The notes under the pieces: model-generated
Told to the model about the DNA's origin: nothing
What the model saw: the letters and a program-made list of their open reading frames with translations, nothing else
Databases searched by the model: none
Shown here: positions 1 to 64,000 of the stretch, in pieces
Layout of the letters: every line of letters starts with the position of its first letter
Numbering within the stretch: position 1 is the first letter of the stretch
Source: Elsinoe ampelina
Lineage: Eukaryota
Length of the DNA: 64,000 nucleotides
Reading direction: 5' to 3'
Assembly (NCBI GenBank): GCA_010093995.1
Contig: ML992508.1
Coordinates: 654,506 to 718,505 of the forward strand
Made by a program: the position numbers and the translations under genes

Positions 1-878
1 CCCGTCACCCTTGCCGTCCCCGTCTGCGGCCCAGTCGCACCATACCCATAGCTCGTCTTCCCCTTCCTCTTGAACAGATTCACACTCCCATAGAGTACCG
101 GAGCGTTCGCCACCGCTGTCGCCATCAACAGCTGAATACTCCCCCAGAACGACCTTGTAGGCTGCAAACTCCCTTGCACAAAGATATACCCAAGCCTCAA
201 ACAAGTGACAATGATACAAAACAGCCCCAGCGAGATGAGCCCACCAATCCGCATCTTCTGCCTCACACTGCTCCCTTGAATGAACAGCAGCGGCACCGAG
301 ATAAGCATGAGCACCACATCAACAACGATGTTGCTCACGCACTGGATGACGGTCTGATAGTAGGCCTTGACGCACGTCCCCGGAGAAGGCTGGATCTGCC
401 ACCACAGCGAGAAAGGCCGACACTCGAGGAACGTCGCCGCCACGACAGCGATGTAGGACACGGCCATGAAGATCCAGCTCGCGGTGATGGCGTGCTTCAT
501 CCATGGCAAGTGAGCGATGAAGCGGCGGTACAAGAGCAGGAGGACGAGGTTCATAGACCAGAGGACGGAGGTGAGGAGGATCCGTGTTGTGAGGGAGAGG
601 ATGGAGCCGATGCGGACGTGGGCGAGGTTGGTGGTCTCGAGGATTTTGGGGTTGAGTTTCAGTTTGGCGGCGATGTCGCTGGCTGTGCCGTATTGTAAGA
701 CGTAGTGCGTGATGGGGATGCGGGCGGTGACGCAGCAGAGGGCGAAGAGGCAGATGAAGAAGGAGAGGTCCATGGGTTTTTGTTGGAGTTTGGAGAGGGA
801 CAGACGGGTCATGAGGATGAGGAGGGTGAGGGCGCTGCAGATGTTGTTGGCGTTGGTGGAGTCGGTGGAGGAGATCAT
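1..878 (-). CDS. Pth11-like / fungal rhodopsin-domain integral membrane protein (3' end runs off window)
   Basis: Manual minus-strand translation from ATG at 878 (MISSTDSTNANNICSALTLLILMTRL...FLECRPFSLWWQIQPSPGTCV...SNIVVDVVLMLISVPLL...LGLFCIIVTCLRL...VANAPVLY) stays open to the window edge. Hydrophobic helices and the C-x-P...W...C and D-x6-P motifs are typical of this family. Not in the ORF track because it has no stop in the window. Confidence 0.75.
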   Translation of the reverse strand, partial: MISSTDSTNANNICSALTLLILMTRLSLSKLQQKPMDLSFFICLFALCCVTARIPITHYVLQYGTASDIAAKLKLNPKILETTNLAHVRIGSILSLTTRILLTSVLWSMNLVLLLLYRRFIAHLPWMKHAITASWIFMAVSYIAVVAATFLECRPFSLWWQIQPSPGTCVKAYYQTVIQCVSNIVVDVVLMLISVPLLFIQGSSVRQKMRIGGLISLGLFCIIVTCLRLGYIFVQGSLQPTRSFWGSIQLLMATAVANAPVLYGSVNLFKRKGKTSYGYGATGPQTGTARVT

Positions 879-3800
879 CTTGACGATGGAAGGAGATGAG
901 ATTTGAGATGAGACTTGGAGTCTTGTGGCGGGTGCAGATGCGGTAGGGAAGGAGGAGGAGAAGCCTTACCTTTGTACAGTGTGGCTTCTACCAGCCAACC
1001 ACTGTTCACTCGGCCAGGGGAGGCTGTTGAAGGGATCTGGTGATTGCCATGTCTTGGATCCAATGCCATATTCGTCTCCACCGTAGATCGTTGCGCACAA
1101 CGTCGATCGCTATGGACGATAGCCACATGCTACTTCCAAAGATTGAAGTTCCCTGCCGCTGTTGCAGTCAGCCTTGGTGTGCAGCACGTCCGGGTCTGGC
1201 GGGGTGCTGCATCCTGTCCAAATCTCAGTTCGAGCAATTTGATTCCATCTACACAGCACGAATCGAGGAGCTGAACTCAATCTCCGCAATGCTGTTGCAT
1301 CCACGGTCAAGCTAGAGGACGAACATGTTCGCCAAAGCGGGCCGGACATGGTCGACATCCGGAAAGGGTGCTCCTCGGCAACGGATGTGGCGGCTGATAT
1401 TGAATTCGCATATTCGAGGATCCTGCTGAATGATCCGTGTGTTCTATGAGGTACCGTCTGAAATGCAGGTGGCCGTTGTGTGATGCCGAATCTATAGGCA
1501 TGGCAACACATGTCCGTTTGCTCGGCAACGGCTGAAATAGCACTTCGTAGTTCTCACCTACCTTGGCGCAGTGCGACAATGAGAAGCCAGTCAATCGTTC
1601 TCGCTAGTGTCTTGAATGTGCGACGATGGATGAGTGCCGGATGCCGTATCACATGCAGCGCAACACATGAGAAATTGGCAGTCTCCTACCAGATCTGATG
1701 CGTCGCAAGGGCAGCCTCATCACAGTCCATGAACAGATTCGCATCATCAATCGCACCTGGCGTTGAAGCACTTACGATTCGCCCTCCGGAATGACCTGAC
1801 AGGCCCATTGCTACCAAACTAGATTCGCCACCCTGCGTCCTTGAAGTCGGTCTCGCTGCCCAGCGTCGCAACGAATGGCTGATCTTGCTCGTTTTTGATA
1901 TTTGCCCGGCTTTGAGCTCGCGGGCGTTGCTCTGATCAACCATGGACATTGGTGTGACACTTCTATTAGTGGTTCGAGTCGGTGGCGGACTCCCTGTCCA
2001 CAAACGCCGCCGTGATTCTGAGGAGCAGTGACGGCGGCAGCAGTTTAACCCTGCCAGTACCAAGTAGGTGCGATAATGCACAGCTCGTCGACCGTCAGGC
2101 GAAAGAAAGGCTATAAGTAAATGTGTGATCCAGATGGAGGGGTGGTCGGGTGGAGTCTGTGCTTCCTCATTCTCCTTGATTTGCATGTGCCATTCCTGAA
2201 CCTGCCCACTTACTGCCAGACATGTGCCATTCCGCCATGACTCATGCACGGAAGAGGCCATCGAAAAGTTCGGCAAGACGTCGTGGTCGAGCACGAGCCA
2301 AGCCAGTATCTCGGTTGAAGATCTGGATGGAAAATCTTGACCTCACGCATACCATCGACAGGACTGGATTCCACGTCTACCTCTTGCTGCCTCCAGAACC
2401 GCCAAGGTCTTGAGATCTTCCCTCCCCCTCTGCTCTACTGATTGCTGCCAGGTTCTTTTTCGTCCAGTCGCATATTGAGAGAGAATTTCGCCGGGTGTCA
2501 GCCCTGGTGCCTCATGGTATCGACTTTGCTCCTGCCAGAGACCAGTCGTCCAATGGACCTCCCACCTACGATCTAGCGACAACTCACCGTCATACACACA
2601 GTATGGTCAATTGCGGTGCAGCTCGCAAGTCCTTCAGCCCAGGCACAGCCATATTCCGGATAGCCGAATCTTGCTTTCGTGCTTCGTCCGACAGATGCTC
2701 TCTTTTCGACACCCTTGACTGATTGCCAGCGCACACTTCGAAAGGCGGTTGTTGGTAGTTGCCTGCATCATTCTGGTCTGATGAGGTTACGATCTGCCTG
2801 CACGATCTGCCTGGATTGTCAACATAAACTCACATCACATGCCATGATGGCCGGTTCCGGTGGCTCAGGTGCGGTCAACATTGGCATCCGATGATTCTGG
2901 ATCACTGCCAGCGCCAACGAGACCATCGACATGCTCACTGGCTCAAGGTCCAAGCGTGCTGACCCTCTGCGTGCCGCCGCCACGACAAAATCATCGTCTC
3001 ACACCGTGGTGGATCACATGCCACACATCTTGCCCTGCTTGCGCAGGTGTCATGGATCACGATCACGCTCTGATCAAGCACTACCAGCTCTCGGCCAATC
3101 GATATCATCAATCTGCGTTTTCAACATTCAAGATGCAAAAACACGAAAACCTGGCATGGAGTGCCAAGCCATCTTCCCCACACATCCGGTCTCAGCCGCG
3201 GCATCCCGGGATATCCCGCCAACTCCACCCCTTACCCACACTGAGCAAAACGGGAGCTATACGACTCAATACTGGATGGATTTCGACTTCAATATGCTCG
3301 TTACAGAAGCAAAAGAACTGCTTTGGCCGTGAATCGAACACGGGGCCCATCGAGCTCGTCGTCGTCAACCACGCTGTGAAACATGGTGATTTGGAGGCTG
3401 GCAACGATGGATTTTACCACTAAACCACCAAAGCGAGGTATCAAAGGCGATAACCATGATCAGGAGGTTCGCTTTGCTGTAACGATGGAATCCTGGCGCA
3501 GTAGCATGCAATATGATGCTAGTTCAAAAGAAACCGGAGCTTGGTCATTTTCGGAGCGAGTTCTGCGTTGGTCTGTGCTCTTCCTCGGGGTAGAAAGGGC
3601 CGAGGGTGGTCTTCAAGGCGCGTACATCATTGTGGACAGGTCTCACGTCCTCAAGAAGTCAAATGGTCGAAAGGCAGCATGTGGGAGGTGGGCATGTGTC
3701 CGGGTGGCAAATTCAGGGGTAACGACAAAGTGATTTGGAAATGATTGACAGTAGGCATGTGAAATAGGGATGGGTCACCAACTCATCGACCGGCTTGCTA

Positions 3801-4902
3801 TCTCTCAGGTCGTGGGTCCCGGTACTGGTCTGGCTGGACATATTTGCTACGTTTGCCGTCTTGTTCTGGCGGGTACGAGACTACAGTCATTCCGCCTTCC
3901 AGGGTTTGGAGCATGTGACGGAGAATTCTCGCGAAGCTATTTATGGCAAGGCATGTGGCCGCCGTCGTTGGATCAGAAGGGCTGGTGACATTGCATTCAC
4001 TCTCGACCTGTATGAAATCAAGATATGTTCACCGGACCGATTCCGATGCTGGCTTCGTTCTCCGAGTATGACCAGCTCAGCCGGAAGCTGCGACTTTCAT
4101 GATGGAATGTCGGCAACTCGACAGAGTGCTCGATCTCCAACTACCAGGATAGCAAAGAGCGTTGCTACGCTCGGAGACAGCAGACTTTCTCTACCAAGAC
4201 TCTCACGGTACTACCAGCTCAGGTCGCTACAATCTCCAGGCACGTCTCGAACCTACAGCCGGTTCACGTCTTGCAATCCAATGAAGCCTACAACCGTGCG
4301 GCAGGCCCCACAACCCTCATAAACAACGAGGACAGAGAACTTGACTACCACATCACGCTCACCACCCAGATCAGAATCACTAATCAACATCTCCCACAAA
4401 GCCCCACGGCGTTGGGATCGCACCCGCTGGCAGGCATCGTTCATCCGTTCCAGCGGCGACGCACCGGCCCATGGAAGATGCCGCTTCGCAAGGAGAGGGA
4501 AACGCCATGTCTTAGTTCGATACCATCGGTAGACTGTCCCGACACCCAGGGCTTAGTGCAGGATTCGGGTTGGCCGAAATCGGTCAGAGACTACTCGAGT
4601 GAGTTTTCCCAGGCAGGCATGATATCAGGTAAGCGGGTGCAGGTACGCGAGTGAAGGCTGATTGTGAAGGAATGATTGTGATGCTAGGCAAGGTGAGAGT
4701 GCAGTGAAGAGAGAACAACGAGCACATGCAACGGAATGTGATGGTATCAAAATGGTGGTAAGCCGGATAGATACCGCTCAAAGACTACATGGGTATACCG
4801 CCCCTCTACATTTTTCCAAGAACACCTCGCTATCCCACCCAATGCAGAACGCCAACAATGCGATCCCGAGCCTGCCTGGCCATTCCTTCCCCTCTCCCAC
4901 TT

Positions 4903-6061
4903 CTACACCCCCCTACTCACCCCCCTCACCATCTCCTGCTCAAAATCACTCGGCGCCTTCTCCTCCTCCACGGCGACAGTGACCACCACCTCCCGCTTAA
5001 TCTCCTCCAACAAAAGCTCATCCCCATGCGGATCCCCCCTCGTCCTCCGCGTCCCACTCTTCAACGTCCCCGTGACCCCCGTCCTCGTCACCTCGGTGCT
5101 GGTGATGACGCCAAACTTGACGAGCATCTTGTGGAACAACGGCCTCACCATGGCGAGGTTCGCCGCGATGACGCCCAGTGCGATCTCCACCAGCACCCAC
5201 TTGACGAGCAGGAAGAGTTCCTGCGTGTACTTGACCGGGTCGGTCTTCTTGAGCACCACGGCCATGCGCACGGTGGACGCTACGCCGCCTGCGCTGCCGA
5301 GCACGAGGAGGAGACAGGCCGAGATTTTCGTCGCGAGGGGCAGTTTCGCCTGGTATAAAGCGCGGATGGCCATGATGGTAAGGGCGAAGTCCCCGAGGAT
5401 GGTGACGAGGGAAAAGGCGGCGAAGACGGCCGAGGCGGCGGTTTGGACGGCGGCGGGGCAGGTGGTTGTTAGCCCGGGGAGGACTTTGATCTGGGCGCAG
5501 GTGCCGTAGCCGAGGGGGAGGTAGGCGAGGCCGAAGAAGGTGGAGAGGGCCATGATGGTGTAGATTATTTTGCGTTGAGTCTTTTTGTGGGAGAAGATGT
5601 TGAGGAAGAAGAAGCCCAGGGAGATTTTGAGGCCGGTCAGGATGAGGATGTACAAGACACCGGAGGCTTTGGAGAGCTATAGGGGGGGTTAGAAGGTTGG
5701 AGGCAGAAAGGGTGAGGGGCTTTTGGGGGCTTACATCGGTGTAGACGACTGTCAGGTGAGGATCGGCGTCGCCCATCCATTGACGCTTGGAGATATCGAT
5801 GCTGACGATGGAGAGGGAGCTTTGTCCCATGGCGAGCAAAAATACGACCAGCATGGACCAGTCTTCCGGGCCGAAGATCTTGCTGATACCGAGTCTGACA
5901 TAGAATCGCAGGAGGACGGAGATGATGGTCAGGATCATGAGAACGATGGTGATGATCTTGACGTCGTCGATGGATTTGAGGATCTGGTCGACAGGGATCG
6001 AAGCCTGGTAGGTCGACGACGAGCCATTCTCCTCTCTCCGCATAAGCAGACCGAACAACAT
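4903..6061 (-). CDS. Pth11-like / rhodopsin-domain integral membrane protein, 2 exons
   Basis: ORF 5018..6061 (LRFYVR...EDWSM) joins ORF 4903..5655 (LKISLGFFFL...GDFAL...EIALGVIAANL) in frame across a GT-AG intron at 5677-5734 with a CTAAC branch site. Confidence 0.8.
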
Positions 6062-7502
6062 GGTGGAGATGGAATGGGGACGGTAAGGAGAATTCCAGGA
6101 GATGGGTAGCCCTCACTTGTCAGTGTCACCTAGGGTCTTATAGATCTACAGACCAAGCAGCCTCGACCATGGAGACAAGAACTTTTTCGAGACATTCCCA
6201 TGTCACAACCAGGAAACGGCATGACCAAGGCCAGTGCAACAGCGGTACCTGAAAGGTCAAAGTTCACGTTATAGACGGTTTGGAGCGTGGCACCTGGTTG
6301 TCGGAAAGTTCCATGGGGGATTGCTGCGAACGCTTGACCCGGTAAGACATGAGTACCATGAAATGAGAGCTCGCGTAGTTGGTTGGGTAAGTGTAGGCTT
6401 GCGGATGCGGCCCTCCAACAAAGTGGCGCTGAGCACGACCATAAGCCACGCTGGAGCTAAATAGCATGTGGCACACGCGTCGGGTTGCAGAGTCCAGGGA
6501 GACGGCTCTCGATACGCACAACCTCAGGGATCTGTAGCAAGACTGCGGCAGCTTCGCAGGCCGAGACGCTTGCTAAAGCTCTTTCCGTTCCAGTCTATAG
6601 GCTTGACGGTAGAAGACAGCCAGCTCAGCGGCACCATCATTCGATGAAGTTGCGTTGGCTTTGAGCAACAATGGAAACGGCGAAGATCGCGTGGCGGCTG
6701 AATGCAGGTACCAGGTCGGTAAGGTGGAGGATAATAACTCAAATGTCGATGGGGGGATGAGCCGATGAGGTCGCTGGACCTCGACCGTCCTTATAAGATT
6801 TGCGCCATCAGATCCATCGATAACCTTATCCAGCTGTCTTGGCATGGTTGGACGGAGATGCTCGTCTGAGATGAGAAGCAGACGTTGGAGATTTGAAGAT
6901 GACCAACTTGCAGTTGCTGCATCCAGCCGTCCTAACTTGAATAAAGATGATTGTGCTTGCGTAGGATCCGGCTAGAACTGCCGTTCAAAACAAAGGCCCG
7001 ACTGCCAGCCTATTGGTACCTGTACCTCATCTGCAAAGCGTTGTATTGGCTGCAAGTACCAATCATGGCATGCCTTCTGATGAGTGAGACGTCATGCAGG
7101 CGACGACTGCCTCGTGTCATTGCCGACGCGATGGATCCCATGTGCGATGTTTCTGAGCATCGTCTTCGTTCACAACGTCGATGGATCTCACTTATGCCCT
7201 AATGGCAATCTCGGCGCCGTTGAATATGGTCTCATAGTGCAGCGACCCTTTGTAGACAAGCCAGCATGTCAGGATTAGTGATACAAGAAAGATGGACTAA
7301 GCGAGGACGAATTCAAGAATGACTTGTCTTCATATTTGTACATGGTGAGACCAGGTTGGGGGGGGGGAATATCATATCCGCTCAATGCGGCTATACAACC
7401 ACGAAATGTGTGTTCGTGAACAATGTATCCAATCATGCGTCTAATGCGGGGTTGCATCCAGTGTCCTGTCCTGCAGTGTCCATTCCGATGGACCTCATGG
7501 AA

Positions 7503-10103
7503 TCATGCAGTCGGGACCGTCGGGTCCTTCCCAAGACCGCAGCCTTTGCTTCTGGCACGGTTGATAGCGTTGAGCGCTCTGCCAACGGCTTCTAGATCTC
7601 CCAGTAAGGTGATGTGGCCCCTCTCACTATTCACAAGTCCACCTCTGGCGAGCTCATATCCAGGTGGTAGCATAGCTGCTCTAGCCAAGACAACGCCGTC
7701 ACCGCTTGCAAATGCTAGTTCCTTGTATGCATCAGTCCTTCTGATCGTGTCTCGGTCCTTCACCTTTGCCCCATACACTGTCGGGGTTGATTTGCCATAG
7801 ATCACGGCCTGAGGTGGGTATCGATTCTCTTCTTGGTGAACCGGATTGTGGTCAAGCTCTAGCTTGAATTTCTTGACTCGAGCCAGGGTTGTAGTCAGGT
7901 ACTTGATAGCAGCTTCTCGTGGTAGAGTCACCTGGGTTCCGACGCTGCTGGATGAATGTGTGTCCATGTCTGATGGTTCCAGATCTGGCTTCCTGGCAGC
8001 TATGTCCGCGAGGTGGGTTGTACTACCGTTCCTGCTCTGCCCATTGGACCTACTTAGCGCAGATAGACTACCCCGACGTGACGACGAGCTAAGTGACGGC
8101 AGTGAAGATGCTATGCTGCTCATGAAGCTTCCCATCATGCTTGGAGGCGGGCTGTCCAGTGCTGGCAAGACACGATTGACGCAAGGCGAAAGACTATTAT
8201 CTATCCAGGTCTGAGGGTCGAAAAAATCTACCGGAAATTCTTCCTTCGTATCCTTGTTGAAGAAGCACTTTCCATCGAGTGGCAAGAGAGCATAAGATGT
8301 CCGAATGGTAAAGTTAACTTGGGCCGTCAGGACCTTTGAGGATAATAAGACGTCGTCGCCGGCTCGCAATGGTCCCAAGATGTTAACACAAGTGGTTGGT
8401 GTACCTGCGTAGACAACCCCAGCAAACAAATCCGGCCGCTGATTGACGGCGTGGCGAGTGATGAGACCGCCTAAGGAATGAGCTATCACTGTTGCGCCGC
8501 GCTTTGATTTGGGCACACCTGGTCCGTTGCATGGAAGGCCCTCCAGGTATTGGATCAGACGTTGACTGAGGTAATGTGGATCTAGCCGCCAATCGTAGCC
8601 ATAATCATGCACTCGTAGTTTACCGGTCTGTGCAATCTCAGAGGCTCGCAGCCTGCGGAATAATCGTTTGGAGATGTCTACAGGTCCGATGTGGGAGAGC
8701 ATGCCACCGGGTATAATTTTAGATTCCATCTTCATGTCATCCTCTGGCACGTTCAGACCAATCTCCAAATCAACTTTTCGTATGCCCAGCCCCACCTTTA
8801 CTGGAGCCCACAATTGTATATGCGGTGGTTCAGCTGATCGTAAAATTGACCCTCGATAACCACCCAGGATGACAAGATCACCTTTCGTCTGAGCACAAGC
8901 TTTGGTAAAGTGAGGGTGGGTGACGGCAACTTTGGCGGTAGGACCGCCATCTCGTCGATCACCCACAGATCCAACGTAGCTATTGACTTGACTTTCGGTC
9001 GGTGACAGTGGGTTTGATCTGGATTGAGGGGTTGAGGTGGACGACAAGGCTATAGTCGATCGTCGCTGGGCGCCATTCTTGTTGTAGAAGGAAAAGTCCG
9101 GCTTGAAGGACTCCAGAGAAAGCGAAGAGAGTGAAGGAAGCTTTATATTCGAGTCCTGGAAACTGTCTCTGATCGCTTTTGCTCTGCTATTGACCTGAGC
9201 CTGCACATGCTCAAATCTGGTGTCATCCCCAAGTGTCGAGACCCTCGAAAGAGCAGACCTTGCGTAAAGAGAATGATCAGACATGGATTTTCTCAAATAT
9301 GAGCTCTGTAAGCGTTGTAGAGATGGCCTTCCGTTATCAGGTTCTGTGGTACCAGACACGGACGTTCCGGCGGGCTGCCCGGATACACCGTGACTCGCCA
9401 AGTTCAGAGCATTACCTTCCGACTTGCTTCTAGCTCGAGTGATCGATTGACGGGAGGGGCTTGATGGTCCTACTACCTCTCGTTCTGGAGATGTGGCCTT
9501 CGAAGTAGCAGTACTATCGCTCCGTTTCGCCGAGAAGGAGGATGAAAAAGTCAACGACTTTGGAAGGCTAGGAATGCTCGACATGAAGCTTTTCTGCCAG
9601 TTATCCCAAGCAGCTGCCACCGCGGCTCCAGATGAAGATCTTTTCCGACCATTTGTATCCCTGAGCGCGGCACGAGAATCTTCTGTGCGTTGGAAAAGTT
9701 TGGGACCTGACCGCCATGGTGATGGGAGATGTGGTCTCACTACATGAGCATCTTGTCCTTTCGTATCAACTCTTCCTCGCTCATCCTGTCCATCAAGCTT
9801 GGGGACATCTTCGGCCTCATCATCCTCAGCGACCTGGTCTAGGGCAGCTGGTCCAAAGAATCCATCATTGGCTTCGATAGCAGCGGCCTTTTCAATCGCA
9901 GGAGTCGTAGGGGAGTTCAGACGGTTTTGCTCAGGTCCAAGGCTCACTCTGACCAGAGACTGCACGTCTGGCTGGGCAAGTCTCGTCTCCTGACCCAAGT
10001 CTTCGTCCGATGATGTCGCGGTATCCGATGTGTATATAGCATTAAGATTTATCTGCTGTAGAGCGCGTGGAGGTCGTTTGAAGGAGGTCGTTTCGGAGGC
10101 CAT
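7503..10103 (-). CDS. Alpha/beta hydrolase (PGAP1/LCAT-like, YJR098C-like) with long low-complexity N-terminus
   Basis: 866-aa ORF with GGYRGSILR, YGYDWRL, the lipase nucleophile elbow IAHSLGG, GDGVV and a C-terminal GH motif. Confidence 0.8.
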   Translation of the reverse strand: MASETTSFKRPPRALQQINLNAIYTSDTATSSDEDLGQETRLAQPDVQSLVRVSLGPEQNRLNSPTTPAIEKAAAIEANDGFFGPAALDQVAEDDEAEDVPKLDGQDERGRVDTKGQDAHVVRPHLPSPWRSGPKLFQRTEDSRAALRDTNGRKRSSSGAAVAAAWDNWQKSFMSSIPSLPKSLTFSSSFSAKRSDSTATSKATSPEREVVGPSSPSRQSITRARSKSEGNALNLASHGVSGQPAGTSVSGTTEPDNGRPSLQRLQSSYLRKSMSDHSLYARSALSRVSTLGDDTRFEHVQAQVNSRAKAIRDSFQDSNIKLPSLSSLSLESFKPDFSFYNKNGAQRRSTIALSSTSTPQSRSNPLSPTESQVNSYVGSVGDRRDGGPTAKVAVTHPHFTKACAQTKGDLVILGGYRGSILRSAEPPHIQLWAPVKVGLGIRKVDLEIGLNVPEDDMKMESKIIPGGMLSHIGPVDISKRLFRRLRASEIAQTGKLRVHDYGYDWRLDPHYLSQRLIQYLEGLPCNGPGVPKSKRGATVIAHSLGGLITRHAVNQRPDLFAGVVYAGTPTTCVNILGPLRAGDDVLLSSKVLTAQVNFTIRTSYALLPLDGKCFFNKDTKEEFPVDFFDPQTWIDNSLSPCVNRVLPALDSPPPSMMGSFMSSIASSLPSLSSSSRRGSLSALSRSNGQSRNGSTTHLADIAARKPDLEPSDMDTHSSSSVGTQVTLPREAAIKYLTTTLARVKKFKLELDHNPVHQEENRYPPQAVIYGKSTPTVYGAKVKDRDTIRRTDAYKELAFASGDGVVLARAAMLPPGYELARGGLVNSERGHITLLGDLEAVGRALNAINRARSKGCGLGKDPTVPTA

Positions 10104-10710
10104 GGTGATAATAGACAGGGAGGGAGAGGTCGCGGCACCCTACATACAAAATAATTGGTGCATCCCAGGACGGCGCAGGTACCGGCAGCTGAGGTCAGCA
10201 CCAGTCCTTATCAATGAGGCTGACCGGACAAGTGTATCCTGTGTCTCGTTATGATACCACAGCCTCGCAATTGAACGATATTTGACATGACCGGGCGCGA
10301 CGAAGCAGAGCCGGTCAGGGCAAGGAGGGGTAGCTGGAAGAGAGACAATCATTACGCGTGTAGAGTGCTCGACTCCCTAAGTTACCAGGATCCGGGCAAG
10401 CCGGCTTGAAGGACAAGTTTGTTTCTGACTTTCGTCATGGAACCCCACGCAAATAATAAAAGCAAAAGCCGGTGCACATCCGGATCCTAGCGCTGCGGCT
10501 CTGCACGAGATCTGCAATGGAGCGCCGCAACCGTCGTAGATCAGCCAATCTGCGTTCCGCTGACACGTGATCTATCATTCGCTGACAAAGCACCTTTCTC
10601 ATCTACCTGCAACCACCAAACGTGATCGATACCAACAAGTGATTCACGAAATGGAAGGATAGTAGCACTGCCGGCTGTAATGGCTTCGTGAAGTCGTGAA
10701 CTAGCTCGCC

Positions 10711-12495
10711 ATGGACAGCGATTCGCCTTCAGACGACGCTGGCAGTCAAGATGGCAGCGATTATGAAGTCGTTGGCGAGCTTCAAGAACAGGAACGAGAT
10801 CGAGTGGCTCAGAGTCAGAAACGCAGCGTGTCATTTGCCATCCCACAGCCGGTTGCTCCGCTTGCATCCTCCACCAGTGGCGAAGGACGAGCAACAGGAA
10901 ATGGATCTGAGAGTGCTGGAGCCCAGCGACCCAGCGTAAAGCGCAAACGCTCATCGGATGCGGCAGAGCAGTCAAGACCCCGTCCACCTCGAGATATCAG
11001 TGTCGAGGTTGTCATGACAGACGCAGGGAAATCGTCGAATGGCGCACGACAGGATCCGCAAGCTGAAGGAGCTGATCGCAGTGCTGGTGATCCTTCTGAG
11101 ACTACCTCATCTGCTCGGGTTACCCAGTCTGAAGAACGGAGGCTCATTGCTGAGCTTAAGAGTTGTCCTATGGTCTTACCTGCCAGACTGGTCTTTCCCA
11201 TCCAAACCGGATCTGAGCTATTCAGGCTTTCTGGAGCATCCATCTCATCTGATGCACCATCATACTTCTCCCAGTTCTTCGAAGCGCAACTCAAGAACGG
11301 TACCAAGCCCGAAGATATCAGAACGTTGTATATCGACCGGGATCCAGAGACTTTCCGGGACATTTCACTGCATTTACAAGGGTACCACATTGAACCTCGA
11401 GACGGCACTCACTTCGTCCGATTATATGCAGATGCAACCTTCTTCAGCCTCCCCCGCTTGACTGAGCAGCTTTTCAAGTCGACCATCTTCATTCGGGTCG
11501 GAGAGGAGGAGTTTAAGGTGCCTCGCGAAATCTTCAACAATCCGGGCGATACTCCAAATTACTTCTCTCTGGGATTTGCTGCCTTTTTCACTCAACCTGG
11601 GAATGCTTTCCCTGGGCTTGAGAAAGAATCACTGCTCAGGCCTCCTTCCATCTTGCCACCACAAGTCACAGGACGCTCAGCGCATGTCTTTCGCGACCTT
11701 ATTCACGTGCTCAAGGGCTATGACCTCCGGGTACGCGACGAAGAACACCGCGCCGAGCTCCTCCGAGACGCTCGCTACTTTCATCTCAAAGGACTCGAGC
11801 AGCGACTCATCGCTCACCAAATCATACATAATTCGTCCTCAAATCGCAAGGAGATCATTCTCCGCCTCGATGACCTCCGTCCATCAGGTGTCGGGTACCG
11901 TCTTCTGACTCGTGATCCAGCCCCAAAACCCAATGAAGAAGCAACTCCTCCAAACTCACTCTCAGCGCTTATCGCCTATGCTCGGCCATACGTGGATACC
12001 ATGTCGTACTCTCTTATCCTCGAGATCCCAGCCGGCATCACCGTCTACTGCTCTCTAGAAATGCCAGAAAACAAAATGGTGCTTGACCAGCCGGTGCGCC
12101 AAAAGGTGAATATGCTCTGCAACATGGCCTGCAACAAGATCGAAAAGGAGCTCGGACTAGAAGAACGCCCCGAGGTCGTCTTTGGCGATCCCAAAGCCAT
12201 CATCGAGCGTTCAGCGAGCGTCAAGATCGACGGTAGGACGATTGACTGGCGCAACGTGGAAGAGGGGCCGAACGACCTCAGCAAGCTCTGGATTGCGAGT
12301 TTGACTGAGCCGCCTGAGGAGGACGAAGTCATAGCGAGGGAGAAGGAAAGATGGGTCGTGAGTAGAAGTCAGTGGCGATTGAGAGTTGGTTTCGAGAGGG
12401 AGCCCAGGCCGAAGTTGACTGTGGATTGGTTCGCAGTCAAGATTGAGGCTGTCAGTGGAGAGGCGGAGTGGAATGACCAGAGAGGATGGCTGTGA
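10711..12495 (+). CDS. Tandem BTB/POZ (K-channel tetramerisation-type) protein, YLR108C/YDR132C-like
   Basis: 594-aa ORF. IQTGSELFRLSGASISSDAPSYF...LYIDRDPETFRDISLHLQGY, then a second BTB-like unit (IRVGEEEFKVPR...LLRDARYFHLKGL). Confidence 0.8.
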   Translation: MDSDSPSDDAGSQDGSDYEVVGELQEQERDRVAQSQKRSVSFAIPQPVAPLASSTSGEGRATGNGSESAGAQRPSVKRKRSSDAAEQSRPRPPRDISVEVVMTDAGKSSNGARQDPQAEGADRSAGDPSETTSSARVTQSEERRLIAELKSCPMVLPARLVFPIQTGSELFRLSGASISSDAPSYFSQFFEAQLKNGTKPEDIRTLYIDRDPETFRDISLHLQGYHIEPRDGTHFVRLYADATFFSLPRLTEQLFKSTIFIRVGEEEFKVPREIFNNPGDTPNYFSLGFAAFFTQPGNAFPGLEKESLLRPPSILPPQVTGRSAHVFRDLIHVLKGYDLRVRDEEHRAELLRDARYFHLKGLEQRLIAHQIIHNSSSNRKEIILRLDDLRPSGVGYRLLTRDPAPKPNEEATPPNSLSALIAYARPYVDTMSYSLILEIPAGITVYCSLEMPENKMVLDQPVRQKVNMLCNMACNKIEKELGLEERPEVVFGDPKAIIERSASVKIDGRTIDWRNVEEGPNDLSKLWIASLTEPPEEDEVIAREKERWVVSRSQWRLRVGFEREPRPKLTVDWFAVKIEAVSGEAEWNDQRGWL

Positions 12496-12944
12496 TGTGC
12501 TGGATACCCTTTTGCGAACTTTTGTAGATGCTGCCATTGTAATCAGCCTTTACCCTCTTTGCTCAGCGTGGGCTGCCTTTACACACGACACATACGTGAT
12601 TCGCGAGGCTGATCTTGTCAGTTGACCAGGTTGATGTTTATGGTCTAAACAATCATATTACGTACATATGTCCGCGTCCAGTGCGAGTCGTCCCAGTACA
12701 CAGCTTCCGGCAAAGCCATACTTTGGCTAGAAGCATGCTCCATCCTGATGTGATAGCCACACAGACATTGATCCTTTGCCACGGTTCCCTCATGGCAGCC
12801 CTCGTCCGGAGGCGCCAAAGTATGATTACTACGCCTCGCGCTTTCCATTTCCCCTTTGTGACAATCGAGAGTGTCTACCAACCAGTGGCATCCTTCTCTT
12901 CTGGAGAAACCCATGTGTGCCCAGAAGACCACAAACCCCCCCCT

Positions 12945-13490
12945 TCAGTCCTCCTTCTTCTTCTCCCCCTCCTCCCCCTGCTCCCCCAAACCCTCGAGAT
13001 ACTCCCTCAAAACCTTCACAATCACCCCATGATCCTCCGCCTGCGCCAACCCACTCACCACAATCACACCAACCACACCCTCCACCCCCTTAACCCTCAC
13101 CGGCCACCCCCCACCGTGAATCGCAAAACTCCCCGCCTCATCCCCCAACCCGTTCTTCTCCGCAAACCTCACCTCATTCCCATCATACTTGTTGTGCATA
13201 TACCACGTCGAGCACCCGAACCTACGCACCGTTTTCGCTTTCCGCGCGACCCAGATCTCGTTGTCCGGCGTCGTGCCGGGGAGGGCGATGTGGAAGAGGG
13301 TTTGCACTGGGTGGGAGGCGAGGGAGATGTGGATGACGCAGGGCTTGGGTTGGGGGAGGAGTGTGTCGCGGAGGAGGTTGCCGAGGGTCCAAGCGGTGGT
13401 CGCGGTGAAGGTGGGGAGGGTGAGTTGGGATTCTTGGAGGGAGAGGGAGGGGAGGTCGGTGGGTGGTGGGGGGATTGAGGGGGCTGTCAT
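12945..13490 (-). CDS. UPF0303 / DUF336 (GlcG/HbpS-like) protein, YBR137W-like
   Basis: F...TAW.LG, TTPDNEIWVARKAKTVRRFGCST and HGGGWPVRVKGVEGVVGVIVVSGLAQAEDH motifs. Likely start is MTAPSIPP at 13490. Confidence 0.85.
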   Translation of the reverse strand: MTAPSIPPPPTDLPSLSLQESQLTLPTFTATTAWTLGNLLRDTLLPQPKPCVIHISLASHPVQTLFHIALPGTTPDNEIWVARKAKTVRRFGCSTWYMHNKYDGNEVRFAEKNGLGDEAGSFAIHGGGWPVRVKGVEGVVGVIVVSGLAQAEDHGVIVKVLREYLEGLGEQGEEGEKKKED

Positions 13491-13789
13491 GGTTGTTTCG
13501 TGTAATTGTGGGAAGTGATAGCGTGGTTGGGTGTGTAGGAGAGAAAACCCAGAGGTATGTGGCAGGCTTATATGCGGGAGTCGGAGGATCAATGGTTCAT
13601 GTCAATTAAACAGAGGCTTGAAACATGAGACAATGGCGGGGGTTCAGGTTGCAGGGAGAGGGGTCACCGCCTTTGGAGCAGAGCCGCATCTTCTCCAATT
13701 CGCGGCAGAAAAGTTTCGGCCTTTTGCGGTGAGTTGAGCTTGAGACGGACTCTGCTTGTTGGGATACTGAGTGTATTCTTGCGCCCACC

Positions 13790-16129
13790 ATGGCTCCTTC
13801 GAAAATACTGGACGATGACTTCGTCGGCACCATCTATGACGACGATGCGATCCCTCTCGAAGACGAAGAGGTTCCGGTATCCGAGGATGATCAACCACAG
13901 ACGAATGGCAAAAAGCGGAAGAGGGAAGATGCTCCCAAATCCCGAAAGAAGCAGAAGAAGGCTGCCATACAGGAAGAAGAGAGTCTACGACCAGCAAAGG
14001 ACGAAGCTGACGGTGAGATCGAGTCCGACTTTGACTTTCAGATTGAGGACGGCATTGCAGACTTCGACGATGAACAGTGGGCAGCTGGAATTAAGGATAG
14101 CGACTTGGGAACCCGAACTATTGACGAGATTGTGGCTGCGAGGAAGCAGAATGGTGGTATCAATACTGAGGAAGAAGAGGCACAAGATGGAGAGGTGGAC
14201 CTGTCAGACGAAGAGCTGCTAGCAGACGATGCATTCGGCATGGGCGCTGAATCCGCGGACGAGGAAGACGAAGCTGAACCACCAAATGGGAGTGATCAAG
14301 AAGACGAGGAGGATGGGGTTGACCATCAGGATGAAGATGGCAGCGAGGACGAGCAAGAGGTTGCTGCACCTGTTGCTCACCCGGATGACCTTGTCGTTCA
14401 GGACGATCGATCGGGCTCGGAATCAGAGGCCGAGGACGAGACAGAGGCAGCTCGAAGGAAGGCATACTTTGCTCCAGAGTCGAATACGGACACAAACGCG
14501 ATTGAGACTGGCACTGGATCGTTCATCGACTTTCAATTGTCGAGGCCCATCCTTCGAGGACTCTCTGCGACTGGCTTCACCGTGCCGACTCCGATTCAGA
14601 AACGAGCCATCCCGATAGCTCTGTTGGGCAAGGACGTCGTTGGTTCCGCCGTCACTGGATCCGGTAAGACAGGTGCCTTTATGATCCCTATCCTTGAACG
14701 ACTATTCTACCGTTCCCGCGACCACGCCACAACACGTGTTGTAGTCCTCACACCAACTCGTGAGCTGGCACTTCAATGTCATCAGGTAGCCACCAAGCTC
14801 GCCTCGTACACAGACATCACTTTTGGACAAGCCATCGGTGGTCTGAATCAGAAAGTGCAAGAGAATGCTCTCAAGCAGCGCCCGGATATTGTCATCGCCA
14901 CCCCCGGTCGCTTCATCGACTTTATGCGCAACTCCTCCGCCCTGGCCCTTGATGGCATCGAGATCCTCGTCCTCGACGAAGCCGACCGCATGCTCGAAGA
15001 TGGCTTCAAAGACGAACTCGACGAGATCCTCAAGACCCTCCCTCGAAAACGCCAAACCATGCTCTTCTCCGCCACCATGACCTCGTCCGTCGACAACCTC
15101 ATCCGCGTCGGCTGCACACGCCCCGTCCGTCTCGCCGTCGACGCCGGCAAATCCACCGTCCGCGGCCTCGTCCAAGAATTCATCCGACTCCGACCCGGCA
15201 AAGAAGGCCTCCGCCTCCCCTACCTCATCCACCTCTGCACGACCACCTACATCCGGCGCACCATCGTCTTCTTCCGCCAAAAAGCCACCGCGCACCGGGT
15301 CCGCGTCCTCTTCGCCCTCCTCGGCCTCTCCGCGGCGGAGCTCCACGGCGCCATGTCCCAAGACCAACGCATGGCGGCCGTCGAAGCCTTCCGCTCGGGC
15401 ACGGCCAGCTTCCTCCTCGCCACCGACCTCGCCGCCCGCGGCCTCGACATCAAAAACGTCGACGGCGTCATCAACTTCGAAGCCCCGCAGTCCCACGAGA
15501 TCTACCTGCACCGCGTGGGACGCACCGCCCGCGCCGGCCGCACGGGCCGCTCGTGCACGCTCGCCGCCGAAGCGGACCGGAAAGTCGTCAAGGCGGCGGT
15601 GAAGGCGGCGCGGGGCCAAGGGGCGGAAATCAAATCCCGGTCCGTGCCGGGGGACGCGGCCGAGACACTCGCGGCCAGGATCACCTCTCTGGAAGCGGAC
15701 GTCGAAGCCGTGCTCAAGGAGGAGAAGCAGGACCGCCTCGTGCGCGTGACGGAGATGCAGGCCAAGCGCGCGGAGAACCTCATCGTGCATGAGAAGGAGA
15801 TCATGGCGCGGCCGAGGAAGACGTGGTTCCAGGGGGAGAAGGAGAAGAAGGAGGCGAAGGCGAGGGGGGGCGAGGTGTTGAATGGGGCGCAGGAGGGGTG
15901 GGAGGCAAAGGCTGCGGAGTTGTTGGAGAGGGAGAAGGGGAGGAAGAAGTTGAGTAATAAGGAGAAGAAGAGGATGGCGTTGAAGGAGGAGAGGAGTGAG
16001 GGGCGGATGTGGAAGAAGGGGAAGGAGGAGAGGGGGAGGAAGGTTGGGGCTGGAGGGGCGGGTAAGGCGGGAGGGGGGAAGGGGAAGGGAAAGGCTGGTG
16101 GGCTGAAGGGGAAGGGGAAGGGGAAGTGA
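13790..16129 (+). CDS. DRS1: DEAD-box ATP-dependent RNA helicase Drs1 (60S biogenesis)
   Basis: 779 aa. Acidic N-terminus, Q motif, [32 protein letters not shown], and the C-terminal [11 protein letters not shown] motif typical of Drs1. Confidence 0.93.
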
Positions 16130-16174
16130 ATGGTAGGATGGTGGGGTGCTGTAGTCGTCTATATCGGATTGTGT

Positions 16175-17438
16175 CTAGATACCCCTGTTGAACTCTACGA
16201 TGCCGTCCTTGCCGCCGTCGACTTTGTCCCAGAACTCCTCTTCCAGACTGCCGACTTTGATGGATTGTCGTTGTGGGAACGCACCTAGTGCCAATGGGAG
16301 AGCAAAGATGCTCGTACCCAGGATCAAGCCTATGTTCACCGGCATCACCATGCGAGGTCGTTGCTTGAGCCAATCTGTCTTTTGCAGCCTGACGAGGATG
16401 AGAGGTGGAAGGACCATGATCGGGGTCGCGTTGAAGATTCTGCTGGCTGCTGTTTCGGCGACGGCGAGGGTGGCTGCACGCTTGGACTTTCCGATCGACT
16501 GCTGTGGTCCGTCGTCCTGGATATCGTCTGTGAAGGGCGCGGTGAAGTTGCTGTCTTGGTCGATGAGAGGTGGACCGGAAGCGGCAGATGGAGTGGCAGC
16601 TATGGCTGCAACTGCGTTGGTGAGGTTGTCTCTCTTTCCCTCGTCGACTTTTGGAGCTGCTTTGCGAGAAGGGTAGATGTCAATGCCGTTCCTGATCTCA
16701 TCGCTACGCATGAGGAAGACGTTGAGAATACCAGCGCATGCCACCGCTGCGAACGGCACGAGTCGACCAAGGATGACTTTTGTGGTTGGCGAGACACGTT
16801 TGAGACGGGGTACTAGGGCATTGAGACCAAGTGCTACCGAGCATGAGGCGGAGACGGCCAAGAGGTAGTTCTTGACCAGACTTGACGTAGACATGGGCGA
16901 AGACTTGTTCGCATTGGAAGCATTAATGCCGACGTTGAGAGACTGATTCGTGATCTGCCAGCCTAGAGTACCCGCAGTAGATAGATTGGGAGTCAGCATG
17001 CCACCCGTGACGATCAGGTTGGACAGGACGAAACATGACATGCGAAAGGGGAGGAAGACTGGTTCGCCTGTGTCTGGGTGGAGGGTAGAGTCAACAATCT
17101 TCTTAGCCTCCCATAATTCGGGAGTCATGTGCTTGACTTTTCCCTGCTTGTAGGCTGCGATGAGTGATTTTGCGTTCTCGAGGCCAGCTTGCGATGTGAA
17201 GAGCGTTCTATAGCAGTATCAGCGATATCGGGCCTGCGTGAGTGATGCTGGAGATGGCCACGATGACAAGCCGAGCTCGTTCCAGAGCTGGTACAAGGGC
17301 GAGGCGACTTGCATCTCACGACAGAAAGACTTACCTTGGATCAGAAATCTTTGCGCTCTCCTTCACCCGGCCCCAGTACGTGTTGAGGTCATATTGAGAG
17401 CTCGGAAGGTCGCGTGACCCTGGTATAGAGGCGGACAT
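16175..17438 (-). CDS. FSF1: Sideroflexin / mitochondrial tricarboxylate-iron carrier family, 2 exons
   Basis: Exon 1 MSASIPGSRDLPSSQYDLNTYWGRVKESAKISDP (ATG 17438), intron about 17208-17334, exon 2 LWEAKKIVDSTLHPDTGEPVFLPFRMS...FNRGI. Confidence 0.9.
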
Positions 17439-17645
17439 CGCGCTGACAGCAGCAGATCACTGCGTATGCGTTTATGCTGTAATTAGTGTTACCGATTTTC
17501 CGACATGGTGAATTCGGACTGGAAGTTTTAAAGGCACCACCATTGACATGGTGCGGTGAAGAAAGTCGTTCCTCAAAAGCTTCAGTTTCGCCGCCCGAGA
17601 TTCGGACGAAGCTTCAACACATTCGAATCTTACTTGGAACATATA

Positions 17646-17826
17646 CAGTCGTTTTGAGTTCAACCGAGCCACCCCGGGCTTGGCGGTACTCTTCACCGAC
17701 TTCTGCTTACCAAAATTGGCTGGCTAGAGGTCTAGAGAGAATATAGAGTTAGAGAGAATATAGAGTCGAATAGCTTAATAACGCTATCTATTTAAATGAA
17801 ATTAAAGCTAAAAAAAGGTATAATAG
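17646..17826 (+). repeat. Left TIR plus subterminal inverted repeats of the Tc1/mariner element
   Basis: 40-bp perfect TIR, a patchy inverted match to about 17743, a 17-bp tandem duplication TAGAGAGAATATAGAGT (17733-17766), and a 28-bp block AAATTAAAGCTAAAAAAAGGTATAATAG (17799-17826) that is inverted at 27965-27992. Confidence 0.9.
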
Positions 17827-18249
17827 ACTAGTTAGTATATACTAACGTTACTAAATTATAGCTCGTAAGTGTCCTTCTTCTATAACTAACTATCGCTCTA
17901 GCCGTATAAAGAAACCTTTAAGGGCAGTATAGAAGGCAATTATAATATTCTTTACTTCTCTATTATTGCTACTAGTCTCTTCTTCTTTAAGGCACTCCTT
18001 AAGCTTGTTAGAGAAGGTACTAGATAACCTTCGTCGTAGTCTAACTATCTAGCTAAAGAGCTATATACTAGCGCTAGCGTAGGTAGCACCTTATCTAGAG
18101 GTTATATCTACTAACCTAGCTCTTTAGAGGCTTATAGAGTAAGCTATAAACTAAGTTATACTACCTTTATAAGCTAGATCTTAGTAGCTATCTCTTCGAT
18201 TAAGGTTTCTAATACCTGTACTAGACTAGCTAAGGTAGTTAATTAAGTT

Positions 18250-19600
18250 AGATATAGTACTAGAGGAAGAGCTAGATATATAGGTAATAGAGGTGCTATA
18301 GTTATTATAAGTGCTAGAGTTACTAGAGACCGATCCTAGCAACTTAGATACGCTCTATCTTAGTCGAATAGTAGAGGTAAGGCTAGTAGTAAAGCTTAGA
18401 AGTAAGACTCTATACTATAATAAGTATATATTTAGCTAGCTAAGTAATCTATTATAGTTAGTACTAGCTAATTAGGTAGTAGAGAAGAGTAGTCTTATTA
18501 CTTAAGCTATACTCGAGCTACTTTTACTTAATTATACTACTACCTATAAGCGTCTTAGTATATAGTAGCTATTTAGAGTAGCAATATTAGAGCTAGCTAA
18601 GATATAGAGGCTAGTTAATAAGCTTAAAGATTAGCTTACTAAGGATTACTAGTAGCTTAGGCTCGGCCTTACTACTAAGATAAAGAAGGTACTAATAGCT
18701 ATAAACTCTATAGTAAATTTAAGAGTTATATAACTACCTTTAACTATACTAGTTCTAAGCTCTTTAATAGGTCTACTACTACTACCTTTATAGTAATTCT
18801 CCCTTAGATCGACGCTAGTAAGAATAGTATAGACTCTAGTAGCTAGTATAACACTACTATCTTCGTAGGTAGTATAGCTAGCGCTACTATTATAAGGTTA
18901 AGGCTTAGCGACGAGCTAATTACATAGTACGCTCGAGGGCGTAAATAGTAATAAGAAGCCTCTATTAGAGTTAGTATAGACTTGTACTAATCGTAATTAC
19001 TATAACTATAAGAGGTTATACTAGCGTATATTAACTAGTAAGCACTACCGGATTATAACGGAGAATAAGTATATCTAGGCTACTACTATTTACAATAGTA
19101 AAGCTACTATTAATCGTTCTCCTATAGGCTTTATATTAAGCCTTAATTGCTTAAAGGCCTCGAGGAGTGTTAAAAGTGCTCTACTAACACTATCGATACT
19201 AATGCCTTTAGCGTCTTTAGCGCCTTTTATACTCTCTCTAACACCTATTAACTATATTAATATTATAAACTTAATTGCTCCTTACTAGCTATAGTAGCGC
19301 TTAGGGCCTATAAATAACTTAAGATCCTTACCTATTACCTCTAAGGCCGACCCTTATAAAGTTTTAACTAAATTCTTTAAGTAGATAAAGAGAAAGAGAA
19401 GCTTTAAAAGGGATATTTAGGTGCTAGATTAGGTTAAATTTAAGCTAAGGAAGGAGAATTATAACCTTAACAGCGTAAGAGGTATATACTTAGATAGGTA
19501 GAGGGATACCTAGGCCTTTAATAAAGGCCTTCTATACTAGATTTAAAGCTAAATTAGCTCTTTTAAGCGCTAGTATTACTCTAAGATAGTTACACGAGCT
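18250..19600 (+). pseudogene. RIP-inactivated second ORF of the DNA transposon (W-x-C-x4-C-x-N-x4-CW-x6-H Cys/His-motif protein); ends approximate
   Basis: One + frame reads coherently once TAG/TAA/TAT/TAC are back-mutated. At 18977-19123 it reads *TCTNRNYYNYKRLY*RILTSKHYRIITENKYI*ATTIYNSKATINRSP, consistent with WTCTDRDCHNHKGSCW...HY...W..AI..G.AT.DRPP. Pro/Ser-rich linkers flank it, then RSSP...FF.W. Confidence 0.6.
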
Positions 19601-19968
19601 AGATCGAATTAAGCGAGTTAGATACCTTACTATCTCGGCGGTTAAAATAGGCACTTTTACCTAGTTTATAGTAGCTAATATAGATACTAATTTACGTAGC
19701 GTAATAGATAATTTAACTAGCTTAGCGGCTAAGATAGATGTTAATCTAGTTCGGCTGCCGAACTAGACTTAGTTTATCTAACTTAGAGTAGTACACGTAT
19801 AGTATAAAGTAGTTATAGTAGTAGTAAAGAGTTTTTACTAGGTTTTAGTATTAAACTTATTTAACATAAGTAATTTCTTATATACTAAATAGATCCCCTA
19901 TAACCTTATACTATATCTATAGCTCTTAAAGTGCGCCTTAGTATATAGTCTACTATATAAGTAGATAG

Positions 19969-20431
19969 TATTACGAACTAGTAGGATAGCTAAAGCGTAG
20001 GGACGTTAGGACTAATTAAACTACTAAGGTTATTACGTAACCTAGCTCGATATTTACCTAGTTCTCTATCTTCTCTAGCGGCTCTACCTTAGGGACTATA
20101 GAGTATATAGGTTACTAGCGGACGTATACTCTATATTGTTCCTAACTCTCGCTACGGAGCGTATAGAGTATATAGAGTACATAGGGAAGAATATATATAT
20201 ATAGAAGTAGTCCTTACCTTATATAAGTATAGTAGTTAACCTTGTCTAGATAGTAAACACTAGTATTACTAAGGCTAGCCCTTGTAATACTATCTAATTA
20301 TACTTTATTATCTATAAGATATATCTTCTCTAACTCTTACCTTAGTACTATACTACTATAGAAGTAGAACTACCTCGTTCTTAGCTTAGCTTAGACTACT
20401 AGTGTAGGCTATATTTAGACAGTTCGTAACA
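19969..20431 (+). repeat. 5' LTR
   Basis: TATTACGAACTA...CAGTTCGTAACA (RIP-altered TG...CA inverted ends), TATA-rich tract at 20191-20203. Direct repeat of 26530-26992. Confidence 0.92.
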
Positions 20432-20547
20432 TTTTAACTACTCTTACTATAGTATAGCACGCTACGAGGTTAATAAGTAACTCTTGCTCTAAGTTACTAT
20501 TAGTATCTTCGATTACTAGCAAGCTAGAAAAGCTTACTATTAACGAC

Positions 20548-22539
20548 ATGTCTACTACTAGTTTAACCTCGGGCGAATATAGAAGGTCTTTTAGTATAGA
20601 AGAACGAAGTAAGCCTAAGTTAGAAGTAGAACTCTTCTACGAGGACCGCGCCTACTTAAGGCGCTTTCTTGTTTAACTTAAAGCCTTCTTTGCTCTAGAG
20701 GGAGATAAGTACGCTAATGACGTAGTAAAGGTCCTCTATACCGGGATACACCTTAAAGGCGCCGCCTTCGGGTAGTTTAAGCCCTATATAAGTAGCTACC
20801 TAGACGGATAACTAAGCCTAGATATAAAGGCTATCTTTAAGAGCTTTAATATCTTTTAGGCAAAGATTAAACAAGTCTTTAACGTATCTAATAAGGAGCG
20901 TATCGCTGCGACGAAGATTTAACAACTATAACAACGTAGGTCTATAGCCTAGTACTATTTCTAGTTTTAACAACTCGTAATATACCTAGACTAGAATAAT
21001 AGTACTAAATATTTAGTATTCTACTAAGGACTAAGCGACTTAGTCAAAGACTAAATAATACTCGAGCTACCTAATAGCCTCTAAGAACTAGTAGATACTA
21101 CAATTGCTATTAATAATTAACTTTATAAACAATATATAGAACGTCGCGGAGGATATAAGGTAAATACTAGATATACACGTTTCTCTCGAAACTATAGAGA
21201 CTCTATAGAACTTAATACTATACGCGAAGGCTACCTCTTATAGATATAAGGCTATAGCTATAGAGGAAAGTTCCTTAGTAGAAAAGAGAGAGAGAAGTAT
21301 AGATAAGACAACCTATGTTTTAAGTATAAAAGACTTAAGTATTAGGCTAGAGACTACTAGCAAGGGGCGCTAGCTAATAGATTACATATAATAGTTACTA
21401 GGCTAGTAGAAAAAAAGGCCGACACTACTATAGAAGACCTAACGACCTTTAGCGTAGGCAAGGAAATATAGAAGGAGTCTATAATAACTTAAGAGATAGT
21501 AGAATCCTCTCCGGATGTTACGCTTAATATCTCTATAACTAATAGCAAACGATAAAGCTAATACGTAACGCTATTATAGATAGTATATTATAATAACTCT
21601 TATTATATTTACTTATTAGACAAGTAGGGATCTAGTTAGTTCCTATATAAGCTATCTAAGCGTAGGCAACTAACGAAATAGCTAGACTAGGAACCCGACC
21701 TAGAAGAGCTTCTTATAATTAGTAGTAATAGTAACTAACCTTAGAAGGTAGTTAGCGATAATTACTAATATACAATTATCGAGATAAAGTATTAGAACGT
21801 AAGTGCTATACAATAATATAGTAGCCTTACCTTTAGCTCTTACGGCGCACTATAAGGAAAGGTATATTATATATCGCTCTAGAAATGTACAAATCTAAAT
21901 TATAAATAGTACTATACTATCTACTTATACGACGTACTTAGAGAAGACACCGTTAGTCTCGAATACACTACGGACTTCTTAGTAATCGAAATAGGTAGTA
22001 CTATCCCCTATAGCTAAGTAAGAGAATATACTTAGTGTAGCCTTACTAACTATAACTATACTAGAGACAGTAGCAAAGAAGAGAAATATAATAAAGAATA
22101 CACCGAGTAACTATAATATAATAACATAGATAAGGACTTATCTAATAATAATAACAATAATAATAACGTACTACTACTAGGTAAACAACTTAAAGTATAC
22201 CTTATAGAGATATAGAGGAATTATATAATAATATACACCTACTACTAGAATAGGATATAACAAGACAAATCTACGTAACTTGTTTTTGTCTTTAATACTA
22301 ATACCTAGCTACACCCGGAAGGAATAGTTATACTAATACGAGTGTATAACACTACTTAGTGTAACTAGTAGAGAATTATTAGACTTTATAGTCACTAAGG
22401 GACTTAGGCGCTAGAAGTTTACCTTACTATATTAAGTAGCGACAAGACACGACTTGCCTAATAGATATAGTACTAATAGTAAATACGTGTAGGAAGAGAT
22501 TAGCTACTTATCTAAGGAGCTATAATAACAAAAAACTAG
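20548..22539 (+). pseudogene. Gag ORF relic (about 663 codons) with CCHC knuckle and long C-terminal extension
   Basis: ATG 20548. Capsid-like FYEDRAYLRRFL...KVLY...LKGAAFG*F. Knuckle NLCFKYKRLKY*ARDY (CX2CX4HX4C after back-mutation) at about 21310-21357. Ends ACA AAA AAC TAG at 22528-22539. Confidence 0.8.
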
Positions 22540-25500
22540 CTAGTTATTGCCTAATAAGGTAAGACGATAATACTAGCTAAAGCCTTAGTATAATAAAGAT
22601 CTATACGTTAAACTACTTTATACTAGAAGTTAAGATATAAGAGAGTAAGGTAAGAGTAATAATAGATTCGGGAGCTAACTATAGCTACGTCTCTATAATA
22701 GTTGCTAATTAGCTTAAACCTTATTAACACTAGAAGGAGTTACCTTACCTACTTACTATAGCGAATAGAACCCCTATAGGGAAGAATAGGAAAGTTACTT
22801 AGGAACTATAAAACGTTATAATTAAAATCGAAATATATATAGAAAAACAATCGATCGATATAGTAGACATATAGTATAATATAGTACTTAGTATAGACTA
22901 GCTTTAATAATACAATCTAGACGTAGACTAGATTAAAGAAACACTTGAATTCCCTAAGTACAATTATAAGACGTAGGAAGTATAATTAGCTCTATAGATA
23001 CTAACTATAAGGATAGTATAGGTATAACTAATAGTTAGAGCTATCGCTAGCGTAAGTAACTAAGTACTTCCGCTAGAATATAAAGACTTCGAGGACTTAT
23101 TTAAAGAAAGGAAAGGCATTGCGGCCTTACTCTAATATAAACTATAGAATTACAAAATACTCTTTAAAGAGAGTAAATCCCCGACATACTATTAAGGTCT
23201 TATACTACTATCGAAACAAGAGGAGAATATCCTTAAGAACTATATCGACAAGTACTTACTTAAAGGATTTATACAACTATTAAAATTACCTATTGCGTAC
23301 GGAGTGCTTTTTACACCTAAAAAGGATAGAACGTTACAAATATATATTAATTACTAGAAACTTAATACACTTACTAGGAAGAATCGCTATCCTCTACTAA
23401 GGATTAATAAACTTTAAGACCGACTACTTAGAGCTAAATAGTTCACCGTAATTAACATTAGGGACGCCTATTATTAAGTATAAATAAAGGAGAGTAAGAA
23501 GTAAAAGATAGCTTTTAGGACGTAATAGAGCCTATATAAGTACCTCGTTATGCTCTTTAGGCTAACTAACGCTCCTATAACCTTCTAAGAGTTAATTAAT
23601 AACACTCTATAAGAACACCTTAATAACTTTATCTTAGTATATTTAGATAATATTATTATCTTCTTAAAGACGTATAATAAATATATAGGACATGTTTATA
23701 AAGTGCTATAGAAACTAAAAGAGAAAGACCTACTAGTAAAACTCTCTAAGTATAAGTTCTATAAGTATAAGATATAATTTCTAGACTATGTTATATCTAC
23801 TAATAGTATCGGACCTAATCTAAAGAAGATTAAGTTAGTAAATAACTAGCCGGAACCTATAATAGTTAAGGAGGTTTAAGCGCTACTAGAGTTCTTTAAC
23901 TACTACTATAAGTTCGTTAAAGGATTCTCTAAGGTAGCTACGCTAATATCTAACCTTATAAAGAAAAAAACTAGATTTGTCTTTAATAAGAAATATAGGT
24001 AGGCCTTTAAGAAGCTAAAGCTTAGACTTATAATAGCACCTATCCTAGTACTCTTTAACCTAAACTAATAAGCACTACTAGAAATAGATACCTTAGACTT
24101 TACGATAGAAGCGTATCTAGCGTAGAAGAATATAAAAGAATAACGCTACCTAATTATATACTACTTACGAAAAATAACCGGACCTAAACTTAACTATAAT
24201 ATATATAATAAGGAGTTACTTATAATTATAGAGGCATTCCGCGAATAGAGAGTATACCTAGAAGGAATAACCTTACCTATATAAGTCTACACCGACTATA
24301 AGAACCTATTATATTAGACAATAACTAAGGTTCTTAATAGATAATAAGTGTAATAGTTAGAAACACTTATAAGCTATAACTTTTAGATCTACTATATTAA
24401 GGAATTAGAGAATAGTAGAGTAGACGCTCTTAGCCGATAACTAAATTACTTAAAGAACATAATAATAATAGAGGCCTCTATACTAAAGTAGTAAGACAGC
24501 GCTCTAGTCTATAAGCACCCGAAGGTAAAGTAGTTATATAGCCTTACCTAGGAGCTTACGTAAGAATAGAAGAAAGAAGTTATTTAAATACACTATAATA
24601 ACCTAATAGTAGGACATAGTAGAATCGATAAGACTATTAAACTTATTATATAAAACTACCTATAGAAAGGACTCCGAAACGATATTAAGACATATATTAC
24701 TATATACGATATATACTATAAGTCTAAGCACTTACGACATAAGCTATATAGCCTATTATAACCTTTACTACCACTAGATAAACTATAGTAATCAGTTATA
24801 ATAGACTTTATAGGACCTTTACTACTATTAGAAGAACCTCTTATAGGTGTAAAGTATAATAGCATTCTAGTTCTAGTAGATAGGTTTACGAAGTATTACT
24901 ACTTTATACTATATAAGACAATAGTAACTACTAAGGATATAGCCTTTACCTTCCTCCGAATAATTGTTTTATAACACGGAGTACTACGAGACCTAATAAC
25001 TAATAGAGATAAGCTATTTACGTTACAATTCTAGTAATTATTTATAGATCTACTAGGAGTTAAATATAAGCTATTAACTTCCTTTTATCTATAAACGAAT
25101 AGACAAACTAAACGGGCAAATTAAGTACTAGAGTAGTACCTACGATGCTATCTAAATTATAAGTAAGACTTATAGGTAATACTATTACTACTCGTAGAGC
25201 TCGCTATTAATAATAGAAAGTTAGTAAATAGAATTTCACTATTCTATATAAACTATAGAATATACCTAGATCTATACTACGACACACTCGGAATTAAGCT
25301 AATATCTAAGGACGCTAATATACTAGTAGCTAATATTAAGAAACTATATAACTAGCTATATTACGATATAGTATTTATATTATAAAGAATAGTAGAGTTT
25401 ACTAACTAGAAGAGAATTATAGGACTAATTCTATAGGAGGGAGAGAAAGTTTACCTCCTTAGTAGAAATATTAAAATAAAATAACTAAGTAAGAAACTTA

Positions 25501-25910
25501 ACTACACTAAACTAGAACTCTTTAAGATCCTAGAAAAGAAAAACAAGAACGTATATAAACTAGAACTACTAAGACATATAAGGATCTATCTAGTCTTTTA
25601 TATATTACTACTAGAGAAAGTACTATAGAACGCTATACCTAGACCTATCGAACTAGATAAAGAAACATAGGAGCTATAGTATAAGATCGAAAGGATTTTA
25701 CATTATAAATCTATAAGGGAAAAACGTTACTATCTTATCTACTAGAAAGGACATTAGTATAGTAAGGCAATATAGGAACTAGAAGAATACTTTACCTCGT
25801 AAGTAATCCTAGACTACTAGATTAAGAACCTATCCTAAGCGAACTAACTAGATAGACCTAGCACTTCTAATACTAAACAAAAACGAGAATGCCTAAGGAA
25901 GATCGCTTAG
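22530..25910 (+). pseudogene. Pol relic: aspartic protease, RT, RNase H, integrase, chromodomain
   Basis: All in one frame, -1 to gag: IDSGA at 22662-22676; RT ...NYxKLNTLTRKNRYPL, VMLFRLTNAP, YLDN (YLDD) at 23640; RNase H LEIDTLDF (ETDASD) near 24080; integrase H-x6-H and SFYL*TNRQTKRAN; chromodomain YKIERIL...YLIY*KG...AI*ELEE at 25680-25795. Confidence 0.92.
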
Positions 25911-26455
25911 CTAATAGAAGTACCTTAATCGTTACTAAATAGAGAACTCTAGTTAGAGTTAAGCATAAATAATTACTAGTCCTATAGTAGAATAGGATCC
26001 ACCGACGATAGTATTTCCTCCTACTCTAGGACTCGAATACGAGTCTCCTCTAGAGAGATTACTTTCTCTACCTTGTCCTTTAACTTTTATATCTCTTTAC
26101 GTAGGCAAAGCTTATTACCTATAGCTCTTTAATAAGCCTCTTTTGCCTTTTTATAAGCTTCTTTAGCTTCCTTTCTAGTAGCCTTAGCCGTAACTAATTC
26201 CTTTCGTAAATAAATATACTTAGACTAGAGACACTACTATTTTAATTTTATTACCTAAATATTATAACTTAAGTAGTTACTTACGATATACTAGCTATAA
26301 ATACCTAACCGAACGTAGACTTTATAGTCTAGCCCTTTTAACTTACAACGAGAGTAAGCTTATAGTATGTTAGTTCTAAACAATTTAATAAACTCTAAGA
26401 GGTTCTTTCGTATAGATATACTAGATTTACTATACCTTCGACAACTAGGAGACAT
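25910..26455 (-). pseudogene. Antisense ORF3 relic within the Gypsy element: Zn2Cys6-spaced Cys cluster plus coiled coil; 3' end approximate
   Basis: From ATG 26455: ...AYSRCKLKGLDYKVYVRLGIYS*YIVSNYLSYNI..., then heptad-like LRKELVTAKATRKEAKEAYKKAKEAY*RAI...LRKEI*KLKDKVEKVISLEE. Five Tyr codons (TAT/TAC) back-mutate to Cys, giving C-x2-C-x6-C-x8-C-x2-C-x7-C. Confidence 0.65.
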
Positions 26456-26529
26456 ATTTAGTATATAGCGCGTAAGAATAAGAAAGGATACTTACTTATT
26501 AGGACAACTTAATTAAGGGAGGAGAGTAA

Positions 26530-26992
26530 TATTATAAACTAGTAGGATAGCTAAAGCGTAGAGACGTTAGGACTAATTAAACTACTAAGGTTATTACGTG
26601 ACCTAGCCCGACGTTTACCTAGTTCTCTATCTTCTCTAGTAGCTCTACCCTAGGGACTATAGAGTATATAGGTTACTAGTAGACGTGTACTCTATATTGC
26701 CTCTAACTCTCGCTACGGAGTATATAGAGTATATAGAGTACGTAGGGAAGAACATATATATATAGAAGTAGTTCTTACCTTATATAAGTATAGTAGTTAA
26801 CCTTGTCTAGATAGTAAACACTAGTATTACTAAGGCTAGCCCTTATAATACTATTTAATTGTACTTTATTATCTATAAGATATATCTTCTCTAACTCTTA
26901 CCTTAGTACTATACTACTATAGAAGTAGAACTACCTCGTTCTTAGCTTAGCTTAGACTACTAGCGTAGGCTATGTTTAGATAGTTCGTAATA
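26530..26992 (+). repeat. 3' LTR
   Basis: Same length as the 5' LTR. The differences seen are C/T and G/A transitions. Preceded by the PPT and followed by the TSD GATAG. Confidence 0.92.
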
Positions 26993-27950
26993 GATAGCTA
27001 GCTCTAAGAAATTAGCGTATTTCTCGTACCTAGCGACTAGATTATAGTATTACTTTACTTACGCCTTTAGCACTAAGAAGAATTACTCGATAGAATTAAA
27101 ATCTAGCGAATAGAGTAGTAGGTATTTAAAGTAACTTCTATGCTCTTATACTAGCTCCTTTACCTTATCGCTCCGGTAGATTAAAGTATTATCTATAACG
27201 AAGATTATACTAGCTAGAAGCTCTAGTATTATTATATCTATTAGCTAGCTAATAAAGATCTTACTAGTAATTAATCTATAGTAGATTAAGGTACTAGAGA
27301 GATAGCTATTAATAGTAATAGCTAGTAATACGCTCTACCTCTTACTACGCTACTTTAGCTAGATATCTATATACTTCTTACTAATAGGCGCCTACCTATA
27401 TCTCCTCTATACTATATACTTATTATAAGCTAACTTATTAATGTAAATAATTCTATTAACTAGCTAAAGCATATACCTTCGAGTCTAATTTGCCCTAAGT
27501 ATTATATCTCTTTTAGCCGCTACCTTCTTAGCTACCTTTTAAGACTACTACTAGCGCTAGATTATATACTAGATTATACTTAAGTATATCTAGTAATTAT
27601 ATATCTCTCTTAAGAAGGCTTAAACTTTATTAAGATAAGTAGTAGAGATGTCGTTTAGGTAGGCTATTACCTCCTTAGATAGGTTAGTATAGAAAGAGCT
27701 TAGCTATAAAGGACTTATATCTTCTAAGAAAGGAGTAAGAGTATAAGGGTGTAGTATATAAGCTTTAATAGAAGAATAAGAAGTACTAAAGAACTCGAGG
27801 AATAGTCGAATTTAGTAGATTATAGCTCTAGCTACCTTAGTAGTAGTATAAATAGCATAATCGGTATACTCTTTAGTAAGTAAGAACTATACATCTACTA
27901 GTTTTAATTTAGCTATCCAATAATTAACTATAACAGTAATAACCTAATTA
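26993..27950 (-). pseudogene. Tc1/IS630-like DD34E transposase relic (C-terminal tail displaced to 19898-19963)
   Basis: Minus frame: IYIN(D)KLAYN...RRYR*AP (first D about 27438), IFVIDNTLIYRS (D at 27191-93) and YLLLYSLDFNSIE (LPPYSPDFNPIE, E at 27086-88), with exactly 34 codons between the second D and E. N-terminal HTH-like segment and a probable mutated intron near 27680-27720. Confidence 0.88.
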
Positions 27951-27964
27951 GAGTAGTATAGCGA

Positions 27965-28099
27965 CTATTATACCTTTTTTTAGCTTTAATTTATTAGTAT
28001 TCTCTATAGACTTCTAGCTAGCCAAATTTGATAACGAGAGGTCGACGCGGAGTACAACACGCCAAGCCCGGGGTGGCTCGGTTGAACTCAAAACGACTG
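27965..28099 (-). repeat. Right TIR plus subterminal inverted repeat
   Basis: Reverse complement of the left-end blocks, with the perfect 40-mer at 28060-28099. Confidence 0.9.
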
Positions 28100-28513
28100 T
28101 ACTTTTGCACAAAGACTGGTATGGAAATAGACGTCTGGCCTCAGCATCATGTCGATCTGAGCCATCGATGAAGCATATCAAATCTATGTGCTGCGCTGCA
28201 GAAAGTGCGGCTCCGTTGATTTGCTTGATCGGCCCTCGTCTTCCGGCTTCATGAATGTCCTATTGCTGCCCATCGTTGCGCAGAGCATGCGAACACTGTG
28301 GTATGAGAAGTGTGCAAGCTCCCCAAGTATCACGATTTTCGGACTTCCAATGGCGGTGCTCAAGTCCATCTCTGCACGGCCACGAGGCAAGCCTCGCCAC
28401 GCGATCACCATACGCACTAGGTCAATCACACAACAATCCCAAAGGTACAGCATCTCAAAGCAAGGTATACATTCAACCACCACCCCAACCCCTTCTCCTC
28501 CCACTATTTATCT

Positions 28514-30421
28514 CTAAGCAGAAACCTCGGCAACATGAAGCACATTCGCGTTCTCATCCAGCGCAATCTTCTTCTTCTGAGTAGAAGCCTTCCGCGGGTT
28601 CTTCGCCTTGAAGATCTCGTCGAGCTCCTCGAGCGTCATGTTCTTTGTCTCGGGGACGAAGAAATAGATGGTCGCGGCCTGGAAGAAGCACCAGATGGAG
28701 AAGATGATGTAGGTCTTCCAGCCAATAGCCTCGAGGGAAACCTAGCGAGGATGTTAGTATAGTGTCAATGAAATTTTGGGGTCGGAAGAGATGACTTACG
28801 GGCCATGCGAATTGTCCGAGCAGACCACCGGCGGCGGTAGCCAAGTTGGAGAAAGCCATACCCTTGGCGCGCATCTCGAAGGAGAGGACCTCGACTGGGT
28901 ACAGAGCCTGGAGCGGGGTGATGGAGAAGGAGTAAATGATGGAGAAGATGTAGATGAAAGCCTGCATGGCGCGGGCGGCGCTGAGGTTGGTCTGACCGGA
29001 TCCGTTGAAGATGCCAGAGGCGGTGGTCATGGCGACCCAGGTGACGGCACAGCCGGTCATGCCGTAGAGGAGGAGAGGACGACGACCGATCTTGTCGAGG
29101 GTGGAGGCTCCGGAGATGGCGACGACAAAGGACGCGCAGGCAATGCCGAGAGCAATGTTCTGCTGGGTGATGGGCTCGGTGATGCCGACGGTGTCGAGGA
29201 CGGCGGAGAGGTAGTAGGAGAGCACGGAGTTGCCGGCCCACTGTCCCCAGAGGGAGATCATGACGTTCATGGCCAACCTGTACCTAGAGGCGGCGTCACG
29301 GAACAGAGCACGGTAATCCCACCAGCGCTTGTCTGTACCGTCGAGCTCGAGATGCTCCTCGTACTCGTGGAGCTGGAGAGTCACCCAAGCCGAATCGGGG
29401 TTGCCATTGCCGTGGTACTTGGTCAAGAAATCTCTGCACTGTTGTTGCTTGCCGTGGACGTAGAGCCAGCGAGGACTCTGGGGATTGTGTTAGTTGCTGA
29501 TCACAATGCATATGGAAAGGTCTTACCTCTGGCATGATCCACACACCGAGAACAATGATACCGGCGAAAAGCATCTGAAGCCAGACAGGAATGAGCCAGG
29601 ACTTGTTACCGGTCATGTTGAGTCCACCACGTCCAGCACCTGAAGCGACAATGGAGCCAGTGAACCTGCTACGTGTTAGTCTTTGTCCGCATGCTCTTTC
29701 TTCCGTTGTGCTTACCAGAAAGTGTTGTAGAGACCACCAGCACGGCCACGAAGAGCGGGCTGGACAACCTCAACGACGTACATTGGTCCAGCAGCCGCGG
29801 CAATAGCGACACCGAAACCGAGGAAAAAGCGGCCAGCACCAAAGACGTAGGTCGCGGTGAGGTAGTTGTCGATCCTCACGGTGCAGCCCTGGATGACAGC
29901 TCCGATAATGATGATGATCGCTCCGACGAACATACCGCCACGACGGCCGGCATTATCGATGACGGGACCAATGAATGGCAGGGCGGTCACGGAACCGATC
30001 TGGTAGAGAGAGGTAATGATACCAGCCCAGATACCGACGTTGGAGCCGTGGAAAAAGTCCTTCCAGATAGGGTTGATGAAGAGGTTGTTGAGGAGAGAGC
30101 CATCGTAGCCGTTTGCGGTCGAGCAGCAGAAGGCGATGAAGCAGCACAGGTACAGGTGCCACGAGGCAGCGTTGAAGTAGACTGGAGGCTCCTTCTCGTA
30201 GGCTTCGGCGAATGCCTCAGAACCAGTGATGGCCTTTACGGTCTTGCCCTCCTTCTCGTCGAGCTGGTCGTCGTCAGTATAGTTTCAGAGGCGCGAAAGG
30301 GCGGCAGCCACCCCCGGCAGTCTAGTGCGGTGCCGAGGACTGGGGTAAGGATGGGGGGAATGCTCACCGAGATCTCCTCCTGAGTGGCATGAATGTCCTT
30401 CTCGTCAATCAAAGTCGCCAT
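28514..30421 (-). CDS. cdt-1: MFS sugar porter, cellodextrin/lactose permease closely resembling Neurospora CDT-1; multi-exon
   Basis: STANGYDGSLL, AAAAGPMYVVEV..PALRGRAGGLYNTFW, SPRWL, KYHGNGNPDSAWV.LQL.EYE..L..DGTDKRWWDYRALFR, GQWAGN.VLSY, PETKNMTLEELDEIF. ATG 30421, stop 28514. Orthology is by motif recall, not phylogeny. Confidence 0.8.
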
Positions 30422-31571
30422 CTTGTATGGAGCGTGACAATCTTTTCGTCCTGGGGATAACAAGATCTGACAGGGGGGATGGGAATCCGGTGGGTACATA
30501 TAATAAACTTACCGTCCAGTAGGGCCAGCGCACTGCTGTCCACGGATGGCCAACTCGTGGCTCCAAACAACAAATCATGCATCTCATGCCGGACCCCCTT
30601 CATTCGGCACCCAGATTGAGACCCCGGCCTGATGATCAGCAGCTACGAGCTCCGCATCGCAAATGGCCAAACCTGAACGCCCCCGGTAGCGTCTGCTAAC
30701 TCTGCTTGGAGTTTGATTGAAGAGGCTCTCGCGAGAGGCAGAGCTTGAACGGGAGACGGTCCTCCGCGTCCAAATGGAGCGTGGTAGGTCTCAAGGCGGA
30801 CCCGGCCCTTGGCGAAAAGACATGCTCTCTCCGAGGTCTCTGTCAAGCTTCTGGGCTACTTCGACGGATCGCCATTGGTGCAATTACAACGAGATCGGAC
30901 CCAGGGAACCGACCTGCAAGACACGCGAGGTTTGGGCGCGTGCGGGAAGCGTGAAGGTGTCCACTCTCCGAGTCTCCTGTCGCAGGGTCTGGCCTCGGTG
31001 CACGAAGCTAAAACGGCGCCACAGCTTGTGATCGCGGGAACTGCAAGAAATGAAAGAAAAGCTAGATGGCCATTTGAGCCCTGACGAGAGTCCCGTCATC
31101 TGGTAAGTTTGGCGTGGATGATGCTGTGTCAATCTCCTCCAGACAGGTGATCCGATCGCAGGGCATGTATCCCGTCAGACAAAAGCCCTTCTTCAATTTC
31201 TGTCAAGTGCAGAAGAACATGGAACGACCTGCATGAAACCTTGCCCCCAGCCATTGGAGGACATGCCCCGGATGATCTGTTCCCCATGGGCATATCGGGG
31301 TCAATTTTCCGACCTTAAAAACACGATCCACACCACCTAGCACGCCGCATGAACGATTCGGCAGCGAATAGATACACACCATCGCGCTCGAACAAACAGG
31401 ATACATGTCTCTCATGCATTCAATCATGCGGTGACCACGCCTCATGGCGCCCGTTGGATCAAAGTGAGGCACGACCAGCCAACGTTTCTGTCGTGTCCAA
31501 TATTGGATTTTTTTTTCATGGTTCAGTTCATCCGGATACGGTCAGGAGCTCGTCGCTCCGTTGCTTGACCT

Positions 31572-33292
31572 CTAAGGCCATCTCAATAGTCCACCCCGAA
31601 ATATGCGCCTCAGCTCACCGCAGGCGCCGTTGAAGACATCTCGCCGCTTCTTCTGATGATGAGATCTGGCATGCAGTGATCTCACGTCCACGCTCGTTTC
31701 CAGCGCGCACCCGTGCCGCTCTTCCACAAAGCATACTTTCCGCACTGCTTTATCCTCTGGTTCGCGCCGCTCGGGCTTCCTGTTGGGGCTCGATGGGCTT
31801 GATATTCCTGATATCCCAGAATCTTGACGTGACAAGGTTGGTTTCCGTTGGGTAGGATCAGCTTGTTTCGCGAGCATGATGGGCACGTCGCCGGTTTCTG
31901 ATACGGCTTGCCTGGGTCCGCTCAGGGTACGCAGAGCCTCGTCCCAGGTGCCAGACTCGAGCTCGACATGCTCAAAATCGAGATCTCGAATGGCCCGATT
32001 ATCACGCAGCAGGCTTTGCACTTGCCCGACTGAGGCGGTCATGTTGTGCAAACTTAGCGACACCAGACGAGGGAAGCGAATCACATGCTCTCCTGCCTGG
32101 GGGATCGACGGCTGTGTGGGCTGTTGCCGCAGGGCAGGGTGGGACGGTCGACGTGCACCCCGAAACGATTTGCTGGGTCGGAGATCCCGACGAGTCTGGG
32201 GCGAAAAGGGGTAGGGACCTGCTCGCCCTACCCAGGAGAATGACAGTCGTTCGATATTGCGAAAGTTGCGAAGATAGTCTTGTACGACAAGGAGCTGCTC
32301 GCTGGCGTCTCTTGACTTGTTCTCTATGCACCTCACCGATGCATCGACTTGCTCGACTTGCGAACACCAGTCACAGACTCCACTCTGTTCTGGAAGTAAA
32401 GAGGTTGGCTTGAGATACTTCATCGCCGAAGATGGCAAGTCGTTCAAAGATACTCGAGAAAGTGTATGGATAGGTGCAGATTCCAGAGCTGCTCGAAGAG
32501 ACACCAGCGCAAAGTCCGACACGTTTCGATGATGTGAGCGTACGTGGAACCCGTCGCTCTTGCCCTGAACGACCAGTCGGGTCATGTTGCTCAATGCCGA
32601 TACAGCCTGGACGAAGGATGCCGAATTGGCCGCGGCATGAAAAAGAGGTGGATACTGTCGGACGAGCAGATCTGTGGTCTCCCAGTCGCCATATTTGGGC
32701 TCCTTGAATCTGCTCTGGCTGCTCCCTGAAGAGGTAGGTCGTACAGGTGTGTAGGTAAAATTCTTCTCCTCGCCGGTCTCCGTGTCGATCAAGGGTGGCA
32801 GGACATGCTCAAAGGTATAGGGCAGTACAAGTCGGAAAGTCTGCACATGGCGGCCGATCCGTTCAAGAGCCTGGATCCGAGGTCTTTTGAATGAGTTCGC
32901 CTTGAAGAAGCAATTGATATCTTCGAAGCAACGAGGTGCCAGTCGTGTGCTCAGGTCAAGGGACACCAGACGCAGGTTCGCAAGATCTCTCTGGTCCAGG
33001 AACGACAAGAACTTCTCTCGACAATCCTCAGAGTGCCAGAATCGCAGGAAGGTCGCATTGGTCGATTGCACAACTGTGCAGGGGCTAAAGATGGTCGACG
33101 AAGCTATGGTCTGTCAGAGAACGCGAGAGGTATTGCTGCAGCGAGGACCATACATGTCAAGCTCGATGCATCAATCTCCCCAAAGAGCAGTCTCGCGCCG
33201 CCACTCCCACTCGACGCGGTCGAGGTAGTTGAGAAGACTGTGGATGGCTTCGCGACGAGCGTCGACCCGGAAAAAGCTGGTCGTTCATACAT
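31572..33292 (-). CDS. Fungal hypothetical protein with F-box-like N-terminus and LRR-like body
   Basis: 499-aa ORF (FLSFLDQRDLANLRLVS...FPRLVSLSLHN). A probable first exon from ATG 33292 is joined by an intron near 33110-33152. Confidence 0.7.
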
Positions 33293-34361
33293 GGTGACGA
33301 GTCCTGCTCGATCACACTGACATCAATTGCTTTCTCAAAGTTTGGTAGACAAGGTCAACTTGCAATTGATCACGATCTGAACGGACAGAGAAGAGGAAGT
33401 GGATGATGAAGGTGGCAAGGCATCGCGATCGGGATGGTCGCTCTATACTCAACCTCCCTGCTCTACCTACGTGTGGCGGCGGCCAGGTGGGCCAGCTGCA
33501 GCCCAAGACACGGCATGCATGGTAAGAGCAGAACAAGTGCGAGATCCTACGCTGAGCAGAGGCAATGTTGTGGTGGTTCACGACCTGCGTCGCGACACAA
33601 ACGCGGGCTATCAACGAGTCGAGGTCGGCGGGGCACACGTGTTTATAGGCTATCGGTGAGCAGCTGCAGGTCAAGGAGAAGCATATGCGCCTAAGACCAT
33701 TAGCTCTATGTTTCACATGCTGATTTGACCAATTGTACGGACGGAAAGTCGGTGGCAGGAGGAAGCGCTAGAGGATGGTGCATTTTAGGCAAAGCGGGGC
33801 AAGAGTGCAGAAACACGTCCTTCAACGTGAACGTGCACGAAAATATCACGTTCCTTACTCGCCGCGCGACAGCTGAGTCAGCCACACGTACTGCTGGTGA
33901 TCACAAGAGCAGGAGCTGCGCAGTGTAAGATGCTAATATTCTGGTAGGTGCCACAAAGTACACTTTGATCTTTACCATGGGTATCTTTTCCTAAAACGCC
34001 TTTCCTCCATGCCCTTTCCACCATTTTTTTGATCTCTCCCGAGACAAGACAGTGCTCTTTCCACTCGCCATGCTGTGCCATTCGTAGGAATCGAAAAGGC
34101 GTGTCGATTCGTGGACCAGGCTCTCCTCCGAAGCCAGTCGGTGCTGATATGCTATATCATACAAAGACTTACCTTCACCAGATGTGTGTCGTCCCGCTGC
34201 AGTACGTTAAATTCCTCCCGCTATGGCCTGTCACGTTAGTTGCACTTAGACATCAAATTAGCGCGATCAGGGGATAGGTGCAGGATCGCAAAGGAGTAGC
34301 AAATGGGACCAGGCCAGATCCGTAGCTTCCAGTGTGCCGGTGAAAGCGTCCAGTCAGACCG

Positions 34362-36685
34362 TCATGAAGATCGCGGACGCTTGCTATCTTGTTCTTCAGC
34401 TCCCACTACCTCCTCGATATTCCTCTTGTTCGATGATGCAGCTTCCGAAGGCTTAGAATCATCCTCGCTGAGATCAAGAAAATCGTCATCGTCGAAAGCG
34501 TTCCCCTCATTGGCAAACTTGAAATCATTGGGAGCGTCTGTGATATCCTCAGCGGACTTTGCACTCTCGATCTCATGTACCGCATGGTGGTCTGGACCGA
34601 AAGTGCCAGCTTGACCCTCGGCAGCAGGCTGACTGGGTACCAAAAGTTGAGCGTCATCGTCTTTGTACTCGTCTCTGTTGGGAGAGACTGGGCCGATTGC
34701 CGTCGTAACGCTGGGGTCTGTTGGCTGATCCTGCAGGCCCAGTTCAGGTTCTCCAGTATCAAAGTCGTCCTCGAACAACTTCTGTTCGTCTTCATGGTGC
34801 TCGTACCCATCATCGAGATCGGCGTTACCTGCGGCCAATTCTTGTCCATAGTGTGGACTCAGCGTGCGCGAGGTGGCGGTGTCATCTAGCTGCTCTGTAC
34901 CAACAGTGTGTGCATCTCCTGGGGCCTGGCTGGTGGTGTCGTCACCATTTGTCGAAGCAGGTTCATTTTGTCCCGATGCCAACCTTTCGATGACGTCGGG
35001 CTCGGTGTGCTGGTGGTCAGTGAGCTGGGGCTGTGCCTCTACCTCCCCTGCATTATCCTCTGCCTCTTCATCTTGGTACTCTTCGGCATATGTAGGACTG
35101 TCATTCATATGAGCTGACAGGAACGTAAGTTGTGAGAATCCTTTTCCTTCGGCAGCAGCATTGGCCAGTAGCGTCAGACGATTGGCAAAGCGAGGTTTCC
35201 GAGTCAAGGATACCGACATGGCAGGTGGCTGCTCATTACCGTCTTGTCGATGCAATTGAACGAAGATGTCAAGGATTTCCGAAAAGCTGGTTGAGAAAGC
35301 TGCAGGCGAGTCCTGTGATGCGTTAGCACTATTTCTTTGAAAGATGGTGGACGAACTGACTTCACTCAAATACAAACCAAACTCCTCGACATGCAGTTCC
35401 AGCTCCTCATCTTCCGAGATGGCCTCCCCAAGTGTGATGCGACAAGCGTGTAGGAGATCCCCAATACTACCGCTTGCCAGGTTTTCGTTCTCCAAGAAAT
35501 ACTCTTCGCCTTCGACCAGACCACTCGACGGAAACAATGTGTACTCTCCACCGTCATATTTGACGATTGTTGTATGTAGCCCTGTGTAAGTATGCTGGCC
35601 GTCTGAAGAATGACTCCTAGGACTTGGCTGGCCTTTGGTCTCGACATGCTCGGCTTCGTCCTGCTGTCCGATGTTGACCGATTCTGACACCCCAGCTGAT
35701 CCCAATTCCTCTTTCTCATTGGCTTCGTTCTGCTCCGAGGTAACAGCAATCTCTGCTTCATCTTCGTGAACGCTAAAAGCAGTGGCGGCAGAAACTTCAT
35801 CCCTCTCCGCCAGGGCGTGACTGTCTATATCATACCTTCCTTGTGAATGTTGATCTCCATATGCATCACCTTCAACAGTGCTATCCTCAACAGCTGCACC
35901 CTCTGTCTCGTCCGGCGGCGGAGAAGTCTTGCCGATAGATGTGTTCGGCACGTCTGTTTTCTCGGAGCCGCCCGTGGGGATTGTCACAGGTTCGACGACT
36001 TCTGCTGCATGGCCTTCCTGATCTACTGTCTGATTTGCGGTTTCCGATGCTGTCGAAAGCTGATCCCCTCCAGCGGATGTCGCAAGCACAGGCTCTGAGT
36101 TGTGCTCAGATTCCGCCATCAGAAGCGAAGGCACCGAGAGAACCTCATCTTCAGGGGGGGCTGTTTGGTCATGCGCTGTATGGATTCCTGCCTGTTCTGG
36201 CTGTCCATCTTCTGCTGGCACATATCCAATTTCTTCATCAGAAAAGTCAAGCAATTCTTCGTCCACCTCTTCCAGTGGTGCATCGTCGACCATCACGCCG
36301 TCTGGGTCATCTGGCGCGTCGTGTCCTATATCATCGATCATGTAGTCTGCTTCAGCCGTCGCGGAACGAAGTTCGATATCCTCAGGCTCTACAATCGCTG
36401 GCACGTCATCCTGCATTTCATCCTCGTTCATCAGATTTTGGTCTCCCGGAGCGTTATCGAATTCGATGTCAAAGTCTAGATCACTCTGAGCGTTGTCGGT
36501 GATCTCCATATCATCTTGCTGATCCATGGTGAAAGGATTACTCATGATGGTCGCCATCTCGGGCGTGCCGCTAGAGTCGTGCGGCAGAACAGCTGTAAGG
36601 TTCAAAGACGCGATGCTCGTTACGTGGGACTGGTTTCATTGAGTGGCGGCTCAGGTTTCGATGTAGAAGGTGAGTCTGCTGTCAT
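34362..36685 (-). CDS. Acidic protein with DUF2420 (Rmr1-like) domain
   Basis: 747-aa acidic ORF with VKYDGGEYTLFP...YFLENENL...LLHACR..LG..I....ELEL. Probable ATG at 36685 with a short first intron, and an in-frame 48-nt intron at 35313-35360. Confidence 0.65.
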
Positions 36686-36954
36686 ATCAAAAGCGCAGTG
36701 TGAGTCAAGTACAAAGTGAAGCGTGATTGCTAGCCCGAGAGATGAAAGACAGGTAGGCAGCTGTCAGTCCGCATTCAGGTTCCGGCCGAGGTTCAGCCGT
36801 GAGAGCTTCCCCAGGCCAGGAGAGGCCAACTGTGCTGCCAAATAATTGTCCAGGCAGATACTCCAAACAAAACCCTCATTGACAGCTGTAAGGCATTGGT
36901 GCTTTGCGAGATCCCTGTAGGCTCATCAGATCATTGCACAACTTTTCATCGAGG

Positions 36955-38680
36955 ATGGTATGTTCTTCTTGACGAGCACCAATACTAGGCTTACTCCTGT
37001 CAGGTTGTACTCGCGGCGTCGATATGTACGAGGGGTGGAAAGGCTGTCCTATCTAGACAGTTCAGAGAGATGCAGCGCTCAAGGATCGAAGCTCTGCTTG
37101 CATCATTCCCGAAACTCGCCGATTCCGGTACTCAGCACACGACTGTCGAGCAAGACAATGTTCGATTTGTATACCAGCCTCTCGATGAGCTATACATGGT
37201 CTTGATCACGAATCGGCAATCAAACATTCTGCAGGACATCGACTCCCTGCACTTGTTCGCCCAGGTCGTAAGCAGCATCTGCAAGAGCTTGGACGAGCGC
37301 GAGATCCTCCGCAATGCTTTTGAGTTGCTCAGCGCATTCGATGAGCTGGTCACTTTGGGCTACCGCGACAACCTCACCCTCAGCCAGATCAAGACATTCC
37401 TAGACATGGAGAGTCACGAGGAAAGGATACAGGAAATTATCGCAAGAGTACGCAACCATTCCGGATACGGAAGATTCAGCTGACGTTTTCTCCAGAACAA
37501 GGAATTGGAGGCTAGCGAAGAGCGAAAGAGAAAGGCCAAACAACTGGAGATGCAGAGGAAGGAATTGTCGAGAGGGCAAAGAGGAGGAGGCATGCCACGA
37601 GCCCCAACATATCCTACCTACAATCCTCCCCCAACACAACCTTCAATGCAGGACAGCTACGACTCGTACAACGCAGCGAAAAGCCAGACCTTTTCGAAGT
37701 GGGTATTTTACACATTCTATGGAATCCAGTACTGATGTGAACAGGCCGCTGACAACAAGGGGCAAGGGTATGCAGCTAGGCAAGAAATCAAAGACCACAA
37801 ACGCTTTCGAGCAGATCAGGGGAGAGCTCGGGCCAGAGGCAGAGGTTTCCGCTCCGCTTGTCACACCTACACCAGCAGCAGCTCCAGCTCAAACAGCATT
37901 GATTGGCGGACAAGACGGCCTTCACATCACAGTTGCAGAGACCATCTCAGCTAAGCTCAGCCGGGAAGGATCTTTGGAAAGCTTTGAAGTCAAGGGCGAT
38001 TTACAACTCCGCATCAGTGATGCCAGCATGACACAGGTCAAGATTGGCCTACAGATTGGAGACAGCAGGGGCGCTCAACTCAACTCACATCCCAGGGTCG
38101 ACAAGAACGTTTTCAAGAATGACAAGGTCATTCAGCTACAAGATACGACGAAAGGTTTCCCAGTCAACAATTCTATCGGCGTCATGAGATGGCGGCTCCA
38201 AGCCAAGCCGGGTGAGGTTTCTGACCCACCTATCACTTTCACTGCCTGGGTCAATGAGGGTTCACCCGGCAACTACAATGTGACGCTCGAATATGAGCTT
38301 ACTGGAGGCGACACTCTCCAGGATGTCTCGGTCAGCATCCCCTTTGCCACGGCTGAGCCGTCTGTTTCAAGCTTCGATGCAGTGTATGAGGTATCCGGAG
38401 ACAGCATTGACTGGAACATCGGGGAGGTATCCGAGTCCAACTCTAGCGGCAGTTTCGAGTTTGAAGCACAAGCGGAGAGCGAGTCCGAATTCTTTCCGAT
38501 GGGTATTCGATTCGCCAAGACACAACCTTTCATCGACATTGATGTAGGTCTATACCTGTGGCTGTACGACTAAACACTAACGTCGTCTAGGTTTCCTCTG
38601 TGTCGTTGTTCAACATAGATCAAGATGTGCCGTTCTCGAAAGACATCAAGTCAGTGGCAGAAAGCTATTTCGTGGTGTAA
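36955..38680 (+). CDS. RET2: Coatomer subunit delta (COPI); multi-exon, ATG-only first exon
   Basis: M|VVLAASICTRGGKAVLSRQFREMQRSRIEALLASFPKL...MESHEERIQEII; mu-homology domain EVKGDLQLRISD. Stop at 38678-80. Confidence 0.93.
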
Positions 38681-38960
38681 TGCAGCAATTATGAATATTC
38701 AAAAGCAGATAGAATCATGCAACTCAACAGCGGATGTTTTGCTGACTGCAAGATCCATATCTTCTTCCCATTCGCGTGACATGAGCTGGACTTGCCCCTT
38801 GCGCTTGGCGTGTTTTTATATCTGTGTTGATCTCATACACCACCCTCTCGACTGTGCCATTCACAAAACGCTATTTTCTGACAATTGTCCTCTCTCACAC
38901 AATTACAACCAATTACGTGCGCGAGCATGTATAATAGTAATTTGGTACTACACCTGCCAG

Positions 38961-41513
38961 ATGCAACGCCAATTGCCGATCCTCGCTGAGGTTCACCTTG
39001 CGGAAGTCGTAGGCCACCATGATGTCCGCTATGAGGGGAGGACGGATCTCACAGCTGCGATCACAAAGTCTTCTAACATCGAGATACTTCGCCTGAGTGG
39101 ACAAAGAGCGTTTACGATCGAGCCAGATGAGCTGTCTGGGAAGCCAACATGCCTTTCCTGGGCACGCAGAGGTAAGCATCTAAAGCAAAATCAGTTCCAC
39201 AGTCTCACAGTATCCAGGAGAGCTGCTGTTGATTGGCACTGAATGCGGTTTGGTCGATTTGTTCTACACAAGAATAGGCAAAGTCAGCCTTGGCCGTGGA
39301 CGAGATACAGATGAGGATGGAAACGATCCAGTCACTGGAGTTGGTACCCACGTATCATTGATGGGAACTCCTAACGCCGACCTGGGTATGAATGCAAGCC
39401 ACGACGTTTCCAAGCTGGGTGATGAGGTTTCAATTGGGGATTGGTTCGATCGACTGAACATTGACTCGGAGAATGCCTCACGGTCGAAGCGGCAAACGGG
39501 CACTATGACTATACTCCCTCGTGCGCTGGCAAAGGTCAATCCTAGCGATGTGTTGCCTCGACTCGGCGCAATCCCACCGCCATCGAAAGCAGGTCCAGGC
39601 ATGCCCACACCAGTCTTGAGATCGGTTCAGAAAGATCTCCATCTGCTCCTCAATGAACGAGTGTCACATCATCCTGAAGGTGTTGAAGTCTCCTTCATCA
39701 GCTTGCAGAATGGTGGTGTAGACAGTAGTATCGGCGAACTCTTCAACCACAACTTTAAGCCCAAAGCACAACCAAATGATCGAAAGAGCATCCATCACTG
39801 CACGGATAGTCTCACAGGATCGTATGCAATCCTCGAAGCCAATCAACCTGACCAGAAATCCGAGGCATCACTCGCATTTGATCAAATGAAGCTTCGCCTG
39901 TTCGATATACCCTTCGCGACCTCTGGAAGCGTACACACGGCATCGATACTTTCGAGTGCGACACAATTGAAGACACTGGAGCAATACATCACTCAGACGA
40001 TCGAGACCGCTGTGCTGGACTGGAACACTTTGACAACATTGCCGGCTCGTTTCGTGGCGAGTATCAACGAGACTTTGGAGGAGAAGCAACAAGGTCAGAT
40101 CGACCAGCAATTGTATCAGCTTCTTCTCACGGGCCACTGCTCGGATAGTGTACTTGAGTGGCTCAAAGAAGAACTGGCAGAGCGAGTGAGAAGAATACAG
40201 CTTCGCGACGTGCATTTAGGGTTGACATGCTACAGGGCCACAAGCGATGGGATCATGCCATGACCACTTTCTATCATGCAATCATACAGCTTTTCGAGGT
40301 CAACCTTCTACCTGCGTTAGAGCGATGCGTCTTGACTGCCAGCACCTTACGTGGTCTTGCTACCTATTATGAAGGTAGCACCAAATTCGATGTTCCTCCT
40401 TCATTCTTCACCAAGATCATCGAGGCTGCTGGATGCCTGCATATGATAGTGCATGAGGCGCTTCAAATAGCCGGGCGAGAGGAACGACAATTCCGAGCCT
40501 TCTCTTCCTGGCTTCGTCACCAGATCGACATTGCAGCAGCTGAACCTGGATCCACAGCTGCAGTAGAGCTGGCCGAGCGGGATGCCATGTCGACTGATGT
40601 GGCGAAGATCCTTTCGTACCTCGAAGAAGCTTTCGCAGGTAGCAAGCTACAGGCACTGATTGGGAGAAGATTGCAGCCCGCGGATCTCAACACTCGACTC
40701 TCCAATGTCGATCTTGCTTCAAGTACAACTTCTGCAGCAATACACAAAGCCAGAGACACTCGAGATAGTATTGACGACGCCCAATACATTCCACTTCACT
40801 TGGCCAACCTCCAAAAACAAGTCGAGGCATGCTCAGCGCAAATGAGACGATGGCAATCAACAACCTGGCTTCCACCAGAAGAGATCGACGTCGAAATCGT
40901 CACCCCCTTGTCAGCCTTTGACATCAGCATGAGCAGCAACACCCATACCTCGCCACCAAGCAGCGTGACCACGATTGCAGGGACAGATGCTTCCTCCTCC
41001 AGCATAGTCATACACACCATCACTGCTGCGCGGGAGCAGCGCTCCTCCTTCCGCAAAACCATAGCGCAGGATTCATGGCGGATACAGCTGCCACACACTG
41101 CAGAAGAGATCATAGATATCAAGCTGCTGAGCGATCGGTCGGTACTCTGCCTGTTGAAGAGCGAGGACCAGTTCTCACTGGCTTGTGTACCACCAGACAT
41201 AATCCTGGATGGGGCCAATGTTACTTTGTCTAAGGAAGAGCTAGAGGGGCATACCGTCCATGTCTTCTTGGACACTAAATTCCAGCCTGCATACCTCTAT
41301 GTCTCCGACAATACGAGGAGGAAGAACGTGCTGGTGTTGGACAAGAGGTGTCAGTGGTGGAAGGTGTTGAGGTTGCCTCATGATGTTGGAACGAATGGCT
41401 TCGGGGACACACATGAGGATGACGACCATGACGAGCGTGACGAGGGTAACGAAGACAAGACACGGTCGCCATTCGGGCTGGACGGGAGCGGGGAGGGGAT
41501 GGTGATGGACTAA
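38961..41513 (+). CDS. APC4: Anaphase-promoting complex subunit 4; multi-exon
   Basis: N-terminal WD-like IEILRLSGQRAF...LSW. Apc4 long-domain LLLTGHCS..VLEWLKEELAER|GHKRWD..M, NLLPALERC, QFRAFSSWLRHQID. Confidence 0.85.
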
Positions 41514-41695
41514 ACTACCCTGCCAAATATCCCTCACATCCTCGCAATCACACAACCGCACAACCGCATCACAACATCCATCTGAACAACAAATTCGTGT
41601 ACAAGTCTCAATTACCCCTTCTCCCTCCCCTTCCCTTCTCCCTTGGCCCCTCTCACCCCTCCCTGTATCTACCCCCTGCATATCCCACTTCCACC

Positions 41696-42519
41696 TCACG
41701 CAGTAGGCTGCTCCACCCTCTGCGGCACCACGGGCTTGACATCGTTCACAGCCTTGAGCAGATCCTCAACGACCTTCTTCCCGGACTTGTCCCCGATCTT
41801 CTTGATCTCCTGCAGTTTAGCGTCCGTGTCCTTCTGCGCGTCTTCTTCGGCTTTTTTGTTGCCTGACGTGTGCTGTGTTGCCTGTTAGTGTCTGGAGGTG
41901 GGGGCGGGAGGGGGTGGAGGAGGGGATAAGGTGGACAGGGGAAATGGGCGTGCCGGAGGAGGGAAGCAGGGGCTGGGACTGGGGGCAAGGGACGCACCTC
42001 TTTCTCAAACTTCTTGAATTCTTCTTCCTTTTGCTTGCGGTAGTCGTCGATTTCTTTTTGGGCTTCGGAGCGGGCGTCTTTTACTTTTTTGGTGCGGTCT
42101 GGTTGGGGGAGAGGGTTAGTGGGAGGGCGGTGGCTGGGAGAGGTCGCGGGGGGGTCTACATTCGCGTGCTGGTGAGGGGTTAGCGATTTGAGTATATGGG
42201 AGGGAGAGTGAGAGTGTACCTTTTTGCACAATCTGTTGGGCATCTCGCTCTGCCTATCGCTGTGTCAGGTCCTGTTCATGCTGCCTGTCCTCTTGCGATC
42301 CGGTGTGGATGTAAATCTAGCTCTTCCGCGATTAATACAGTGATATGCTTTTCCTTGCGCAATCACTCTCGTCCAGGCACGACCTCGACTATCGTCCATA
42401 GCCTCGCATCCAGAAGATTAACTCACGTCCAGCAGCGTCTGTATTCCAGCTGAATTTGAAGCAGACTGGCGAGCTGGTCAGCGTCAGGTTCCCATAAGCT
42501 CTTCAAAGCGACTCACCAT
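41696..42519 (-). CDS. VMA10: V-ATPase subunit G; several very small exons
   Basis: Spliced: M|SASNSAGIQTLLD|AERDAQQIVQK|...RTKKVKDARSEAQKEIDDYRKQKEEEFKKFEKE|HTSGNKKAEEDA... Confidence 0.9.
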
Positions 42520-42732
42520 CTTAACCAGCTCCAATCGCAAGAATCAAGTAATCAATAAGATGCAAGTCAAGAGGTAGGCCGATTGAAGTCGTCCAGGTCC
42601 AATGACGCCCGGCCAAACGCATGACTCGCGGAACCTCAGGCTGGCGGAGTTGGATCGGGAGCTTCAAGCTTGTGCTTTCGGGTAGATAGAAACTTTCACT
42701 TTGACAACATCACTTGGGTCGTTGAGCACAAG

Positions 42733-43070
42733 ATGTCAAGAGCTGCGAAATTGACCCTGTTGGGGACGTCGTTGGGCGCCATGGGCATCATTACTTTTGT
42801 CCATTATTCACAAAAGGTTGAGAAGGCGGTATGTACATTCCATGCTATTCGCATTGGAGGATCGCGGGGCGAGTATACATACTTCAGAGTGGATACTGAT
42901 GATCACAGGCTATGCATGCTGGTGTGATCAGAGACATGGAGCAGCAGCGGCTGAAGAGGGAGAGGCAGGCCGACTTTGAGATTCAACGTCAACTGGAATC
43001 CGAGTATCGCAAGTTGCAGAATGTGACGGACGATCCGGTACTGAAGGGGGGCCAGAAAGGCCGGGGGTAG
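42733..43070 (+). CDS. PET117: Cytochrome c oxidase assembly factor, 2 exons
   Basis: MSRAAKLTLLGTSLGAMGIITFVHYSQKVEKA|AMHAGVIRDMEQQRLKRERQADFEIQRQLE. Confidence 0.88.
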
Positions 43071-43214
43071 CAGCGGGTATTGATCATGGCATGGACCTTG
43101 TGGGACTGGATCGGGTGGCAACAATGCCAAATCAAAATGGTATCTTGGGCGCGACTATTCAACGACAAATGATCCGACTACAACGCGCCGACGTCTTCGA
43201 CTCCACCACTACTA

Positions 43215-44633
43215 CTAGTATCGGTACGTGACAGGCTGCTGCTGCTGCGTACTTGATGGTGCCGCCGGCGCTTCATCGGACCTGTACTCATACGTCGACC
43301 GAGGCTGCTGGTAGTTCGACCGCTCCGCGTTATCGCCAAATGGGTCCTGCTCTGTTCGTCCGGGAGGAGGACCAGCTGGTGCGCTGTATTGCGTACTTGG
43401 GGTGTGCTGTTGTTGCCGTAGGCGATCTTGACGGTCTTGCTCGGCTTCCCGCGCCTCCATTCGCTCTCGCGCCTCAATCCTCTCCCTCTCAGCTGTCCGA
43501 TCTCTCGCGGCTTGCAAAGATGCAGCTGTTGGTGATTGCGGCTCTGGTACGTAGTTGTCTTGGGCCGATACAGGGTTGGCATAGACTGGCTGCCCGCCTT
43601 GCGACTCTGGATCTGGACTTGCAGCATTACTGGTCGTCAAACCTGCTGCCCGTCTAGCTGTCAACACTGCTCGTTGGTGCTTGCTCAGGCTCAGACTTAG
43701 CTGTTCCGTCACCTCGATGAGGGTCTGGAGCGTGTCGTCGTCCGGCGGAGGGTTGTCGCAGTTGATGTAGCCTTGCATACTCCGCTGCGCACCTTGGCAT
43801 CGATCCGCGAACTCCTTCAACAGATCATTACCCAGCACCTCTTCCGTCGGTGTGCTCTGCACCAGCTGCATGAGGATCTTGGCGGTATTCTTGCTCTCCT
43901 CGACTCGACTCGCCAGCTCGATCGGCGGAGGTAGCGCTCTGCTCGAGCTTCCGTGTCCACCGCTGTAGTTCTGCTGGCCACCGGAAGCCCAGCCAGCATT
44001 CTGCGGCGGTATGACAGCCTTGAAGCCCTTATTCAACCTCCACATCTCCAACAACTTCTTCAAGCCCTCATCATTGTACCGCTCCGCCTCGAATGCATCC
44101 AGCGTCTCCCGCAAGATCTGCTGGACACTCGGATCCTTCCCCGTCCTTAACAACGTCTGTGTAGTATCCACGAACTTCTTATCCACATTCCTCGTAAAGC
44201 TCGGCCCCGGATTCTCCGACAAGATGCGCAACAGCATCACCGCGTTGTATTGCACATGCGGCTTCCCAAAGTGCTCTTTCGACAGGAACTTCCGGATCTG
44301 GTAGGCGCACGCGGTGGCAGCGGCGGGGGAGGACTCGGCGGATTCGACGATGACGGGGAGGTGGAGGACTTCTTCGCCTTGTCCGTCGGGGGATCCGGAC
44401 TCGCAGAAGAGACGCTGGGGAGGAAGTCAGACTTTGTATATAGCACAAGTTGTCCCGCGAGACCATACCACTCCTCGCTGTGCAGCCCCCTCTGGGCTAT
44501 CATCGCTCACGTTGGCTATTTGCTCCGACTGTGAACCTGCCATGTATTAGCCTCGTACCGTGGATTCCGCCGGAGGTAGCTTACTCTTCGTCCGGCTGAG
44601 CAAGCCCGTTTTGAAGCTCTTGAACGACGGCAT
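43215..44633 (-). CDS. VHS/GAT-domain protein (Lsb5-like); 5' exons approximate
   Basis: IVESAESSPAAA...IRKFL...QYNAVMLLRILSENPG..F (VHS-like), then ELASRVEESKNTAKILMQLVQSTP...EFADRCQGAQRSMQGYI (GAT) and a DPF motif in the tail. Confidence 0.75.
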
Positions 44634-45162
44634 GGTTGTGTCGTGACTGAATTATAGCCTGTCCTTCCAGTCGTGCAAGCCGGTACTCGTCACGATATGT
44701 ATGTGTGTGGGATATCCCTCCGGACGAGAAAGTAATGTAATAGTCCTCGTCAGAAACAAGCCTCGTTTCAAAACCCAACAGAGACAGACGCCAGCTCGGA
44801 TGTTCCTTTAGTCCCTGGTCCCCGTTCTTCTGGCGCACCCACGCGCCAAGGCTCGTGCACGCAACCCGGTCGTGGCTCAGCTCCACTTCTTTTTTCTCGT
44901 GGGTTGCTGACGTTTCGTGGGGCGAGGCTTCATGTGATTGTGACGGTCGGTGGTGGTGGCACGCGCAAGCTGAGAGTCTCGGCGGGAGATGTCGCCGCAC
45001 TTTAATTGTGGGTTTGACGTGTTCAAGAGATAGGGGGATCTTCGCTGGTAGAGAGGATGGGGGAATTGTCTTGGTTGTCGTGTGTCTCGTGTTGAGCTGG
45101 ACCAAAGAGATGGAAGGCAGCAGTGCTTGTATGACATGACTACATGGATTGGCGTGGGAGCA

Positions 45163-45859
45163 TCAAATGTTGATGACAGGTATGTTACGTGCGGTGTACT
45201 CTCGCCATTCAGGTAGTGTCCTCCCAACTTTCATCCCTTGTGCTTGCGCTTGTTTGATCACATCCTCCGCTGCACTTGACACCCGAATGAGCTTCTCCTC
45301 TTCCCAAGCACTACCCATTAGTCCAAGTCCAAAAGGCATCCCGTTCTCCTTTTCCGTAGCAGCAGGTATCGTGATGTATGGATAGCCCGCCTGAGCAGCG
45401 ATCTGGTAGGTCTGACCGACCCGTGGTGGTACAAGAAGTGCATCTATTCGGGTTCCGTCAGGTCCCTGATTGAGCATCGCATCGATCCCTTCTTCTCGTG
45501 TTGCACGCTGGCAGAACGCCAAAGCCTGGAAGTAGGTCTCGTTCTGTGTGCCCTTGCTGTCCAGTGATGCGAGGAAGCCATCCTGACCAGACTCGTAGGC
45601 AGGCACTGTTCCAGGATTGCCGCCTTCTGTGCCATCGTTGTCGTAGTTGTACTGCACGATATCCTCTAAAGACCTGATATTCGTATTGTTGAGTTCTGCC
45701 AGGTATGTCTTGATATTGTTGTAGAAGTCGACTTTCACAACAGTATATTCTGACTCATTCGGAAATCCACGAGCTGAACCATAGTCCCAGTTCCAGCCCG
45801 CGGGAGATACGATACGTTCAGCGTTGGCTATTTCTAGTGCCAGAAAGGTTGTGTGTCAT
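45163..45859 (-). pseudogene. C-terminal fragment of an amidase-signature family enzyme
   Basis: IVSPAGWNWDYG..RGFPNESEYTVVKVDFYNNIKTYL.EL.NTNIRSLEDI...AAQAGYP.ITIP...GMPFGL. About 230 open codons closed upstream by a TGA. No amidase signature (GGSS.GS, catalytic Lys/Ser), and no room for it before the EF1B-gamma promoter. Confidence 0.7.
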
Positions 45860-46184
45860 GTTTGTGATTTAGACTTGTTGTTATGGCGAGCGAGACTGAC
45901 AGCCACATGAGTTGCTTTACATACGGGTGCAGCATGTAAGAAGGTAAAGGGTCGTGTTCAAGTTGGGCAGCATCTCATGTCGCAGGTGTTTGCCCGCAAA
46001 TGGGGACCCTCGCGCCAAGACTGATTTTCCACGACGGGCGAAATTTTCCATGACTGAAGACGCAGGTAGAAACTCCAGCTTCTGCCACATATCACACAAA
46101 TATCCTTGTTCGATCGCCAATTGCCAGTGGTGCTCTCAATTCCTCTAGCTCACAACACAGAGATCGATCCATACCAAATTCACA

Positions 46185-47689
46185 ATGTCTTTCGGCAAGC
46201 TCTATGGCTTCCAGGTAAGCTGTCCTCTACCCCTCCATCGCGCACAGTGCTAAGAAGTCAAAGGGCAACCCCCGTACCATGCCTTTGCTGGCCATTGCAA
46301 AGGCCAACAACCTCGACGTAGAGCTCGTCAGCACCGAGCCTGCCAAGGGTCTTTCCGCCGACTACCTCAAGATCAACAAGCTCCCTCAGGTCCCAGCCTT
46401 CGTTGGCGCTGATGGCTTCACCCTCACCGAGCTGATCGCCATTGCCATCTACTGTACGTCCAAATTTACACTGCCCTATAAAAAGATGAGACCACTACAA
46501 AACACAGTTATCCCTGTCTGAAGACTATTGTTGAGACTAGTATTCACACTCTGATTGCGCACAAATACCATTAATCTCGCGGCGACCTACATGAATCGCG
46601 CTGACCTTCTGTAGTGACCTCCCAGAACGAAAAGACCACTCTCCTCGGCAAGACCAAGCAGGACTATGCTTCCATCCTCCGCTGGATGTCCTTCGGCAAC
46701 TCCGAGGTCCTTCCTGCCCTCGGTGGTTGGTTCCGTCCTCTGATCGGCCGCGACCCATACAACAAGAAGAATGTCGAGGACAGCCAGAAGCGCTCTGAGC
46801 GTGCTGTCAAGATCCTCGAGGACCACTTCCTGGTGAACACATACCTTGTTGGCGAGCGTCCCACCTTGGCCGATATCGTCATGGTCGGGCTCATCTCCCG
46901 CGGCTTCCAGTACTTCTTCGACAAGGAATGGCGTGGCAAGAACCCCAACGTCACTCGCTGGTACGAGACTGTCTACAACCAGCCCATCTACTCTGCCGTT
47001 GCCGACAAGTTCTCCTTCATCGAGAAGGCCATCCCCAACCAGCCTCCCAAGAAGGAGGCTGCTCCCAAGAAGGAGACCCCCAAGGCTGCCCCAAAGCCAA
47101 AGGCACCTGAGCCTGAGGAGGAAGAAGAGGAGGCACCAAAGCCCAAGGCCAAGCACCCTCTCGACCTTCTTGAGAGACCGACCTTTGTTCTCGACGACTG
47201 GAAGAGGAAGTACAGCAACGAGGAGACTCGTGAGGTGGCCCTGCCATGGTTCTGGGAGAACGCCAAGTTCGACGAGTACTCTATCTGGAAGGTGGATTAC
47301 AAGTACAACGACGAGCTGACCATGACTTTCATGACCTCCAACCTGATTGGTGAGTGGCTGAGAGTTGTATTGGAGTGTATGACTGGAAACTAACGTTCAT
47401 AGGCGGTTTCTTTGCCCGTCTCGAGGGTAGCCGCAAGCACATATTTGGTGCCGCTTCGGTCTTTGGTGTCACCAACGATTCCGTCGTCCGTGGTGCCTTT
47501 GTCATTCGCGGCCAGGATGCGACCCCTGCTTTCGACGTCGCCCCTGACTGGGAGAGCTACGAGTTCACCAAGCTCGACCCCACCAAGTCTGAGGACAAGG
47601 AGTTTGTCAACGACATGTGGGCCTGGGACAAGCCTATCGAGGTCAACGGCAAGACCTACGAGTGGGCTGACGGCAAGGTCTTCAAGTAG
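46185..47689 (+). CDS. TEF4: Translation elongation factor 1B gamma; 4 exons
   Basis: GST-like N-domain (MSFGKLYGFP|GNPRT..., ADGFTLTE.IAIAIY), linker, KHPL, LDDWKRKYSNEETREVALPWFWE, FMTSNLI|GGFFARLE, YEWADGKVFK. Confidence 0.93.
46478..46559 (+). ncRNA. SNR38: Intronic box C/D snoRNA, snR38-like (LSU rRNA 2'-O-methylation guide)
   Basis: Lies in intron 46454-46614. C-like box AAGATGA 46483-89; guide CAGTTATCCCTGT 46505-17, complementary to the conserved LSU sequence ACAGGGAUAACUG; D' CTGA 46518-21; C' TTGTTGA 46528-34; D CTGA 46551-54. Yeast snR38 also sits in an EF1B-gamma (TEF4) intron. Confidence 0.85.
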
Positions 47690-47959
47690 AGAAGACAGCC
47701 TTCAAGGATGAGACGAGGATAGATGAGCATGATGAACCCAAAGCACAGTCCATAGAGCGTTTGCAATCTACCCCCAAAATGTCAAAGAAGGATACAGTGC
47801 CCCTGACACGTGCTATCTTCAAATTTCAGGGCTCAGGGCCACGAGGCTACTACTGCGGGGACCGAGGTCGGTTCCGCAACTCTGATGGACTCTTGTACCT
47901 CACATCGTCCCTTCATGCGCCAACGGTGATAATCGACGTGAATACTCACAGGCTGGAAT

Positions 47960-50042
47960 ATGCCACATGCCGACGGTGGTTCGGAGCTTCTGCCCCCCAT
48001 AGCTGCTCTGTTTCTGGTAGTGTTCGACAAGAAGATCGGGTAAGTCACCATGCTGCATGCGTCGCAATGGCACAGAAGACTGACAATCCCAAGGTATAAG
48101 CTCTCATGGCATCGATCGATACCTGACAGTACGTCAAATTTATTCCGGATAGCCATCAAACTGCTCACTAGAGTCAGCGCAATTGGAGGGCGTGGTGGAA
48201 TACAAGAGCTTGCCCAGCGGGCTTCACAATGTACAACAAGACCTGGTGTAGGTGGAAGCGCACAAGGATACGGGACTGCGATTGACGACTGGACCAGTTA
48301 CTTCACTCACGGAGATAATGCTGGATTGAGCGCATTTGAAAGTCAGAAAGCAGATGAGTCAGACCGGAATGCCCATTTCCTTGCAGTAGGAGTTCTGGTA
48401 CCCCTGTCGTACGGAAGGCTTGGAAGAGCCTGGTTACACGCTGAGGGACTGAGGGAGCTTGCGAGGTGCGTGCATATACCAAACAGTCAAGATCGCGGCT
48501 AAGACAGTCGTAGTCTATGCTTGAAAGAATCCGAGGGCACAACACGACTTGACGACTACTGGCAGAAACACGGACTTAAGACAGCCGCCGACGATGTCAA
48601 GACAGCAGCACTCGAGGAGCCCAGCTCTCCCTTAGCTGTCAAGCCGGCTGATGGCAAGAGCAAGAAACGGAGGAGCAGAGCCTTGTCAGATGCTGCTGGA
48701 TTTTCCGTCCGCGAGCATGTCTTGTCTTCAGATCATCCAGCTCTGTCGATGCCAGACTTTTTGGACGCCTTCGGACCTGTAATATTCCCGCTGTACAGAG
48801 CTGCGTTATTGCGAAAGCGAATAATCATACTCGGAAACGCTCCTATCCAGAGGAGCTGCAACTTTGGTATGCATTCTTGCCGGACAAAGCTTCACATTGC
48901 TGATATAGACAGTCTACGACCTTTCAATCTTCTCAAATCTACCACCCTCGTTAGGCGATTCTATCCCTGCCCCTCCTTCCCTGCACCGGATACGACCTCT
49001 GTTCAACGTCGGCATCCACGACATTGCAGAGCTTGAATCTACTACTTCCAAGGATCCAGAGTCAGGTGAAGGCTGGATAGCATGTACGACCGACGACATT
49101 CTGTCGACAAAGACTCAATTATATGATGTTCTGGTCCGATTACCCTCACAAGCAGGAGAGTGGCCACGAATAACAGCTTCGGACGGCACACGAATCCTCG
49201 CCACACAACGAGACCTCCGCCGATACAATGCCCTTCGCAAAGAACTCATCCGTCTCAAGCGACCCGATCACGATTCCGAATACCGCGACGACCCCACCGA
49301 CGAAGCCGCCACATCGACCGATAGCCTCCGCCCGCCCCAGGAAGACGAAGACACCAACCCCCTCCTCCGCAGCATCACTTCCCTCGCCCCTCCTCCATCG
49401 TCCCTCACCCCACCACCCATCGAAAACGAATCCGACCTCGTCGAACCCGCCTCCTGGGCATCAATAGCCTACTCCTCCTTCCTCTGGTGGGCCTCAGCAG
49501 GCGAACGCACCCTCCTCGAAGAAGAAGAAGTCGCCCAAGACGCCGCGCTCGTAGAAGACCTAATCTACAGCACCTCCGCACCCACCACACCCCTCACCCC
49601 ATCCACCCTCGCCAAACGCAGAAACTCCTCGACCTCAAAACGCAAGAAGCGATCCTCATCCACCAACCTCTCCCGTCTCCCCGCCTCGACCACCTCCCTC
49701 CCCGCCGACCCCACCCCCACCTCGGGCGAAAGGGAACCCGACTCCCTCGAAACCAAACAACAAACCTCCATGATCCTCATAGCTTACTTCCACCGCCTCA
49801 CCTCCCTCCTGCTGTCGGGTCTAGGCGACGTGATCAATTCGGAAGACGACGGGACCGTGAACGGCCAAGGCGACGAGGAGGCGCAGATCAGGCTCGAAGC
49901 GGAGGAGGTGAGGCGGTTGGGGCTGGATGTTTGGAGCGAGGCGGATGCGAGGTTCATCATGGATGTGGGGTGGTTGTGGTGGGATCGGGATGTGAGGTGG
50001 GATGGGAGGGGGGTGGAGTGTTGTGGGGTTAGGATTTGTTAG
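47960..50042 (+). CDS. DENN-related DUF2347/DUF4484 protein (Anr2/DENND11-like); multi-exon
   Basis: PPIAALFLVVFDKKIG|YKLSWHRS, VEYKSLPSGLH, AVGVLVPLSYGRLGRAWLH, FGPVIFPLYRAALLRKR, AYSSFLWWASAGE, IAYFHRLT, GLDVWSEADARF. Confidence 0.8.
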
Positions 50043-50274
50043 GGAGGGGTGAGAAGGGGAGCAGGGATGTATGATACGAAAGGAGACTGGATGGAGGCGG
50101 GAATGAGGTGTAAAGACTTGAAGCACATGTCTGTTTTGTCCTGCTTCGTTTCATGCGCGAGTGTATCTATACAAGCTCGCCTCTCGTCGCTCGAGCAAGC
50201 GTGTCCCTCTGATCTCCCCTAGCCATGGTCCATGAACCCAGACAACCCAGACCACCCATCCACCAACTCCCCCA

Positions 50275-51976
50275 TCAATCATCATCCCCACTCCCGCTCC
50301 CCCCCTCAAACCCCTCCTCGTACTCCCCCGCCAACCCAGCCAGTACCTCCCCCATCTCCTCCCTCACTTCCACGCCCAGTACCCTCCTCCCCACCCTCTC
50401 CCACGCCCTCAGATCCCTCCCCACCTTCGTGCCAGCCGTCAAGGCGCTCTCCACGCCCACTTTTCCCGCCTCTCCCTCTGCAAAATCGAAGATGCGGGGG
50501 AAACTGCTGAGCACCGGGAAGAGGAGATTGGATTGGTGGATCGAGACGCGGGTGCCTTGAGCCGCGAAGGAGGAGAAGCGGTCCTGGGATTGGGTGTTTA
50601 GGTCGGCGATCTCGAGAGAAGAGTATACCGGCTGGGTGGAGCGGAGGGAGAGGTGGCGGGCGAATACTTGGTCTGGGCTATTGTGGGAGTGGGGTCCGCG
50701 GGCTGGTGGACTAAGAGAGGGCGGAGTGGGGGCCATGTCGATGTCTAGGGGGAGGGTTGTGGGGTCGTCGTCTGAGGAGTCTGGATGGTGTAGGCTGCCG
50801 TTTGTGGTAGGGAGGCGCGCGTCGGAGGGTTGGGAGGTGGAGCCGTTAGGTGCTTGCTGGGAGGGTGAGAGGGAGAGGGAGAGCTGGGCCATGCGTCGCT
50901 TGCCAGAGTTGGATAAGAGGGCTTCGATGTCAGTGAGGCTAGTGCGGGATGAGTTGTCGAGGCGCAGACGGGATGGGAGAGTGACGGATTCGAGGGCTGT
51001 GAGTTGGAGGGCAGACGTGTGCCATTTCGAAGAAGGCAGAAAGGAGGTGATGTATGATGGTATGGTCGGTGACGTTGTCAGAGGTATGTACAGGGATGCG
51101 GAGGCTACGAGGGAGGAGATTGAGTGAAGGACATTGGTGGTCGAGAGTAATTGGCGGTCACGTGGCTTGCGTTGGCCGTCCTCCAGTCCCCAAACCCACA
51201 AGGACGTCTTGCCTAGTTCGTCTCGTAGCCGTTCGAGATAGCTCGATGCAAAGCCTCCCCAGGCATCGTCTGTGGATGCGAGAAGCTGAAGTCCTTGAAG
51301 CTGATCACATTCCTCCAGGAATGGGCGAAGGTCTTTATCCAGGAGATCGTGTTCCTTGTCGAGATTTGAGAAGAGCTCTTCTCCAGTATGCCATCGCTCG
51401 AATGGTGCAAGAGATGAGTTCAACTCGAATTCATGCAATTGGACGATGGACCTGGGATGATAGAAGACTCTGTTGTAATCTGACCAATACCTTACACTGG
51501 ATGTGGATAGATGTGGAGGTTCCTCTCCTGCATTCAAACGTTGTTGATAGTCACTTTGTGGGATGGCAGGCTGTTGTATCACTTGAGCTTGACCAGGCCT
51601 GGGAGTAGTCAGCATGTGTACAACGTGTGGGAGATGATGCACGATCACCATTGACCAGCCTGTCCGGCTTCTCCCTGACTCTGTAGCTGGTAGAGAGCAT
51701 TCTCTTGCCGTAATGTGCCGAAAGCGCCTTTCAGATCGTAGATCACTGTGCGAGGAGTGTATGTCTCTATTCCATCTGACCCTACACCAGGTCTGAAGTG
51801 GACATCGTGGTCTACTGGCGACTCCTCGTCTTGACCGTAGGTAAAGTATGATTCCTAGGTGGCGATTAATACTTTCTGGCTACCTATCTGCTCGTGCCAC
51901 TCACTTGAGTATTCCAGAAATGCGTCCCGACGTAATTTGCTTGCTGTCCGAATTGTAGCGTAACGATTTCGTGCAT
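50275..51976 (-). CDS. DML1: Misato/Dml1 tubulin-FtsZ-like protein
   Basis: [82 protein letters not shown]. Confidence 0.92.
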
Positions 51977-52658
51977 CACGGGGGAGACAGAAAGGTGGTG
52001 CAAGTGAGAGTAGAATTCACAAGGCAACTTCTTGGTGTTGCAAATTGGGTCAAGATGTGGCACCGAACACTAGCAGGTCAGAATTGCTCTTCTAAGCAGA
52101 CCAATTCAGAGCAGCGGTCGTGGGAGGAGCGATGTTGGCTTGTTTGATGAACCAAGGATGTGATTGACGTCGGTTTCCTAGACTGTGGCGAAAGAGGCAG
52201 TCACCTGGGCAGACATATCAGAAACACCACAAGTGGCACGCAATAATTTTCAGATGAGCGGGAAAAGTATATGTTGTTACAGTTATTGATTCTTCTCAAT
52301 TCTCGCTATATAGAAATTACTACTACAGCACACTTCTACCTCGTCCCAATCCCTGAAGAGGGTATCTCAACAACAACCAAGGGGTATAGACAAATTATAT
52401 CCAACCAAGTACTGAGGGAGTGAGTGATGCTTGTATATCAAATCCATTTTGTTCAATGCGGACATTGCCAATCTGCCGTTTGCCGTTTTTCATATACGGT
52501 CGTCGGGGTCGTGAAGATTAATAGTTATCTAATGTCTTGAAAAGGACAGAAGCGGTCGACCCTTTACGGGGACCTGTTTGAGCGCTGAAAGGAGTGGTGG
52601 TCGTGAAAAGGAAGTCGGACTGATCCGGAGACTATAGGAGACAATATGATACAATCGC

Positions 52659-54071
52659 TTAGTAGAGGGCGAAGAAAGCAAAGAGACCGGCGAAGAGCGC
52701 GATGGTCGGCTTGTTGGCGGACGCGGCACCAGTGAAGGACGCAACTGGTGGGCGGGTGGTGGTTGGGGTGGTGGCGACTGGGCTGGTCACGACGCTGGAA
52801 GGCGATGGGGAAGGCACTGGAGCGTATGTCGCAGGAGTGGTGACCGGAGCCGAGCTTGCGGGAGGAGCATACGAAGATGGTGGGGGAGCTGGGGCAGAGC
52901 TCGATGGGGGAGGGGCGGGGTGTGTCTCAGGCTTGGAGCTTGGTGGTGGTGCCGGAGCATAGGTCGACGGAGGTGGCGCGGGGTGGGTCTCTGGCTTGCT
53001 CGATGGAGGAGGAGCTGGAGCATAGGTGGATGGTGTGGGCGCTGGGTGAGTCTCAGGCTTGCTGCTTGGGGGAGGAGCAGGGTGAGTCTCGGGCTTGGAG
53101 CTTGGCGGAGGAGCGTAGGTTGTGGGAGGAGCAGTGGGGTGGGTCTCTGGCTTGCTGGTGGGAGGGTGGACTGGGACGTCGGTGGTGATGCACTCGGTGT
53201 AGGTCGAGGTGATGTACTCAGTCTTGGTGGCGGTGCACTCGTGGCCGGGGCACTTGGTGACAGTGATGACACCAGTCTTGGTGACAGTGATGGTAGTCTT
53301 GGTCTTGCTGTAGGTGGTCGGGACCGGGTTCTTGGTCGTTGGGAGAGTGGTTGGGTAAGACGAGGCAGGAGGCAGAGTTGCGCTGGACAAAGTAGTGGAG
53401 TTGCTGTACGTGGTTGGCTTGTGCTCCTTTGTGGTCGAGGACGAGCTGGGTGGGCAGTAAGTCGTCGAAGATGAGCTCTTTGGTCCCTCAGTGGTAGAGT
53501 TGGTGGTTGGCTTGTGCTCAGGAGTCGTTGAGGAGTAAGCAGAGGGAGTGGTAGGCTTGTGCTCAGGAGTGGTTGAGTAAGTGGTGGGCTTGTGCTCGGG
53601 AGTCGTCGACGAGTAAGCAGAAGGAGTAGTGGGCTTGTGCTCAGGAGTGGTGGAGTAAGCAGAGGGAGTAGTGTACTTGGGTGGTCCCTCGCTGGAGTAG
53701 GTGGTAGGCTTGTGCTCAGCGGTGGTGGTGGAAGAAGAAGAGTACGCCGATGGAGTAGTGTACTTGGGAGGCTGGCTTTCAGTGGTGTACTTGGGAGGCT
53801 GGCTCTCAGTGGTGTACTTGGGTGGCTGCGACTCGGTGGTGTACTTTGGTGGTTGAGACTCGGTGGTGTACTTCTCAGGAGTGGTGTACTTGGGGAGCTC
53901 GCTCGTGGTAGTGTACTTGGTTGGCTCCTTTACGGGAGTAGTGGTGGGATGGTCGCCATAAGCAGGGGTGGTTGAGCCATATCCCTGAGGAGCGGGGCCA
54001 TCATAGCCGAGGCCCTGGGGAGCGGCGGCCGCAAGGCCAGCGAGGGCGATAAGAGGAACGAAGGTCTTCAT
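52659..54071 (-). CDS. Secreted Pro/Thr/Ser-rich repetitive cell-wall protein with GPI-type C-terminus (about 470 aa)
   Basis: Signal peptide MKTFVPLIALAGLAAA (ATG 54071), repeat blocks KYTTESQPP, STTPEHKPTT and PPSSKPETHPAP, a central Cys motif TVTKCPGHEC, and C-terminus FTGAASANKPTIALFAGLFAFFALY. Confidence 0.85.
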   Translation of the reverse strand: MKTFVPLIALAGLAAAAPQGLGYDGPAPQGYGSTTPAYGDHPTTTPVKEPTKYTTTSELPKYTTPEKYTTESQPPKYTTESQPPKYTTESQPPKYTTESQPPKYTTPSAYSSSSTTTAEHKPTTYSSEGPPKYTTPSAYSTTPEHKPTTPSAYSSTTPEHKPTTYSTTPEHKPTTPSAYSSTTPEHKPTTNSTTEGPKSSSSTTYCPPSSSSTTKEHKPTTYSNSTTLSSATLPPASSYPTTLPTTKNPVPTTYSKTKTTITVTKTGVITVTKCPGHECTATKTEYITSTYTECITTDVPVHPPTSKPETHPTAPPTTYAPPPSSKPETHPAPPPSSKPETHPAPTPSTYAPAPPPSSKPETHPAPPPSTYAPAPPPSSKPETHPAPPPSSSAPAPPPSSYAPPASSAPVTTPATYAPVPSPSPSSVVTSPVATTPTTTRPPVASFTGAASANKPTIALFAGLFAFFALY

Positions 54072-57000
54072 GTTGATGAATAGCGATAGACGATACAAGA
54101 AATAGAAATTATACGCAGACCGTAGCGAAAGAGTCTGGGAATGATACTGGAGCAGAGGGGAACTTGGCGAGATGATATACTTACTCGACGTAGCATGGCG
54201 GGAGGTCATATACGAGGCGGGAGGTAGCATCCATAGGATCCATCTTGATGCATGGTCTCGCATGGGCCGGCGGATTATGCTTCGGTGACGCGAGATTGGG
54301 ATGGCATGGTCGACAGAGGTGGATCGCCAATTTGCTTGGTAGAGGGTAAAGACGTGGCTGCGCGAGGAAGTGTCTATTGAAAGAGCTTGTTTCGATCCAA
54401 CGAATGGCAGTCGAGGAGAGGATCAATGATCTTCGCGCGAACAGACATGACTGGGTTGCCCTGCGGCGTCAGAAGGTGAGAGGAAAGAGGCGGAAGGAGA
54501 TCTCGTGTCGGAGAGGTTGGTCATTGCTGCAAGCTAGAGTGTAGCTTGGCCCTAAGGAAGCAAAGAACCGAGATGGCGCCATGCTTGATGGAGAGCTAGC
54601 GCGAGCATCAGGCTGGTACTCCGGCCGCATCCTTTTTTGCCCGCCTGTCAGTGGACAATGACAGCGCGAGTAATTTCGTTTGAGTGTGAGAACTAGGCAG
54701 GGTCAACTTGAGACATTCGAGAAGAGTGAGGGCCTACCATGGCTGAGTCGTGTAAACAAATGACATGTGTATGGTAGACATCTGTTCATACGAGCTGCTC
54801 AAAATAGCAGAATGCTTTTGCGCTTTCACCATGGTGATCATTATTGATGGTCGTTCGGTTGTGCCTGAACGCTTTCGCTTTTTCCTGCTTGTGGGGCCAA
54901 ACAGTCGCAGGAACAAGAAACCTTGATCGCGATAGCAACGACTTGGTGCCCGCATCTGACGTATGGTCTCGTGCCCACGAGTGACCGTCCTGGATTTTCT
55001 TCTTCATGCCTTGCTACCTGTCAATTTTTTGGAAAGCGGGAGCGCCGCTACCGACGTGTGTAGCGTAAGCCGCGGGAGTAAGACAATCATTGTGATAGTA
55101 ATTGTCTCTGACCGACACTCGCATGACGGGGGCTGGTAGTGGAGCGACCTGCACTACTATGCGCGACCCATTGTGAGTCGGTGATGATTACGAGCATCCT
55201 GCAGGAAGTTCATTTGCGTGTGCCGCGCTTGAAAGCAATAAAGTGATGCTGATGGAAAAGTTTGATTGGTCGGAGGGAGAGACATTGTCTGTCGCAGAGC
55301 CGCGTGCGAGGAACACCATGTTCCTCGTTTGTTTTTACCGGGCGTTCACGGTTGAGACGCAACGGGGAAAGACAAACGGAAGCGAACGGCTATCGTCAAC
55401 GGGTATCACGATGCCTTTTGCTTCTTGAGAAGCAGCGGGTCGACCGGGCGGCAGACGTCGGGTACCTGGTGACCAAAACATGGGTAGAAAACGTGACATG
55501 CGCCAACCGCCCTGTCTGTCTCAGACCTAGGACTCCACTGGATAGACATCAGAAAGAGACAGAAAAAGGAAAGTCGCACTCAACAGAAGACAGTGTGAGA
55601 GACGGCAGACGAGCTGCATGATGAAAAAGCAACATGACGATAAGATGCAGTTGGTCTGCGGCGCGACAGACCGAATGAGCCGTGATGTGCAAGACTATCA
55701 AAACCTTGTCCTGTCGTGCCTTGCAGAATAGTGGGGAGCATGACCACCTTGAAGACCTTCGAGGCAAGAATGCTGCACCCAGAGCTGCGATGCTGTGAGC
55801 CGGCGCGACCAAACATCTCATCCTCGTCTTATTTTGAGAAACACTGCATCATTGAACCAAACATTCAAAAGTCTTCGGATCTCGTTGTTGCAACTTTTCC
55901 AGAAGATCCTGGCGCCCGAGCAAAATCTATTTCCGAAAAGGACAGATAGTGATGGTGGGCTTGCAAGCCCTGCAGTAGCGTTCTCGTATTCGCTGCTGCA
56001 TCAATTCGGCCGAACAGCACAGCATCCCGCCATGCCAAATGCACTGACACCAGACTCAAGCATCCTGCAGTGTCCACTCCTCGCTCGCCGCCGACGCTCC
56101 TCGTCGATCATCGACTGGGGTCAGAAGTGCAGCCCAACCCCCCCGGCGGGGCAGGTGTATGCGAAAGGGCTTGCAGTGCTCGGAAGAACGATAACTTAGA
56201 CTACAAGTGCTGGAAGGACGACTCATGAGGCTGGCCATTGTCTGGTCTCGAGCAGTCGATCCGGCCACTGACTACACGGTATCTGCTGATGGTTGGTGGC
56301 CACCGCAATCAGACTTGCTTCCGCCGAGCCGACTCTTGCGCGTCTCCGCCATATCCAAGACAACAGCATCAGAGCATTCGGAGAGGACATCATGCCAAGT
56401 GCTCGACGAAAGGTAATCCTTCGAGACTGCGCAGGAATGCTGTTTCCGTCACAGTAGAGTTTACGATGGGAGCCGTCTTGACTGTGGATGCGGTGGAGAT
56501 GGAACAAACTTCTCAGCAGACCAGCGATTACCCCTCCTCTATCACGAAAAGTCCCTCCTTTTGATTTGGAAGAGGGGCATTCCCCATTCCCCAATCCTGC
56601 ATCTTGTCTGACTCAACGACAGTGTTGGTGTCTGTCGCTGAGGGGTAAAATTTACCTAAAAAAAAGAGCTCTGGATCAAGCTTTCCCCGCGCCACAGCAT
56701 TTTCGATCGTGGTTCAGCCGCCAACGTCACATCCTTCAACCACACCTCCTGCCAACTTGAGCCTCAAGCAAACACGAGCCGAGACAGGACAAAGACTGAT
56801 AATTCCAGGACCGAAGCTCGATATTGCTGACTGCCGTCATCACTTTCCATCAGAGGCCGGTAACATACAAGCTACTTATGATCCGTGTGACCGATCTTCC
56901 TATAGATCAAAAACTCCTCAGACAGCATCACATATACTCCTACCTGGTGGTAAGCCACTTGCGTGATACTATGACCGCATGATAGGTCAGAGGACAACGG

Positions 57001-57374
57001 CCAGACGAAGTTGAGTTGAGCATACCAAGCCTTTTCTTTGCTCCACTGCACACCTAAAGGACATCTGTCTTACAATAGCATACTTCGATATTGCGGGTGG
57101 CTTCCTCTCCCTCAATCCTGAGCCCGTCCCAGGGCAGAGTGATAATGATGATGAGCACATCTGTGGGGGGTGGGCCCATATCAATGGAACTGGCAAGCCA
57201 CAACAAATACGAGAACACCCTCCTGCTTCCGCGACCTGGGCCACACAGATTGTATCGTGGAATGCCACTCAAAATCACTCGCTACATCATTTCTACCATG
57301 GTCGTATACCTCGAAAAAGGAAGCAGGTGGAATCGCGACCTCTGTTAGGTGCTCAAACCACAATCTTCGCTTGA

Positions 57375-58487
57375 CTATGGACCTTTCACCTCTGCGAAAT
57401 CAGTGCCCAGCTTGTCATCTGTGTTCTTTGAGTCGCTCTTCACATTCGTCTCCAGCTCTACGAAAGTCGCAGGCTCTGGTCTCGTACGATCCACCTTGAG
57501 CTGGAAGACATCCAGTCTTTGATACCCGCCAACAACATCGTGATACTGCTTTCCCTCAACACACTGCGTAAGATCCAAATCACAAAACAGTAAGCCCTCT
57601 TCATGCTGCAAGTATTCTCTCTCCGTCTTTTCCCCCTGCTCATTCACCGTCCATGCCGGCAACACCGCCCCCGTCGGATCGAGAAACATGCTCGCACCTC
57701 TAGACGCCCCTTCCAAGGTCCTTCTCACCCCTTCTTCGTCCTCCGCCCCCTGCACGCACATCTCCACCGCATCCCTCCCCACCACTCCCGCAGCCAACAC
57801 CCCAAAACACTTTGCCTCGAAACAATGCGCCGCCGCCCTGATCCTATTGGCGGCGACATTATCATACGCTTTCGTCTGCGCCTCCTGTCCCCCCGCGAAC
57901 CTCGTCGGCCACACCCCCGGCCACGTACTGACATGCACCTGCTCCCCTTGCGCCATCAACGCATACCTCGCAAGGGGATTGGTATTCTCCCCACAAATCA
58001 ACGCCCCGACCCTCGCCTTCCCCTCCCCAACCTCTGCAACCCTCAACCCCGCCCCATCCCCCTGCGCCCACGTCAACTTCTCGAAAAACGTCGGTACCAG
58101 TTTCCGGTGGCGGACCACCACCTCCCCTGTCTCGTCGATGATGCAGTTCGAATTCCACAGCGTCCCCGTCCTCCCTTCTGCGCGTTCTGAGAAGCCGACG
58201 CTGATGGCGATGCGGTGTCTGCGTGCGGCGGCGCGGATGGAGAGGAATTCGGGCGAGGAGAGGGTCAGGGATTGCGAGTGCATGAGGTTGAAGAGGTGGT
58301 GGTTGGAGGAGGGGGAGCGGAGGGAGGACCAGATTGGGAAGGCGGGGATGAAGGATTCGGGGAAGACGAGGAGGGAGGCGGAGTGGGAGGAGGCGAGGGG
58401 GATGAGGGAGAGGAGTTTGGAGGTGGTTTGGGAGGCGGAGAGGAAGATGGGGGAGATGTGTGCTGTGGCGACGCGGAGGGGGGGCAT
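57375..58487 (-). CDS. Nitrilase (carbon-nitrogen hydrolase), intronless
   Basis: Catalytic E-K-C triad in VFPESF, HRKLVPTFFEKLTW and LICGENTNPLARY, plus C-terminal HDVVGGYQRLDVF. Confidence 0.92.
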   Translation of the reverse strand: MPPLRVATAHISPIFLSASQTTSKLLSLIPLASSHSASLLVFPESFIPAFPIWSSLRSPSSNHHLFNLMHSQSLTLSSPEFLSIRAAARRHRIAISVGFSERAEGRTGTLWNSNCIIDETGEVVVRHRKLVPTFFEKLTWAQGDGAGLRVAEVGEGKARVGALICGENTNPLARYALMAQGEQVHVSTWPGVWPTRFAGGQEAQTKAYDNVAANRIRAAAHCFEAKCFGVLAAGVVGRDAVEMCVQGAEDEEGVRRTLEGASRGASMFLDPTGAVLPAWTVNEQGEKTEREYLQHEEGLLFCDLDLTQCVEGKQYHDVVGGYQRLDVFQLKVDRTRPEPATFVELETNVKSDSKNTDDKLGTDFAEVKGP

Positions 58488-58768
58488 GGTTGGTGGGGAA
58501 GAGGTTGATGGCTGTGGAGGCGGGATAGAGGAGTGGAAATCGACAAGGGATTAGTAATGATAGTGCTCTTACGTGAATCGATTGGCTCAGTGAAGAGGTA
58601 GCGACTGCTTCCGACGCCAAGAGATGGCGGGTATGGGAGGATCTCGCTACCGCTATCTACACCGTCACTGTACCCGCCCGACATCATGATAAAGTAGGTA
58701 CTCAAAATATTCAACTTAAGAAGCATACACCACACAAATCCCATAGGCATCATCGATCACTCTCAGCA
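58488..58768. promoter_or_regulatory. Putative bidirectional promoter of the nitrilase / aldoxime dehydratase pair
   Basis: 281 bp between divergent start codons, with ATTGG (CCAAT box) at 58581 and two interleaved 8-bp inverted repeats. Confidence 0.5.
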
Positions 58769-59860
58769 ATGGCGTGTCCAGTACGAAGATACCCTCTCAA
58801 ACAGCCGCCGAACCATGAGCCGCCTATCCCTCGATACATGATGAAGTTTCCAGATGATCTCAAACAAATATGCACAGCGTATCTCGGCGCACAGAGCCAC
58901 CGAGAAGGTCAAAGTCCAGACCAAGCACGAACAGCAATCCAAAAGTGGCTAAAAGGTCTCGCATCAGATCAAGCACCCTACCACTACGAACACTTCATCG
59001 TCGAAAAAGGCCAGGACATCCCAGGATGCCACGTCTGGGTCCTCTACCGGAGCGACAAGGATACCTGCGAGAGGACCATATCTACCCTGGATCTACCAGC
59101 CCTGTACTCCACCCTCAACGACAAATCCACCGGCCTTTGGTGCGAACGCTTCACCACCCCCATGCCGCGTCTCGAGACAAACTACTCCAACGATGACTAC
59201 TTCCCCGGCCTCGCCAAGCTCGCCTCCGCAGAACCAAAACGCCACACCCTGTCAGCCTACTGGGGCGCTGCCAGAGACCGCATCCCGGAATCCGCCAACG
59301 ACCGTTTCTCCAAAGAAGACGACCAAGAAGAGCTCCGCCGTCCGCCACACCTGGGCAGCGTCAAAGGATTGGGCCAGCACATCAAAGGCTCGAATCCCTA
59401 CGATAATCTCTGCCATATCCGATCTGGGCAGTTCTGGGAGAAGTGTGAAGCGGTAGAGCTGGAGGCGTACGAGACGAAGCTGAGGTCAACCCTGCTTAAC
59501 GGCTTGGGTTACCTATGGGACAACCCCCTCGATAACGGGGTGATTGGGCTGCGGTTCTTGAGGAATGTTGAAAAGGATGGGGATGGGAAAGAGGCGGTGC
59601 CGAGGAAGGAGTCCTGTGGTGCAGGCTTCTTTAGGAATTTGGCTGATCTGGAGCATTGGGCGGAGAAGCACATGTCGCATTTGAAGATTTGGACGGGGGC
59701 GATTTCGCATGCGAAGAGGTTTGGGCCGGAGATGGGGTTGAGGTTGTTTCATGAGGTGTCGGTGTTGAAGAAGGGGGAGGCGGAGTTTGAGTATGTGAAT
59801 TGTTTGCCGGAGACCGGGGCGATCAGGTATATGAAGTTGGAGCATGTGGTGCCGTTGTAG
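58769..59860 (+). CDS. oxd: Heme-containing aldoxime dehydratase (Oxd, phenylacetaldoxime dehydratase family), intronless
   Basis: YWGAARDRIP (catalytic Arg), HIRSGQFW (Ser), WAEKHMSHLKI (proximal heme His), LRLFHEVSV (catalytic His), FEYVNC.PETG. Confidence 0.92.
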   Translation: MACPVRRYPLKQPPNHEPPIPRYMMKFPDDLKQICTAYLGAQSHREGQSPDQARTAIQKWLKGLASDQAPYHYEHFIVEKGQDIPGCHVWVLYRSDKDTCERTISTLDLPALYSTLNDKSTGLWCERFTTPMPRLETNYSNDDYFPGLAKLASAEPKRHTLSAYWGAARDRIPESANDRFSKEDDQEELRRPPHLGSVKGLGQHIKGSNPYDNLCHIRSGQFWEKCEAVELEAYETKLRSTLLNGLGYLWDNPLDNGVIGLRFLRNVEKDGDGKEAVPRKESCGAGFFRNLADLEHWAEKHMSHLKIWTGAISHAKRFGPEMGLRLFHEVSVLKKGEAEFEYVNCLPETGAIRYMKLEHVVPL

Positions 59861-59901
59861 GGCAGTGGTTGTAGTCTGGCCGTAGAGAGGTTGGACGGCC
59901 C

Positions 59902-60406
59902 TCATTGACCCTTCCTTGCTTCGATTTGAGACATCACGACTTCGACGATACGTTTGAAGCCTGCCATCTCCTCCTCCACTGTGCCTCCTTGTGCGGCGTC
60001 GACGAACGAGGCGCTACTTCCAACATGAACTGCCTTTCCGGTGCGTCTCGCCAGTACCTTCGCTAGCCGTGTAGCAAAGTCCTGTGATTCAGGCGAAGTG
60101 TACAGTGTCGTGCTGAGAGGTTGTGATGGATTGTACCGCTGCCTAATATCAGTGCCTGCGTCAGAGTTTGCCACAGGGTATACCAACGTTCGGCATGGCA
60201 TAGACGAAACTCCCCATGGCTGCCCCGGAAGTACCAGAGTCACTGCCTCCGCTAGTGACGAAGAGAATGAGCGTCGTAGCGAGGATGGTCAAGTGGAGAT
60301 GCAGACGAGTGTTGGCCGTGAATGGTTGCGGGATGGCAATCTCGATGGGTTTCGCTGCAGGAGATGTGCCATTGGTCATTGGGAGTTGCTGCGTTGTCTG
60401 AGTCAT
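59902..60406 (-). CDS. Proteasome assembly chaperone (PAC4/Poc4-like), 2 exons
   Basis: IEIAIPQPFTANTRLHLHLT...MGSFVYAMPN|RYNPSQPLSTTLY...DFATRLAKVLARRTGKAVHVG...GGTVEEEM. Confidence 0.7.
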
Positions 60407-60597
60407 TCTCTAAAGTCTTCCCTGTTCCGATCAGAAGAAATTCTAATGTTGATAGTTGTACGTGGTTGTACATGGTAGAGGGAGAAAAGGTCATGGTGTG
60501 GAGTGCAACATGTGGGGCCTCACAATTTCGATGCCCACTTTCACTTGTACAAACATCGACAACAAGATCGCTATCTAGTGTTGAGGAGCCGGACACG

Positions 60598-61913
60598 ATG
60601 GCATCGGATCGTGGCGATGACGGCGAGATAGATCCTTTGGCAGATCCGGAAGAGCGGCGAGTTCTCTTCGCTGCTTTAGATTCGTTCCGGTATGTCTTTG
60701 CACTGTGGTCTGAAGCATGGCTCTTTGCCACTGGACGAGCACAATTGATGACTACTCTACTACGATTCGAGATTCTAACATGAACAGCCAATATCGCAGA
60801 GCTGCACACTACAACATAACCCATCTTCGGCGACAGAGCTTCTACGCTCTGCCCTCTGCACATTCCACCTTGCTGTCTGAACCACCATTCAATCTGACGA
60901 AGACATTCGAGGCTGTGGACAATGCTGTTGACAAGAACGCCGAGATCGCGGAGGCAGTTCTTGCGGTTGGTCTGGATACCTATGGAGTCGATCCTGATTC
61001 AGATGAGTGGAAGGGTAAAGCGACACCAGGCGATATGGACAAAGCACGAAGCACGATCAGACAGCTCTACAGGGACTGGTCTCCCGAAGGAGCGGAGGAG
61101 AGAAATGCTTCGTTCCGGCCGATGCTATCTGCACTTAATAACTACTACTCTTCGACATCACCAGCCAAGCGAGGGAAGCTTAACGTCCTTGTGCCAGGGG
61201 CAGGGCTTGGTCGTCTTGTCCTGGACGTTTGTGGAGCAGGGTACAGTGTCGAGGGCAATGAGATATCCTATCATCAATTGCTTGTGAGCAACTGGATCCT
61301 GAACAGCATCTCTGAGCCGAAGCGAATTGAGCTGTTCCCATGGACGCTGAGTTTCTCGAATCACATATCTCGACAAGACCAGCTGCAAAAGGTGCTCATC
61401 CCGGACGTCGCGGCTGGTGCGTACCTACAGGAGACCGCTGCTCTGATAGAGTCCGAGATGCACCCGTTCCAACGCATGTCAATGTCCTCGGGCGATTTCT
61501 GCGTCCTGTACAAGGGCGACGAGTACAGAGAATCCCTTGATGCAGTGCTGACCTGCTTCTTCATTGACACCGCTCCAAACTTGCTGCAGTACATTGAAGC
61601 TGTTCGAAGCTGCTTGAAATCGAATGGTGTTTGGATTAATCTGGGACCGCTGCTGTGGCACTTTGAAGGTGGCAAGCAATCCGAGAAGAGGGATAATGGT
61701 CCCTCCAGTAGAGACTTTGACCAAGATTTGGGTATCGGCGAAGCCGGTTCATTCGAATTGACCGAAGACGAAGTTCTTGCCCTGCTGGGCAAGACTGGCT
61801 TCAAGGTCATACATCATGATAATCAGAGTCACAGGACTGGCTATATCCAGGACCCGAAGAGCATGCTGCAGAACACATACAGACCGAGCTTCTGGGTAGC
61901 GACCAAAGAATGA
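60598..61913 (+). CDS. Carnosine N-methyltransferase (N2227 / YNL092W-like), 2 exons
   Basis: DPEERRVLFAALDSF, KARSTIRQLYRDWS.EG..ER, VLVPGAGLGRL, EGNEISYHQL, GDF, TCFFIDTA, WINLGPLLWH. Confidence 0.9.
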
Positions 61914-61917
61914 AGCA

Positions 61918-62655
61918 TCAATCCTTGCTGAAGCCGGACATGCCTTTCTTTCGCCCGAACCGGACGCTGTTCGGCACGAACTTGAGCGAAGACATGCCAC
62001 TTGTCAGAGCGTCCATGGGGTCCTCGCTCGAAGCCGGAGTCATGACTGCCGCCGCTGTGTCGGATGCCGAAGATGCGGTCTCAACGGACATTGCATCAGT
62101 GGGCAGGCCGGACTGCTTTGGCGAATGTCTCGTCCGAACAGGTGAACTTCGATCTTGTCGAAGCATTGACCGTCTGCCGTCCAAACCGTCGTTCACAATG
62201 AAGAAGTCATAATTCCGTGGGAACATATGCTTGTCTTGTAGATGGAGACGACGCTTTTGCCATGTAGCACAAACCTTGTCGCATCCCTCTACGAAGCACG
62301 CATAAGTCTTATCTCCTCTGTCCTTCTTGGTGGCCATGATAGGGTCGTGGTTCTCAGCAATATGGAGTGAGAGGAAGTGATCAGTCGGGAGATTCCTGTG
62401 GCACTCCAAGCACCGATTGACATGTGACTTGTTGTAGTGGATCTCGTATTCATCGTAAGATTGAAAGGGTTGTGGGGCGTGTGGTGGTAGGTGACAGTAT
62501 ATACTTGCCGGCCCTGGAGCTAGATCTGTATGTACCACCTTCGAAGCGTTCTCATGCCCATCATCGGCCTCATTCTCCACGTGTCCAGATCTGCCGGTGG
62601 TCTCCTGTATGGCCCCATTCACCGAGACAGATGAATGTCGTGGTCTCTTTGCCAT
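61918..62655 (-). CDS. C2H2 zinc-finger protein (ZNF511-like)
   Basis: C.LPPH...YEIHYNKSH.NRCLEC...FLSLHIAENHD, YACFVEGCDKVC...RRLHLQDKH.FP..YDF, and C-terminal LKFVPNSVRFGR. Confidence 0.82.
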   Translation of the reverse strand: MAKRPRHSSVSVNGAIQETTGRSGHVENEADDGHENASKVVHTDLAPGPASIYCHLPPHAPQPFQSYDEYEIHYNKSHVNRCLECHRNLPTDHFLSLHIAENHDPIMATKKDRGDKTYACFVEGCDKVCATWQKRRLHLQDKHMFPRNYDFFIVNDGLDGRRSMLRQDRSSPVRTRHSPKQSGLPTDAMSVETASSASDTAAAVMTPASSEDPMDALTSGMSSLKFVPNSVRFGRKKGMSGFSKD

Positions 62656-63171
62656 GCTTCAGATTGGCTTCGTGGTTACGTGGCTTCGTCTTTCCACAGC
62701 GGTATCTCCTCACCGCTCACCATAACGAGCCAGCTTCTGGCATATGTTAGATATTCGTGAAGATCAGGAAGAAGCAAAATGTCACGTGAAGAGAGGTGAA
62801 GCTTTGCAAATGAATGAACCATGTGGGGTGGACGCGAGCCATGCAGATCCGGACCCGCGTCCGCCAAGAGAATGGTGTGTGACTGCAGATGTCGAGGGTG
62901 TCCATCTTCTCCCATCTTTTCATCCGACATTTGTTACACCTACTCACATTCGCCGATTACGCTCATCTCTTCGCTGTCCACCGAGGTCAGCACTCTTGTA
63001 TTACCGACAGTGCAGCAAGCCGAGATCTTGTTGCATCGTCACTCTCTGTCAGGCTTATGGATTTCATCGGGTCATCTCGCGCCTCCGTCCGTATACCTCA
63101 TATCTAGCAGTGGCGACGACCGTGGGGTCACCAGTTCCCTATGAAGAAGAGCAAGGAACATATAAGAAGAA

Positions 63172-64000
63172 ATGACGACAGTAGAAGCCCGGCATTACAT
63201 CCGGTCAGCTCGATACACCTCACGCAACTTCGACATCAACTGACCCGACACAGGGCTATCAATAGTATTGATGCCGAAGTCAGGGAGGCCGTGAAAAGCC
63301 CTGCCAATGCCGATCAGCATCCGCAGATTTTCCAGCGTCTGCTCAGACAGTGAGTATACCATCAAGGTCTCCGAATCAGAAGCTGAGTAGTAAAGATATC
63401 GTACGACAGTTGAGGAGCTTTGCGGGAAGGATGTGCTCATCAACCAGGCAAACAGCACTCATACCCTCTTGTGGACTGCTCATAATCTGATCAATGCCTT
63501 TTGCCGGAAAGGTCTTGCGAAACTTCGCAGCGACCCAGCAAAACCCGTCGAGACTAGAAAGTTCATCAAGGGCTATCTGGAGTTCTTGAAGGACAGTCGG
63601 AAATGGTACCGTACCTTCATCAACCTTCTCACCAAGACCTACGGGTGGATGCCCGGTCTCGAGCAGATTACTGGAGACACTAGCCATGTTACTCCTCATC
63701 CAAATCCCGCTGCGTACCAGCACTCCGCTGCTTTGTGCTACCATGCGCTCATTTCGCTCGGAGATCTTTGCAGATGGCGGGCCGCTGAGAGACTGGACAA
63801 GGAACCCACTTGGGCTCATGCCGTTGGCTACTACGACCTAGCGGCTGCTCTAAACCCAGCAAATGGTGCGGCCTTCCATCAGCGAGCGTTCGTCGAGATG
63901 AGCCAGAAAGATCACTTCCGTGCCATCTACTACTTCTACCGCTCGATCGTGGTCGAAGAACGATATCCGAACGCTATCAATAACCTTGCTACGGAAATGA
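63172..64000 (+). CDS. Est1/Ebs1/Smg7-like protein (TPR-like Est1 domain); multi-exon, runs off window
   Basis: Manual translation: LWTAHNLIN...KPVETRKF...FLKDSRKWYR...CYHALISLGDLCRWR...AVGYYDLA..LNP.NG.A.HQ.A...DHFRAIYYFYRS...A.NNL. Confidence 0.82.

Follow-up and report, generated by a model that had tools for sequence, protein, structure and literature searches.

The window, the 64,000-nucleotide stretch of Elsinoe ampelina DNA that was analysed, contains a RIP-degraded Ty3/Gypsy chromovirus spanning positions 19966-26992. The 5' LTR (19966..20431, forward strand) forms a 93% direct repeat with 26527-26826, and alignments stretch the two copies to approximately 20431 and 26992, which places the 3' LTR at 26527..26992 on the same strand; the 5' LTR begins with TA(G) and ends with CA. 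A gag region with many stops (20548..22599, forward strand) was recognised by Pfam Retrotrans_gag when stops were read as X (E 3e-5; score 24.6 bits, cut-off 24.1), and is followed by pol (22602..25900, forward strand, the end being approximate), which likewise carries many stops and is laid out as PR-RT-RNase H-IN-SH3. Its Pfam matches are RT_RNaseH_2 (1.4e-15), RT_RNaseH (6.3e-13), RVT_1 (6.3e-12), SH3_Tf2-1 (4.6e-7) and Integrase_H2C2 (8.3e-5). The polypurine tract (PPT), AAGGGAGGAGAG, was read from the sequence at 26515-26526 (forward strand), where it adjoins the 3' LTR. A chromodomain gave no Pfam match in the window pol, where a remnant could be discerned by eye only, whereas relatives do have one in their pol; the assignment to the Ty3/Gypsy chromoviruses is based on the LTR pair, the PPT, gag and the order of pol in the window and, for the chromodomain, on the relatives. 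No target-site duplication was seen at the element's ends (flanks GTAGA vs GATAG), and an AT-rich block runs past both LTRs; on these two grounds the region appears to have been rearranged.

Between the end of pol (~25900) and the PPT, the minus strand holds an ATG-started frame, as the earlier note had reported. It was read from the ATG at 26455 to 25970, with 59 nt separating the ATG from the PPT, and is not an open ORF, since its 162 codons include 12 in-frame stops; the ORF list has nothing of at least 50 aa in this frame. Codons 34, 37, 44, 53, 56 and 64 are Y, C, Y, Y, Y and Y, respectively, so that the segment from codon 34 to codon 64 (26264..26356, minus strand) reads Y-x2-C-x6-Y-x8-Y-x2-Y-x7-Y. 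Each of the five Tyr codons is one G>A away from Cys, and reading them as Cys results in the spacing C-x2-C-x6-C-x8-C-x2-C-x7-C, in agreement with the reversion that the note had proposed. By itself, this spacing is weak evidence and lies within chance for such DNA: with Cys or Tyr allowed, the AT-rich block (17500-28000), in which 8.8% of the six-frame codons are Tyr, matched the pattern 6 times, at 4 distinct places. A chance product of Tyr-rich, RIP-mutated DNA that was never a gene would also fit the 12 stops, as well as the outcome of a Pfam search and a word-based protein search with the window frame, which gave a chance-level match only and no match, respectively. It is homology that settles the gene.

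When the read-through window frame, with stops written as X, was used as a phmmer query against a database of 1.84 billion representatives, 8 matches were obtained at E <= 1e-3, the best at 9.7e-12, covering window codons 7-148. The matches are small proteins of 175-211 aa, and in the intact ones each of the six places is a Cys and a long helix comes after them; one of the eight, P0008, is itself a Tyr-for-Cys copy. The window is identical to the family at 21 of 41 columns that are at least 80% conserved, and at a further 18 its codon is one C>T or G>A transition off, while 2 columns differ otherwise. Random codons from the same frame gave a mean of 2.4 identical and 3.6 RIP-type columns, and the observed 39 was reached in 0 of 2000 draws. 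Together with the recurrent locus arrangement in relatives (48 of 60 loci, see below), the phmmer homology and the conserved columns refute a chance origin, to which we assign next to no probability. The phmmer matches and the family alignment identify a RIP-inactivated antisense accessory gene at 25970..26455 (minus strand), in which codons ~68-150 (26006..26254, minus strand) align with the long helix of the family and codon 47 encodes Tyr where the family has His. The frame is very probably what remains of a genuine accessory gene belonging to a Zn2Cys6-like family; the window copy itself is dead and cannot be functional.

The family comprises 73 proteins according to a profile search with 7 sequences, and at least 163 database members according to a search with a domain profile; when longer proteins were sought among the best 120 of these 163 matches, all 120 proved to be 143-280 aa. 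In the ESM Atlas, only unnamed Ascomycota clusters were found, with no shared Pfam family. In 48 of 60 metagenome loci, tblastn placed the gene antisense, just past the end of the integrase/chromodomain: the end of pol is on the opposite strand, convergent with the antisense gene, at a distance of -28 to +277 nt from where the ORF match ends, and all 21 neighbouring ORFs tested were chromovirus pol by Pfam. Nearly all of the 60 loci have their ATG within 2-130 nt of a polypyrimidine tract, the exceptions being four broken copies in which the tract is farther away and three loci in which none was found. An intact ATG-to-stop ORF of 150-230 aa is present in 36 of the 60 loci, and the bare spacing CX2CX6CX5-12CX2CX6-8C is carried by 52 of the loci and by 65 of 75 aligned members. 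Less-mutated copies thus show what the earlier note had expected of a genuine element gene, namely Cys rather than Tyr or His at these positions, an open frame and linkage to LTR elements. The family gene evolves under purifying selection, with a median NG86 dN/dS of 0.11 over 16 pairs, 15 of which fall below 0.5.

The same loci bear on the idea that a piece of a host zinc-cluster gene was captured by, or is nested in, this copy only. The AT-rich block past both LTRs and the missing target-site duplication would be in keeping with such an event; however, the gene sits inside the LTR pair, 59 nt from the PPT, and the arrangement recurs across the loci even though pol outside the group of one intact relative, L019, is only 36-61% identical to L019 pol. 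The best 120 domain-profile matches are, moreover, all of the small size given above. Single-copy host capture is refuted for the family by the recurrent arrangement, and we regard it as highly improbable; the gene may still have been acquired from a host factor long ago, when the lineage arose. True Zn2Cys6-domain genes were found neither in the window nor in the 60 loci. The gene is real, element-encoded and Zn2Cys6-like.

The family protein, of approximately 175-215 aa, opens with a conserved N-terminal helix, SST-RR--L--FI--FG. The second of its four parts is a module with six cysteines (C-x2-C-x6-C-[KR]VHVRSG-x-C-x2-C-x6-8-C), the third a helix of about 70 residues, and the last an acidic-aromatic motif at the C-terminus (LALSP-TW---DG--D-FW). 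The gap between Cys3 and Cys4 is constant at 8, whereas that between Cys5 and Cys6 is 6 in 39 members, 7 in 17 and 8 in 9. Gal4-type clusters contact DNA via basic residues between Cys2 and Cys3, and in the family R or K occurs there at +1 in 39 and at +2 in 50 of 65 members, and R at +5 in 42 of 65. To our knowledge, neither the conserved N-terminal helix nor the KVHVRSG loop has a counterpart in Gal4-type factors, and the VHVRSG motif was not found in the literature searched. A stricter PROSITE-type pattern, setting residues before Cys1 and after Cys2, fits 6 of the 75 members. Three members bear the UniRef label 'Zn(2)-C6 fungal-type domain-containing', which we assume to derive from a PROSITE profile rule.

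Two AlphaFold models (mean pLDDT 87.1 and 88.2) contain two short helices, each starting at a CxxC (residues 34-39 and 53-58 in P0007), and the long helix occupies residues 68-136 in the model of a relative, with pLDDT mostly above 90. The long helix announced in the earlier note is present in the prediction, and its heptad signal is modest. In a Foldseek search against 350,542 PDB chains, Zn2Cys6 DNA-binding domains made up all 18 rows listed, to rank 22, and 17 of 19 listed rows when the domain model was used; the E-values were 0.23 or worse and none was significant. Superposition on Zn2Cys6 domains gave an rmsd of 1.7-2.5 A over 33-36 residues, with VIA-align Z scores of 2.0-3.0. Compared without bias against 48,161 chains, the domain model, which is too small for such a search, reached a best Z of 3.0, with bHLH scoring level with Zn2Cys6. 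Among PDB sequences, the domain profile matched the LAC9 cluster best (E 0.074), with the six Cys in register. Pfam Zn_clus (PF00172) stayed below its gathering cut-off of 21 bits, at 9.7-12.1 bits (E 0.22-1.3) in 3 of 8 relatives, gave no match to the window frame, and was the commonest weak Pfam match among the 75 members (24 at E <= 1, best E 0.0071). The fungal binuclear zinc cluster claimed in the earlier note is therefore upheld for the bare spacing, while the Pfam model stays under threshold, and no link to Zn2Cys6 reaches the standard significance threshold in the Pfam, Foldseek, structural or PDB profile searches. A homodimer prediction with two copies of residues 8-140 and four zinc ions scored 0.06 against a mark of 0.32, with the alignment unused, and was uninformative. 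The six-cysteine module is predicted to fold like a Gal4-type Zn2Cys6 binuclear cluster.

Transcription of the gene is supported for L019, of which the stretch is present in 22 metatranscriptome runs. In 4 of 4 runs examined, the contigs skip 1311-1372, a segment of 62 nt that, read on the ORF strand, has the marks of a canonical intron (GTATGT, branch site CTGAC, AG). The intron begins 18 nt past the stop codon, and the spliced antisense RNA has a 3' UTR that reaches into the end of pol. These data are assembled contigs of one element, from runs that may share one campaign, and the antisense strand of the RNA was deduced from the splice signals, since the contigs give no strand, start or level. 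Of 31 distinct loci, 15 have intron-like signals on the ORF strand, and 1 has them on the reverse complement. For one relative, then, the contigs show the antisense RNA in spliced form. In the window, a degenerate short intron of 54 nt may, speculatively, lie at 25949..26002 (minus strand), the sole match on that strand to a RIP-relaxed intron pattern (GTGGAT...CTAAC..AG). In one run, X2, a contig of 1,673 nt over part of the LTR, the ORF and the spliced 3' part had a depth of 41.7, and the other contigs listed on the element in that run had depths of 2.7-6.5; contig depth cannot rank the parts of an element.

Where transcription begins can be approached from the position of the ATG. As the ATG is only tens of bases from the PPT, transcription of the antisense gene would start inside the 3' LTR, and for the window gene, with its gap of 59 nt, the start site must have been in the 3' LTR or beyond. 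Antisense expression from the LTR side, as the earlier note had suggested, is supported in one relative by the spliced antisense RNA, the start inside the LTR being deduced from this distance. The protein would bind two zinc ions via its six Cys, pair through the long helix and bind DNA, and could regulate transcription of the LTR or of host promoters. Such a regulator would be a functional analogue of HBZ, the antisense bZIP factor of HTLV-1.

Our preferred reading, with a probability of roughly three in four, is that the window holds the remnant, inactivated by RIP, of a true third gene carried by an ascomycete chromovirus lineage and coding for a Zn2Cys6-like protein. The interpretation in the earlier note is, overall, supported, with the function as regulator or silencing antagonist being what we infer. 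That the family protein is specifically a DNA-binding transcription regulator is a tentative assignment, to which we give somewhat less than even odds. More doubtful still is the full scenario, in which a widespread ascomycete chromovirus lineage encodes a minimal Gal4-like factor, expressed as a spliced antisense mRNA from the 3' LTR, that would bind sites in the LTRs or in host promoters to tune the element's own transcription or blunt host silencing, as a fungal counterpart of HTLV-1 HBZ.

A different possibility is that the element does make this accessory protein, but for a purpose other than regulating transcription, so that its zinc module and long helix would serve retrotransposition directly, for instance in RNA/cDNA binding, in host bridging via the C-terminal motif or in countering host silencing. 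The sub-threshold level of every Zn2Cys6 link would agree with this, as would the N-terminal helix and the KVHVRSG loop, which lack a known Gal4-type counterpart. So would the target sites: a count of CGG pairs over 250-500 nt of upstream sequence from 27 distinct loci gave CGG-N1-CCG as the best of 48 motif types, present in 5 of the 27 loci (z 3.8), and no shared CGG-pair motif stood out near the LTR side. As this result is unconvincing, no target site can be proposed. Since the 3' UTR of the spliced RNA overlaps the end of pol, action by RNA pairing is conceivable as well. On the other hand, the fold matches almost only DNA-binding Zn2Cys6 domains, the basic residues stand between Cys2 and Cys3 where Gal4-type clusters are known to contact DNA, and cluster, helix and acidic-aromatic tail follow one another as they would in a minimal activator. 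A direct role in retrotransposition, whichever of these forms it took, is considered unlikely.

The common view of fungal LTR retrotransposons is one of gag-pol machines whose transcription relies on host factors. If the family does encode its own DNA-binding regulator, this view changes, and the regulator would explain how elements are switched on under particular conditions. LTRs are dispersed genome-wide, so the factor could, if the full scenario above is true, pull nearby host genes into an element-controlled regulon. A DNA-binding regulator would also offer a handle on fungal antisense LTR promoters and a parallel to the accessory regulators of retroviruses that is easy to work with experimentally. 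Hundreds of 'hypothetical proteins', along with some mis-named ones, in fungal genomes and metatranscriptomes could be re-annotated as a retrotransposon accessory gene, and RIP-degraded copies of the antisense gene can then be recognised.

Among host proteins, the closest comparison is with the Gal4-type factors, as Gal4, Lac9, Ppr1, Put3, Leu3, Hap1, Pho7 and AlcR are the top structural and sequence neighbours of the family in the PDB. Shared features are CX2CX6CX8CX2CX6-8C, the two helices started by CxxC, which in the family are predicted ones, the basic residues between Cys2 and Cys3 and the helix after the cluster. Unlike these factors, the family protein is only ~190 aa long, is without any Pfam family at cut-off, has a conserved helix ahead of the cluster and is encoded on a mobile element, not at a host locus; its Cys3-Cys4 loop, an invariant KVHVRSG, also contains His and lacks Pro, which is not known to be the case in classical clusters. 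HBZ of HTLV-1 is expressed from the 3' LTR, including in a spliced form, and its functions have been shown experimentally. By analogy, the family protein resembles HBZ in being a small protein like a dimer-type DNA-binding factor, whose gene occupies the minus strand near the 3' end of a retroelement, would be reached by antisense transcription from the side of the 3' LTR and is represented by a spliced RNA; the two differ in having a zinc cluster and a bZIP, respectively, in the kingdom of their hosts and in lacking homology, and the functions of the family are inferred ones.

The statement in the earlier note that Ty3/Gypsy elements encode only gag and pol overlooks brtn, a published antisense gene of Boty-like retrotransposons in Botrytis cinerea and Sclerotinia (PMC8365987, PMC7264820, PMC4227169, PMC5987419), for which PMC8365987 and PMC7264820 cite Zhao et al. 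2011 (Virology 417:248). In the sections of these papers that describe it, brtn is an extra gene of a fungal chromodomain Ty3/Gypsy element, located between pol and the 3' LTR and antisense to gag-pol, and a zinc cluster in BRTN is not mentioned. The family gene answers to the same description of an antisense additional ORF, lying on the opposite strand between the end of pol and the PPT/3' LTR, open and conserved across related elements, and transcribed in one of them; the two genes may correspond, a likeness of position and description only. No BRTN-named or Botrytis-labelled protein appeared among the 73 profile matches or the best 120 of the 163, where most rows are nameless. Should BRTN belong to this family, the gene would already be known, and only the fold assignment and the wide spread would be new. 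Literature searches combining zinc cluster, retrotransposon and antisense found no work that ties Zn2Cys6, LTR retrotransposons and antisense together, and by their titles and abstracts the papers retrieved concern unrelated topics. Antisense ORFs between pol and the 3' LTR are also described for the plant Ty3/Gypsy elements RIRE2, Grande, Retand and PvRetro13 (PMC7264820). Compared by description, these belong to non-chromovirus lineages, have a function given as unknown and come with no mention of a zinc-cluster domain in the relevant sections of that paper, and they share with the family gene the position, the orientation and the within-family conservation.

The AT-rich island at 17,500–28,000 (GC 0.29–0.36, compared to 0.51–0.66 in the rest of the sequence) is a signature of repeat-induced point mutation (RIP) in an ascomycete, and contains a single LTR retrotransposon, a Ty3/Gypsy chromovirus. 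Its LTR direct repeats (19966–20431 and 26527–26992) are approximately 93% identical and enclose a gag region from 20548 (Retrotrans_gag, E 3e-5) and a pol frame at 22602–25900, which, translated with stops as X for the domain search, matched reverse transcriptase (RT), RNase H, the integrase zinc domain and a Tf2-type SH3 domain. A polypurine tract (PPT; AAGGGAGGAGAG, 26515–26526) abuts the 3' LTR. No target-site duplication was seen at this element, the flanks being GTAGA and GATAG. The RIP-type AT-rich block runs past the LTRs by about 2.5 kb (17500–19965) and 1 kb (26993–28000), and older repeat remnants or a rearrangement are likely around the element.

Between pol and the PPT, an earlier note had described a minus-strand frame with Zn(II)2Cys6 spacing, in which RIP had replaced Cys by Tyr, followed by a coiled coil. 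The frame was recovered, with the ATG at 26455, and the spacing is exactly as claimed, with Y, C, Y, Y, Y and Y at codons 34, 37, 44, 53, 56 and 64. Read to 25970, the frame spans 162 codons and, with 12 in-frame stops, is not an open ORF. The six-place spacing taken alone is weak evidence for a gene; with Tyr counted as Cys, the AT-rich block, in which 8.8% of all six-frame codons are Tyr, yields six matches to the pattern, at four separate places.

A phmmer search of 1.84 billion representative proteins, queried with the read-through frame, returned eight proteins of 175–211 aa at E ≤ 1e-3 (best 9.7e-12, over codons 7–148). The intact matches carry Cys at all six places, followed by a long helical stretch and a common C-terminal motif, while one of the eight, P0008, is also a Tyr-for-Cys copy. 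At 41 family columns with conservation of at least 80%, the window frame shares the family residue in 21. In a further 18, its codon differs from one for that residue by a single C>T or G>A step, and in two it encodes something else. All five Tyr-for-Cys changes, each a single transition off as the note had supposed, are among the 18, as is a Tyr for an invariant His. Random codons of the frame gave on average 2.4 identical and 3.6 one-step columns, and 39 was reached in none of 2000 draws. With 39 of the 41 columns identical or one RIP-type step away, the window copy therefore belongs to a real protein family; it is a dead relic, killed by RIP. A 54-nt intron-like stretch, matching a RIP-relaxed pattern (GTGGAT...CTAAC..AG), lies at 25949–26002 on the minus strand and starts in frame at codon 152, beyond which the family C-terminal motif is unrecognisable. 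The coding sequence may in this lineage be split by an intron, or it may have lost its 3' part.

A profile of seven intact members retrieved 73 proteins; a second one, restricted to the 78-residue domain and run on longer proteins, retrieved 163, the best 120 of which are all 143–280 aa long. Nearly all members are unnamed or 'hypothetical', though three are labelled 'Zn(2)-C6 fungal-type domain-containing' in UniRef. NCBI members come from Lithohypha, Hortaea, Sporormia, Aureobasidium and Elsinoe, and the ESM Atlas held only unnamed Ascomycota clusters (52–646 members).

The resemblance of the family to Zn2Cys6 domains lies in the six-Cys spacing and was also assessed structurally. Two independent AlphaFold models of relatives (pLDDT 87.1 and 88.2) predict two short helices, each started by CxxC, and then a helix of about 70 residues. 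Among the Foldseek matches listed (350,542 chains searched), almost all were Zn2Cys6 DNA-binding domains (Leu3, Pho7, Hap1, Gal4, Put3, Ppr1, Lac9 and AlcR), at E 0.23 or worse, and superposition of the predicted model gave an rmsd of 1.7–2.5 Å over 33–36 residues with Z of 2–3. Lac9 was also the best match of the domain profile among PDB sequences, with six Cys in register and a non-significant E of 0.074. Zn_clus was the commonest weak Pfam match in an alignment of 75 members (24/75), and in three of eight relatives it scored 9.7–12.1 bits against a cut-off of 21. Neither Pfam, Foldseek nor superposition Z gave a significant match to Zn2Cys6, the unbiased structural search did not separate these domains from bHLH proteins, and a stricter cluster pattern fitted only 6/75 members. 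The family also has features of its own, an invariant KVHVRSG loop and a helix preceding the cluster. We therefore call it Zn2Cys6-like and do not file it under Zn_clus. It is probably a divergent branch of the Zn2Cys6 superfamily. Other weak Pfam matches, all on or near the Cys module, were DUF5651 (13/75), FpoO (12/75) and DUF3716 (11/75, best E 8.4e-5).

A scan of metagenome contigs yielded 60 family loci, 36 of which hold an ATG-to-stop ORF of 150–230 aa, so that the frame is open in less-mutated copies. The linkage to LTR elements is also borne out: on the opposite strand, 48/60 loci have the C-terminal end of a chromovirus pol, at -28 to +277 nt from where the ORF match ends, and all 21 neighbouring long ORFs tested matched RT, RNase H, integrase, SH3 and/or chromodomain. 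Among the other 12, downstream DNA is at most 207 nt in eight and 428 nt in L059, the pol match runs into the end of the ORF at L035, and L024 and L025 represent one derivative lacking pol, with a gag fragment after the ORF. The intact small ORF, the missing pol and the adjacent gag fragment mark the latter as an element that lost pol but retained the accessory gene. Its ORF (L024:5087–5614, L025:9977–10504) is identical to P0009, found on an NCBI record, and sits in a 2-kb GC-normal island amid AT-rich stretches, the gag fragment lying downstream on the opposite strand. Four loci (L010, L015, L019 and L027) have terminal overlaps of 127–174 nt and periods of 6.5–7.3 kb. We read them as whole elements that were assembled into seeming circles, as would be expected if the LTRs collapsed during assembly or if circular forms exist. 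Median dN/dS was 0.11 over 16 non-independent pairs (dS 0.1–1.5), with 15/16 below 0.5. Pol and ORF matches share no more than 28 nt, a small overlap, and selection on pol therefore does not explain the low values. Five copies (L037, L038, L046, L048 and L056; GC 0.33–0.43) show RIP-like degradation; as in the window copy, their small ORF contains stops or lacks Cys residues.

In nearly all loci, the closest polypyrimidine tract (the PPT complement) is 2–130 nt away from the ATG, and in the window 59 nt separate ATG and PPT; the distance is greater in four broken copies, and three loci yielded no tract. We infer that the promoter of the antisense gene could not fit outside the LTR. Positions 1–1500 of the intact element L019 were present in 22 leaf-litter metatranscriptome runs, possibly from one campaign. 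In all four runs compared with L019, a contig skipped 1311–1372, a 62-nt stretch (GTATGT...GCTGAC-N7-AG, plus strand, that of the small ORF) beginning 18 nt past the stop codon, which by its signals reads as a textbook canonical fungal intron. It lies within the coding tail of pol on the opposite strand, and its splice signals are usable by an antisense transcript only. The contigs carrying the joint run into the LTR, covering 480 nt or more upstream of the ATG. These RNA data are assembled contigs without strand, start or level from one element, the strand being read from the splice signals. Intron-like signals from -60 to +200 nt of the stop were found on the small-ORF strand in 15/31 distinct intact loci, against 1/31 for the reverse complement.

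The results show a conserved, selected, antisense and spliced accessory gene of a chromovirus lineage, and the interpretation first offered is supported in its testable parts. Antisense transcription out of the 3' LTR would produce a protein whose zinc-bound module would bind DNA, whose chains would pair via the long helix and whose acidic-aromatic tail could recruit partners. Basic residues are located between Cys2 and Cys3 of the module; a count of CGG pairs upstream of the gene in 27 distinct loci supported no target site. The net outcome, at a probability of roughly 0.45, would be that the protein regulates its element's LTR or host promoters; a function outside transcription, either within the retrotransposition cycle or against silencing, appears rather unlikely. 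In function, the closest counterpart would be HBZ of HTLV-1.

Antisense extra ORFs of LTR elements are an already known kind, to which the present gene adds a predicted Zn2Cys6-like fold, a wide ascomycete spread and a spliced transcript. According to citing papers (PMC8365987, PMC7264820, PMC4227169, PMC5987419), brtn, published in 2011, is an antisense gene of Boty-like chromoviruses in Botrytis and Sclerotinia that occupies the same site; the likeness seen is one of position and orientation. Antisense ORFs at this place also occur in plant elements, as described in PMC7264820. In the literature searched, nothing linked a zinc cluster with a retrotransposon-encoded antisense gene. Among the 73 profile matches and the best 120 of the 163, nearly all unnamed, none was named BRTN or labelled Botrytis. 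Five members (P0041, P0062, P0064, P0138 and P0178) bear automatic JGI names ('galactokinase', 'multidrug efflux pump subunit AcrA', 'chromosome segregation ATPase' and 'septal ring factor EnvC') that seem to be annotation errors, with the long helix as their probable cause.

Follow-up and report, generated by a model that had tools for sequence, protein, structure and literature searches.

The window, by which we mean the whole 64,000-nucleotide stretch of DNA that was analysed, contains a nitrilase gene and an aldoxime dehydratase (Oxd) gene that are read outward from a short spacer between their start codons (Table 1). An earlier note on this DNA had described these coordinates, the divergent orientation and the spacer length, and all of them match the open reading frames (ORFs) exactly. 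The intronless structure proposed there also holds, as alignments to the counterparts from Elsinoë fawcettii run along the full length of both proteins (query coverage 100% and 99%), and contigs of the RNA-like runs X2, X3 and X6 are collinear on both genes without a joint. For Oxd, tblastn gives a single segment in 25 of 26 fungal-like loci; hence, the gene lacks introns across the fungal family and its intronlessness is nothing special at this locus. The GC content at third codon positions (GC3) is 0.74 for the nitrilase and 0.68 for Oxd, compared with 0.57–0.67 in the adjoining genes, with no sharp break. Large antisense ORFs within the nitrilase gene (57688..58554 on the plus strand and others) are by-products of the high GC3 and are not regarded as genes. 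The pair is surrounded by genes for a PAC4 proteasome chaperone, a CARME methyltransferase and a Ser/Thr/Pro-rich wall-type protein and by other housekeeping genes, and no regulator or transporter gene is found among these neighbours. Rfam and repeat scans of 54–61 kb gave nothing relevant.

Table 1. Features of the Oxd–nitrilase locus (positions in the window)
Feature	Position	Strand	Remarks
Nitrilase CDS	57375..58487	-	single exon, 370 aa; ATG-to-stop ORF
Aldoxime dehydratase (Oxd) CDS	58769..59860	+	single exon, 363 aa; ATG-to-stop ORF
Intergenic spacer, 281 bp	58488..58768		presumed shared bidirectional promoter; 3 HGATAR sites
Nitrilase transcript, smallest extent	57322..58500	- (inferred from ORF)	about 53 nt past stop, 13 nt before ATG
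Oxd transcript, smallest extent	58677..59924	+ (inferred from ORF)	about 92 nt before ATG, about 64 nt past stop

The spacer is presumed to act as a bidirectional promoter common to both genes. Its three HGATAR sites, which are of the GATA-factor type, compare with a mean of 0.69 per 281-bp segment; as 5.3% of such segments reach three sites, this enrichment is a weak hint. Contigs of X2 and X3, two runs from one study, contain a 49-nt joint at 60139–60187 in the adjoining PAC4 gene, with GT..AG on the minus strand. Since these runs carry spliced PAC4, they are most simply explained as RNA, and the Oxd and nitrilase genes are hence most simply regarded as transcribed. Contigs of X6, a run from a different study and with a different organism label, also cover both genes. 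The run contigs show neither strand, expression level nor condition, and the transcript strands in Table 1 follow from the ORFs. For the nitrilase, the transcript is made up of X2 records 1 and 2 (57322–58015 and 58048–58500), which are bridged by X3 record 8 (57800–58346). The Oxd transcript corresponds to X6 record 19, which matches over its whole extent (58677–59924) without a single difference or gap. Two contigs of X3 (records 10 and 11) begin at 58704 and one of X5 (record 12) runs to 59920; the 5' leader contains a 3-codon upstream ORF starting at 58686. Several contigs stop at similar positions (57322, 57334 and 57362 on one side, 59920 and 59924 on the other), which hints weakly, if at all, at the ends of the transcripts. 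Stretches free of contigs, namely 58501–58676 of the spacer in all four runs and the nitrilase gene in X5, carry no weight. Pieces of 33–35 nt at 58361–58402 were disregarded, as a purine-rich low-complexity stretch accounts for these matches to other contigs.

The Oxd protein matches the Pfam family Dehydratase_hem (PF13816) over profile positions 1–309 of 310 (E 8.8e-99, 331.2 bits against a cut-off of 25), and its solved relatives 7f2y, 3w08 and 3a15 are found at E values of about 1e-34. Residues R171, S219, H304 and H328 align with chain positions 178, 219, 299 and 320, respectively, of 3w08, the OxdA protein of P. chlororaphis, and all 24 fungal Oxds compared have the same four residues. 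In OxdA, we take positions 178 (Arg), 219 (Ser) and 320 (His) to be the distal catalytic residues and His299 to be the proximal ligand of the heme iron. Judged from this alignment, the distal set R171/S219/H328 and the predicted proximal heme ligand H304 are intact, in agreement with what the earlier note had claimed for the Arg/Ser/His residues and the heme His. Characterized members of the same family include OxdFG of Fusarium graminearum (363 aa), OxdSs of S. sclerotiorum, and OxdFv and OxdAsp (341 aa each), as listed in the accessible parts of PMC11568032 and PMC8955678. The window Oxd shares their Arg/Ser/His and proximal His residues and has the same length as OxdFG, but it belongs to a separate Myriangiales branch and is approximately 50% identical to the listed Fusarium and Aspergillus homologs. 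Also, while fungal Oxds are described in the available text of PMC11568032 as varying in their active-site residues (REV and REE types), the window protein retains the classical set.

The 370-aa protein matches the CN_hydrolase family (PF00795; E 7.5e-33, 114.4 bits against a Pfam cut-off of 23.2). Its best solved relatives are NitA (6zby, E 1.3e-44) and a Synechocystis-type nitrilase (3wuy, E 1.7e-43), with alignments that span residues 4–337. Within the solved superfamily, nitrilases are matched at 1e-44 to 1e-41, cyanide (di)hydratases at 1e-31 to 1e-27 and carbamoylases at about 2e-4, and by sequence the protein is classified as a true nitrilase (branch 1), closer to nitrilases than to amidases or carbamoylases. 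All 14 fungal homologs compared share E44, K129, E136 and C165 and likewise the whole motif CGENTNPLARY in which C165 sits; the Glu-Lys-Cys triad reported in the earlier note is thus borne out, and a second Glu can be added to it. The solved nitrilases 6zby and 3wuy belong to the same fold family and have the same triad with a second Glu. However, the residue following the catalytic Cys is Gly (CGEN) in the fungal clade of the window protein (14 of 14), whereas 3wuy has Trp and 6zby has Ala at this position.

The pairing of the two genes is more than chance: it is seen again in two other Elsinoaceae genomes, and a nitrilase also accompanies Oxd in 3 of the 26 fungal-like metagenome loci and 49 of the 133 bacterial-like ones. 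The closest named relatives are found in E. fawcettii (Oxd 80% and nitrilase 68% identity) and Sphaceloma murrayae (65% and 62%), the two other Elsinoaceae for which both orthologs are named. In E. fawcettii, Oxd (KAF4547541.1) and nitrilase (KAF4547542.1) have consecutive accessions on one contig of 123,334 bp, and the same applies to S. murrayae (PNS15220.1 and PNS15219.1, respectively; 340,559 bp). The adjacency is therefore not confined to the genome of the window. Since the three genomes are closely related, however, simple inheritance of gene order could account for the conserved pair. Orientation differs among the fungal pairs: the genes are divergent in the window, but in the three fungal-like loci (L002, L003 and L008) the nitrilase gene follows Oxd in tandem at a distance of 1.1–1.2 kb. 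When only fungal-like loci with sufficient flanking sequence are counted, the downstream side of Oxd carries the nitrilase in one of nine (at least 2 kb available; L008) and the upstream side in none of seven (at least 4 kb available). Among the neighbors of fungal Oxds, nitrilase alone recurs and the remainder are heterogeneous eukaryotic genes. In the 49 bacterial-like loci that have one, the nitrilase lies within the Oxd flanks retrieved, often immediately upstream, and the arrangement to which the earlier note had likened the pair is thus recovered. Linkage is by no means general among fungi: it is seen in three Elsinoaceae genomes and in the three fungal-like loci but not in seven more distant species named in both match lists (Xylogone, Colletotrichum karsti, Amphichorda, Mariannaea, Neonectria ditissima, Fusarium austroafricanum and Metarhizium album), in which Oxd and the best clade nitrilase are on different contigs. 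Likewise, accession numbers give no adjacency in F. austroafricanum, and in A. ibericus the accession of the characterized OxdAsp, as it appears in the accessible text of PMC11568032, is not numbered next to a clade nitrilase. For E. australis, an orthologous nitrilase is known, whereas the 120 Oxd matches listed include none from this species, suggesting that the nitrilase can persist alone. No fused Oxd–nitrilase proteins were found among proteins of 637–2000 aa, which is weak evidence.

Similar pairs have been described. According to the accessible part of a 2016 genome paper (PMC4738786), adjacent oxd and nitrilase genes occur in Ochroconis mirabilis, and F. graminearum is cited there, second-hand, for the same adjacency. 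As far as that part of the paper goes, no regulator gene accompanies the O. mirabilis pair, which resembles the window in being a PF13816-type Oxd gene adjoining a nitrilase gene, without a regulator, in a Pezizomycotina genome. The window pair is divergent with a common 281-bp spacer and is kept in three Elsinoaceae genomes, whereas the orientation in O. mirabilis is, in the available text, given in a figure only. Hence, the pair adds one more case to a type of system already on record, and the novelty attached to it in the earlier note was overstated. A literature search combining Elsinoe with nitrilase found no publication. The succession of Oxd and nitrilase is the described aldoxime–nitrile pathway, and bacterial oxd-nit operons are known from Bacillus sp. 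OxB-1 and Pseudomonas (both as given in the accessible sections of PMC8955678). These operons encode the same two enzyme families and follow the same pathway logic as the window pair. However, the bacterial genes are co-directional, the nitrilase gene often directly preceding oxd within one operon and a regulator often being present, whereas the window contains two divergent monocistronic eukaryotic genes; also, the best bacterial Oxds are only 34–35% identical to the window Oxd, and Oxd-linked bacterial nitrilases reach at most about 44–47% identity to the window nitrilase.

The best reading of the locus, to which we assign a probability of about 0.65, is a two-gene catabolic module of an Elsinoë-like plant-pathogenic fungus (Dothideomycetes, Myriangiales) that converts aldoximes via nitriles to acids. 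Based on the solved and characterized families, the aldoxime nitrogen would bind to a ferrous heme ligated by H304 of Oxd, and H328, S219 and R171 would help to remove water, yielding the nitrile. This nitrile would then be handed over to the nitrilase and attacked by C165 with the assistance of E44, K129 and E136, and a carboxylic acid and ammonia would be released. Outward reading from a single 281-bp spacer would permit joint control of the two genes. The substrates are likely to be arylacetaldoximes of plants, indole-3-acetaldoxime or aliphatic aldoximes that the fungus may meet in host tissue. Activity on indole-3-acetaldoxime and related oximes is described for the Oxds of F. graminearum and S. 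sclerotiorum (PMC8955678). With such substrates, the fungus would gain both detoxification and nitrogen, and phenylacetic or indole-3-acetic acid might be among the acids formed.

Alternatively, the two genes may be neighbors by descent only, an explanation that we consider unlikely but that has several observations on its side. In this case, the nitrilase would serve another pool, such as other plant nitriles, beta-cyanoalanine-type compounds or xenobiotics, the nitrile formed by Oxd would be excreted or handled elsewhere, and the spacer would not confer joint regulation. Oxd and nitrilase are apart in most fungi examined, E. australis seems to retain its nitrilase without an Oxd among the matches listed, and the window nitrilase has changed more quickly than its Oxd neighbor, as seen from the identities to E. 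fawcettii given above. Also, the fungal nitrilase clade is very large, and most of its 4946 matches to the window protein (E ≤ 0.001) cannot be Oxd-linked. On the other hand, the pairing arises repeatedly and in varied orientations in both fungi and bacteria, the nitrilase is the sole recurring neighbor of fungal Oxds, and both genes are found in the same RNA-like runs.

A second alternative concerns the origin of the linkage and is, in our estimate, rather improbable: an alphaproteobacterium-like oxd-nit cluster would have entered an early ascomycete as one piece, and the pairs of the Elsinoaceae, Ochroconis, F. graminearum and L002/L008 would be remnants of a linkage lost in most lineages. 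The fungal Oxds group in a single, long-stemmed clade (SH-aLRT 100) that joins Oxds of the Rhodobacterales, Xanthobacteraceae and Rhodospirillales type (support 96 and 99 in two trees), with 13 of 14 evenly sampled bacterial Oxds on the other side of the tree. Such an origin would also fit the lack of introns in Oxd across fungi, the rarity of the gene in bacteria (10/401 Pseudomonadota and 3/401 Actinomycetota genomes searched) and its near confinement, among fungi, to the Ascomycota, as reported in the accessible part of a review (PMC8955678). However, the root of these unrooted trees may lie on the fungal stem, and the bacterial sample was mostly recruited with fungal motifs. For the nitrilase, the evidence is divided. 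The copies linked to those same bacterial Oxds are 40–44% identical to the window nitrilase, compared with approximately 32% for other Oxd-linked nitrilases, and a tree in which the fungal nitrilases are held together with the linked bacterial ones is not rejected by the AU test (p 0.338). In the free tree, in contrast, the nearest bacterial relatives are three nitrilases that are not adjacent to Oxd (L160–L162, union support 99), and these are 49–52% identical to the window protein, whereas linked copies from the same genomes reach 42–47%. The varied fungal arrangements, divergent in the window and tandem in L002, L003 and L008, and the position of linked fungal pairs in separate sub-branches with unlinked species between them also argue against inheritance of a single cluster. 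A joint transfer of the two genes is neither supported nor rejected, while a bacterial source of the fungal Oxd clade in the distant past is plausible. A literature search on Oxd and horizontal transfer found, among the titles and abstract openings listed, nothing addressing a fungal origin of Oxd; a millipede paper that it returned (PMC12671775) concerns, in its accessible part, P450 enzymes.

Recent horizontal acquisition of a bacterial oxd-nit cassette by this genome or its genus, for which surface features only would speak (no introns, bacterial-style pairing), has next to no likelihood and is refuted, since both proteins are deeply nested in large clades of fungal sequences and branch in the order of the local species tree (Elsinoë, then Sphaceloma and, for Oxd, Myriangium), listed fungal Oxds are 46–80% identical to the window Oxd as opposed to the 34–35% of the best bacterial ones, GC3 shows no sharp break against neighboring genes, and the flanks consist of ordinary eukaryotic housekeeping genes, at least one of which is spliced. 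The transfer from bacteria raised in the earlier note thus fails at the local scale, where both proteins track the fungal species order and composition is unremarkable, and stays plausible only as an early event from which all fungal Oxds would descend.

The aldoxime-to-acid pair opens no new class of system. For biocatalysis, it provides an Oxd from an uncharacterized fungal branch in which the classical active site is retained, and with one short presumed promoter region common to both enzymes, co-regulation is easily testable. A bolder extension of the preferred reading, which we regard as a long shot, is that the divergent Elsinoaceae pair formed independently of the tandem fungal pairs, by convergent clustering under selection, and operates in planta as a module turning host defense aldoximes (indole-3-acetaldoxime and phenylacetaldoxime) into the auxins IAA and PAA. 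Hyperplastic scab symptoms are typical of Elsinoë diseases, and if this extension were true, the IAA and PAA produced in planta by the pair would feed these symptoms and the reactions would yield nitrogen. The locus thus offers a defined gene pair for asking whether fungal pathogens convert the aldoxime defenses of plants into nitrogen or auxins.

The two divergent ORFs described in the earlier note were recovered exactly, with the start codons of the nitrilase and aldoxime dehydratase (Oxd) genes 281 bp apart, and its observation of the gene pair is confirmed. The 370-aa protein is a member of the CN_hydrolase family (PF00795, E 7.5e-33), and the 363-aa protein matches positions 1–309 of 310 of the profile for heme-containing dehydratases (PF13816, E 8.8e-99). 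Solved structures that match the Oxd include phenylacetaldoxime dehydratase 7f2y and two aldoxime dehydratases, 3w08 and 3a15 (E about 1e-34), and the nitrilase matches the true nitrilases 6zby (1.3e-44) and 3wuy (1.7e-43), with cyanide dihydratases and carbamoylases scoring far worse. The catalytic residues are intact in both enzymes, as had been claimed. R171, S219, H304 and H328 of the Oxd align opposite 3w08 chain positions 178, 219, 299 and 320; they do not vary in an alignment of 24 fungal Oxds, and a check by position confirmed each. Their OxdA counterparts are the distal Arg/Ser/His trio and the proximal histidine that ligates the heme. The nitrilase residues E44, K129, E136 and C165 likewise do not vary across 14 fungal homologues, nor does the entire CGENTNPLARY motif, and hence the Gly following the catalytic Cys is a feature of the clade and not a defect.

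Features of the Oxd–nitrilase region (window numbering) and of one metagenome locus
Feature	Position	Strand	Remark
Ser/Thr/Pro-rich ORF	52659-54071	minus	
Gene-poor stretch	54423-57374		about 3 kb
Nitrilase ORF, ATG to stop	57375..58487	minus	370 aa
Upstream ORF in Oxd 5' leader	58686-58697		three codons
Oxd ORF, ATG to stop	58769..59860	plus	363 aa
PAC4 proteasome assembly chaperone gene (PF16093)	59902-60406	minus	contains the intron below
PAC4 intron	60139-60187	minus	49 nt, unspliced in genome
Tandem Oxd, nitrilase, then FMN reductase and MFS transporter	L008:2762-6086		metagenome contig

Contigs from four public runs (X2, X3, X5 and X6) were aligned to 57000-60300. Those of X2 and X3, which come from one study, skip 49 nt whose ends read GT..AG on the minus strand (CT..AC on the plus). 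Since this joint falls inside the minus-strand PAC4 gene, which is unspliced in the genome, these contigs are most simply RNA. Contigs of X2, X3 and X6 (the last from another study and under another organism label) are collinear with the nitrilase, together covering 57322-58500, and with the Oxd from 58677 or 58704 to 59924 and beyond, and no joint occurs in either gene. Because collinear contigs of RNA-like runs lack a joint, both genes are intronless, in agreement with the earlier note, and, most simply, transcribed. The two proteins each align end to end with their relatives, and the lack of introns is a trait of the whole family: Oxd gives one tblastn segment in 25 of 26 fungal-like metagenome loci. 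PAC4 converges on Oxd, the stop codons lying 42 bp apart; one contig continues from Oxd into spliced PAC4, so that near 59.9 kb the two transcripts, which converge, meet or overlap, and X5 and X6 have separate contigs there. The Oxd 5' leader within X6 record 19 also holds a short upstream ORF (ATG ATA AAG TAG).

The neighbouring genes are of housekeeping type (PAC4, carnosine N-methyltransferase, EST1, a misato-type tubulin-domain protein, DENND11, a GAT-domain protein and APC4), and no P450, transporter, regulator or secondary-metabolite core enzyme was found among them; the pair is a two-gene island. Its 281-bp spacer contains three HGATAR sites, which may be a sign of nitrogen control; the hint is marginal, because 5.3% of equal-sized windows attain that count. 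On the nitrilase side lies a long repetitive Ser/Thr/Pro-rich ORF with a signal-peptide-like start (MKTFVPLIALAGLAAAAP), a hydrophobic C-terminus and no Pfam match, whose product resembles a GPI-anchored protein of wall or adhesin type. Between this gene and the nitrilase, the sequence is unusually empty for a gene-dense window: no ORF in any frame reaches 150 aa, an Rfam search from 54000 gave no match, and a repeat search from 54400 showed nothing notable.

Among the matches listed, the nearest named relative of the window Oxd is that of Elsinoë fawcettii (80% identity), followed by those of Sphaceloma murrayae (65%), Myriangium duriaei (58%) and many other Ascomycota (about 46–53%); on this ranking the window belongs to an Elsinoë-like fungus of the Myriangiales. 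The pairing is kept beyond this genome: the Oxd and best nitrilase match of E. fawcettii (KAF4547541.1 and KAF4547542.1, on a 123,334-bp contig) and the Oxd and nitrilase of S. murrayae (PNS15220.1 and PNS15219.1, on a 340,559-bp contig) are consecutively numbered, adjacency being judged here from accession numbers and contig. The S. murrayae nitrilase, a 371-aa PF00795 protein, carries the public name 'COP9 signalosome complex subunit 4', probably a mis-annotation. The E. australis nitrilase groups with this Oxd-linked protein (support 87), and no E. australis Oxd is among the matches listed (best 120); Oxd may have been lost there with the nitrilase retained, or there may be an annotation gap. 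Outside Elsinoaceae, linkage is patchy. The two genes lie on different contigs in seven species common to both match lists, and A. ibericus OxdAsp (accession from a review table) is not numbered beside that species' nitrilase of the window clade.

A metagenome scan yielded 26 fungal-like Oxd loci with 39–50% identity; the 17 kept after a length and redundancy filter fall among named fungi in the tree, and nine of ten loci with checked neighbours carry families like aspartyl protease, Pex2, HET, Nic96, chitin synthase or MFS transporters. In three of the 26 (L002, L003 and L008), a nitrilase on the same strand as Oxd lies 1.1–1.2 kb downstream. A downstream nitrilase was present at only one of nine loci with at least 2 kb downstream, and a divergent one at none of seven with at least 4 kb upstream. 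In the trees, the L008 Oxd groups as sister to the enzyme of the yeast Lipomyces kononenkoae, nested among Aspergillus Oxds, and the L008 nitrilase as sister to the A. ibericus and A. sclerotiicarbonarius proteins; the pair could have moved between fungal lineages. At bacterial-like loci, a nitrilase lies within the fetched flanks in 49 of 133 cases, typically directly upstream of Oxd, as in the classic operon.

The earlier note had raised a possible ancient transfer from bacteria; an ancient bacterial origin of the whole fungal Oxd clade is plausible and not specific to this locus. In an unrooted tree of 83 rows (quick IQ-TREE search, SH-aLRT supports only), the fungal rows all fall into a single clade (support 100) with a long stem, within which the window Oxd groups with E. 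fawcettii, then Sphaceloma, then Myriangium (99 at every step), and the clade joins Oxds of Rhodobacterales, Xanthobacteraceae and Rhodospirillales type (96). Since fungal motifs had served to recruit the first bacterial sample, Oxds were added from genomes drawn evenly (found in 10/401 Pseudomonadota and 3/401 Actinomycetota); 13 of 14 added sequences lie beyond a branch of support 99, and the fungal clade remains with the alphaproteobacterial-type group. An old bacterial origin of Oxd is thus fitted, not proven, as the trees are unrooted. Joint transfer of both genes may have occurred but is unsupported. The nearest bacterial relatives of the fungal nitrilases (clade support 99) are three copies not beside Oxd, from genomes that also have an Oxd-linked copy, and these are 49–52% identical to the window nitrilase, against 42–47% for linked copies; a tree holding fungal and Oxd-linked nitrilases together was not rejected in an AU test (log-likelihood difference 7.77, p 0.338). 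Recent bacterial transfer of the pair is refuted; GC3 is 0.74 for the nitrilase and 0.68 for Oxd versus 0.57–0.67 for neighbours, and the composition is without sign of recent entry.

The review PMC8955678 describes the action of Oxd and then nitrilase as the aldoxime-nitrile pathway, names two characterised fungal Oxds, of S. sclerotiorum and F. graminearum, both of which act on indole-3-acetaldoxime, and credits Ascomycota, to which fungal Oxds are almost confined, with hundreds of sequences. OxdFG, OxdFv and OxdAsp are listed in PMC11568032, and a fungal Oxd–nitrilase pair, in Ochroconis mirabilis, is already in print in PMC4738786. A literature search for 'Elsinoe' together with 'nitrilase' returned no paper. 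This kind of system is thus already published for fungi, and the window pair is a further example. From family chemistry, the recurrence of the arrangement and the occurrence of both genes in RNA-like contigs, we predict, with a probability of roughly two in three, that the pair would act as a two-step aldoxime-to-acid module.
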